In this document: positions 1 through 64,000 of the stretch, in pieces
Layout: the number at the start of each line of letters is the position of its first letter
Numbering within the stretch: position 1 is the first letter of the stretch
NCBI GenBank assembly: GCA_951406725.2
Contig: OX597821.1
Location: 104,408,001 to 104,472,000 of the forward strand
Source: Octopus vulgaris
Taxonomy: Eukaryota
Length of the DNA: 64,000 bases
Direction of reading: 5' to 3'
Made by a program: the position numbers and the translations under genes
Notes under the pieces: model-generated
What the model was told of the DNA's origin: nothing
The model's database searches: none
Seen by the model: the letters and a program-made list of their open reading frames with translations, nothing else

Positions 1-51
1 AAACTAAGAGAAGAAACACTCATGCTAATTAACAACAACGATAATAATAAT

Positions 52-237
52 AATCCTTTCTACTGTAGGCACAAGGATTGAAATTTTGGGGAAGGGGCTC
101 AAATAGTACTTATTTCATCGACTTCGAAAGGATGAAAGGGAAAGTCGACCTCGGTGGAATTTGAACTCAGAACATAAAGACGGACGAGATGTCGTTAAGC
201 ATTTCACCCGGCGTACTAACGTTTCTACCTGCTGGCT
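52..237 (-). mobile_element. SINE family B (tRNA-like head, core gtcgactttgcctttcatcctttcggggtcgataaa)
   Basis: Reverse complement matches the plus-strand copy at 23768 onward (ttctgagttcaaattcc...gaggtcgacttt...cctttcatcctttc). Confidence 0.8.
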
Positions 238-244
238 ACATTAC

Positions 245-950
245 ACTGACAGCAGAAGCCTTAATATGTGCAGCCCAAGAGCGAATTGCGTCAAACACAG
301 ATTACACAACACCGTGAAAATACACAAAATGAGTGACAAGTTCAGAATTTGTGGAGGGAATAGGAAAAACTCTACGGCATATTACAAGGAGATGTAAACC
401 ACAAAGTCAGAAATAATATAACTGTCAGCATGATAATAGGAATAGTCGATTGGGCTAATTTGACAGAACAAGAAAGTGGTACGAACACAACCTGAATACA
501 TTATCGAAACGATAAGGCAAAAATCCCATGTGACTTTAAAATTCTTTGTGAGCATGAGATAAATGACAGGAAGCTAGATATAGTAATGATTTAGAAATAA
601 AGCAAACAGTACTGGATCATAGATATAACATGACCTGCTGACAACAAGGCAGGTGATAAAGAACTAGAATAAATATAGAATTGACAGTTTGCCCTTAGAG
701 GTTCAATAGTTATGGTCTCTGAAAAAGGTGGCAGTAACACCAATAAATCTTGGAGTCTTCGCCAATGTAGAAATATTGAGAAGCACAATGAACGTTCAGG
801 GGCTGCAATCGGAGGTAAGTACTCGAATGCTACGGAAAGTGGTTAAAGCATAAGGGATGTTTCTTCAGTCCACAAATAGCTAACATGTGACGCTGAAATA
901 CATCTTCAATGTTAGGAGATGAACGAATAAAAATAATAATAATGATAACA
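245..950 (+). pseudogene. Decayed 3' end of an R4/Dong-like non-LTR retrotransposon (restriction-like endonuclease domain)
   Basis: Manual translation across stops and frameshifts gives AEALICAAQE, SDKFRICG, KWYEH, PEYIIENDKAKIPCDFKILCEHEINDRKLDIVMI, WIIDIT*PADNKAGDKELE and LWSLKKVAVTP. This follows the WDF..RRPDIV..IID..P.D..KE.EK pattern of RLE-type elements. It ends near an AAT run at about 930-950. Confidence 0.7.
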
Positions 951-1159
951 ACGACCTTAGTATCTAACTGATTTTTAAAATTATTTTATCAAACCCGAAA
1001 TCAGGAAAAGTAGTAAATCACAGCGGTGTTTGAAAGCAGTACGTTAAGAATAGAGAAATGTATTGAAGCAGTTTGTCCGGCAGAGTAACGATTACCACAA
1101 CTCGGCTTCTTTGCAGCAGCAAGAACAAAAGTAGTAGTAATAATAATAATAATAATAAT

Positions 1160-1278
1160 CATTTCTACTAAAGGCAAAGTCGACCTCGGTGGAATTTGAA
1201 CTCCGTATGTAATGACAGATAAAAGGCCGCTAAGCATGAGTCTACGCGTGGTAACGATACTGCCAACTCGCCTCCTTA
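1160..1278 (-). mobile_element. SINE family B, partial
   Basis: aaaggcaaagtcgacctcggtggaatttgaactc...ctgccaactcgcctcctt. Confidence 0.7.
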
Positions 1279-1557
1279 AAGAAAGAAAGAAAAGAATCGC
1301 ATAATCTCTCTTTTACTCTTTTTTTTTGTTTCAGTCAATTGACTGAGGCCATGGTGGAGCACCGCCTTTAGTCGAGTAAATCAACCCCAGGACTTATTCT
1401 TTGTAAGCCTAGTACTTATTCTATCGGTCTCTTTTGCCGAACCGGAACCGCTAAGTTACGGGAGCGTAAACACACAAGCATCGGTTGTCAAGCGATGTTG
1501 GGGGGACAAACACAGACACACAAACAAAGACGAACTTTCAAATATATATATATAATA

Positions 1558-2195
1558 TAGAATAAAATTTTTCGAAAAAAATTTTATCAACGGCCAGCAT
1601 ATTAAAAAATACCTTTAAAGGTTAAATTTATAAACAACTTATAAACGAGGGCAAAAGAAAAAAAATCTTTGGCATTAGAATTTCTTTTTCTTTTGCCCTT
1701 GTTTACACGTTGTTTATATATTTAACCTTTAAAGGTATTAGTTAATATGCTTGCCATTGATAAAATTTCTTTGAAAAATGTTATCCTACATTAGATGTAA
1801 ATTTAATAGTGTTCACTTCCGGACTCTCTCACTATATGAGAGTTTTCAGTTCAAATCGCACGTGCCTCGAATTGGCTGCTGAATTTCTATTTTGGATATA
1901 TTTGGGGTACTTATTTGTGCTCATAACTTAGTGTTTGCTTCTTTCATGGGTATAAGTAAGTATTTCATTCATTTCTTTGCCGCATTTATCACTGACGAAG
2001 AGAAGGTCTTATGAATTAACTCTGAAATCGGTTCCGATGTGATAATAACGAATTTTTTCAGAAATTTCTGTCGGCTTTCTTCAAGACGCGTGCTTATAGT
2101 GATGAATTATATGGTTATGGACGATGTGTCTAGTTTCAGCATATTTGGAATTAGAATTTTTTTCTTTTGCACTTGTTTATAAGTTGTATATATAT
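1558..2195 (+). mobile_element. Non-coding Penelope-pLTR/retrozyme-like repeat with inverted 5' arm and hammerhead motif
   Basis: Homologous to 38705-39241. Terminal direct redundancy 1675-1720 vs 2150-2195; inverted arm 1558-1666 vs 1680-1788; TA-rich flanks. Confidence 0.65.
1986..2045 (+). ncRNA. Type I hammerhead ribozyme motif (cleavage position is G, so probably inactive)
   Basis: TTATCA-CTGACGA-AGAG..CTCT-GAAA-TCGG TT CCGA-T-G-TGATAA. Confidence 0.65.
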
Positions 2196-2386
2196 ATATA
2201 TATATATATATATGAATACAACGGGCTTCTTTCAGTTTCCGTCTAACAAATCTACTCACAAGACTTTGGTCGGCCGAGACTATAGTAGAAGACACTTGCC
2301 CAAGGTGCTACCCTGTGGGATTGAACCCGGAACCATGTGGTTCGTAAGCAAGCTACTTAACTCACGGCCACTCCTACGTCTATGAT

Positions 2387-2797
2387 AATCCTTTCTACTG
2401 TATGCACAACATACGAAATTTGTGGGAGGAGTATATCGATTATATCGACGCCAACTGGCACTTAATTTATCGACCCCAAGAGGATGAACGTTAAAGTCAA
2501 CCCCGACGAAATTTGAACTCAGAACTATGCATTTCGCTCGGGAGTGGTCACGATTCTGCCAGCTCTTCGATTTAATCATAGTACTAATAATAATGCTAAT
2601 CATTTCTACAATAGGTACAAGGCCTGAAATTTGGAGGATGGGACTGGTCCGACACTACAATTTCACTGATACCTAATTTATTGATTCCGAAAGGATGAAA
2701 GGCAAATTTGACCTTGGCTGTATTTGACATCAATACGAACTAAATACCGTCACGCGTATCGCCCGGTGTGTGGACGATTCTGCCATCTCGACACCTT
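2387..2797 (-). mobile_element. Two adjacent degenerate SINE B copies
   Basis: Each has the taatttat(c/t)ga..cc..aggatgaa..aaa core and an AAT-rich end. Confidence 0.65.
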
Positions 2798-2803
2798 AAT
2801 CAC

Positions 2804-2861
<58 letters not shown>

Positions 2862-3795
2862 TTAGTAATAATAGTAACAACAGCAACAACCATAATGGTA
2901 AGGATGGCTATGAAAACAATAAATGTGTTAAATAAGACAATTTATGTTGACATGCGTGCATTTGTGTGCATATATATGCTTCCTTGTGGTTTGTAAGCGC
3001 CACTCATTCTGAGTGTGTTAATGTGTTTTTGTGTATGTTTAAGCATAAAATCTGGAGATTTTGTCTAACAGAGGACATGACACGTTCATGGTGAGCAGAT
3101 TTTAATTTTTTCCTTAACAAATATAATCGTCATCATGAAACATACCAAAGAAAATTTCATTTAAACAAACAACAGTATATATATAATTTGATTTTAAATG
3201 TAATAAACTAGAAAGATTTATGTGGAAAACATGATCAGGAATTCAGCAAAATGTACGACAAGGGATAAAAGAAAAAAATGCATAAATATTGATATTTGTA
3301 CGTAAACCATTATATCTGGTAGCCAAAAAAAACGAAAAATTACTATTTTCTCATCAACTTGTCTTCCGTCGTATAAAATATTCCGTTTCTCTTATTTGCC
3401 TTCTGAGCATTTTCCTGGTAATTTCTGCTTCTGTTAAACACACACACACACATAGACACACTCAAGGACATACACACTCACAAACACACACATAGACACA
3501 CTCAAGGACACACACACAGAGTCACCCACATATACACACGCGCGCGAACATATATTTGTTGAACTGACTGTTATTGATGCAATTAGAAAAAAAGCGTCCA
3601 TTTAAAAATTGTCAATTCTCTCTGTTCATTTGAATTTGTGTGCGCATATGTATTTGCGTTGGCGAGGATGTGTGTCTGTGCCCTGGTCTATGCGTGTACG
3701 CATGCGTGACCTCTGTTCAATGCTCTCATAATTCAATTAAGGAAGAACGTGTTTTCAAATAACTAAATACATCCATATGCGTATACAAATGAAAC

Positions 3796-3855
<60 letters not shown>

Positions 3856-3962
3856 GTGTGTGTGTGTGTGTATGAGTGTATATCTATGTATATATATATA
3901 TATATATATATATAGTAGAAATATGTTACGAAAAGAAAAGAAAATACACGTGGAAATGTAAG

Positions 3963-4382
3963 GGTAAAATATGAAAAATCAACGAAAATGCATATTGCAA
4001 ATAGGAAAAAGGCTATTTATGACAGGTAGCGACAAATATATACATTTAGAATTACTGAGGTAGTAATACGAGTCATAAAGCTCATTATTATGAGATGATT
4101 ATAAGATGATAATAAAATAAGAGAACAAAACGAACCAGTGATTTACGCGAACTACTCATCGTTTGAACAACACCGGTCTCATATTAACCGGTTATATTCA
4201 ATCGAACCATTGGTTCGTTTTGTTCTCTTATTTTATTATCATCTTATAATCATCTCATAATAATGACCTTTATGACTCGTATTACTACCTCAGTAATTCT
4301 AAATGTATATATTTGTCGCTACCTGTCATAAATAGCCTTTTTCTATTTGCAATATGCATTTTCGTTGATTTTTCATATTTTA

Positions 4383-4384
<2 letters not shown>
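3963..4384. repeat. Near-perfect long inverted repeat (arms about 175 bp, spacer about 70 bp) near (TA)n tracts
   Basis: 3963-4137 is the reverse complement of 4211-4384, with one mismatch and one 1-nt indel that I could see. Confidence 0.95.
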
Positions 4385-4440
<56 letters not shown>

Positions 4441-4445
<5 letters not shown>

Positions 4446-4800
4446 AAGAAGGTTTGAAAATGCAATTTAAAAGATGTTTATTTACTTAACCGGTTATATA
4501 TATATATATTTGTTTTATTCTTTTCTGCCAATTTTTCCAAATATTCTCATCACACTATTGAACTTTTTTATGCCCTTAACATATCTCTGTTACCAAACAC
4601 TATATTTATACATGTAATGTGACAATTGTGTATAAAAAAACATTTTTGAATTCATAATATTCAATGTGACAATTATGTAAAAAACTTTTTTGAACCCATA
4701 ATATTCAATGTTACTTTTGACAATCTTTTACCAAAGAGTGAAACCGGTTAAGTAAATAAACATCTTTTAAATTGCATTTTCAAACCTTCTTTCATATATA
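4441..4800 (+). mobile_element. TA-embedded repeat with an inverted copy of about 55 bp and a degenerate hammerhead (4711-4755)
   Basis: 4443-4497 is the reverse complement of 4742-4796. Motif: TTACTT-TTGACAA-tCTTTT acca AAGAGt-GAAA-CCGG-T-T-AAGTAA. Confidence 0.55.
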
Positions 4801-4829
4801 ATTCCACTCGTGCGATACCCAACAACTCA

Positions 4830-4898
<69 letters not shown>

Positions 4899-5184
4899 AT
4901 ATATAGATGCAGACTGGCTGTCTGACAAGAAGTTTGCTTCCAAATCACTTCAATGGCACCTTGACCAAGTGCCTTTTGCTAAAGCTTTCTGAGCTGGTGT
5001 GATTGATGGAAACTGAAACAAGCCCGTCGTATACATACATACATAGATACATACATACATACATACATATATATATGGCTATGTATATATATATATATGT
5101 GTGTGTGTGTGTGAGTGTGTTTGTATCTATCTACCTTTCTATGCCTCGCTATCTATACACACACACACACTCACACACACGTAG

Positions 5185-5372
5185 TGAGAATTTTGAAACA
5201 CACAAAAGACGAAGACGAGTGTTTAAATAACAAACAGATATATTAGTTTAACTCTTGGGAAATGAGAATGTCTTTTACGTTTCGAGCCTACGCTCTTCGA
5301 TAGAAAGGAACACAGAAATATACAGGAAGAGAAAATAGTAATAGATTTAGTGGCTAGTGATCTATAGAAGGC
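5185..5372 (-). mobile_element. Short repeat (about 190 bp) with a minimal hammerhead-like motif (5272-5307)
   Basis: Homologous to 7497-7683. Minus strand reads CTTT-CTATCGA-A-GAGC GTAG GCTC-GAAA-CG-T-A-AAAG. Confidence 0.6.
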
Positions 5373-6330
5373 AGGATAAACTGATAAACAGAAAGATACA
5401 CCGACTGAGAGATATGTAGACATATACACACATCGATATATAGATATTGGTCTGTATAGCTCCGTATATGGATACAACACCTTTCAATTCTCTTTTCTAT
5501 CGCTCCATAATCAGCCATTTTGGGGCAGATAAATTTTGGAAAGCGTTAATCTAAGTGCAATTTAAGTACAGTTATATTGATATTTCTAAATAATTGCGCA
5601 AACATTAACAAATTCAATCGTTTGATTCTTGAAGATATGTCGCTATGTCTGAGTATGCACGAAATCTTCAATGAATGTCATTTATTTCTTTATCAACGGA
5701 TGTTATTCTATTGAAGAAATGAAAATATTATCTCAGGTAAGATACATCTATTCTTCACATTGGATACACTATGTGAATAAATGAATATTGTTTTGGTCGG
5801 TTAGTCGTGTAAGTAAAATGAAAGATTAAATTGAATAATATATAAGTTTACAGATATCTACTATGAATTATTGATGTCTCATATATTAATAAGATTCGTT
5901 AAGCAAACTTAGATAACATATCTAAAAGGATAGCCGTAGCAATAGAGAAAATATCTCAGATTTTAAACATCTAATATTCTTGTAATTAAACAGAATATCG
6001 TTGTGCCATTAATATTCCAAATGATATCGTTAATGCTAATAACAGAGGAAAGTTAATATTCCTAAAAGGAGAGCAGTAGCTGAGGATTTCTTAAATAAAT
6101 AATGATGGATAATTTCCTTCTTGGAAACGGCAGCGATCGATAATTTTGGAAATCAAATATTCAAACACCGTTGCAACCGTTTTAAAATGCTAGGAGCGCA
6201 GGTTATGAATGGCGATGTTTCATTTGCACGTCACGATTAAGTAAACGAATGCCTGCTGCATATGAATGAGACTTCTCAGAAGTCTTTCTTTTCTGTTATT
6301 TATGTAAATATAATTGATAAGCACATACAC

Positions 6331-6648
<318 letters not shown>

Positions 6649-6892
6649 CCACACAACAAAGGCTGAGACACGCACACTCACGCATATATTTATGTGGGTG
6701 TATTTGAACACATTATACATTATTTGTTTCGGGATATACGAGTGCTTACTGTATTTCTTTGACTATCCAACCAGTTTTTCTAATTTACATGTAAGATGAT
6801 ATGCTACGCATGCATAATCATGTATTTGTTATGAAGCATATTGTATTGTATATCATTTCTTAGAATATATATATATATATATACATATAAGT

Positions 6893-7352
6893 AGGAAAAA
6901 CAATTAGTTTTAAATCCCTGAGTGAGAAATAAGTAGTAAAAATAATACAGAGTAAAGCTTATTTGCCGACGTAAAGTAACAGCCCCGATTAGGCACAGTA
7001 AATTGGCAGGCCTGATTAGGACGGGGTTACTACCTTTCTTACCCTCAGTGGAAACCATCTTTTCCAGCAGGCTATCAACGTGAAGCTGCATCCTTATACC
7101 TCGAAGAAGGGAGCCAATGTCCCCACTCAGACTTAAACGGTGCCTGCAGGTCAGTGCTTTCTGGATTATTTCCCTTCATCAGCACAGGATAGCTTTGGCT
7201 AGAGACAGCAGCAGTAGGTCTTGCTCGAGATATATTGTTTAGAAGTGGCTCACAATTACTGATCTTTTAAGGAGGAAAGCAATTAGTTTTAAATCTCTGA
7301 TCGAGAAATAAGTAGTAAAGTGACAGCCCTGATTAGGCACAGCATAAATTTG
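6893..7352 (-). mobile_element. Repeat unit of about 380 bp plus a partial second copy, with a hammerhead-like motif (7143-7188, minus)
   Basis: Direct repeat 6893-7007 vs 7273-7352. Minus strand reads CCTGTG-CTGATGA-aGGG aaataa TCCa-GAAA-gcactgacc-TGCAGG. Confidence 0.5.
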
Positions 7353-7496
7353 ACTAGAGGTGGCATCACTAGGCCTTGTGTGAGTGTGTGTGTGTGTATC
7401 TATCTGTTTCTCTCTCTCTCTCTGTCTCTCTCTCTTTCTCTATCTGTCTGTCTGTCTGTCTCTTTCTATCTCTCTCTCTCTATATATATATATATC

Positions 7497-7683
7497 GAAA
7501 AATTTTTCAAAAAGACAAAAGACGAAGAGTGCTTAAACAACCAACAGATGTATTTGTTTAACGCTCGGGAAGTGAGAAAGTGTTTTAGGTTTCGAGCCTA
7601 CGCTCTTCGGCAGAAAGGTACACAGAAATAAACAGGGAGAGGAAATAGAAAAAGTTTTAGTGGCTAGCGATCTATGGAAGGCT
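7497..7683 (-). mobile_element. Second copy of the 190-bp hammerhead-like repeat (motif 7582-7617)
   Basis: Minus strand reads CTTT-CTGCCGA-A-GAGC GTAG GCTC-GAAA-CC-T-A-AAAC; aligns with 5185-5372. Confidence 0.6.
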
Positions 7684-7819
7684 GGACGTTGTAATTTTAA
7701 AGCAACAGACAATCTAATGTTTGCTGTGGACATTAGCTCCTTTGTTCGAGACATAAGGACGCAGTTGTGCGTCGATGACCAGCTGGAAAAGATGTTCGCC
7801 TGGGGCTAAAAATGATATC

Positions 7820-7820
7820 A

Positions 7821-7904
<84 letters not shown>

Positions 7905-7980
7905 GTCTATCTGTCTATCTATATATCTATCTATCTATCTATCTATCTATCCATCTATATATCTATCTATATATCTATCT
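7820..7980. repeat. (TATC)n microsatellite
   Basis: Direct reading. Others at about 18145, 23353, 32984 and 38554. Confidence 0.97.
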
Positions 7981-8889
7981 ATGTTTCTATTTATCTAATT
8001 ATCTATTTATATGTCTGTGTGCCTGTCTGTCCGTCCGTGCGTTCGTCAGTCTGTCTGCCTGTCTGTCTATTCATTTAGCTATTCAGCTATGTGCGCACAT
8101 GCACAGAGTTTCTGTTATTGTATACGATTCGGCCGGCGTTGGAGACCTCATTGCAGTATTTATTGAATCTAATAGAGAACATAGACAGGCGCATAACTCA
8201 GCCGATCACAGAGATGAAAGCTAGGTAGCTTCAAGGAAAATTAAGTGCCAAGCTAAGGAAAAATTTGCAGGAAATTAACGTGGCAAAAATAGTCATTGTC
8301 GAAAACTTAAAGGTGCGATTATATATATATTCATAAGTATTTAAAAGTTGTTTTTTTCTATCCCAGACGAAATTAAGTGATTAATGTCTAACATCAAATA
8401 ATGAAGTGGTGATATATCCTAAGATGGGTATAATAACGCCGTCATATTGTTAATAGCACAGCCCCTTATAATGCGGTATTACTGAAATATGGTTTCAAAG
8501 AAAAAATAATGAATTCTCTTCCGAAGACTAACTTGAGGAGATTTTGTAGGAACATATATGTGAATTGATCTTGAATTCAATGTGAATTTCTCTACGAATG
8601 CAAAATGCGGCGTCTTTGTAGCAATCAGGCTACACTTCCAAAAATTACTCTTTTTAATGTGCATAGTATTGCTTAGCCTGGTGATATAAAAAGGCTGCAT
8701 CTGTACCGTGTTGTTGCTGCCATAACGTCGCAGTTCTCTTAAGTTCTGCCTACAAGTTCTCTTAAACGCAGTTGAGATCGCTGCATTCGACTCGGCTCAG
8801 TGGTTGTTTTGATGACTGTAAGAAATTTCTTAACTAAGGTGTCCTAACGCTGAAATATATATTGAAATATCAGGTACACGCTCGATCGT

Positions 8890-8994
8890 TGGCTGTGTGG
8901 TAAGAAGTTGTTTCCTGCCAAGGAGGCGGAGGACTCCTCAAAGAAGGGCCGCAAGAGGAAAAAGGTGAAGAACAATGGGTGCTCACCGAAGGAT
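8890..8994 (+). mobile_element. SINE A head fused to a fragment of Tx1-like ORF1
   Basis: tggctgtgtggtaagaagttg followed by AKEAEDSSKKGRKRKKVKNNGCSPKD, which matches AEKAEDSSNRGRKRKVSNNGCSPKD at 44543-44617. Confidence 0.75.
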
Positions 8995-9114
8995 CCTATT
9001 GACCATCGACCTATATTATTGTATTTTTATAACTTACAAGATTTTGGCTTAAATAATTTAAACACCTGCAGACACTCAAACGCACGCACACAGAGAAAAT
9101 ATAATAATAAATCT

Positions 9115-9185
<71 letters not shown>

Positions 9186-10032
9186 GTGTGTATGTGTGTA
9201 TGCATGTGTGTGTGTGTGCATACACACAAACACATTTATATATTAAGAGAACGGGAATAACAAAAGAGGCATATATTGTGTAGAACACTACGGTACATCT
9301 TTATCAGAAATAGATCACTGATGAAAAACTTCTTCAGAATTTCATTAGGAGGCATTGGAGCATACATAATAAATACTGGAAGGAATTAGTTACATGTAAT
9401 CCATTAAGTTTTTTCTATACGAAAATAAGCTTGAAGTATGAATCTAACACAGTCGTAAAGTTATTAGGGTGTAACGAAGATGGAAACACGTAAAAGGAAT
9501 TTTTTTTATTTATGTGAGGGATTGAAATTTATTTAAAAGATAGAAACGAATTACTGATTCCTTATTGAAAATGACTATTTTCATAGAGTTAAACGATGGG
9601 TTACATACATATGATTAGTGCTGCAGCGTTAGCGCGCCTGGAGCTCAATATCGATTATGTAATACATATAGCGAACAGAGAAAGACAGAAAATTAATGTG
9701 AGATAAATAGTTGAAAACTAAAGTGAAGATAATAATACACACAAAATCATCCACTTCCTCTTTTATTAAGTGGAATCTAATGACAGAAATTTCGAGTGCA
9801 AAAATAACGTACCCATTTATTCATAATACAGTCTGACATATTCAGAGAAAACACCACGTTCTCTTAGACGCTGTGTTCGTTATGCTTATCATGAAAAAGG
9901 AAGAGGTATTCTCCGACGACGAAAAGCAACAGAGATCAGATATCCTCGATATAATCTGCATAGACGTATTGTGAACGAAGTGATATGTTGCTGTGTGGAT
10001 GCTCGCTTTACTGCGTTGTACTTTATGAATTA

Positions 10033-10440
10033 GGCACAGGAGTTGTTGTGTGATAAGTAGCTTGTTTACCAACCACATGGTTCCGGGTTCAGTCCCACTG
10101 CGTGACAACGTGGGCAAGTGTCTTCTACTATAGCTTCGGGCCGACCAAAGCCTTGTGAGTGGATTTAGTAAACGGAAACTGAAAGAAGCCCGTCGTATAT
10201 ATGCATATATATATGTGTGTGTATATGTTTGTGTGCCTGTGTTTCCTCCCCCAACCGACATCGCTTGACAACCGATGCCGGTGTGTTTACGTCCCCGTAA
10301 CTTAGCGGTTCGGCAAAAGAGACGATAGAATAAGTACTAGGCTTACCAAGAATAAGTCCTGGGGTCGATTTGCTCGACTAAAGGTGGTGCTCCAGCATAG
10401 CCGCAGTCAAATGACTGAGACAAGTAAAAGAGTAAAAGAG
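10033..10440 (+). mobile_element. SINE family A, full length (tRNA-like head, internal TA/TG microsatellite, gtaaaaga tail)
   Basis: ggcacaggag..gtgtgataagtagcttg..ggttcagtccc (A/B-box-like) ... cagtcaaatgactgagacaagtaaaagagtaaaagag; many copies in the window. Confidence 0.9.
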
Positions 10441-11384
10441 AAAAAATATGGAAATACATAGGTCCTTAAAACATTAACATTTAAACAGAATGGGTTTTAG
10501 ATGATAAATTGTTAAGGCATTGTCAAGCAAAATGCTTATTTGACATATACGAATGGGTAAAGAATATAAATTAAAAGAACGACATTTCGCTCGGAATCAC
10601 AAGACATAATGTTTAGGTGAAAGGAATTCTAAAAACTGTTCCTGCTGTGACTGCAAAATACATGCAATGAAGTAGAATATAAATATATATTGCAGAACGA
10701 GTGGAATTTGTGACGTAACACCTATCCACTTGTGTTTTCAGAACAAACATATATGCATTATAAATATCATAAATATCCATGCACACATACACATATATTG
10801 ATACTTAAATAAAAACAGACATACATACGTACATACAGACACACGTTCATACATGCAGATCCAATTCATCACTTTCCTGAAGTTTAGCATTTAAAATATG
10901 TATGAGCATGTCTAGATATGCAACTGAATGTATGAGAAAACATAAAACATAAAAATCTGCTCATAAACATACATGCACACTTACATACATACTTATTTAC
11001 ATGCATACATACGTATACACCTACATACAAAAATGCCCTGTTGTTGATGTTGAAAGTATAATCTAGGATAGAGACCGGCTCATTCTCTATTGGCAAGAAA
11101 TCTTAAAATATAACTGAGCAATGACATACGTACATACGTACGAATATACAGGGACGCGTACATACATACATGCAGACAGACTGGCACAGACATACGGACA
11201 GGTATATAAATATTTAGTTTCGAATGAGATATTTGAGATTGTATGAATAATACACACGAACACAGCCACTTGCGCACGCCCACATACACACACATACAGA
11301 TAAACGCACACCTAACATACATTTCTACACGCCTGCACACACTCCAGCGTTAGATGTGTTGTAAGAAGATTGTTTTCTAAGTAC

Positions 11385-11472
11385 GCATTGGGTAGGTGTC
11401 TTCTGCTATAGCTTCTGGCCAAGCAAAGCCTTGTGAGTGGATTTGATAGACGGTAACTGAAAGAAATCCGTC

Positions 11473-11475
<3 letters not shown>
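11385..11475 (+). mobile_element. SINE A fragment
   Basis: gtgtcttctgctatagc...aaagccttgtgagtggattt...actgaaagaaatccgtcg. Confidence 0.7.
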
Positions 11476-11516
<41 letters not shown>

Positions 11517-12030
11517 CATATATATAGAGTAGCGAATATTCAAATTTTAAAATAGTGTACATTTAAACACAAAAGAAATTACCCTTTAGCAGGTAATTTT
11601 ACATGCTAGAAGAAGTAAATAAAAATAACCGCAAATATAAATAACAAGGAATGACTTTTCATTTTTCATTCCTTCGAAAATTGCTATTAAATGGTGGTTT
11701 TGGTTGTGTTGGCGGCATTACGTATATCTGTAGCTTATGAGTTCAAATTTTGCCGAGTAGAATTTGTCTTTCATTTATCGAGATCAATAAAATAAGTTTC
11801 GATCGGTAACCTATCTGGATGTACTGGACTTACACCTTCCCATGAAATCGTGGGCCCTTCTTTCAATGGAAACGAGAAATAGTCTTGTATAGGAATATAG
11901 AACCAGGCATCTCGTGACTATCGAGGGAAAACTTAAAGTGTGGCATCCTCGTCATCTTCCCCAGAAGTGAAAGCGATAACGGATAAATCTCCTGAAAATG
12001 ATGTATGACATCGTCCATAATAGTGAATGT

Positions 12031-12467
12031 AGCGGGAGGTCATATTGTCTCTAAACTAGCGGGAATCCATATTGTCTCAAAGCTAGCAGGAGATTATATT
12101 GTCACGAAGTTAGCAGGAGTTTGTATTTTCTCGAGGTTAGCGGGTGGCCATATTGTCATGAATTTAGCGGTAGATTATATTTTATCGAAGGCAGCTGGAA
12201 TCCATTGCAGGAGGTTATATTTTCTCGAAGCAAGCGGAAGACGATATCGTCTCGAAGTAAGAAGGAAGGCATGTCGTCTTGAAGTTAGTGGGTGGCCATA
12301 TTGTCACGAAGTTAGCGGGAGATTATATTTTGTTAAAGTTAGCGGAAGGTTATATTTTCTCGAAGCAAGCGGGAAGCCATACTGCCTGAAAGTTAGCAGG
12401 GGGCGATATTGTCTTGAAGTTATCGGGGAGTCATATTGTCTCGAAGCTAGCGGGAGGCCGTATTGTA
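12031..12467. repeat. Degenerate 27-bp tandem minisatellite, about 16 copies
   Basis: Unit approximately agcgggaggycatattgtctcgaagtt, repeated every 27 bp. Confidence 0.9.
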
Positions 12468-12839
12468 AGGAGATGGCATTTTTGAGCATGCTGTATACGC
12501 TTCTATGGAGAAGGGCCAAACTAATGAGCCATCCTATGTGGTAAACATTTTTGGCTAAAATGTGATAGAGGTATTAGATGATGTGCTTAAAATGAGTTCA
12601 AAGTAGTAGATGCAGTTGGAACACGTTTCATCATTTACATCGCTTCATAAAGGCCGATTCAATATTTAATAACAAAAGCAAGAAGCGAGAGTTAGAAATT
12701 GAGGTCGTATTGAGTGGAATTAATAGATTTAATGCAGCAGAAAAAATATGAGATGAAAACGAAGAAACGTACTCAATTCTCAAAAGGATATGCATGATTG
12801 TGCAGTTAAATCACGCGATAAAATAAGACGACTTACACG

Positions 12840-13036
12840 ACAGCTACAACAGCTGCTGCTGCTGCTGCTACTGCTGCTGCAACTGCTGCAACTGCTGCTG
12901 CATCTATTACTAGTTCTACAAGTACTGCTGCGGTTTCTGTTGCATCTGCTGCTGCTTTTGGTGTTGCTAAAAATGATACTAATAGAAACCATTATAATAG
13001 TAAGAAAAAGGAAGCGGAGGAGAGAGGAACAAGACA

Positions 13037-13073
<37 letters not shown>

Positions 13074-13620
13074 CGATGACGGTAGCGGTAATGATGGTAG
13101 TGATGATGGCTGTGGTGATGCTGATGCTCCTTCTCCTGCTGACGATAATGATGATGTTGGTGATGGTGGTGGTACTCGAGTGTGAGTGACAGAGGTGGTG
13201 GCGATGGTGATGATAATGATGACGATGACGTCACCGATGATGATGATGATAATCATGACGAGCATGATGACGGTAATGATGATGAGGATGTTGTTGATGA
13301 TGATGATGGTGGTGGTGATGCTGCTGATAATGATGATGTTGGTGGTGATAGTGTCAGAGGTGGTGGCGATGATGATGATGATGATGATAATCATAACGTC
13401 AGCGATGATGAGGATGATGGCGATGATGATGACGGTACCGATGATGATGGTGTTGATGATCTTAGTGATGATGGTGGCGGTGATGCTGCTGCTGATAATG
13501 ATGATATTGGTGGTAATGGTACTGGGGATGCAAGTCTCAGAGGTGGTGGCGATAATGATGATGATGATGATGATGATGAAGATGAAGATGAGTATTGAAA
13601 TCGACGATGATGACGATAAA
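12840..13620. repeat. Compound trinucleotide tract (CTG, GAT, GGT) with higher-order periodicity
   Basis: The anchor cagaggtggtggcgat recurs at about 13190, 13355 and 13537. Confidence 0.9.
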
Positions 13621-14734
13621 TGGTTGAAAATAAAAGAGAACCGAGAAAGAAATACAAAAACTAACGAAGAACAATAGCTAAAATCAAATTGAATCAAAGG
13701 AAAAATCTTTCAAAAGTCTTTAAAAAAAGAAAAAAAGATGTAATATAAATAATAAAAAAAAAGAAAGATAATAAATATACAATAAAATATTTTAAAAATT
13801 TATTTTTCTTGACATTTCTAAAACAGAATTATTTTAAGAATGAATAACCACCCAAACTCCAAGCTAGAAAGAAAGCCTTTTCTCATGAGAAAATATATAT
13901 ACTGTGAGCTTTTTCAATAAAACAACTTTTACGAAAATAGAATTTGTGCAATAAATTATCTTAACGTGACTTATTCCCTTACTAGTCTTAGCTATTCTGT
14001 TGTTGTTGTTGTTGTTGTTGTCGTTGCTCTTTTTGCCACTGTTGTCATTTATAGATATCGCTAAATGTCTAGATGACTGGAAACGTGATTGTGTGTTTCG
14101 TGTAAATGTTTATACGAAAATGAATGCGATGGTGCGTGCCTATAGGTGTGTTTGTGCGTTTGTTTTGAAGATTGCTGCGCGTGCAAGCGGACGTGAGTGC
14201 GTATGCTTATGTGGAAGGAAGTGTGTGAATGTGCGTAAAAGTCTTTGTGAATTGGAACAGAGATACTAAAATATAATCCCAATGCACTATCACTGACTTA
14301 AATATTTGCTATAAATCAGCTTAATAATCCGAAATATATATATATATATGTACCGTAAAAGTTAAACAGCGTAAGTAAGTACTGAAGGAAAACATGAAAA
14401 TAAAATATATAAAACAAAGTATTGAAATGGTATTTAAAAAATTCAGCGGCTCTTTATGAATATTTCTATCAATAGAGTTGTAAAACAATATTTTATTATT
14501 ACATGTACATAAAGTCACAGTAATGTGCAGCCATGGTAGGGAATGGGGGTGATGCCGATCATATCATATTCTTAACATAATCGATACATTTTTATCGGAA
14601 AAGAATTATAACAGTTTAACTCGACATTATGGTGATTCGAACTGAAAACATAAATGGATTCAACTAAATGCATACAAGCATTCCTCTGTCCTTTTAACGA
14701 ACTAATTCAACTTAAACAAAACTGTAATATTATT

Positions 14735-15772
14735 TTCTACTCTAGGCACAAGGCCCGAAATTTTTGTGGAGGGGCCATCCGATTAGTTCGACCCAGTATG
14801 CAACCGGTACTTATTTTATCAACTCCGAAAGGCAAAGTCGACCTCGGCGGTATTTGAACTCAGAACGTAAAGACAGACGAAATACCTATTTCTTTACTAC
14901 CCACGAGGGGTTAAACACAGAGGAGACAAACAAGGACAGACTGACGGATTAAGTCGATCATATCGACCCCAGTGCGTAACTGGTACTTAATTCATCGACC
15001 CCGTAAAGATGAAAGGCAAAGTCAATATCGGCGGAATTTGAACTCAGAACGTAATGACAGACGAAATACCGCTAAGAATTTCGCTCGGCGTGCTAATGTT
15101 TCTACCCTCACGCCGCCTTACATTTTTTGTAATATTGTTTCTAATATTCGTATCTACTGTAGACACAAGGCCCGAAATGTTTTGGGAGGTGGCCAGTCGA
15201 TTAGTTTGACCCCACTACGCAACTGGTACTTAATTTATCGACCCCGAAAGGATGAAAGGCAAAGTCGACCTCGGTGGAATTTGAACTCAGAACATAAAGA
15301 CTGACGAGATACCCCTAAGCACCTTGCACGTTGTGCTAACATTTCTGCCAGCACAGCGCTTTACTTTTTATAATATTGTTTCTAATATTGTCTGAAGGTG
15401 TTGAGCAGGCAAAATCTTTATAGCACGCCGGTAAAAGTGATTAACAGCATTTCGTCCACTTTTGCGTTCTGAGTGCAAGAAACCCAAAGTTGTATTTGCC
15501 TTTCATTCTTTAGGGATCAATGAAATAAATACCAGTTGAAATCTAGGTCCTATGTTATTATTTCTACTGTAGGCACAAGGCATAAAAAAATTTGGGGGGG
15601 GGATAGTCGATCACATGGACCTCAGTGCGTAACTGGTACCTATTTCATCGACCCCCGAAGTAATCAAAAGCAAAATTGCCCTCAGCGGAATTTGAAATCA
15701 GAATATAGCCGCAGACGTAATAGCAATAATAATTTCGCCCGGCGTCGTAACGTGTGTCAGCTTGATGCCTTC
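14735..15772 (-). mobile_element. Cluster of four to five same-orientation SINE B units
   Basis: Repeated ggcaaagtcgacctcggcggaatttgaactcagaacgt and cacaaggcccgaaa blocks. Confidence 0.85.
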
Positions 15773-15848
15773 TGGGGCATATTTAATCGACCCACCCCGA
15801 AATTGGTGGTCTTGTGGCGAAATTTTAAATTAATATATATTCATAAAA

Positions 15849-16006
15849 GTGCAGGAGAGGCTGGGTGGTAAATTGCTTGCTTACCAACCACATGGTTCCT
15901 AGTTCAGTTCTACTACGTGCCAACTTGGGCAAGTGTCTTCTATAGCCTCGGGCTGTCAAAGCCTTCTGAATGGATTTGGTAGACGGAAACTGAAAGAAGC
16001 AGATCG

Positions 16007-16045
<39 letters not shown>

Positions 16046-16268
16046 GTGTATATGTTTGTGTGTCTCTGTTTGTCCCCCCAACATCGCTTGACAACCGATG
16101 TTGGTGTGTTTACGTTCCTGCAACTAAGCGTTTCGGCAAAAGAGATTTATAGAATAAGTACTAGGCTTACAAAGAATAAGTTCTGGGCTTGATTTGCTCG
16201 ATTAAAGGCGGTCCTCCAGCATGGTCGCAGTCAAATCATTGAAACAAGTAAACGAGTAAAAGAGTAAA
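15849..16268 (+). mobile_element. SINE family A, full length
   Basis: Aligns with 10033-10440. Confidence 0.88.
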
Positions 16269-18143
16269 AAAGTGATCGTCTGCAATTTGAGGGAAGAGAT
16301 CGGCCGGTCTGTTGCATCACTGATACTTATTTTATCCACGCTGTAACGATAACTCACACAACGGAACTCGGTGGATTGGAACTCAGTGTGTAAGGTCCCG
16401 GAAGACTTCTCTACAGGTACATACTTTTTCGAAAGGAAAAGTGTTTAGGGAGGCAATGTAAGAATTAGCGTGATTGGAAGGCAGAAAACAACGGCGCGTT
16501 GCTAAACATCGCAAAGCATTGTGTTATTCAATCTTCACTCTGCCAGTTTCCAACTCACAAAATATATTTTGCAATCACACGCACAAATGCACTCATTTAA
16601 CACTCAGGCAGAAACATGTGATTCCTAAATGATATGTAACATTCATCTTCTTCAATTTATTCTGATTTACATACACCTACTCACCTATTTCGTGTTAAGG
16701 AAATCTGGTCATGAATACAAGGTATAGTCATTTCGGCGTCGAACCTCAATGATCACTTTGTAGCAGAGAATTTTTATTAAAAATTTAATGCATTGTGTAT
16801 AATGGGAGCGGAGATTACTATATCGATATCCAATAAGAAAACAAACAATATAGAGAATGGTAAATCGGAACCTGACAATGTAATATATATTCGATGAAGA
16901 TACGAGACCCACCCACCCACACACACATAAACACACACGTTTCTTATGCAACGCGTCATTAATTATTCATTCTATGCAAACAGCAGGAAAGAAGTGCTAG
17001 CTTACCTGGTTAAAATAAATTCCCCTTGGCAGGAAATAAATTTCTACCTCTCTATCGTATAGAGTTGTGTTGGACATGCAGGATTTCTCATGTGATCAGG
17101 GTTGTATAAATAAAAACACATGACACTATTATTGACTTCTTTATGTTGGTTTATGTAAAGTGTTTTGTTTATTATTTCCTCGACAATTGGATAACTGTTT
17201 TTATTGGTTATTGTATATGAGATTTTAGTTCTTCATGTTTGAGTTTGATTTATTAAAAAATCCAATAGCGATATTTCATCGCCTGTTTAGCTTTTGTTCA
17301 TTATAAGTCTCTGAATAATAATAATATCGAATTTTATGTTTATTTTGCGATTGCTATTTGTATTCACTGTCATTATGAATATACTGTCTCAATCTTACTT
17401 TATTTCGATACTGGTAGAAATATAAGATTATAAAATCATGTCTGAGATATAGGTGTACAAACAAGTAACATCAAAAGATGTATGTCTGGTCAATTATAAT
17501 AGTGTTGAGTTTAACATTTAACTATAAATATGTTACTGTAAGTTAATTTACCCCCAGGGAAATGTTTGAACTGAAAAGGTCTTAAAATTCTGAAGTGTAT
17601 TGTGTGTTTTGTTTCCACAATGATAATACATTCTTGTAATACAATCAGATAAAATGTGGGATTGTGCTCTGTATGGCTTGCTTTTACAGAATGTACTCAA
17701 AAGTATATAAACCTACACAAAAACATTTTCATTTAATATCTGTTCGCGGATAATTCATTAGCTGATCATGGTTATATTTCATTTGTATATAAGCAATGAA
17801 ATTCTGCATATACACGATCGAAACATCTGTTATTCACTTCGCTACGGTTTCCATATGAAATCTATGACTTCGCAAAGTACGTAAATATATCTCTAGAACC
17901 TACAAACGATCAATTCCATTAATTCTTTTGAATGATTGTTAAAAACAGTCATATAATGTCTCCTGATTACAATCACTTTCATACATTTGTACACATATAT
18001 ACACGAACAACTATATTTCGTATCACTATCACTTATCTTTCTTGTAAATGTTTACTAAAGACGTACTTTGGTAAAAACTATTGAGAAATGTTTCAGTTTA
18101 ATTTAAAGTTGCTTTGAAATATAAGGTAACATAGAGAGAATAC

Positions 18144-18193
<50 letters not shown>

Positions 18194-18292
18194 GTCTGTT
18201 TGTCACTCTGTCTGTATCTGTCTGTGCCTGTCTATCTGTCTGCCTGTCTATCTGTCTGTCTGTCTGTTTCTGTCTTTCTGTCTGTATGTCTC

Positions 18293-18379
<87 letters not shown>

Positions 18380-18650
18380 CGGCGTACGTACACTTTGGTC
18401 CCTTATATGTAAGTATATGTTTATCGAAATCTATTCTTTCTTTCTATCAGCCCTTCCACGCTAATTCTTTCATTCCACACTTCTTTCTACGATTTTTTGA
18501 CTGCTGTGTCGCCATTTTCCCGTGTATTTCAATAAGAAAAATGTTCACTTAAAGAGAATAACAAGCGGCATAATCCAAATATTTTACTTTTCAAAATTTC
18601 CATTTCTAAAGGGTCGAAACAAACCTGAGCAACACCGGGTGATACTGCTA

Positions 18651-18805
<155 letters not shown>

Positions 18806-19071
18806 TACACACACACACATACACAGACACTCACGCACACATGCTCTCACACACACGCACACACACACGCACATCTCTCTCTCTCTATATATATATATAT
18901 ATAGATATATATATATACTTATACATGCACACGCAAACACTCCCTCAAACGCCTCTCACAAGCACACACACGCATGTATATATATTACTCTACCACTGGT
19001 ATTTGAGTACTCTTTTTTACACCTTGTTTCACATTTATGTGTTTACTCCGGTATATATTTATATATATATA

Positions 19072-19412
19072 GGCGCAGGTGTAGCCGTGAGGTTAGATGT
19101 TTGCTAACCTCATCATTCTATATTCACTTCCTAGGAGTGACACCTTGGGCAAGCGTCTTCTACTATATTTTCGACCCAACCTGATGTTTGTGAGCGAATT
19201 TCGTCGAAAGTGGAAGTAGCCCGTACGACACAAACGTATTCGTGTATGTTTGTGTGCACATTGTTCTTGTTTACCTCTGTTTCTCAACCTACACCGCTTG
19301 AAAACCGTTGTTTTAGTTTTCATTCCTCTGTTTATTTTTGTTTCGACTATATTTTAAGACTAAAATTATACCAGCCAGGGCACTGTGTAATGACTGAAAC
19401 AAGCAAAAGATA
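19072..19412 (+). mobile_element. SINE family A, degenerate
   Basis: ggcgcaggtgtagccgtgagg...caccttgggcaagcgtcttctactata...aatgactgaaacaagcaaaaga. Confidence 0.7.
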
Positions 19413-19419
19413 AACATCA

Positions 19420-19641
19420 TTTGAGGGAGCGCTGAAAAGTTCCCGGTTTTAAGATTATCACGAAAGGCCTCGTTGGAAGCCCAAACTACCGAGACCTTTT
19501 ACGGGGCTTAGGAAAACTGAAGAAACGCTGCAATAAATATGTGTGAATCTGAGAATGGAATAAGTTGACTAAAATCATAATTAACTGATCCTCGTGTATT
19601 TTCTCTTACTTAAGCCAGAAACATTCCAGCACCTCCTCGTA
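19420..19641 (+). mobile_element. Mariner-derived MITE or internal deletion derivative (about 220 bp)
   Basis: Imperfect TIRs gagggagcgctgaaaagttcccgg and ccagaaacattccagcacctcctcg-TA. The interior resembles a mariner C-terminus (KLKKRCNK..VNLR). Confidence 0.6.
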
Positions 19642-20259
19642 TGATCTATCTCAATATGGTAATACATGGATGCAAAGAGACACATACACACAAAGATATA
19701 TGCACGCTCATATATCCAGTGAAGTTATACTTTTAGTTACTATGATAATCTACGTTTATACTCCTCTGAAAAGTTAGCTTTCTCTAATTTTACGTATATT
19801 CAATATTGCTAGAATATACAATACAGTTCTATTTCTGACGAAGTTCGTAATTGAATCTTACTTTTTTGGAAGAATAAAAAAAATCACGATTCTTGTTCTT
19901 CCTTGTATAGCTACGTTGTAGAGAATCATGTTTTCTTTTTCACTTTCTTGCCCTATGTCAGTTGCTAGCATTTATATGTCGTGGCAGAAAGAAAAAAAAA
20001 TTCCTGCTGCGATGTGGCGTTGATACAATAAGAAAAATTATCTTGAACAAGCACATCTCACTGATATAATATTATTTGTGCAGCGATGTATTGTCACGAT
20101 AAGGATTTTCTTTAAGAATAATACCTCACTGATACGATATCATTCGTGCTGTGCGTCTCACGATCTCTGATATAATACAGTTCGTGCTTTTATACGAGGA
20201 AGAATTACTTGTAAGAGGCAATCTCAAAGATATGATATAGACCTAGTGATTTAACAATC

Positions 20260-20326
<67 letters not shown>

Positions 20327-20340
20327 TATGCTTAATTCAT

Positions 20341-20550
20341 TTCTATTGCAAGGGACATAAATTACAAAATTCCATTGCACATGACGCTGGTCAGTTGTAG
20401 GAGCCAAGGTCAGCAAATTTTTGGGGACGACACGTCGATTTGATCGATCCCTAAGGATAAAAAGAAAAGTCACCACGGGAGATTTGAACTCAGAAATACT
20501 AGACACCAAGCATTTTATGCACGACGCTTACTGTGCTGCCAAATCGCCGC
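20341..20550 (-). mobile_element. SINE B, degenerate
   Basis: aggataaaaagaaaagtccaccacgggagatttgaactcagaa...ctgccaaatcgccgc. Confidence 0.55.
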
Positions 20551-21309
20551 ATTTTTAATGTGTTAGTTCCTATATATTACATATTTTATTTGGAGTTCAT
20601 AATTAGTGGATGTTTTAGCTGTGGTTATATTTAATCTTTGAGGAATTCTGCGTATTAAGCGATCCATGAGACCAATCACTTTACTATAATTTTTTACCTT
20701 CTCCGCATCAATAGGCTCAGATTTTATAAATGACCATTATATAATTTCTAAAAGTCTGGTTTAATTCGGCCAATGGTGATTACATTGGTAACATAAATAT
20801 ACATAGCATGTATTTCTTACACGACACCGTTTTACTGGCTCATGTTAAGACGTATTTACATAGTGACATTTCGTATTCAGCAGGCTATGCTGTATACCAG
20901 GCAAACATACTTCAACTCAAATTTCACAATAAAAGAGATATAATACAATACGCGAAACCTCTCGTTAGTATAGACACAGACAAATCTCCGTGAAAATCAA
21001 AATATGCGGGTTTTAGTGTTTGGATAATTTAGAGGAATGTAAAGGTTAGAATAGATTCCGATACGTAGTCAGATATAATCATTCTAAATTGACACGTTGA
21101 ATGATATTTATTCTTCTCTTGATTTAGTAATTGTCGAATTAAAATAACCTGAAAGTTTGAGTAAAGTTTATAGTAGACAAAACAGAAGAAATAGCAACAT
21201 TGTCGCCCATACCGCTAGAATGAGCAATCAGATCTCCAACGAATGATAAGCTTCTAGCTACGTTATCGAAGGACAACGCAAAAAGCACTTTTACATACGA
21301 GTGAATAAA

Positions 21310-21640
21310 CGTGTGATCGTATGGAATGCTTTCAATTATTGTCTAACCGATTTGTTTCGACTGGCTTATAAACTGATATTACCTTACAGATATGTCTCCC
21401 AAAATATGCTGTCACCATAAATTAGATAACTCCATGGTAGAACTCTGTTAGTAAAGCATTTGTTTTTCACGAACCACGTCCTATTCTATATCAGTACAAA
21501 TGTGCATCGTATCCTTGAAACACGGCTTAGAGCAAACACAAGGCAGACATCTCTCAAATTTAACATGTCTCTTAGAAGCTAATGCACGTCAGAACAAATC
21601 AGGTAGACAATAATTGAAAGCGTTCCAGATATGACCATGT
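21310..21640. repeat. Imperfect inverted repeat, arms about 55 bp (MITE-like)
   Basis: ggaatgctttcaattattgtctaaccgatttgtt vs aacaaatcaggtagacaataattgaaagcgttcc. Confidence 0.7.
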
Positions 21641-23034
21641 CATCACACTTTTTTTCACACATATTTAGAAGTATATTTGGCTGGCATACAGCCTAGATTG
21701 TTGAATACAAAATGTCACTATCTAATTACGTCTTAACATATGTTATGCGTGGACTACCAGAACAATGAAACTGGGGCTACTGATTCATACCTGACACCGG
21801 GCTAATTATTAAAACACTACTTTAACTGTGAAACTTGGGCGTTTATATGGTAAAGAATCCGGTTAGAAACGACAAGTAAATTGCCGTCGAATGATGAAAG
21901 AATATCATCTTAAGAAGTTGGATGACATATCGAATAATATAGTCCACATTATACATTACATACTACAACAAAAAGGGTAGAACGATCACACGGTTTGATC
22001 ATAATGTTATTTAATAGGAGCCAATTGTGAACTAAATCTGAACAAGAACAAGAACAACAACAATAAACACGCCATTGCATATTCCTTAGTGCTGCCTACA
22101 TATTCATAAACAAGATTCGGTACATTGGCACTCAACTGAATTTACTGAGTTCGTATCAAGTGAAGCGTGACGATCTCTGTACGTTATATCACATTAATGA
22201 TGTCAAATGACATATTCCATCAGATAGCAAAAGAACTTTCTCTAGGAAACATGTAATCTTTTAAAATTATTTTCATTAGGAGAAAAGTAAGATCTAAGAT
22301 GTTCATCTTCCCTTCTGCTTCTTCTTACCTTCATTATCATTTTCTCCCTTCTTTTTTTCTGTATCCGGAAATATCTTGTCAGTTGAGTAAACCTGTTAGA
22401 ACCAATCTTTTCTCTCTAGCATGATAACATTTTCGCTTCTACTGCTGTTGTCCCTTAGACAGAAATATTCATGAGCTCTTTTCATTGGTATACTATAACG
22501 TCCATGTATATAATTTTGCTCGGAGGAAGTTAATTCACATCAGAAATTCCGGAACGTGCCTATATGTCGTTTCTGTAAAGCGATTTAATGTGAAAAGGAA
22601 AGAAAAAAAAATAATCATTCACCACATAGGGACGAGGAATATTTTACGGTGATGCATCAAATATACTTTTTCTATTTTTCTTGATTTCTTTTTCATATTT
22701 CTGTGATATTCAGAACGCTAGATCGGTGTTACTTTTTAAGATTTATTTTATAAAGATATTTCACTGAAAATTAAAATGATTATGGTGATCAGAACAAGTT
22801 CCTTCATTACAAGTACTGTCACCAGTACATAAATTCTTCCAAAATAATTCGATGAAAAAAGAATAATAATGCAATAAAAAGACGCTGTATTTAAATTAGC
22901 AAATATTATTCATCAGCTGCAAAAGTAATTTCTGTTATTCGTTGTGTAAAATATTTTATATTCCACTGGGGCCAAATTTGCCTTCTTGTTAATCAACACG
23001 TCAGAGCATTGATATATGTATATGTATATGTGTG

Positions 23035-23160
<126 letters not shown>

Positions 23161-23162
23161 CA

Positions 23163-23226
<64 letters not shown>

Positions 23227-23352
23227 ATAATATATATATATATATATATATGTACGTGTGTGTATGTAGCTATTTAAATAACTTGATTTAATGATATAGC
23301 CAAATCCTATTTTATAAGAGATAACATATTTTCCTATGCATATTTCTAACTA

Positions 23353-23426
<74 letters not shown>

Positions 23427-23767
23427 GTATGAATGTGTGTGTATGTGTGTATCTATAAGATGGATTTCTATATATATAAAGAAGGATGCACTCTCAAAAC
23501 GCTAGGAAGAAATTTCATTAATATCAAGATAAATGTGATATTACTCCACACAAGTGTATATTTCGACGTGACAGAATATCATTAGCGGAGGAAATGTACT
23601 TTTACATATGTCAGACACGTAAATACAAAGCTCTGTTCCTCTATTTCATTAGCGTCGATGCGGAGACATGTTTTAGGGGTCAGTATCGACAATCTTATAG
23701 ACAGTCATCATGAATTTCATATATGCACGTAGCATGTACATAATGTTAGCTAGATATAATGGGGTCT

Positions 23768-24516
23768 AAGGTGGCGAGCTGGCAGAAACGTTAGCACGCC
23801 GGGCGAAATGCCGAGCGGTATTTCGTCTGTCTTCGTGTTCTGAGTTCAAATTCCGCCAAGGTCGACTTTGCCTTCCATCCTTTCGGGGTCGATAAATTAA
23901 GTACCAGTTACGCACTGGGGTCTATGTAATCGACTTAATCCGTCTGTCTGTCCTTGTTTGTCCCCTCTGTGTTTAGCACCATGTGGGTAGTAAAGAAATA
24001 GGTATTTCGTCTGCCGCTACGTTCTGAGTTTAAATTCCGCCGAGGTCGACTTTGCCTTTCGTCCTTTCGGGGTTGATAAATTAAGCACCAGTTACGTACT
24101 GGGGTCGATATAATCGACTTAATCTGTTTGTCTGTCCTTGTTTGTCGTCTCTGTATTTAGGCCCTTGTGTAGGTAAAGAAATAGGTATTTCGTCTGCCGT
24201 TACGTTCTGAGTTAAAATTCGGCCGAGGTCGACTTTGCCTTTCATCCTTTCGGGGTCGATTAAATAAGTACCAGTTACGCACTGGGGTCGATATAATCGA
24301 CTTAATGCGTTTGTCTGTTCTTTCTTGTCCTCTCTGTGTTTAGCCCCTTGTGGGTATTTCGTCTGTCTTTTATGTTCTGAGTTCATATTCCGCCGAGGTC
24401 GGCTTTGATTTTTATTCTTTCGGGGTCGATAAATTAAGTACCAGTTGTGTACTGGGGTCGATTTAATCGACTGCTCCTTCCTCTAAAATTTCAGGCCTTG
24501 TGATTAGAGTAGAACA
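23768..24516 (+). mobile_element. SINE B with one head and four tandem body units (about 170-184 bp each)
   Basis: ggtatttcgtctg restarts at about 23817, 24001, 24184 and 24354. Confidence 0.9.
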
Positions 24517-25246
24517 TTATATATACCGGAGAATATTTTATAAATTCTAAATGCTTACACACACTTTTTGTACGTATGTATAAAAATATGTATGTGCGTT
24601 TATGTGCATGTATATATGATTATGGGTGTATCAAACAATGTTTGTATACAGCATAGTGTAAGGCAATAATAAAAATGAGAAATCTGTGTTCTTTTCGACA
24701 TCGTGTAAAATATGTGAGAGAGAGGGAGAGAGTGAAGGAGGTGAGAGGGGTGATATTTTATATCCACCTTCAATTCTTAGAGTTAAAAGCACAACGCGTA
24801 ATCATATAACAATGAAAAAATAGTTTCTATATACATGCAAAATATTGGTAGGTATTTTGTTATCTTTTCCTACAGTTAATGCAATACAAGTATGTTATGG
24901 AAGATGAATCCTTACCTATACATCTTGGGCACGAATTAAAAGAAGGAAGGGAAACATTATGTAAGCTATATTTTTTCTCTCTAAGGAGCGACTAAATTAT
25001 GTGTTTGTATTGGCGGAGATGGAATTTCCACCGCCAGATTCGGTTTGAATTAGATTTATTACGCAAGAAATGTTACTTGCCATATTGACAAGTGAATAGA
25101 TATTTCCTAGCTGGAAAAGGAAACACTATAAGCAGTAGGGTAAATATTCCAGTTGACAATCAAAGATAGAGCAAATAAGAAAGAAAAAAAAAGGATGACT
25201 TTTGTTGGAAATGATAATTATATGTACATGCATGCACACAAATATA

Positions 25247-25362
25247 TACGAGGTGCATTCAAAAAGCATCCACCATTATCATGTACCGCCAAAACTAACG
25301 CTGTTGGGGTAAAATCAGTTGCGTAGTGGTGTGATAGCACCCTTCCTGCTCATGCAGGGAAA
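25247..25362 (+). mobile_element. Possible mariner 5' TIR remnant
   Basis: TA-cgaggtgcattcaaaaagcatcc resembles TA-cgaggtggtatcaaaacattcc at the end of the 32060-32765 element. Confidence 0.45.
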
Positions 25363-25460
25363 TTAATATATATATATATATAATAAATATTAGGGAATAA
25401 ATCCAAATTTACAGGGAAAAAATCAGATTTAGGATTAAATCCAATTTTATAGTAAAATAT

Positions 25461-25625
25461 TATATAATATTAATTAGAGACAAAACCACTATTTTGCAAA
25501 ACAAACAAGGAAAGACTTAATCAATACATAACATTTTAATAAAATTTTTTTACTTTTTATTAAAATTTTATGTATTGATTAAGTCTTTCCTTGTTTGTTT
25601 TGCAAAATAGTGGTTTTGTCTCTAA

Positions 25626-25638
<13 letters not shown>
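25461..25638. repeat. Near-perfect hairpin (84-bp arms, loop about 10 nt) in a (TA)n context
   Basis: 25461-25544 is the reverse complement of 25555-25638 with one mismatch. Confidence 0.95.
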
Positions 25639-25687
<49 letters not shown>

Positions 25688-25835
25688 TGTGGCAAGAAGG
25701 TTGCTTCCCAACCACATGGTTCCGGGTTTAGTCCCACTGCGTGACAACTTGGTCAAGTGTCTTCCACCGTAGCTCCGGGCCGACCAAACCCTTGTGAGTG
25801 AATATAGTAAGCGGAAACAGAAAGAGACCCGTTGT
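25688..25835 (+). mobile_element. SINE A, 5' half
   Basis: caaccacatggttccgggtttagtcccactgcgtgacaacttgg... Confidence 0.8.
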
Positions 25836-26410
25836 ATATATATATATATATTGATAGAAATGGTAAGACGACAAATGAATAAAAGAGACCTCGATATTAT
25901 ATAAATAGAAGAATTTATCTGTAAATGTAATATGTGACAATTATTCGGTAGCCATGAAAAAACTCGGAATTTATCATGGCTACGCAATTATTGTCACATA
26001 TTGCATTTGCACACACACAGACACACGTGCTTTTCTTACTATATCCCATTTCAGGATAAATTCTATATTATTCCTTTTCAGTTGCCAAATTTTACGAGCC
26101 CATGTTGTGCAACCTGCCTTATCTTTAAGCCTAAAGGAGGAAAAAATGATTGTTTAAACGTTTTTTTTGAAACTCTACTACCTTAATGTTCTTAAAATTC
26201 ACATCGACATCTTTGTCTATATATCTACCTTCTCTATAATGTTATCAATTAATATGGAAATTATGTATTAATGGAAAACCTCTATAAATGGCTGATGATT
26301 GCTCAATATTTTAAAACTGTTGTAATACTTACAATATACAATAAAATGATGTAGCGTCAAACGATCGTACCAAATTACCGGAGATATTCGTATTGCTTAT
26401 TTTGATTATA

Positions 26411-27703
26411 CGAGGGACGTTCAATAAGTAATGCCTCTGACCCATTTGCAGTTGTTTGATCTAGCTGAAATTTTGCATGTGCAATCATGTCTATTGCTAT
26501 AGAGTAAGTGGCAAATTACAGCTCTGGATTAATTGTGGTTTCTGATTTACAAGTGTTTGAACCGAGTCAAGTGTGAAATGGATCCTGTTGAGTGTCGAGC
26601 AGTGATCCGGTTTTTGTATTTGAAAGGACGCACACCATGGGAGACTTTTGATGAAATGAAAGTAACTGATGGTGATGATGCCCCATCATATGACCTTGTA
26701 AATCGCGCGCATCGTGAATTCAAACATGGTCAGAACTCTGTGGAAACAGCTCCCAGATCTGGTCGCCCCTTCTGCCATTGATGAGGCACCTGTCCGTCAA
26801 GTTGCGGCTGCCATTTTGGAAGATCGACGCATAATTATTCGCCAAATAGCCCATGAGGTCAAGATTAGTACCGGGTCTGTGGAATCTATCATTCATGACC
26901 ATTTGCATATGCAAAAGGTGTCTGCCAGATGGATTCCCAGGTTGCTCACGCCTTTCCAGAAGCAAGAACGCGTCGAGTGCTCGAGGGTGAATTTGGAGAT
27001 GTGCCAAGAAGATGAGTCAAAATTTTTCAAAAGACTGATTACACAGGATGAAACCTGGGTCCATCACGATGATCCAGAGACCAAAGCCCAGTCAATGCAG
27101 TGGAAGCACCGTGACTCACCCCCTCCAAAGAAGGCAAGGGTGCAGCCCTCCGCTGGCAAGGTCATGTTCACAGTCTTCTGTGACCAGGACGGAGTAGTGA
27201 TGACAGATTTCCTGGCAAAGGGTACCACAATTGCAGGAGCCTATTATGCTTCACTTTTGAAGAAATTAAGAAATTAAGTTATCAAAATCAAGAGGCGGGG
27301 CAAGATCAGCAAAGGCATCCTCCTCCTGCAGGACAACGCTCCGGTCCACAACTCGCTTGTCGCCAGATCAGAAGCACAGGCGTATGGCTATGAACTCCTC
27401 CCCCATCCCCCTACTTTCCTGACCTTGCACCCTCTGATTTTCACCTCTTCCCAGCCATGAAGTTGTTTTTGAAAGGAAAGCGTTTCCCAGATGATGCAGC
27501 CTTGATTTCTGAAGTCACGTTGAGGTTGGAGGACCAAGCTGGGGTCTTCTACAAAAACAGTCTCCAGAGCTGCATCAAACAATGGAAGAAATGCGTAACT
27601 CTGGGTGGTTCCTATGTAGAAAAAGACTAATAACTGTGCCAAGTTTCGTTGCTCTACTGCTATGGGAAGTGGGTCAGGGGCTTTACTTATTGAACGGCCC
27701 TCG
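26411..27703 (+). mobile_element. Full-length mariner (DD34D) DNA transposon, 1293 bp, TA TSD
   Basis: TIRs cgagggacgttcaataagtaatgcctctgaccca and tgggtcaggggctttacttattgaacggccctcg, with TA on both sides. Confidence 0.95.
26578..27630 (+). pseudogene. Mariner transposase pseudogene
   Basis: MDPVECRAVIRFL, PRSGRP, WIPRLL, ITQDETWVHH, LLQDNAPVH, PHPP..PDLAPSDFHLF, GGSYVEKD*. Frameshifts near 26770, 27275 and 27417. Confidence 0.92.
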
Positions 27704-27850
27704 TAATCACCTCATGAATTTATATGGATAACACCATACAAAATTCTGGTGCATCTAACTTAAGTACTATATTCATTTGAATCTAAATTTTGCTGAATTT
27801 ATATATATAATGCGCACGCATACAGTTACATATATCTGTGTGTGTGTGTG

Positions 27851-27890
<40 letters not shown>

Positions 27891-29195
27891 TGTGTGTGTT
27901 TGTGTGTATGTGTGTGTGGAGCAAATGCTTATCAAAATTTATTGAAGGCTTCTCATCTGCTTTAATTTATGCAGTGATTTCATATATTCGAAATATTCCT
28001 ATGATTAGAAAGAAGGTAGATTCTCGCAATATTCAAACCTATATATTAAAGTATGAACGTTTCAAATTGCTCTCTAATTATTCAGAACATCAATAACGTA
28101 AGAAGCACTGAATGACAGCAAATTTTGTAACATTTAAAGCATATCTCTTCATATTTATATAACGCTCATAATTGGCTTTTATAACTATGTATGATATAAA
28201 TACATTTCCAGAATCCTGAAATTAATTATCCGAAGTGCTTGATTTCATACTTTGTTCGTCGTATTTTCTGTAATTTCTTCATAGTGCTGTGAAATGCATA
28301 CTCATATACAAACGTATTCTTACGCACATACAAAAACGCACACACGTGTTTCACTAAATTTTGTAAAACTTTTAAATACATGTATAATGCCACTACAGCA
28401 CTAAGGTCTGTTTTCCTTGTTGCTGCGCTATTTGTCGGATTGGTATTATATCAAAACTTCCACAATAAATCAAAAAATATTTGGTATATGTAAACATTTA
28501 CCTCTCAAAGAAATTCAATGGTGCATTTCGAATACTTCATAACACCAAAGATCATTTATAACAGAATAATCTCGATTCGGGATCTGGACACTAAACTACA
28601 AGATCGAGACTACCATACGATTTGGTTGGTATACTTATATGCGACGTTGGGCCTACAAGCAATCGTCAGAGATTTCAGTAATTAGGTTACGTGACTTATC
28701 TTCTTCTCAGCTTGAGGCAAGTTTCAATAAACAGCTGTTAAGACAATAAGAAAATGTATAGTTTCGAAATACGCTTTAGAGCATGCCAACCATCATATCA
28801 CCACCAAAATTTAGGGTATCGCATTTCTTGAAATTTGTCTTCCGCTGTATAGTTCACCTTGCATTTTGATTCGCTGCAAATTATTTATCTAAGAATTGCG
28901 ACCCAAAGACTGCCTTTCGTCGACTCCGGTGAACACCTCAGCAGATTCCACTGAAATGTTGCTTACATATTTGCATGGAATTCTATACGAAATACTCGCT
29001 CACAACTGCATATTAGCGATGAGAAATCGACTTTGCGTCTATGCAGTACTCCTGTTTGACAACGCTCTAACAACGTTTAATCGCTCGTTATGAAGAGAAG
29101 GTTCCAGGGCAGGTATAGAGCATCGAATCGCGAAATTATTAATAGTAGTTGTAATATTTAGTGTATTATTGTTGATGTAAGTTTTGAACAGAGTA

Positions 29196-29920
29196 GGCGT
29201 AGGAGTGGCTGTGTGGTAAGTAGCTTGCTTACCAACCACATGGTTTCGTGTTCAGTCCCACTGCGTGGCATCTTGGGCAAGTGTCTTCTACTATATTTTC
29301 GGGCCGACCTAGGAATTGTGAGTGGATTTGGTAGACGGAAACTGAAAGAAGCCCGTCGAATATATGTGTGTGTATATGTTTGTGTGTCAGTGTTTGTCCC
29401 CCACCAACATCACTTTACAACTGATGCTGCTGTGTTTACGTCACTGTAACTTCTACTATAGCTTCGGGCCGACCAAAGCCTTGTGAGTGGATTTGGTAGA
29501 CGGAAACTGAAAGAAGCCCGTCGAATATATGTGTGTGTATATGTTTGTGTGTCAGTGTTTGTCCCCCACCAACATCACTTTACAACCGATGCTGCTGTGT
29601 TTACGTCACTGTAACTTCTACTACAGCTTCGGGCCGACCAAGGCATTGTGAGTGGATTTAGTAGACGGAGACTGAAAGAAGCCCGTCGAATATATGAGTG
29701 TGTGTATGTTTGTGTGTCTGTGTTTGTCCCCCACCAACGTCACTTGACAACCGATGCTGCTGTGTTTACGTCACTGTAACTTATCGGTTCGGCAAAAGCA
29801 ACCGGTATAATAAGTACTAGGCTTACAAAGAGTAAGTCCTGGCTTCGATTTGCTCGACTAAAGTCGGTGCTCCAGCATGGCCACAGTCAAGTGACTGAAA
29901 CAAGTAAAAGAGTAAAGAGT
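29196..29920 (+). mobile_element. SINE A with an internal segment of about 166 bp in three tandem copies
   Basis: cttctacta...tttacgtcactgtaa starts at about 29285, 29450 and 29616; single head and single tail. Confidence 0.9.
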
Positions 29921-30823
29921 ATATATTTTCATATTAAGCAAATATAATATATTAAAGACGGGGATTTTTTTTTTTCTCAACAGTGTCCTTCCACACATTG
30001 ACGCTGCTACAAATGATGCATATAACTGAAATAGAGGAAGCACGTATAGTTACATTATTGCAATCAGGACCGCCAATGCAGAGGGATAACGTTGATACTT
30101 TATTTTATACGTTCGATATAATATCTACTTTAAAGATTGTGATCGGATACAATCGTTAACATCTATCTGTATAAAATTGCATTGTTTGTCTTGGCGAAAT
30201 AATTCAATATTGATAGAAGATTATTTTATCTACTTAGATAGAAAATTAATAGAACTCTTATCATGTGTAATATTGTTATTGACATAGGATCGGTCGACAT
30301 GAATTTAAAGTGATAGAGTTCTTTGAAGTAATGTCCGATCTACTACAAATATATTAACCAAATAGGAAATATGATGATGGATGGTTCTGAATAATATACG
30401 AATATTTGCTCTTCAGGCAATAACAACAGTGATATTTATCGAAAAATTATGAAGCTGGCATTAACTAGAATTTCAATAAAAGAGCAGAACGTTCTTGTTT
30501 ACGAATGTGAATTTGTAATTTAATTGGTGCCAGTAGAAGGCTTTATAATTATAATGATTTAGGTGTTGATAATTTGTTGTTAGATCTCCACAAATAGAAT
30601 TAAAAATAATGATTTCCTTTCTTTTCGAGAAGGCAATAGTATCGAGTGTCTTACTGCTATGTTACATATATATATATATATATATATATAAAGTTCAGCA
30701 ACAATTTAGATTTAAATGAATATGGTACTTAATTTAGATGCACCAGAATTTTTTATGCTGTTACCCATAAAAATATGCGGGGTGATTATAATCAAAAAGA
30801 TTCATTCTTGTTGCTTATTTTTG

Positions 30824-30927
<104 letters not shown>

Positions 30928-31002
30928 ATGTATATATCTGTATATATATATGTATGTATATGTATATATATATATGTATGTATATGTATATATATATATG
31001 TA

Positions 31003-31048
<46 letters not shown>

Positions 31049-31053
31049 ATGTA

Positions 31054-31299
<246 letters not shown>

Positions 31300-31326
31300 T
31301 TACATATGTATGTATGTATGCATGTA

Positions 31327-32041
31327 CAGGCAAGACACAATAATGGAAACACCTAGCATCATAGCATCATAATTTTGAAATATCTATGAAACTGTCAAAA
31401 GCTTGTTTAGCTTTATGTTTTTTTTTATTTATTATTAGTGTTGCTTCATATGTTTTGCTAAGTTTACTGCTCTTTTTCAGATAACAGAGGTCAAATTGTT
31501 TGTGCCCGAATGGCTGGTGCTAGCGTAACGAAAACAGCTAAATTGTTTGTTGTATCAAGAAGTACCGCCTCGAAAGTAATGGGAGCCTTTCAGAAAGAGG
31601 GAAAAACCTCCTCGTCGAAACAAAACTCCGGCAGAAAACCAAAAATTTCAGGTAGGGTCCGTCGTAATCTTATGCGAATTGTTAGAAAGGATCACAAAAG
31701 TACAGCTCCCAAAATTACTACTGAGCTTAATTATCAACTCGAGAACCCTGTGTCTGCAAAAAACTGTTCACCGGGAGATGCACAAAGTCGGATTTCCCGG
31801 GAGAGCTGCAATTAGAAAACCACTACTTTCAAAAACAAAAGTTGCAAAGCGTTTAGAGTGGAGTAAAATCCTACAGAATTGGTCCCTTGAGCAGTGGAAA
31901 AATGTTATTTTCTCGGACGAGTCATCCTTTACCTTATTTCCGACCACCGACCGAGTATACGTGTGGAGACAGCCAAAGAAGGCTTTGACCCAGGCTGCCT
32001 TCTTCCAACTGTTAATCATGGAAGAGGATCTGTGATGATCT
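31327..32041 (+). mobile_element. Tc1-like DNA transposon, 5' part with a transposase fragment
   Basis: TA-cagg..aataatggaaacacc end. Translation RGQIVCARMAGASVTKTAKLF..GRKPK..RKPLLSK..RLEW..WKNVIFSDESSF..VWR; one frameshift at about 31760; truncated before the second Asp. Confidence 0.88.
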
Positions 32042-32059
32042 GTTATGATGTGCGATGAT

Positions 32060-32765
32060 CGTTTTCCGTCAGCAAGGCGAGAACCTACTACAGTTCACTT
32101 TCGATCTCGACAGCGGAGAGAAAACAGTGAGCTTTGAGTTGTATTCTCATCTTGGAGAAGAGCTGGAAATCTGTAGGGGCAAAATATGGCGAATACGGTG
32201 GTAGCACAAGGGACACCATGTTTATTTTTGCAGAGAAACTCATGAGTGAGAAGGCTAATGGTCTTTGTGGATAATCCGGGCGTTAAAATTAACTTCAACG
32301 ACACATACAACAGACCAACATCATCAGCAATGTCGTTGATTGTCCTCCGACGACCTTCATGCACAAGCAGATGAATTTCTCCACGTTTGCAGGTGTGACA
32401 CTCCTACAAGTTCTTCGAAATTGACCATCGTCTTCGAAAGATGTTCTTTCGCTTTCGAAGCGAATATGCCACTCGAAGCATTGCGAACGACCTATTGCCT
32501 CGTCTCCGTGAGCTTGCCGAAATATGATCAACATCTCTGTAAAAGAGTTCCAAAGTTTGACGTAAAATTTCTCTGTTGCAACTGCCTGTCCATGACAAAA
32601 TCTCAGACTACAGCATACATGTGATCAGCATACATGTGATCAGCATACATGTGATCACAAAAACACAGTGACGTCACACGGTACCCTGCCTCATGCAGGT
32701 CTCACTGCGCACACAACAGCTGGCGTGCTACAGAAATAGTCCGGGAATGTTTTGATACCACCTCG
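32060..32765 (-). mobile_element. Internally deleted mariner of a second family
   Basis: 5' TIR plus TA at 32765-32767. Minus strand gives QAHGDEAIGRSQCFEWHIRF..EDD..NVEK, RRTINDIADDVG, then PPYSPYFAPTDFQLF (YSPDLAP-like). Confidence 0.8.
32611..32657. repeat. 15-bp unit in three perfect tandem copies (cagcatacatgtgat)
   Basis: Direct reading. Confidence 0.95.
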
Positions 32766-32984
32766 TATGAATTTGTTACAAAGTCAGTAAACATATCTGA
32801 TTTCGATATAACCAAATATTTCAGATATATCGGATATGATAGGACAATCATTTGAAAAGAACATTCTTTGTATAAGTCACAAATATCCAGTAACAAACAA
32901 ACATTGATAGAAAGAAAAAATGTATATTCAGCATCAAAATAATTTAAAGTAAGGATTAATTTTACTCATATTAGTTATTTTAAG

Positions 32985-33075
<91 letters not shown>

Positions 33076-33082
33076 ATTCATA

Positions 33083-33115
<33 letters not shown>

Positions 33116-33118
33116 GAA

Positions 33119-33163
<45 letters not shown>

Positions 33164-33456
33164 GTATATGTATATATAGATAGATAGAAATAGATAATAG
33201 ATATACATGTGCATGTATATGTATATATAGATATACGTACATATTCATATATTATTAGGAATCTCCGCATACATAATTCAATACGATATCCGTTCACACT
33301 CTCCTTAATATAGCTTATGTCTAATAGGCATGGTTGACTGTTGAACTGTTATCTGTCCATTGTGTATAGCATGTGAATTTACAGATACGCGTATATTTGT
33401 CTACAGGTACTTTCGAAAATACATGCACAGTCACAAACACACAAAAACACATACAC

Positions 33457-33512
<56 letters not shown>

Positions 33513-33922
33513 ACACTCAGAAACACACACAAACACACATACACATTCATGTATGTGTGTGAGCCTATAAGTAGGTAACTATGCATGCGGTGTATTTCAG
33601 TGTGCAAGGACCAAAATAGACAAAGAAATAAATATTTGATTTCAAATATAGAAAGTTAGCAGCAGATGTGAAATTATTAGATCTGTTCCCATCATTCGTC
33701 TTCAAAAGAGTTGTTACAGAATTTAAAACTCATTGCTTGGAGTTGCATTTATCTCACGTCTCAGAAGCATCAATGTAACAAATGCTGCAGTCAGAATCGA
33801 TGAGATCGCTTTACGGCATTATGAAATTTAGTGTCCTAATTTCCGAAATTTCCCGAGGTCCTTCGCACGTTCTTCTTGTCTGCTGCCTATCTATCCAATT
33901 ATCTGAGTGTTTGTACAGTGCA

Positions 33923-34747
33923 TGTGTCGTCTCTTTGGTGTTTCATGTTCTTGTCCATGTCTGTATTTATTTTTTTACTGTTTACATATATAATCGGCGG
34001 CTACGTATCCACAATTGTGCTTATACGATAAGTATATTTTTTCTCTAGCATTGATACGACTCTTGATCTGTCTCTTTCTTTCTCTCTCTCTCTCCTCCCT
34101 TATTCCCCTTCCTTTCTTTCCCTCTCCATCCGTCCCCCCCCCTTCTACGTTTCTCTATTTCTCTCACCTCCAGTCCCCTCGATCTGTCTCTTTCTTCTCC
34201 TCCCTCGTCCACCTTCTCTCTCTCTTCATCTGTCCCTTTCTCCTGTCTTTTGTTCTCACGTGACCGCTAGCCACTGCTGGGCGCCCTTTTCGTTCCAGCA
34301 GTCGTCGAAGCAACACGTATTTGTTCGTCTCCCTGCGGCCATTAGGCACTACTTCATAAGCCAGCCCAAACTCAACTCGTCCTGTCGAAAGACCCTTGTC
34401 CTACGTCCTGGTTTTGTTTTGTTTTTTATCTTTACCGTTATTGTTTTTACGTTTTTGTATTCTTATTGGTGTCACGTATTCTGTATTTTTGTTCGTGTAC
34501 TTCGTTCGTTTTCCGTCCTCGTGTTGTATACATTCGAAGCTTTCTTCCAAGGGATCTAATGTGCTTGGCTTAGATTTTCCTTTGGGGGCTGCCCAGATCG
34601 GAGCAATCTCAAGATTAATCAGCCGAAATTGCGAAGATGATCTGGTTCTTGACTGATGACTGAGGGCTTCGAATGTCCCGTCCTGTGGTTCTTGTGTCGT
34701 CTCTTTGGTGTTTCATGTTCTTGTCCATGTCTGTATTTATTTTTTAC

Positions 34748-34761
<14 letters not shown>
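33923..34761 (+). mobile_element. Non-coding unit (period about 770 bp) bounded by direct repeats of about 70 bp and ending in (TA)n
   Basis: 33923-33992 matches 34693-34761 apart from a 1-nt indel; CT-rich interior; ctgatga at about 34653. Confidence 0.6.
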
Positions 34762-34838
<77 letters not shown>

Positions 34839-34851
34839 ATATATAAATATG

Positions 34852-35136
34852 GGGGCGCAATGGCTCAATAATCAGGGCAGCGGCCTCGCGGTTGTAGGAT
34901 CGCAGTTTCTATTGCCAGACCGGGCGGTATGAGTGTTTATTGAGCGAAAACACCTAAAGCTCCACGAGGCTCCGTCAGGGGTGCGGGTGGCGATCCCTGC
35001 CGTACCCTTTCGCCACAGTTTTCTGTCACTGTTTCTTGTGTTGGCCAGCGGAGTGGCGTCATTTGAAGGCTAAAACAATGCGAAGCGCATTGTGACCCGT
35101 GACGTGTAGCAACATCTGATAGCCTGGTCGGTCACG

Positions 35137-35141
<5 letters not shown>
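34852..35141 (+). mobile_element. SINE family C, tail type 1
   Basis: tRNA-like head plus core tgtttattgagcgaaaacacctaaagctccacgaggctccg, shared with the copies at 41548 and 56899. Confidence 0.75.
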
Positions 35142-35184
<43 letters not shown>

Positions 35185-37843
35185 AAGACACAAACATATA
35201 ATGTTCGTCCTTCGGTTCGAAGATGACCAACTGACATGATCTGATGGAACTGCCGCCATGAGACGGGAGGTGGCTGGTGAGGCCAATCCGGGCAAGGAAG
35301 CCCCTCCCACAGGTGGGGCAGAAGTGGGTAGGGGCAGTGCTACTGGTGCAGGCGGCTCTGACTTTACGCATCTGACGTTTCTGCTCCGCTGACCGAATCC
35401 GTCCCTCCTCGGCTGTCCCTGCTACCACGGTGATTGCGCTGCGCCAGGATGAGCGGTTGGCAGCAAGTGTCTCCCAGGTCTCTGTTCCGATGGAGAAGTC
35501 TTTGAGAGAGACCTTGAGACTATCCTTGTAGCGCTTTTTCTGCCCTCCGACTTTGCGCCTGCCCTGGCCGAGTTCACCGTAGAAGAGCTGTTTTGGGATG
35601 CGAGTGTCGGACATGCGGGAGACGTGGCCCGCCCATCTCAGCTGGGCCTTGCGCATGATTGTGATGGTGCTAGGGAGATCTGCCTGCTTCAGAACTTCCG
35701 TGTCTGGGACTTTGTCCTGCCAGCGGATGTGAAGGAGATTCCGAAGACACCTGAGATGGAAGTGGTTTATCTGGCGCTCGTGCCTTCGGTAAGCAGTCCA
35801 CGTCTCGCAGCCGTATAGTAGAGTGGTAAGCACGACTGCCCGGTAGACTTTCAGCTTGGTGTTGAGGCTGATTCCTCTCCGCTCCCAGACTTTCTTTCGC
35901 AGTCTCCCAAACGCGCTGCTTGCCTTGGAGATTCTATTGATGGTTTCAGCATCTATGTTGGCATTGCAGGAGAGAGTGCTGCCCAGGTAGGTGAAGTTTT
36001 CCACCACTCGTAAGATCCGTCCGTTCACCCTTATCTGAGGCTCATGGTATTGTTTGCCGGGGGCTGGCTGAAACATCACTTCGGTTTTCTTTGCACTGAT
36101 GGTGAGACCGAAGTTGTCACAGGCTGATGAGAACCTGTCCATCTCGAGCTGCATCTCCTGCTCATCGATTGCATTAAGGGCGCAGTCGTCAGCAAAGAGA
36201 AAGTCTCTGACGACTGTCTCCCTCACCTTTGTGACAGCCTGCAATCTCCTGGAGTTGAAAAGTTTCCCGTCTGTCCTGTACTTGATGTTGATACCGGACT
36301 TGCAGTCCCTAAAGGCGTCGGACATCATTGCCGAGAACATGATGCTGAACAGTGTTAGGGCCAGGACACAGCCCTGCCTGACTCCGTTGGTCACCTGGAA
36401 GGCTTCAGATGAGTCGCCGTCCTCAAGGATTCTGGCTGTCATTCCGTCGTGGAACTGGCGGACAATTGCAATAAATTTTCTGGGGCAACCAAATTTTCCC
36501 ATGACCTTCCATAGTCCCTCCCGACTGACTGTATCAAAGGCCTTGGTGAGGTCAACAAAGGTGATGCAGAGGTCAAGGTGCTGCTCCATGCATTTCTCCT
36601 GGAGCTGGCGGGCGGCGAATATCATGTCAGTGGTCCCTCGACCCGCACGGAAGCCACACTGGCTCTCAGGGAGAAGGCCTTGCTCCAAGTGTTCCAGAAG
36701 GCGGTCAAGCAGGACCCGGGCCAGGATCTTGCCTGCTATGGACAAGAGGGAAATACCTCGGTGGTTGTCGCAGGACTGCCGATCTCCTTTCCGCTTATAA
36801 ATGTGGACGATTGTTGCATCCCGGAAATCTTGAGGGAGTTGTTCCCTGTCCCACATCGACTGGAACAGGCTGGTGAGCTGACTGATCATGGTGGGGCCGC
36901 CCGACTTGAACACCTCTGCAGGGATGGCGTCAGAGCCTGGAGCTTTGCCGGTGGACATTTTTTTGATGGCTCTGCTCACTTCCCCGACTGCAGGGGGAAC
37001 AGCCAACTCGTGGTTTGTCGGCACCTGGGGGAGTCGTGCGATGGCTTCCTCGTTGATCTGGGCTGGTCGGTTGAGCACGATGTTGAAGTGCTCCGCCCAT
37101 CTCTCCAGGATCAGTCTCTTGTTAGTCAGGAGTGAGGTTCCATCTGAGCTGAGCAGGGGGGTTGATCCAAAGGAGAACTGCGGTCCATAGACAGCTTTCA
37201 GCGCCTTGTAGAATTTCTTGGTGTCGTGTTTGTCTGCGTATCCCTGAATCTCATCCGCCTTGGCGCTTAACCATGCGTCTTGCATGAGGCGGAGTTTAGC
37301 CTGGACTGTGCTGCGAATGTTGTTGAAAGCGGCCTTCTTTGCCGTGCAGGTGGTGTCATTTTGGTGAGCCCGCAGCAGACGGCGTTTCTCTTCCAGGAGC
37401 TTTTGGATTTCCTGGTCGTTTTCGTCGAACCAGTCCTGGTGTTTCCTCGTAATTTGGCCCAGAGTTTCAAGGGCGATGGAATGAACCGTGTCCCTGAATG
37501 ATTCCCACTGCTCATCGATGCTGGACTGGTCACTCCGAATGTCCAACAGCTTACTGTCCATACGTGACTGGAGATCTTGTGCAGTCAGCTGGTTCCTTAA
37601 TTTCGTGATGTTAAGCTTCCTCGTCACTTTCTGACCCTGTGGTCTTCTCTTAGGTCGGATGTAGAAATCCATCCTGGAGATGATGAGGCGATGGTCCGTC
37701 CAGCAGTCAGCTCCGCACATGGCTTTGACCAGTCTCACGTCCCGCTTGTCTTTCGCCCTGACGATGACGTAATCTATCAGATGCCAGTGTTTGGAGCGTG
37801 GATGCATCCATGATGTCTTGTTGCGTGTTGGCAGACGGAACAA
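35132..37843 (-). CDS. APE endonuclease (C-terminal part), reverse transcriptase and C2H2-like tail of an RTE LINE; the frame stays open upstream to about 37996
   Basis: WMHPRSKHWHLIDYV, TDHRL, KAPGSDAIPAE, RGISLLS, QCGFR, FVDLTKAFD, GVRQGC, LFADD, YLGS, LRWAGHV, CPTC..H. No internal stops in 903 aa. Confidence 0.93.
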
Positions 37844-37996
37844 GGTGTTGGCGATGGTAAGATCATGAGAGGCACACGCACGCAGGAGGAGCTGTCCGTT
37901 GCTGTTGCACTTTCCGATTCCTTGCTTTCCCAGTACGCGATGCCAGGCTTGGTGGTCAGTCCCGACACGGGCGTTAAAATCCCCACGGAGGATGAG
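35200..37996 (-). mobile_element. RTE-clade LINE, 5'-truncated within the endonuclease
   Basis: Open frame from LILRGDFNARVG; visibly GC-richer than the flanks; 3' stem-loop tggtcatcttcg-aac-cgaaggac. Confidence 0.95.
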
Positions 37997-38091
37997 AAGG
38001 GCGGAGGAAAAAAAGCAGTATAGAGTGTCAGATCAAAAAGGTGAAGATAAACTTATTTGGAAATGGATGCGTCGTGTTAAATTAAATAATA

Positions 38092-38170
<79 letters not shown>

Positions 38171-38552
38171 TCATTATATATATACATTCATATGTGTAAA
38201 TTTGGTTTGTTTGTTTCATTATTAAATCAAATGTAGTGGAAAAGCAGATTTGTAATGAGACCAGCCTACTAGAAAGCAACCAGTGTGTATTTGGGGCGCA
38301 TGGAAACGCATGTAGAGTTTACATAGTGAAGAAGAAATAAATAAGAGTGAGAACATGGTGTGAGAGTGGATGTGTTTCCAAGATGGAGGCACTAGTGGGA
38401 TCTACGAAATGCTAAAGGACGTGGAGGTCAAAATTGTGAAACATATTCGTATATAAGCTGCAGGATGTGTTTGTCATTGGGCTCAGCTCATCGTGCAGTG
38501 TTTTGTGACGGGTGGCAGAAATAAACAGGGACGTTTGTATAAAGATGTGTCA

Positions 38553-38626
<74 letters not shown>

Positions 38627-38646
38627 ATACATACTTATTCATACAC

Positions 38647-38704
<58 letters not shown>

Positions 38705-38707
<3 letters not shown>

Positions 38708-39241
38708 CGGTTAAATTTGCCCTCATTTATGAATTGTTTATAAATTTAACCGTTAAAGGTATTTTTTAATATGCTGGCCATTGATAAAATTTTTTTCGAG
38801 AAAATATTTTTTTTTCGAAAAGAATTTTATCCTCACATTTGATATAAATTTAAGCGTTCACTTCCGGACTAACTAACTCACTCTGTGAGAGCCTCAGTTC
38901 AAATCGCACGTGCCTCGAATGGGCTGAAGTATTTCTATTTTGGATGTATTTGGGGTACTTAGTTGTGCTCATGACTTAGTATTTGCTTCTTGCATGGGTA
39001 TGAGTAAGTATCTCATTTATTTCTTTTGCCACATGTATCACTGACGAAGAGAGGGCTCTTAGTAGCTAACTCTGAAATCGGTCCGATATGGTAATAATGG
39101 AATTTTTTAGAAACTTCTGTCAGCCTTTTTTCGAGTAGCGTGCGTATTGTGAAAAAAATTATATGGTTAATGGGCAATATGTCCAATTTTTCGGCATATT
39201 TGACATTGAAATTTTTTTTCCTTTGCTCTCATTTATGAATT
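38705..39241 (+). mobile_element. Second copy of the hammerhead-bearing repeat (about 500 bp)
   Basis: Aligns with 1690-2190. Terminal redundancy tttgc(c/t)ctcatttatgaatt at 38716 and 39222; 14-nt inverted piece at the 5' end; TA flanks. Confidence 0.7.
39036..39093 (+). ncRNA. Type I hammerhead ribozyme motif with an intact core
   Basis: TATCA-CTGACGA-AGAG..CTCT-GAAA-TCGG T CCGA-T-A-TGGTA; predicted cleavage after 39088. Confidence 0.72.
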
Positions 39242-39759
39242 ATATATATATATACGCGCATATACGGGTACAGTACTTCATCAACGGTGCAAATAATTTG
39301 ATATACGTAAACAAACGAGGCAAAACGAGTGAAATACGTCAACAACGAGAAAAAAGTAATGGAAAACAGTACAAGTTGACCGTGAGAAATGACCCTTCAT
39401 CAGTTGTCAGCTGCCTATGTACTCCTCATTTTGAGCATTCAACTAGAATATTGAGTTTGCAAAGACAATAGCTTCCATAAATCCTAAAATAAATTTAGAT
39501 TTTATGGACGGTCAATTTTGGGAACAAAAAATGACAATAGAGACAGACATACAAGGAAACCGAACGAAAACAAACGTGGAGGCTCGTTGCACCAGAACTA
39601 GAAGAAAATAATGAACACTGAGAGAATATCTTTTTTCTTCTTTTTTTGAAAAGAGAAAAGATAGAAGAGTTAGAGAAAAACACGACCGCTCGTTTAAAAG
39701 TTCAGGAAAAGAAAGATGGTCACATGAGGAAAACAAAGACGGACGATGGTCACCTGCGA

Positions 39760-39834
<75 letters not shown>

Positions 39835-39997
39835 ACAAAAAAGAAGAGAGAGAAACAGATAGAAAATGGTAAGGAGGGAGGGTAAGAATAAGGGAATTAG
39901 AGAAGGGCGGAGGATAAAAAGCAGTATAGAGTGTCAGATCAAAAAGGTGAAGATAAACTTATTTGGAAATGGATGCGTCGTGTTAAATTAAATAATA

Positions 39998-40032
<35 letters not shown>

Positions 40033-41547
40033 AAGGCCAACCGAGGAAGACTATTACTGACCTTCAGCAACGTTGTGCGATCTAGGACTAACTTATATTT
40101 TGCATTTGCAGTAAATATACACATATATTACTGATTAAGTATCAAACTATTGTCGCGATTACAATTATTTATGATTCTTCTATTAAATGTTTCAAAGCGA
40201 TATGATATTCGGTCGCGGATAGAATTGATTGTAAATTGATATTCTTCACGACAAGATACATTTTTATCGATACTGTAAGGATGAAAGTCAAAACAGTCTC
40301 TGGCGAGATTCCAGTTTTTATAGTAAATCGCCTAACTATGGACCACAAGACAATCTATGCTCTCCTACCTCATTCTCGATCCACGTTCCACTATTTAGTT
40401 TAAAATCTCCAATGCAGTTCTCATGCTTAAATTTGCATGTTTCTTCACTATTTTCGCCACTCCAAAATCAGAGAATTTGACTTTTAGAATGTTGTACTGG
40501 TTAATAAAATCTATTTTCGGAAGTTGCTAAGTATGCCGGCTAAGTATGCTAAGTATGTTTCTGTTCTTTGGAGTTTATTCCATCGCAATTCCCCTAACAA
40601 TGTTCCCATATAAGAGATTCCTTAATCGTATATCTGATGTTTCTGCATTTTAAGTTTTCCTTCTTTTTACAAAGTTTAGGTACTAACTCTTACATATCTA
40701 ATATTCTTCCTTCATGAAATACGTAGAGCATTTGTCACTATCGGATTATATCTTCCGAACAGAAGCATGTGGAATCCCTAAATGCGAGGCTACTAGTAAA
40801 TCTATACACTTTATGTTTACGTCAAATCTCAGTAAAATAGAATTTGAAACAAGCTATTAATTTAACCTGATGATACATATATGGTAACATAAATTTATTA
40901 AGCTACGTCAATGTTCCCACATTTGGGAACATGATACATTTATGTATCATAAACAACACAGAGATACGAAGCAGAATTTGCCAGAATTGAGCAGGGAATA
41001 ATAGATGAAAAGTAAAACAAAAAATAAATGCGTATTTATTTGCAATGTAATATGGTTTATACGATAACTGATATACAAGCTATACATCATGCCCATAGAA
41101 TTTACCCTATAAGAAGTGACAGCCATCGTTACGAATAGGGGAATAAGGATCATTTTATAGCTTTAGTAAGCTTCAAAAATCTTGAAACTTCATTGAACTA
41201 GCAACAGCGAACGACAAGGCACTCTGCACTTTATTGCATTTTACAGGGAATAATTTCTCATGTGTGTAAAGAAAATATTTATTTATCCTCCTGGTACCAC
41301 TCTTCCCATTCCACTTTCTCCTTCTCATCGTTGTCATCATCTCAATGATTATCATTATCATTTATAATATTGTGTAACACCGAAATCATTGCTTTTAAAC
41401 CACGCTATTTATTTTTACAAAGAAACGAAATCGAAGGCATGAATTATTATACACTCAACATTTAAATATTTGCTAGTAAATCTGAATTTAAACTATAGAA
41501 TAAAATTAAATGCCTGATAGACTCATGATTTATGTAATTAATATTAA

Positions 41548-41870
41548 TCCCATACCGGGCGTTGTGAGTGTTTATTGAGCGAAAACACCTAAAGCTACAC
41601 GAGGCTCCGACAGGGGATGGTGGTGATCCCTGCTGTACTCTTTCACCACAACTTTCACTCACTCTTACTTCCTGTTTCTGTTGTACCTTTATTTCAAAGG
41701 ACCGGCCTTGTCACTCTCTGTGTCACGCTGAATATCCCCGAGAACTACGTTAAGGGTGTATGTGTCTGTGGAGTGCTCAGCCACTTACACGTTAATTTCA
41801 CGAGCAGGCTGTTCCGTTGATCGGATCAACCGGAACCCTCGTCGTCGTAACCGACGGAGTGCTTCCATCC
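41548..41870 (+). mobile_element. SINE family C, 5'-truncated, tail type 2
   Basis: Shared core, then a different 3' region ending cggaaccctcgtcgtcgtaaccgacggagtgcttcc. Confidence 0.72.
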
Positions 41871-41891
41871 AATTAATATTACACATAAGGC

Positions 41892-42090
41892 AAAGGCGGT
41901 GAGCTGAAAGAATCGTTAGCATACCGGACAAAATGCTGAGCGGGATTTTGGTCGTCTTAATGTTCCGAGTGCAAATTATGTTGAGGTCAAAATTTGCGGC
42001 CGATAACATAAGTACCAGTTGAGCACTGGGTTGATGTAATGGACGTAACCTTCCCCTCAGATAGCTAAACTTGTAGCAAAATTTGAAACT
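41892..42090 (+). mobile_element. SINE B, degenerate
   Basis: aaggcggtgagctgaaagaatcgttagcataccgg...taagtaccagttgagcactggg. Confidence 0.7.
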
Positions 42091-42604
42091 TAATATTATA
42101 CGTTAGATAATTAAATAAATTGAGTTAATATCATATAAGATATCCCCTGGCGAGAATACTTTATTCATACATCTAGGAAACCATCGCAACAACTGTGTCT
42201 GAAAGAACTTGCAAATAAGGAATCTTTCCGAAGCTCAATAAAGAATTGCGGTCGATTTAGTCAAGTAACCTTAACTAGCGTTTTTGTAGCGTTAGGCCTA
42301 TGTACTTAATTATTTTTAACCTCCTATTCAAATTCACTGTTCATTTGTAAAAGTACAGTTTAAGTTTACATTCTATTGATGACTCCGAAGCAGTCTGAGA
42401 ATATATTTTGTATTATCTTTTAAGGTAAACTCGGGAATGGGTGTGTTAAAAGGAAACCAGTATACGGCTATGCAATTCTTTTCCACGTTGACTGAAGTAA
42501 AACGGAGCCATAAACACCGTGGTGACAATAGCAACCTGGCTGTCTCAGACTTTTGAAAATTTTGCTGGCCACGTGTCGAACTTATTCCAGAATAATTTAG
42601 CAAC

Positions 42605-42659
<55 letters not shown>

Positions 42660-43872
42660 CAAAAGAGGGAGTGGTGTTTCCACACTTTTTTTTATTTCAG
42701 TACGACTGGTCGACCGCCACTGATATTAATGAACCTTGTACATTCTAGCAAATTGATATACAGTTTTAATTTCAAACTTACACCTTCTGTTTTGAACATG
42801 GTAATTTATCAACATTGAAACATTTTAGTTTGTCAACATTGAAACATTTTGAATTGTCAACATTGAAACTTATAACTATATTTTTTCTAATTTTACACTT
42901 TTACCATTGTTAAACAAAAAATATAGTTGAAACTAGTATGGTATATATGTAAATATAATTTATTTTAAACATTTACGTGCATTTTCAACAGCACATTTTC
43001 CTATATATACATAAATATATGTGTGTGTGTGTGTGTGTTGACTCGAAATATACCCACATTACTCATGCAGTATACAACAACGATGGAGAAAAAACGTTTT
43101 TTTATAAATATTCAACTACAACTAATACAACAGTAACGACAAAGACGAGAAATAATTTTAAACGGCGCAGGAGTGGCTGTGTGGTAAATAGCTTGCTAAC
43201 ACACATGCGCAGTTAGTCAGTTGCTTCCTGTTCAGCCAGAGTGGACGCGAGTCAACCAGCTCCGTCCAATTAAAGAAAAAAGACCAAAAACGGAAAGTTG
43301 TCGAGGTAAGTGATTTTGTTTATTGTGAGTTGGGCATAATTTATTGCGTGCCAATTATTATGAGACAATTTCGCCTGCTCTCGGCGGCTGCCGTTTTTGT
43401 GTTTATTCAAAAAAAAAAAAAAACAGTGGAGGGGCGTATCCTCGGAATTCAATACAGTTACCGTTAAAATTACCGTTGGCGGTAGCCAGTGCTGTGTTTG
43501 GGTTTGTTGAACTTATTCTCTTGTCAGAGTACTTCGCAAGAAAATTATAAAAATAAGCCACTATTGGATTACCTTTCGGACCCATTTTTGTGGAGGTTGT
43601 GTTGCAGCTGCGGCGTTCCAGGTTCAACCCAGGCCGGGAGTACCGCAAGGCCAGAATATTTTTGCTGTGTTTTTTCTGTTTATTAACTTTTTTTGAACTT
43701 CATTTAACTCCCCCTTTTGTTTTTTTTCTTTATTGCGACTTTCCGTTGATTTCTTCCCTTCTGTTGTGCTTTCTCCTTTTTGTTTTTTCAAAAATCTATC
43801 AAATTTTATTTGGACTTTTGAACTTTTTTCTTCTTGCTTTTTGAGTTTAATTTGAATATATTTAAAAAAAAC

Positions 43873-45113
43873 ATGGCAATGGAAAATAACAAAATTTTGG
43901 AATGGGAAATCATACCGCCTAAAAAGTGGTTAAAAGACCGTGAAGATAGGACGGTGGTGTTGAGAACCTACTCCAAGGCACTCGACACCATCGCCCTATT
44001 CGAAAAGACGGCAATTGAAAAGGAGTTGGAAGAGTATTTGCCAACAATTAAATTCATTTCCAGAGGTGTCAAATATGCAACGGTGTGGTTGCTATTTGAC
44101 ACCCCTGAAGAGGCTTGCAAATTTGCTAGCAAACCCCTGGAGGGTAAGGAAATCTTACTCCTGCCTACGTACAAAAAAAAAGAAATTGATGAAAGCTTGG
44201 ATTTGCGGGCTGCCACCCGACATAGAACCCGAGTGGATAGAGGAGACTATCCGCCGGGGTCTGGGTGGCAGCGAAACTAAGCTCCTTAATGTAAAAGTTC
44301 TTCCTGCGGCTGCTTGGGTTGGGTCAAAAGCAATTTTGGCCCTGTGGACCCAATCAGCCAATCTGGTTCTTCCAGATTTTTTGAAAATGGCCGGGTGCAG
44401 ATACCCGGTGATGCTTGAGGGTCGCCCCACTAAGTGTCATCGGTGCTTGGAGTCTGGCCACATAAAGAAGAACTGTCCTCGGGAACAAAATAGGATCCCG
44501 GAACAGTTAAGTAAAACCCCTCTAGAAGAGGGAACGATAACGGCCGAGAAAGCAGAGGACTCCTCAAACAGAGGCCGAAAGAGGAAGGTGAGCAACAATG
44601 GGTGCTCACCAAAGGATAATAGGGATGAGGAGAGGAAGGCAAATCTTCCAGCCACGGAGGAGACGCACCCTCCCTCAGTTGAAAAGGGAAAAAAAAGAAA
44701 AAGAGGAAGAAAAACGACAATTACCGGCTGTCAGTGTAGCACCGGAATGTCCCGGAACTACGTCGGTTGGGGTTGTGCCACCGACAAGAGAAGGAATACC
44801 GATGGCGGGAACTGTGCCGCCAACGAAAGAACTGAACGTATTGGTCCTCTTCTATAGAGGAGGAGAAATTGAAAAAAAAATGATGGAAGAGCACCACAAG
44901 GGAGCACCTTTAGCCTTCACACAGGACCCCGAATGGCCTCCGCAGGTAGCTGTGGAGGCCGTGGCGTTCGACGTGACGCTTGGGCTAAAGGAGCTCAATG
45001 AAGATTATAGCTTGGTCCCGGGCGACGTGAACTCGGAACTTGATTACGTTCTGAGGGAGGCGTGGTTGATGGTGGAGGGCGCGGGCACAAGCTATTTCGA
45101 GGACGATATGTAA
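43873..45113 (+). pseudogene. Gag-like ORF1 with a CCHC zinc knuckle, broken by two +1 shifts in poly-A runs
   Basis: MAMENNKILEW..LLLPTYKKK / KAWICGLP..EGRPTKCHRCLESGHIKKNC / ..YFEDDM*. Resembles the ORF1 at 59734-60498 (TPSYLGQKVTKV..EGRRPRCYTCGSETHLKKEC). Confidence 0.8.
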
Positions 45114-45128
45114 TTATTGAACTGTTAG

Positions 45129-45263
45129 TATTAATAATGGACTGCTAAGTCCAAAAATTGAAAATTGTAAGAGGCTTAATACCTCGTTTTGTATTTTTAT
45201 TAATAATGGACTGCTACGTCCAAAAATTGGAAAAATTGTAAGAGGTTTAATACCTCGTTTTGT
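45129..45263 (+). repeat. Tandem duplication of about 65-70 bp in the 3' UTR
   Basis: tattaataatggactgcta.gtccaaaaattg..aaattgtaagagg.ttaatacctcgttttgt occurs twice. Confidence 0.9.
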
Positions 45264-47107
45264 GTTTATCTTTAAAAAGAACAATGTTTTAGAGAAGCGA
45301 AAGTCGGCGGGCGCTTTTTGTCTTCACCCATCCTTATCATCTGTCTTTCATTATCATTCACTTCATTAATGTCCTCGTCCAGCCCGCAAAGCTAACTTAA
45401 TCTGTGTACTGCCTTTATGGCAAATGTTTTGAAATAAAGTAGCTTGCTAACCAACCACATGGTTCCGGGTTCAGTCCCACTGCGTGGCACTTTGGCCAAG
45501 TGTCTTCTACTATAGCCTCGGGTCGACCAAAGCCTTGTGAGTGGATTTGGTAGACGGAAACTGAAAGAAGCCCGTCGTATATATGTATATATATGTATGT
45601 GTGTGCGTGTGGTTTGTATGTCTGTGTTTGTCTCCCTAGCATTGCTTGACAACCGATGCTGGTGTGTTGTTTATGTCCCCGTTTCTTAGCGGTTCGGCAA
45701 AATAGACCGATAGAATAAGTACTGGGCTTACAAAAAAATAAGTCCCGGGCTCGAGTTGCTCGATTAAAGGCGGTGCTCCAGCATGGCCGCTGTCAAATGA
45801 CTGAAACAAGTAAAAGAGTAAAAAAAAAAGAGAGAGTAACTGAAAAGCCGAAAGCAACAGGAACGACATCAAAATCACCTGAATGTACAAAGTCGTTTCT
45901 TTTTAATTAAAAAAAAACAACTTTTATTTTCATATCACTAGTTGCTACGGTAGTTACAGTAATAAGAAATTAGTTAACCACAAGAAAAGTACGGTCAATT
46001 CCTCCTTAGCTGACTGATACAGCTGCACGTAGGACGAATACATCGTTACAAATTTCAATCACCTCATTTCTAAACTATCAATGGCAGTATGGATTTTTAA
46101 TACTTTCCGCTGAAACGTTATAGTTATCGCTAACCCTCCAAATTTATATCTCGGTACATTCTTTTACGTTTTATTGAGAGAAACATTATCATCTAGTGCA
46201 AGCGATAATTCCATTATGTAACACTTACACTCCTGGTAGTCATTGATAACAACATCAAGTGATATTGCGTTGTGTATGTGTAGGCATGGAATGACATAAC
46301 ACAAAATATTTCCGCTTTGTTTGAGACATTCTCTCCAACGCCTTGTCTCAGAAGCCTGTTTGTACTACATATTTTTATTTCGTAGTTCATAAGACGTAGT
46401 ATATTATCCTTAATAATAATAGTAAACTGGGTTGAAAAAATTGCTGGACAAAATGTTTGGCAGTATTTGTTCTAGTTCAGTTCGTTGTGAGTTATAGAAC
46501 AGCCGATGTTCAATAAGCCCTTAATAAATCCGGGGTTTGTAAAATAAAGTGCAAATCAAGAGCCGTGTTGGGTATAAACCAATAAACATTCGCACTAAAA
46601 TTTCACGCATTGATTCTATATTATAAGTAATTATTCAATGAACTTCTTTGTGGTAGAACGGATTGATCGTCTGACTAAAGGCCATGCAGTGTTTGAGTAA
46701 AACATTCAGTTTCGAGTCCATACTCTGCTGAGGTGAGCTGTAATTTATCTCTGTAAAATGAATCACTGGGCAAGCACTGAGGACGAAGTAATCAGCTAAC
46801 ACCTGACAAAACAAACTGCTGGCCTTGTGTTTCTAAAAGAGACCGTTATCTAGCAGACAGAATCGTTCGAACAATTTCGGGTGTCAGCGAAAATCAACTG
46901 GCTGGTATGTTCCAGAGGAATTTCGGGGCGGGGGTCTATCGATAATTTCTAGAAATCCTTGGTCTGGCAGCGCTACAGAGGTAGATCATTGTCAGTTCTG
47001 GAGAAATTCTTCTGGCAAGGAAGTGCTGTCAGCGGGGCTTGCCCGATATGCCCCATATCGTCCCCAGAATTTTTATGCGATGCCTTACTGTTTAATAAAG
47101 AAAACAT

Positions 47108-47510
47108 TCTTCTTCTTCTTCTTCTCCTTCTCCTTCTTCTTCTTCTTCTTCTTCTTCTTCTTCCTTATCGTCATCTTGTTGTTGTTGTTGCTGTTGTTGT
47201 TGTTGTTCTTGCTCTTCTTCTTCTCTCTTCTCCACCTTCTTCTTCTTCTTCTTCTTCTTCTTCTTCTTCTTCTTCCTCTTCTCCTTTTTATTTTCCTTCT
47301 TCTTCTTCCTCTTCTCCTTTTTATTTTCCTTCTTCTTCTCCTTCTTCTCCTTCATCGTCTTCTTCGTCTTATTTTCCTTCCTCTTCTCCAACACTACCTT
47401 CTCCTCCTTCTTGTTCTCATTCTCCTTCTTCTTAATAGTAGTAGTAGTATTAGTAGCAGTAGTGGTGGTGGTATTAGCAGTAGTAGCATAGTAGTAGCAT
47501 CGTAGTAGTA
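47108..47510. repeat. (CTT)n, (GTT)n and (AGT)n compound microsatellite
   Basis: Direct reading. Confidence 0.95.
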
Positions 47511-48160
47511 GTTCCTGACATGGCTGTTTTAGTACTAGTTGATGCAAATTTTTTTGTTGAAGTGTAACAATGTAACAAAGCCGTATATAATTTCCTGCCG
47601 AATTCCAATCCATCTGTGTCTCGTTTTGTATTCAATACATTCTGTTACGAAATAGTCAATTACAGGTTTCTTCTAGTATCATTTCAATCGATTCCCCTGT
47701 TCCTTTGCACACACAGACTTTCCCAACTATGCATTTCTTCAACGAATATTTGGGATTACATTACAATAAGAAACCACCAAACAGTAGTTAGTTCTCCATC
47801 ATACATGAGCTTTGCATATATTTCTAAACTTCGGATATACTCCTGCTTTCATCGTCTACATAGCGTTCAGGTGAAAAGTCAGATGATGCAAGAAAATCGG
47901 TGCTGTTGAAAAGCCTATCCTTAATCAGAAACGTTTGATAGCATCGTGATTATAGCTGCAGTAATAATCATTGCGTATAAATCATTTTAAGAACTATCGA
48001 TTTTTTTCCCTTCCTTTCAGTAGTATAGTATTAAACGTTGTTGCTAAGACGGATTGTGTTCTGGTAAAACACATTAACTAGTAATTGCGAGCTTCTCAGT
48101 ATAAACGTGTTAAACTTCTGTTTGCACACATTTTGATAAACTATGTTTTTCTTTCGACAT

Positions 48161-48197
<37 letters not shown>

Positions 48198-48762
48198 TAT
48201 CCCTGCGTTTTCTAAAACAAAGATATGAAATAATATGAAGTTCTTTCAAGATAGGATTTAATTAATTTTATGTATATTTTGCATTAATACTGCAACGATT
48301 CATTCTTTTGTTTTATATAATTTGGAGAAAATTATTCTCCAGTTCATTTACTGCTTCGGTATTTTGTTTATGTTGTGTTAGCTAGTTTCGTTCAGCAAGT
48401 GCAAAGTGAGATTATCTCCTTACAGTTATACATACATACACACATACATAAAGCATGCATACATACATACATACATGTAACATAGGGACATTGACACAGT
48501 CATACACACATATACGGATGTTCATTATATTTACATATACTTGTGAGTGTGTGTGTGTGTGTGTGTAGGGTGTGTGTATATGATTCGCGTTTGTTTCCTT
48601 TTGTTTGATCATGATTACCTCATTACGTTCGCTTCTTTAGTTGAAAAGGCAATTCAATAATATCACTAATTGTAATATCAACAGTAGCAACACGAAGAAC
48701 AAGCATAATAGTAATAATACTATGAAAAATATTAATGACAGCGCCATTATTAATAGTAAAAT

Positions 48763-48837
48763 GTAATAATAATAATAACAATACTAATAATAAAAGTGAT
48801 AATAATAATAATAACAATAATAATATAACTAATAATG

Positions 48838-48907
<70 letters not shown>

Positions 48908-49003
48908 GAAGAAGAAGAAGACAGAGAATAAAAATAATAATGACAATGATAATAATATTGATAATAATAACAATGATGTTAACTCAAACAACAATAATAT
49001 TAT
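48763..49003. repeat. (AAT)n-rich microsatellite
   Basis: Direct reading. Confidence 0.95.
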
Positions 49004-49722
49004 TAAGAATTCGTATATTTCACAACTTTTATTGTGATGTCAACTTTGCATTCGCAATCAAAATATCAACAAAACGCTCACTCATTGTAATATCCTCCTT
49101 TAGAAAACATTTCAAGCCCATACACCATTAATTCCGACATTTGAACCCTGAATTATCAATAACCTTTCAAAGAAAACCATATCGTTTGTTTACAAAGAAC
49201 ATCGCCTAAACAATATATCATCATATTTTCTTTTATATTATATTTATTCATTTAACATTTTCCCAATACGGTTCTTTATTTTCATTTTTATATTTTTGGC
49301 TCTTACGTTTTATTCATCTAAGTGAAATAATATTGAAATCTCTTTAAAAATAAATTCTGAAAAAATGGAAGCAATATTAAAAGCATTTATGCCAATTTCT
49401 AAAAGTAGAATATAAAAGATATTTTATTTTATGATTTGTTTATTCGACTTTCAGCGAGTGTTTTATTAAAAAATATTTTAAGCGTACCATCATATCACCG
49501 TGTGGTTAAGACGTTCTGCATGCAACGTTGAGGATACTGGTGAGGCCCCATTAGGGGGCACGGCATTTGCTACGAATATCTTCCATTACTATACAGAAAG
49601 AGAGAAGAATGTTTATACACACACACACATACACACATATATAAATAAAGAGAGGATATGAGTGGTTAAGTTCACTGGTGATCGAAACGAATAGGTGTAA
49701 GTGGTATGATTGGTCATTCGGA

Positions 49723-49801
<79 letters not shown>

Positions 49802-49950
49802 TATATTGTGTACATATATGGATATATACGTATGTACATAAATGATTATATTATTTAATATCATCTGTTAAATATGTGAAATAAATTCATAGCGTGCATT
49901 TGAAAAGTCCTAAACGGTTATCAGATACCATGTGCGATGAAACAACAGGA

Positions 49951-51288
<1,338 letters not shown>

Positions 51289-54200
51289 CAAGACAATGTT
51301 GATGACAAGACAAGAAAGATGAACATATTATAACTACCTCCCAAGAAACAGGATAAAATGTTTAAGGCCCATATGGGCTTTTAAAAAATGCATCACCAGA
51401 GGGAAAAAAAAATTGCCACGATCGAAGCTAGATTCGACAGTGGAGAACGAGCTATGGATCTCTTCACAACGCCTTTTGAATACGAGAACCTAATGATGAT
51501 CCCTACATATCTTGGTCGTAGAGTCACAAAAATAAAAGTCAAAGATATGCCCCATGAGATGCAAATAAAATGGCTTGTGTCTGCCATATGTTATGATATC
51601 GAGGAGTTAATCCACACTTTGGAAATCGCTGTCCTGGACTAACAAAATTGGATTAGTCAGTATTGAAATGATTCGACTTCTTACAAAACTGGCAGACGGT
51701 CCAAATTTGCATGTGGCGTCGAAGGTAGAAAGACACATTGCTAAGTTTGTGGTAGCAAATCACACCTAAAAATCAATTGCCATTAGTACAGCAACAACAA
51801 CAGGAAAAACAAAGATAACACGATCAAGAAGAAGAACAACAACTGTAAAGGAAAAAGAGAAAAACAAAAGGACTCATACCCCACCCCCAAAACCCATACA
51901 CCACATCCCAACTGTCACCAACTAGCACGAACACCAACAACAAAATCAGCACACTCAGAAATAGACCCCAATTTCTGATTCCTCAGACATGTCCTCAGAG
52001 AAAAACGACACAGAGGATTGGCAAGTGGCCGGGAGGGATGAGGAGAAAAGTGAATAAAAATAGACAAGTAAACCAACAAAACATGGAGGTTTACCACTCC
52101 CGAAACCAAAACACCCGCAGAAGCATTAACACAAACATACAAACATCAAATGGCCCCACAATGTCGACAAGCTATAAGCACTAACAGTCCAAACCTAATG
52201 GAATACATTAGGTCAAACACCAACATAAGAGTAAACTATACCAAAACAAATAATTACCCACACACAACAGCCACGCACAACACATTAAAATCTTATATAT
52301 AACACAGAACAGACACAATGCACTGAAATCTCTCTACCTGGATGCAGGAGGAGAGATTTCAAAAATACCTCTGTAAAAAACTGCAAATAACGTCTGGGAA
52401 AATTCTGTAATATGAAGGACAAACAAATTTCAGACAGTAAGTGACTCTCTCTCTCTCTCATTTTCTTGCGTTTTCCCTTTTGGTGTAAAACACAACTTTC
52501 GATAGGAACATGCGCAGAATAGGTTGTATAAATATACGTGACTTGGGGTCGCCTTGGAAACAAGGCTACTTGTTAACTGACATCAAGTCACAGAATGTGC
52601 ATATCATAACCATCAGTGAGACCAGATTCTACACACTCCAGCACATGTTCGGCGGACATTTCAACATTTATGTTTCTCCGTGTCTGCCGAGAATCGGTGG
52701 AGGTGGCACCGCGGTGCTTCTTCGGAAGAATCTGGACCTCAAGGTAAAGACAATTTTCCTTGACCTACAAGGTAGGTTGGTTGACTTAGATGTCGATAGC
52801 AGTAATAGGTGTGCTTTTTGGCAGATAACAGTTTATGCATCGCCCTTAACAAGTCGGCAAGGTTTCTTTCGACGTCTAGAGGTTTTCCTTGGAACGTCTC
52901 GACCTTTACTTTTAGTGGGTGGTTGGAACGCTACCTTGGACACGCATCGAGACTACGGGGCACAGATAGTAATAGGAGGGGATGTAAATGCCGCAAATGC
53001 CTGCCCAGACGTTTCCAATTCTTTGAAAGGTTCCGAGTGGATCACCCGAGTGTGTCAATGAGGACATGGAGAAACCGCATCGGTTCGTCCAGATCGTATT
53101 TAGATACAGTATACTGTAGGATAGTGGATAAGGATAGTGGAGTTTGTCCGCAATTCCATATAGTCAGCTGCACAGACCACAGATTTATGATTTGTACACT
53201 TGACTTAGTTAAGAGCCATAGGCAGGGTCCCATTTACTGGAAGCTGAACGCATCGTTCACGGCATGCTAAGCTTTCAGGGACCGCATTAGCATATTAGTT
53301 AAGAGAGAATTGACGGGTACTGTCGTCAACAATAGACGGTGGCATGCCGTAAAAAGAGCAATTACAGCAGAATCGGTTAGGCCGAAATAGAATAGAGGGA
53401 GAACTAATAAAGAAATTAGAAGAGTCACTTAGAACTGGCATCGGGTCCAACGTATTGGTAACGAGGTTAGCCCTCGACTAACACTTCAACACCAAACACG
53501 AATGATGCGTTGTCAGAACTAGGATGTGCGCTCTGAGAAACGAAAGAGTTGGAGCCGCCCGGGAGGCCCAAGTGCCGGAGGCGCAACGAGGAAACAAATC
53601 CACCATTAGGTTTCTGAGAGATGAATAAGGGCGCGAATTACTCGAGCCCGAAACGATGTGTAAGGCATTTAAACAACACTTTGCTCGACTGTTCGGGACA
53701 ACTGGTGGGTCAGAACGCAGGATGGACTTTAGTGCCTGCCTGCATGGCTTGTCACGACTCTCAAGAAGAGTGGCGGATTGTTGTGCAAAACCCATCACAG
53801 CCTTGGACGTACAGAATGCGATGGCATGCTGCGAGGGAGACAAGTCGCCAGGCATGGATGGTATACCCTACGAACTATATTGTCATATGCCAGACTTGTG
53901 TGAAGGCGTCTTGACAGCGGTCTACTGCAACTGGCAGTAAAACGGGAGTATCCCCGTTTCTGCGAAGCGAGGGGCAGTAGCACTGCTAGAAAACGATCCA
54001 AACAAGAAGAATGTCATAGATAACCCTAACCCATCACTCTGCTCATCGCAGGTTTTAATATTTTGGCCAAGGTGTTAGCCGAGATGTTGACGCTAGTCAT
54101 CGAGAAACTGTACGACAAGGCGCAAACATGCGCCGTTCCGGGCAGGAGCATCTATGCACTACAATATAGACAGGATAGTTAAGGAACTTAGCATGGGTGG

Positions 54201-56098
54201 GGCGCTGAACATGTTGGATGAATGGAAAAATTTTGACAGGGAAGACCACCGATACTTGGAGGCTGTCCTTAGTGCGGCTGGTTGCGGTCCTGTGTTCTAC
54301 GGTTGGATCGCTACCTTATACAGCGGTATCCCCTCGGTAGTTCGCGTAAATGGTCATGTGTCGAAACCAGTAAACATCACCCATCAAGTATGCCCCCTCT
54401 CGTCGTTTCTGTACGTATTGACTCTAGAGCGACTACTACGGAAGTTGACGACGCTGAAGGGCATCCAGCGAAAACTGAGATGTGGGAAGAGCCTCTCAGT
54501 ATATATGGGCAGTGTCCCCACGATAGTGTCAAGACACAAGCATATCGACCTCGTCGGCGAGACACTAAAAGAATATGAAGCGGAGACGGGAGCGAAAATT
54601 AACCGGGAAAAGTCAGTGGGCTTGCGGTTCGGCACATGGGGAAGCAAGCCCATGCCGTCCAACAGCGTCTCCAACGTGGGACGCTGGACCGACGGACCGG
54701 TGAATTTGCTTGGGGCCTGGTTCGTTCCGGACATACAAATGGAGAAGACCTGGGACGAGATAGCAAGTAGGGTGGCCACTCTCAAACAGCAATGGGCCGA
54801 GAGGAAGCTATCCCTAAAAGGTTGAGCAGAGGTGGCGAACGCGTATATCACATTCATCATCGATTACCGTCTGACTGCGGTGCCTTGTTCTGTCGCTAGC
54901 TTCACCAAACTGGAACGCATACTCTTCCGCTTGTTGTGGAAGAGAAGCGTTCCGATGGTGATCCATTTGCTGTCAACACCCGCGAAAGGGAGGGCTGGGC
55001 ATGCCGTGGTTGAAGATGCGCAGACATGCGCTGAGACTGCGACGTCTCCGGCCTTTTAGAGACAGGTGTGGTCGCTGTTTGTGATAGATATATACCAAAC
55101 AGAGACCAAGGCTAGGCGAATGGCACCGCGTGTGTCGCGTTGCTCTCAAGCAACTCTGCCATCCAGGACCGAAATTAGGCGACTTCAAAAGCGTTCTATA
55201 CAAGATCCACAAAGGCTTTCTGTAGAGGATTAGTGGAGAGAAGGTGCGACGACGTTCTCGGAGAGAATCTGGGCGTCGACGAGGAACACCTGACCTGCCT
55301 GTTCAGGACAAGTTTCGGGCCGGGACCTATGGGCAATCACCAGACCTGGCAGCGCTATCGGCAAGCATTTCCCGTTCGGGATAAGCATTACAGGTACGGT
55401 TCAAGACACACCGAAACGACTTGCCCGAGATGCGGTCAGAGCGACGAAAACCTTTTTACACGAAGTTGTGCAGTTTCCAACCATTTCGGACCTATGGACT
55501 TATGCCGAACGTCAGCTGTCACGTGTGGGATGAATTCTGTTGTCGGCCGAGTCTATCGTGAAAATTTCTCCACCACCTTAACAGGGAAGGCAAAGCAGTT
55601 TTCATCGTACTGGTGGCCATGGTGAAAGAAAGTGTATGGTGGACTCGGCCGAAAGTTTTATAGACAAACACTTTCCTCTCTGGTCAATCGATCATCAACT
55701 TTTTCAAGTACCATTTGAAAAGGAAACTGAGAATAGAGGGGCAGATTTTGTCTCATGAAAATTCAATAAAACATGGGTGAATGTAGCAAATATGGTACCC
55801 GTGCATGACGAAACCACTTTGAGCATGATCCTATAAATCGAAGAGAGAGAGTGCACTTGGCACTGAAGTGTTTTTCCTCACCCTGCCTGAGGTTACCGTA
55901 GTCTTTTTCGTAGGTTTTTCTTTCCACGGATAACGTAATCATTTTTTTTAACGTTTTTTGCTGTGTTCTGTGATAACCGATCCTTTTTGATGGTTGTGTA
56001 TTTTCTATTAAATATGTGTTTTCTTCTTTCGAAAAGAAAAGCACTACATTGTATTTTGTCCCCTCTGTGTTAGCATCTGTGTGGCTGATAAAGAAAGG
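51289..56098 (+). mobile_element. Tx1/L1-clade LINE copy 2, more decayed (ORF1 remnant 51289-52400, ORF2 52510-55835, 3' UTR to 56098)
   Basis: MIPTYLGRRVTKIKV (ORF1); MRRIGCINIRDLG..TISETR..VYASP..VGGWNATL..SYLD..TDHR (APE); KSPGMDGIPYE, NFDREDH (RT). Many stops and frameshifts; ends gctgataaagaaagg before (TATC)n. Confidence 0.88.
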
Positions 56099-56215
<117 letters not shown>

Positions 56216-56614
56216 GTCTGTCTGTCTCCATTTCTATCTATCTATGTCGTTATTTAGTTGCATTTCGATTTTTTTGCCAATAGAGGAAGAGGTGCTTTTT
56301 AATCTAAATCCAAGACTCCTTCATTAGAATTTCAAGAATACCGACAAAGTATTTTTCTAGGTATATACGTATGTGGGCAGATTTGTAGCTTCTTTTATCT
56401 ATGTATTTGCATGCATATATTTGCATATCTAGATATGCTCAAAGATACTTAAATGTTAAACGGATTTTTACAGTTCTAGTGATGGCTTGGATTTGTGGTC
56501 TTCCAATCAACTTTATCCTTTCTAGTTTTGAGAAACCTAGATTCTCACGATTGTTATGTATGTATGTATGTATTTATGTATGTATGTCTGTATATATGTA
56601 TGCACGTATGTATG

Positions 56615-56660
<46 letters not shown>

Positions 56661-56724
56661 TATATGTGTGTATGTGTATGTGTGTATGTGTGTGTGAGTG
56701 CGTATGAATGTAGATATGTATTTA

Positions 56725-57590
56725 GCTGAGTAGTGAAGCATTTTCCAGGTACATATAACGAAGTTGGTAATAAAATACATGCGGCTGAAAGGATGGATCC
56801 ACAGAACTTTCAGAACGGAAGAACAGGAACACAACATCGTTTTCTGGATGACTTTAGTCCCCAGCAGCTCTGATTACTGCTCTCTAATAATGTCATCGTG
56901 GAGGCACTTAGCTTAGTGGTTAGAGCAGCGGACTCGGGGTCGAAGGATCGCGGGTTCGAATCTGAGATTGGGCGATGTGTGTGTTTATGTGCGAAACACC
57001 TAAGCTCCACGCGGCTCCGGCAGAAAGTAATGGCGAACTTCTGCTAACTCTTTAGCCACAACTTTCCCTCACACTTTTCTCCTGCATCTTGCAGCCCACC
57101 TGCGACGGACCGCGTCCCGTCCAGGTGAGGAACCTATATGCCAAGGAAACCGGGAAACCGGCCCTTATGAGCTAAGCGTGGCTCGAGAAGGAACAAACAA
57201 TATTGTCATCGCACAGTGGGAAAGTAATGGCAATCCACAGTCTTCATTGACTCAGTATACGAGGTCAACTACTGGGTAAGGCTGAAAATGTTTAGACTAT
57301 ACTCCGTAAAAAGCTGCTGAGAAAGACCGGCAGTAATATAAGTCTGTATAATTCTGGAAGGGCGTGTAACTACCTTGGGCTTTCAAAGATACCGAAACAC
57401 TAGAATGAGGAGACATTATATAGTGCCAAATGTCCGAAAACGGCATCAACATACAGGGTTTCAAGGAGATAAATGATAGAAACTAAAGGACAGAAATGAG
57501 AACCTGATGTGTTGTGAAGTACAATGTGCTAACTCGGTGAAAGTCATCGCCAGGGACGCTGCACTGTAACGGATATCATCAAAGTGAAAC
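56725..57590 (+). pseudogene. Old CR1/L2-group LINE 3' remnant interrupted by SINE C
   Basis: Manual translation: LKGWIHRTFRT..WMTLVPSSSDYCS | SINE | NYWVRLKMFRLYSVKSC*ERPAVI*VCIILEG (GWI.RTF, DYCS, Y..RL..L.LYS...R motifs). Confidence 0.6.
56899..57198 (+). mobile_element. SINE family C, full length, tail type 3, with a 13-bp TSD
   Basis: A-box tagcttagtgg and B-box ggttcgaatc; TSD aataatgtcatcg (56886-56898) and aatattgtcatcg (57199-57211). Confidence 0.85.
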
Positions 57591-57696
57591 AAACAATGAA
57601 ACGACAGTTAATTTCTTCTATCATAATGCGAGTAGACACAGACACAGAGACACACGCACGAACACGAACACACACGCATATATATCACAAAGTATA

Positions 57697-57733
<37 letters not shown>

Positions 57734-57788
57734 GCATATATGTATATACATATGTATATGTACATATGTATGTGAATATATATATGTG

Positions 57789-57820
<32 letters not shown>

Positions 57821-58469
57821 CATATGTATTGTGCAAAGGCCATATATAAATAAATATGTGTGCGTGTGTGTCTACTTACATATACATAGAGAAAGAGAGA
57901 GTTAGAGAGGGGAGCGTGAGAAAGAGAGAGATAGCTCTACGTAAATGTGTATATTATTCTTTGAGAGAGTCTATCATGCGTATGTTACCGTGTGTCTTTG
58001 TGTTTGTTTAAACTTGTGTATATTATATATGTGTGACTTACTGGTATTTTCTCTAGTGATTGATGAATTTCATTCTGAATCATAAATAATGCAAATATTA
58101 ACAGCTTGTTTCGTAAAGATATATCTTAAAACTGAGACAGGAGTTTTATTTATTTGTACTTATATTCTAATGATTGATCAAATAAAACAATGAAAATATA
58201 ATGAAGTAATAAAACAGGAGATAAAAATATATAATGGATAGAAAATAATGAAAGTATTATGATAAAACAATTGTAAATTCGGAAATTTTCTTTAGTAAAT
58301 ATAGATAAAGAGGATATATATATTAAATCTAGATGAGGAGAGATATTTATTGCTCTTGAAAAGAAATCAGAAACAATATTCATTCAAATATATTTATTTA
58401 AATTACCTAAGCTCACAAAATCTCAAACCACCTATAACACGCAAGTTCGTATATCCGCTAATATATATG

Positions 58470-58491
58470 ACTATCTATCTATATATCTATA

Positions 58492-58556
<65 letters not shown>

Positions 58557-58619
58557 GTTTGCGTGCCTGCTGTCTAACTATCAATTGATCGACCCATCCA
58601 TCGATCGATCCATCCATTC

Positions 58620-58677
<58 letters not shown>

Positions 58678-58690
58678 TTATTTATCTATC
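58470..58690. repeat. (TATC)n-rich tract directly 5' of Tx1-like copy 3
   Basis: Direct reading. Confidence 0.95.
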
Positions 58691-58880
58691 TCTCTGGACA
58701 GACAGACGCAAGTCAAATGGGCTCCGAGTAAGTTGGTCATTTTGTACGTTCAAAAGTGTTTATTGTCAAATATTTTGCAAACCTTTACTAATATCTACAC
58801 AAAATTTTGCCCTTTGTGGGCAAAATTTTAAAAATTCTCGTAGGCCTCGTGTTGTATTTTAGCCATTTTTATTTTCAAAA

Positions 58881-60872
58881 ATGGCTACTGGTCACCACGA
58901 GGCTGAGGCGCAACTGAAGCGTGACGCCAAAACAAAAAACAGGTTGCCCTGTTACCATGCGCTGAACTTGACTGTGTAAACACTACTTACACCACCACCA
59001 CCACCACCACCATCAGCATCGACAACAGCAACAAATACAAAACAAAGGTCGCAAGGCCAAGCACCGTCACCGCCACCAATGATTCCACCATCAACACCGA
59101 CACCACCACCATGGCAGCTTCTGCTACTACAACTGCTATCTCTGCTAACGACACCACTACCAACAACAATAACAATACCAACATCACCATCACCGCCACC
59201 AAAGACCGTGCCGTCAATGCCTCCCTTGCTACTAATACCACCGCCGTCACCAAGAACGACAATAACAACAACAACAACAGTTCCCTTCAGCCACTGTTCC
59301 CTCCATCACCAACAAGTGAAGGTGAGAAAAAAATAACAGCGACCATCAAACGAGGTGCCGAAATTTGCGCTAATGCAGGAGCAAATTACGCAGACAATTT
59401 TCCACCCCTTGCTAGTTGCATAATCAGCAACCACAAACCTAATATACCCACAACCCACACCCCTGCCATCAACACCAACACCACCAGCAGTAACAACAAT
59501 AACAAAACAACAACAAACTTCGCCGAGGCGATAAAAGAAAAAATAACAAGAGTATCGTTTACTGCACAGCAGATAAAAGACTCCAGAGCCCTAATCACCA
59601 AAGAAAACGGCAAAATACAATTACACATACCACAACACATACTGAATGAGGAAAAAAAGAAAACAATTATTTATAAAATAACAAACAACACAACTAAAAG
59701 TCCAGAAAAAGCAAGCACGGACAAAATAGAAAAGTGCCTACACCCATCTGGGGATACAAGGAGTATGTGACTTGGTCGAACAAGTTTGCCCACGTACAGG
59801 TGGTTTTTCAGAATGAAGAGTTGGCAAAGCAATTCTCAACGCTAACTCTTCATTCAGATGAGCTAACAATGACACCCAGTTACCTTGGCCAGAAGGTGAC
59901 AAAGGTCATTATCAATAATGTCCCGCAAATAACAACCACACTATGGATAACATCCGCCATATGCGTCGAAATGGATGACATAAACATCCTGGATATCACT
60001 GTTTCGAAACACAAGGACTGGCTGGGAAAGAGAATAGAGATTCTCTTCCACATAAGCCAAGACGACATTAACAAAATTCCCACCCACGTACATCTTGCGG
60101 ATGGCCGCAAGTTGTATGTAGTAGTCGAGGGCAGAAGGCCACGCTGCTATACATGCGGCAGTGAAACACACCTCAAAAAGGAGTGCAAATCTGCCGCGAA
60201 ACAACAACAACAACAACAGCCACAGGAAAAACCACAAAAGTCAGCATTATTGCCCACACCACAGTATGGACGGCTAATCAAGAAGCTATATGCAGAAATG
60301 CATGAAAAGCAACAAAGAACGGACCAACCCAACCAAACAACACCACCACCTGCGCCAGGAACAGAATCATCACCACCAACAACTACTAAACTAATTCCAA
60401 CACCGAGAACAACAACGAAGAAGACAAGCACCAAGAATGTAGGAGAGACAACCACCACACCAAACCCCCCAGCACCCCGCCGCACACCACAACGATAGCT
60501 ACAACCACACAAACAGACCCAGATGCTTTACCCCTGCTGATTCGTCACACTTTTCATCTAACGATGAAAGTTCGACAGAATGGCAAATATCCACCGGGAG
60601 TAAAAGAAAACGCAACCAAAGCAGGGAGATACATGAACCCTGAAAGCTCCATACACAACCAAACAAGCAGCAACACCACAAAAACACACACAATGCTATC
60701 AGCGATAGACACCAAAGACTCCAAACTAATGGAGTACATCACATCCCACACAAACATCTGTGAAGATGACTTCAAAACTAACAACCATCCACGCACTACA
60801 CCACCCAAACACATCAAAATACTACACATCACACAAACACAACACCACACACTCAAAGCCCTCTTTCCAAAT
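58881..60872 (+). pseudogene. Tx1-like ORF1 (gag-like, Thr/Asn/Pro-rich, CX2CX4HX4C)
   Basis: NFAEAIK..; CYTCGSETHLKKEC; disrupted by stops and frameshifts. Confidence 0.8.
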
Positions 60873-63800
60873 GCGGTTGGTCGTTCTGGATGTCGACGGC
60901 AGCAATGGGTGCGCTTTTAGACTCGTATCAGTCTACGCACCGCCTTTAACAGGTCGGCCGGATTTCTTTCGACGTCTAGAAGTATTCATGGGAACGTCTC
61001 GTCCTTTACTTTTAGTGGGGGATTGGAATGCTACCTTGGACATGCATCTAGACTATGCGAGGAGAGACAATAACAGAAGGGGATGCAAATGCCTCAGAGA
61101 CCTGCTCAGACGTTTCCAACTGTCTGACAGATAACGACTCAACCACCAAAATGCACCAACGTGGACATGGAGCAACCGCAGTGGGTCATCGAGGTCGTAT
61201 CTAGATAGGATACTGTGTAGGACAGTAGACAGGGATAACTTAGGATGTCCATAATTCCACACAGTCAGCTACACGGATCACAAATTCGTGACGTGTACGC
61301 TAGACTTAGATAAGACACATAGACAGGGTCCTGGTTACGGGAAACTGAACGCATCTTTCCCGTCCAGACAGGTTTTCAGAGACAGAATCAATACGTTAGT
61401 AAAATGGGCTTTAACTGGAGCCATTGTCAACAACAAATGGTGGTTCGCCCTCAAGAGAGCAGTGAAAGCGGAAGCAATTAGATATAGCAAGACACTAGCT
61501 AGAAATAGAGTAGAGGGTGAGTTAGTTAAGAAGTTAGAAGAGGCAAGAAGAAGTGGCATCACATCCGACGTTTTAGCGGCGAGGTTGGCCATTGACCAAC
61601 ACTTCAACGTCAAACACGAAGGGTGTACTGTCAGGGCTAGGATGCGTGCTCTAAGGATGGAAGGTGTTGGAGCCGCGAGGGAGGCCCGGGTGGCGGAGGC
61701 GCAACAGGGCAACAAAGCCACCATTCGGTCTCTGGTAGATGGACAAGGGCGCGAATTGCTCGAGCCCAGCAAGATGTGCGAGACATTTCAGCGGCACTTT
61801 GCCCGACTGTACGGGACGAGTGGCGAGCGTGAACGCAGGGTGGACTTCAGTGCCTTCCTGCAAAGCCTACCACGACTCTCAGCAAGAGAGGCAGAGTGCT
61901 GCGAAGGTGCAATCACGGCGGCGGATGTGCGGGACGCGATGGCAGAATGCTCGAGAGACAAATCGCCGGGTTTGGATGGTCTGCCCTACGAGTTTTACAA
62001 CTGTATGCCAGACTTGTTTGGAGACGTCTTGGCAGCGGTATACTGCAACTGGCAGCAAAACGGGAGCATACCCGGTTTTGTGAGTCGAGGAGACGTAACG
62101 CTGCTGCAGAAAGATCCAGAACTGAAAATTTTAACAAAGGTGTTAGCCAAGAGGTTGGTGCTTGTCATCGAGAAACTGATCGACAACGCACAAACGTGCG
62201 CCGTGCTGGACCGGAGCATCCATGACAACCTCCATCTGATGCGCTACATCATAGACAGAGTAGTTAAGGAACTTGGCATGGGTGGGGCCCTGATCAACTT
62301 GGATCAATCGAAAGCCTTCGATAGGGTAGACCATCGATACTTGGAGGCAGTCCTGAGAGCGGCTGGTTTCGGTCCCGTCTTCCGCGGCTGGATAGCTGCC
62401 TTGTACAGAGGCATCCGTTCGGTAATTCGCGTGAATGGACATCTATCGAGAACTTTCGACATTGCACGTTCGGTCCGTCAGGGATGCCCCCTCTCGTCGC
62501 TTCTATACGTATTGACTCTTGAGCCACTACTGCGGAAGCTGGCGACTCTGAGGGGCATCCCGCGAGAATTGGGATGCGGGACGAGCGTGTCTGCATACGC
62601 GGACGACGTCACCGTCATAGTGTCAAGCTACGAGCACATCGAGCTGGTCGGCGAGACACTGAAAGACTACGAAGCGGTGACAGGAGCAAAAATCAACCGG
62701 GAAAAGTCAGTGGGCTTGCGGCTCGGCACCTGGAGAAGCAAGCCCATGCCGTCCACCAGTATCTCCGTCGTGGGATGCTTGACAGACGGCCCGGTTGAGT
62801 TGCTCGGGGTCTGGTTCGGTCCGGACCACTAAATGACGAAGAACTGGAACGAGATAACGAGAAGGGTGGTCACTCTCGCCCGGCAATGGGCCGAGAGGAA
62901 GCTGTCCCTAGAAGGTCGGGCGGAGGTGGCGAACACGTACATCGCGTCAATCATCTACTACCACCTGACCGTCGTACCTTGTCCCGAAGCTACCATCACC
63001 AAACTAGAACTCATTCTCTTTCGCTTCTTGTGGAAAGGATGCGTCCCGATGCTCAGGCGATCTATTTGCTGTCAACACCCGTTAAAAGGAGGGCTGGGCA
63101 TGCCATGGTTGATGATGCGCAAACACGCGCTGAGACTGCGACATCTCCGGCTTTATGTAGGACGGTGAACAGGTGTAGTCACCGTTTCTGAGGCACGCGT
63201 TCCCGCAGCTCGTCTCCATGACCGAACTGCAGTCGTTGATCAAAAAGAGGCCGAGGAAGGGCGAATGGCACCGCGAGTGTTGCATTGCTTTCAAGCAACT
63301 CTGCCGTCCTGGGTCGACCTTGAGTAACTTCAACACAACCAAAGCATTCTATAGGGGATTAGTGGAGGGGAGGTACGACGACGATATAGGGGCAAACCTG
63401 GGCATCGACTGGAATACTTGACCCGCCCGTTTGAAACGACTTTCGGGCCGGGACCTATGGAAAACTTTCAGAGATCCCTGGCCTGGCAGTGCTACCGAGA
63501 AGCGCTACCCGTTCGGGATAAGCTCTATAGGCATGGCTCGAGAAACGCGGGGCCGAACTGCCCGTACTGCGGGCAGAGCGACGAAACCGCTCTGCACGCA
63601 CTAGTGCAGTGTCCAACAATCTCCGACCTGTGGGCTTATGTCGAACGACTGCTGTCACGTTTGGGACGTGTCGGTTTATCAGCCGAGTCTATCGTTAATA
63701 TCGTCACGCCTCCTTCCTTCAAACGGGAAGGAAGAGCTATTTTTATTATACTTGTGGCTATGGCGAAAGAATGTATCTGGTGGACGCGCCTGAAAGGATT

Positions 63801-63978
63801 AGAGACAAACACTTTCCTCTCTGGTCAATATCTCATCAACTTCTTCAGGTATCACTTGAAGAGGAAAGTGAGAGTAGAGAGGCAAGTTTTGTCTAGTGAA
63901 TGTTTTTAAAAAAGATGGGTGAATGTAGCAAGGATGGCACGTATGAATGACGAAGCCACTTTGACTATGATTCTATGA
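60873..63978 (+). pseudogene. Tx1-like ORF2 (APE lacking its N-terminus, RT, C-terminal CCHC-type finger)
   Basis: VSVYAP..VGDWNATL..SYLDRI..TDHK; KSPGLDGLPYEFY; LDQSKAFDRVDH; SVRQGCPLS; SAYADDV; CPYCGQSDETALHALVQC. Stops at about 61132, 62832 and 63909. Confidence 0.92.
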
Positions 63979-64000
63979 ACCGTAAAAATTAATACAGAGA

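What the first reader, a model, noticed from the sequence alone, without database searches (positions are those of the whole stretch)
38705..39241. Monomer of about 500 bp with an intact hammerhead and terminal redundancy, present twice
Both copies (1675-2195 and 38716-39241) are one unit plus a short direct repeat of their own start, and lie in TA tracts. Stem I pairing is kept despite substitution (TTATCA/TGATAA vs TATCA/TGGTA), while the stem II loop varies. The 39 kb copy has a cleavable UA and the 2 kb copy has UG. A slightly over-unit-length insert is expected from reverse transcription around a circular or tandem RNA (inference).
Basis: partly seen in the sequence, partly recalled or inferred. 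Interest (0 to 1): 0.72.

Follow-up and report, generated by a model that had tools for sequence, protein, structure and literature searches.

The report
Hammerhead retrozyme with Penelope-type insertion ends
These are two ageing copies of a protein-less ~500-base jumping repeat with a predicted self-cutting RNA (a known class, animal retrozymes), and their insertions into TA repeats end at two fixed points, one per arm, which likely means a Penelope-type enzyme copies one RNA from both ends of a DNA cut.

Summary
Both copies are real (79% identical). They belong to a dispersed non-coding family with 469-506-bp units; 1,429 hammerhead-core matches lie in the genome. The type I hammerhead covaries between subfamilies. 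UA stands in 153 of 155 intact cores, so the 2-kb copy's UG is likely decay. Terminal redundancy is not general: 14 of 191 arms exceed one unit. Insertions end at two fixed sites 107 nt apart, joined to (TA)n, with variable 5' truncation. 109 of 186 loci have an inverted second arm; of the 82 with both ends cleanly classed, 81 pair one end of each type. This is the Penelope-like (PLE) footprint, and an intact PLE family in this genome shows it too. 102 of 191 arms cross the cleavage site, so the template is a circle or multimer, not a cut linear monomer copied once; a circle is favoured but not shown. No partner sharing sequence was found among 70 GIY-YIG loci. Verdict: new member of a known kind. 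This scan noted similar elements on other DNA of this genome.

The parts
38557..38704 (.). (TATC)n then (TA)n tract, left flank / target microsatellite of the 39-kb insertion
38705..38718 (-). 14-bp inverted piece (unit positions 27-40) joined to the TA tract; a vestigial second arm with an atypical end, neither A nor B
   Evidence: reverse complement of 38742-38755
38716..39221 (+). 506-bp non-coding unit (39-kb subfamily); numbering 1-506 is arbitrary, the unit is circularly permutable
   Evidence: best genomic copies 94-97% identical
38735..38842 (+). Segment between the two fixed 3' ends: end A (unit ~20) and end B (unit ~127); a 107-nt 'tail', read through in this first pass
38783..38831 (+). 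Long A/U palindromic hairpin inside the A-B tail (predicted)
38951..39013 (+). Second long predicted hairpin (unit 236-298); 5' breaks of arms cluster at unit 265-286
39036..39093 (+). Type I hammerhead: stem I 39036-40/39089-93, core 39041-47, stem II 39048-51/39070-73, GAAA 39074-77, near-palindromic stem III 39078-86, UA 39087-88; predicted cut after 39088
39222..39241 (+). 20-bp repeat of the unit start, ending at fixed end A
   Evidence: 19 of 20; the exact A-end junction motif has 138 matches in the genome, reversed control 0
39242..39254 (.). (TA)n joined to end A
1543..1553 (.). TA tract joined to the outer end of the inverted arm of the 2-kb insertion
1554..1665 (-).
   Evidence: L141
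1665..2186 (+). Forward arm of the 2-kb insertion: 474-bp unit (1692-2165) with about 48 bp of redundancy, ending at A
1986..2045 (+). Hammerhead of the 2-kb copy with UG (2038-2039) at the cut site; likely a mutation after insertion
   Evidence: UG in 2 of 155 intact cores
2187..2213 (.). (TA)n joined to end A of the 2-kb insertion

Best explanation
The two copies are insertions of a non-coding, hammerhead-bearing repeat (a non-LTR retrozyme) that is likely pasted into (TA)n by a Penelope-like retrotransposon acting in trans. Shown: a fixed pair of 3' ends (A, B) 107 nt apart and joined to TA; variable 5' ends; frequent inverted second arms with one A end and one B end; arms that run through the cut site and past one unit; passes of one insertion that share rare variants. 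Inferred: the PLE endonuclease cuts both strands of a TA tract, each 3' end primes reverse transcription at one of the two internal sites of the same RNA, both cDNAs stop at variable points and are joined back to back or to the flank. Inferred with less support (about 0.55): the RNA is usually a circle made after hammerhead cleavage of a more-than-unit transcript. Both window copies are then cDNAs that ran one lap from site A and stopped 20-50 nt later.
For: Fixed ends: 53 of 59 loci picked without regard to ends have at least one end at A or B joined to a TA-type repeat. Exact junction motifs give 138 (A) and 194 (B) genome matches, reversed controls 0. Two-armed loci: 109 of 186; 81 A+B, 0 A+A, 1 B+B (a compound locus), 1 ambiguous, 26 with an end unclassified; binomial P about 2e-23 for 81 of 82. 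A third subfamily gives 8 of 8 unlike pairs among those classed, from 30 loci. PLE hallmarks in print: 5' truncation, partial tandems, an inverted 5' copy, a tail at one end only and (TA)n targets (PMC8557442, PMC3846280; passages), and two internal RT start sites with both strands cut and extended (PMC11167929, parts 1-2 of 4). An intact RT + GIY-YIG family (781 aa) has two ends about 30 nt apart in (TA)n, with unlike ends in both of its two-armed loci (L126, L128). Shared near-private variants: 21 between arms (2.7 expected) and 12 between successive passes (1.7 expected). Hammerhead: 4 of 13 pairs change on both sides across three subfamilies, in all three stems, 98.9% of cells paired (7 distinct rows, related sequences). 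Unit folding z=-6.1.
Against: No autonomous element sharing sequence with the unit was found among 70 GIY-YIG loci, a subset of 150 scored and 6,136 candidates. The tail is 107 nt, against 30-40 nt in published PLEs. The 39-kb copy's short inverted piece ends at neither A nor B. Most differences between passes are unshared (115 against 12 shared), as decay predicts, so the single-template signal is thin. L026 alternates short and long units, which a monomer circle cannot give. The predicted lowest-energy fold of the 39-kb hammerhead is inactive. Cleavage, circles and expression were not observed. In the one reconstituted PLE, hammerhead cleavage was not needed for insertion (PMC11167929).
Confidence: 0.82

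Rival explanations
1. Same PLE machinery, but the template is an uncut multimeric read-through transcript of a genomic tandem array; the hammerhead plays no part in copying and no circle is used.
For: No stops at the cut site. L026 alternates deleted and full units, and L008 and L017 have a 20-nt deletion in one pass only. Unprocessed RNA was the main substrate in vitro for an anole PLE (PMC11167929). The 39-kb core may misfold.
Against: Successive passes share near-private variants 7 times more often than independent copies would. Arms that finish a lap show a post hoc excess of stops. The core, UA and covarying stems are kept across subfamilies 20-30% apart. Only 2 of the loci read hold more than two units, so long source arrays seem rare in this sample.
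Confidence: 0.35
2. The copies are only truncated terminal repeats (pLTR fragments) of an autonomous PLE whose ORF was not sampled.
For: PLE insertions are mostly 5'-truncated, and the search for a partner covered only 70 loci.
Against: In all three subfamilies the sequence upstream of the unit start is the end of the same unit, not an ORF; arms of 1.5-3.7 units hold no coding insert. No shared non-unit upstream sequence appeared among the 30 loci compared (output partly cut).
Confidence: 0.08
3. A MITE or other DNA transposon with terminal inverted repeats, or a locally amplified satellite.
For: Two-armed copies look like inverted repeats; insertions lie in TA.
Against: Arm lengths run from about 20 to more than 900 nt, outer ends are unlike, 77 of 186 loci have one arm, and copies are dispersed over many contigs.
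Confidence: 0.02

Closest known systems
Metazoan non-LTR retrozymes (Cervera and de la Pena 2020, PMC7229834, passages read; Li, Clavereau and Pollet, bioRxiv 10.64898/2026.07.22.740005, parts 1-3 of 5 read)
   Same: Non-coding unit of a few hundred bp, low GC, one type I hammerhead per unit, head-to-tail units, proposed non-autonomous dependence on PLEs.
   Different: Unit 469-506 bp, above the 170-400-nt RNAs of the 2020 paper but inside the 51-972-bp range of the 2026 preprint. Most copies are shorter than one unit and two-armed rather than clean multimers. In the parts read, neither paper maps two fixed ends or inverted arms. Circles and cleavage were shown there and not tested here.
EN+ Penelope-like elements, (TA)n-targeting types (PMC8557442 and PMC3846280, passages; PMC11167929, parts 1-2 of 4)
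   Same: 5' truncation, partial tandems, inverted 5' copy, a tail on one arm only, AT-rich or (TA)n targets, a hammerhead upstream of two 3' ends.
   Different: No ORF. Tail 107 nt instead of 30-40 nt. The hammerhead has a long stem-loop II rather than the minimal PLE form. No sequence link to the PLE families examined.
Putative non-autonomous Chlamys PLEs such as MRC1 (PMC8557442, passage)
   Same: Non-autonomous PLE derivatives with head-to-tail copies.
   Different: Those resemble their autonomous families at the 3' end, and that clade lacks canonical hammerheads; here a hammerhead is present and no partner similarity was found.

Membership tests
Non-LTR retrozyme | Type I hammerhead with conserved core and UH in each unit | tested here: met
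   155 of 186 passes over the motif have an intact anchored core, 153 with UA; 140 pass all stem tests; covariation
Non-LTR retrozyme | Non-coding unit of a few hundred bp in head-to-tail arrangement, no LTR | tested here: met
   Units 506, 474 and 469 bp; arms run unit into unit, up to about 3.7 units; no ORF of 200 aa or more overlaps either window copy
Non-LTR retrozyme | [quoted passage not shown] | tested here: not met
   Each window copy has one hammerhead; met by family members such as L026 and L153
Non-LTR retrozyme | Self-cleavage in vitro | not testable with these tools
   Only folding energies; the active-type fold is 2.7-7.1 kcal/mol above the minimum in three copies
Non-LTR retrozyme | Expressed as linear and circular unit-length RNA | not testable with these tools
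   Only assembled contigs were on offer; no holder on record as RNA
Penelope-like element (insertion signature) | Fixed 3' end with optional tail, variable 5' truncation | tested here: met
   53 of 59 end-unbiased loci have an A or B end; 5' ends spread round the unit
Penelope-like element (insertion signature) | Inverted 5' copy, tail on one arm only | tested here: met
   109 of 186 loci two-armed; 81 of 82 cleanly classed pairs are A+B
Penelope-like element (insertion signature) | Tail of 30-40 bp | tested here: not met
   107 nt in the 39-kb subfamily
Penelope-like element (autonomous) | ORF with RT and GIY-YIG endonuclease | tested here: not met
   None in the unit or its arms; so not filed as an autonomous PLE
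Non-autonomous derivative of a named PLE family | Terminal repeat homologous to an autonomous element | tested here: inconclusive
   No similarity in 70 GIY-YIG loci apart from one adjacent independent insertion (L102/L122); alignment z from -0.4 to 2.5 over 9 comparisons; most candidates not read
DNA transposon / MITE | Fixed, equal terminal inverted repeats | tested here: not met
   Unlike outer ends, variable arm lengths, 77 one-armed loci
DNA transposon / MITE | Target-site duplication | not tested
   Not readable inside (TA)n tracts; no search made

The most novel reading that the evidence does not exclude
Each insertion is written by a PLE dimer whose two RT subunits are held at two fixed sites, 107 nt apart on either side of a long hairpin, on one hammerhead-made RNA circle; each is primed by one strand of a cut TA tract and tends to stall soon after a full lap, when it meets its own cDNA. 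The family would then be a genomic record of both the PLE double-strand integration step and circle-templated retrozyme mobilisation, and would supply a ready 500-nt substrate to test them.
Probability: 0.4. Interest if true: 0.65.

Novelty: new member of a known kind. Interest (0 to 1): 0.4.

Why it matters
The class is known, and so is the proposed link to Penelope-like elements. What this family adds is a countable footprint: one end of each type per two-armed insertion, shared template variants on both arms, and read-through of the ribozyme site. The 2026 preprint says the mobilisation mechanism of these elements remains to be worked out, and the 2021 PLE paper calls the origin of inverted and tailed ends undefined. 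A 500-nt substrate with two start sites 107 nt apart makes the two-start model and the circle-versus-multimer question easy to test in the published in vitro PLE assay. The two window copies are ordinary, partly decayed members.

Tried and rejected
Rfam: no match at gathering score in the window and no hammerhead family at E<=5 over 38600-39400; this is not evidence against the motif. Sequencing runs: no RNA holder listed; only contigs could be laid, and they show no start, end or circle. A loose-end motif, tried as a possible junction to an autonomous element, has no match in G000. Partner search: 70 GIY-YIG loci of several families, none carrying the unit as its terminal repeat. A cut linear monomer copied once as template: rejected, 102 of 191 arms cross the site and stops are not enriched there; template jumping between cut monomers is not excluded. 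A-to-I editing fixed in copies: raw A>G exceeds T>C 3.4-fold, but this rests on a few polymorphic or badly aligned sites; per site, without sites above 8%, P=0.10, 5' G is not depleted, and shared variants are 11 A>G to 11 T>C: inconclusive. Special conservation of the A-B tail: 87% between subfamilies, no higher than unit 138-310: not supported. Look-up of earlier notes by sequence returned nothing. Literature searches run; none listed a paper on this family by title, and supplements were not seen, so a Repbase or Dfam entry cannot be excluded.

Full report
Observation. The window holds two related copies, 79% identical over 543 columns. The 39-kb copy is a 506-bp unit (38716-39221) followed by a 20-bp repeat of its start and a TA tract; on its left a 14-bp inverted piece joins it to another TA tract. 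The 2-kb copy has a forward arm at about 1665-2186 (474-bp unit plus about 48 bp) and an inverted arm at about 1554-1665, each ending in TA. Each copy has one type I hammerhead; a strict descriptor finds these 2 hits in the window and none in 100 simulated windows. Rfam does not report them.

Family. A search of the own genome gave 3,072 candidates, of which 40 were scored; the best are 94-97% identical to the 39-kb copy. A degenerate hammerhead pattern gives 1,429 matches, reversed control 0; this counts cores, not insertions. I read three subfamilies with units of 506, 474 and 469 bp. For the end map I used 200 loci: 30 best full-unit hits, 30 hits to an internal segment of the 2-kb copy, and 140 picked by exact 3'-junction motifs. 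14 were duplicates and were dropped, leaving 186. The motif-picked sets lean to young copies of the 39-kb subfamily on the first contigs listed.

Hammerhead. Of 186 passes over the motif, 155 keep an anchored core; 153 of these have UA and 2 have UG, and 140 pass all stem tests. The UG of the 2-kb copy is therefore most likely a mutation after insertion. Across 9 hand-picked sequences (7 distinct) of the three subfamilies, 4 of 13 pairs change on both sides, in all three stems; 98.9% of cells pair, against 33-48% when partners are slid. Because these are related sequences, this amounts to about four events. The unit folds far better than shuffles (z=-6.1 linear; circular -7.1 on the plus and -3.0 on the minus strand), partly owing to a long palindrome. 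Against activity: the predicted minimum-energy fold pairs the core, and the active-type fold costs 7.1, 5.8 and 2.7 kcal/mol in the three copies tested. Such energies leave out tertiary contacts, so this is a caution and not a verdict.

Ends. Copies end at two fixed sites, A (unit about 20) and B (about 127), joined to TA-type repeats. Of 59 loci chosen without regard to ends, 53 have at least one such end. The exact junction motifs match 138 and 194 times, controls 0. 5' ends are scattered round the unit. 109 of 186 loci have an inverted second arm: 81 are A+B, none A+A, 1 B+B (compound locus L014), 1 ambiguous, and 26 have an end that the script could not class. By eye many of those 26 are variant B ends paired with A, and one locus scored as one-armed (L235) may carry a tiny second B arm. 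The third subfamily gives 8 unlike pairs of 8 classed among 30 loci.

Length. In the end-picked sets 191 arms have medians of 198 nt (A) and 290 nt (B); 14 exceed one unit and 1 lies at 507-560 nt. Lengths are of the outer aligned segment, so they are lower bounds. Terminal redundancy is thus the exception. 102 of 191 arms cross the predicted cut site, and stops are not enriched there (4 against 3.4 within 3 nt). A cut linear monomer copied once cannot give this. A post hoc hazard test, prompted by both window copies being just over one unit, found 24 stops in the 110 nt after a full lap against 11.1 expected (P=6e-4): 14 against 4.2 in the 2-kb subfamily, 6 against 2.8 in full-unit hits, 4 against 4.2 in the end-picked sets. 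The baseline comes from another subfamily, the 2-kb set includes the query copy itself, and arms with unmapped ends such as L153 were left out, so this is a hint.

Template. The two arms of one insertion differ by 3.3% and successive passes by 3.1%, against 4.3% between insertions. Near-private variants are shared 21 times between arms (2.7 expected; 70 pairs) and 12 times between passes (1.7 expected; 37 pairs), with 166 and 115 unshared. One RNA, or one homogeneous source, fed each insertion, and decay followed. A monomer circle explains this simply. L026 does not fit one: its units alternate with and without a 28-nt deletion, which needs a two-unit circle or array. L008 and L017 lack 20 nt in one pass, between direct repeats, which slippage can explain. 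An editing signature was sought and is inconclusive.

Machinery. The genome holds RT + GIY-YIG elements, many with an intact 781-aa frame; the cysteine motif before the endonuclease fits the Neptune type as described in PMC8557442 (passage), but no tree was built. That family ends at two sites about 30 nt apart in (TA)n, and its two two-armed loci have unlike ends: the same footprint. None of 70 GIY-YIG loci carries our unit as its terminal repeat; one has an independent insertion beside it. The partner is not identified.

Comparison with print. PMC7229834 (passages) defines animal non-LTR retrozymes and shows cleavage and circles in coral, mussel and axolotl. bioRxiv 10.64898/2026.07.22.740005 (parts 1-3 of 5) argues that they are non-autonomous PLE derivatives, from co-occurrence and terminal-repeat similarity in vertebrates; 1 of its 9 constructs cleaved. 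PMC8557442 and PMC3846280 (passages) describe truncation, inverted copies, (TA)n targets and a 30-40-bp tail on one arm. PMC11167929 (parts 1-2 of 4) shows an anole PLE cutting and extending both strands, starting at two internal sites that bound the tail, without needing hammerhead cleavage. The element works like a PLE cargo and meets the sequence tests for a non-LTR retrozyme; the biochemical tests could not be run. Four literature searches listed no paper on this family by title; supplements and repeat databases were not seen.

Earlier notes of this scan, read after my reading was set, describe ~360- and ~490-bp hammerhead repeats in this genome with the same two-armed footprint. They are unchecked AI notes and not independent support; whether the ~490-bp units are this family was not established (one search found no look-alike).

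Verdict. Real, and a new member of a known kind. Class and PLE-type insertion about 0.82; circle as the usual template about 0.55; interest 0.4.

Noticed in passing
window 35135-38032 (-), 54097-54822 (+), 61255-62829 (+), 50470-51330 (+): Open frames with RVT_1 or zf-RVT matches (966, 242, 525, 287 aa); probably LINE-type retrotransposons, with no sign of a link to the finding.
   Followed up: partly
unit positions 265-286 (window about 38980-39001): 5' breaks cluster here (21 stops, about 16 per 1000 nt at risk against about 4 overall; 9 of 191 at 278-279), on the 3' side of a long hairpin at a 6-bp palindrome of the family-typical sequence. Fold-back joining, an RT pause or a transcription start could explain it.
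   Followed up: no
L026:721-2604: About 3.7 units with alternating 28-nt-deleted and full units: a two-unit period within one insertion.
   Followed up: partly
two-armed loci such as L181, L245, L205, L247: In 8 of 96 simple two-armed insertions both arms break within 3 nt of the same unit position, giving a clean palindromic junction.
   Followed up: no
L124:244-5490 and related loci L121-L136: Young PLE family (97-99% identical copies) with a 479-aa upstream frame of no known family overlapping the 781-aa RT/GIY-YIG frame, a ~4.7-kb unit and a ~30-nt tail.
   Followed up: partly
L122:5534-5991: A third-subfamily insertion sits in the TA tract at the 3' end of a PLE copy: shared target, not shared sequence.
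   Followed up: yes
window 38859-38915: ETS-like and E-box-like motifs just downstream of end B, kept in all three subfamilies; possibly an internal promoter (motif names recalled, not tested).
   Followed up: no
L014, L038, L076, L166: Compound loci where a second insertion, in L014 and L038 apparently of another subfamily, abuts the first in the same TA tract.
   Followed up: no
runs X1, X3, X15, X17: Contigs of runs labelled as three organisms (A, B, D) cover the unit, so the family may be shared by related species; coded labels, not checked further.
   Followed up: no
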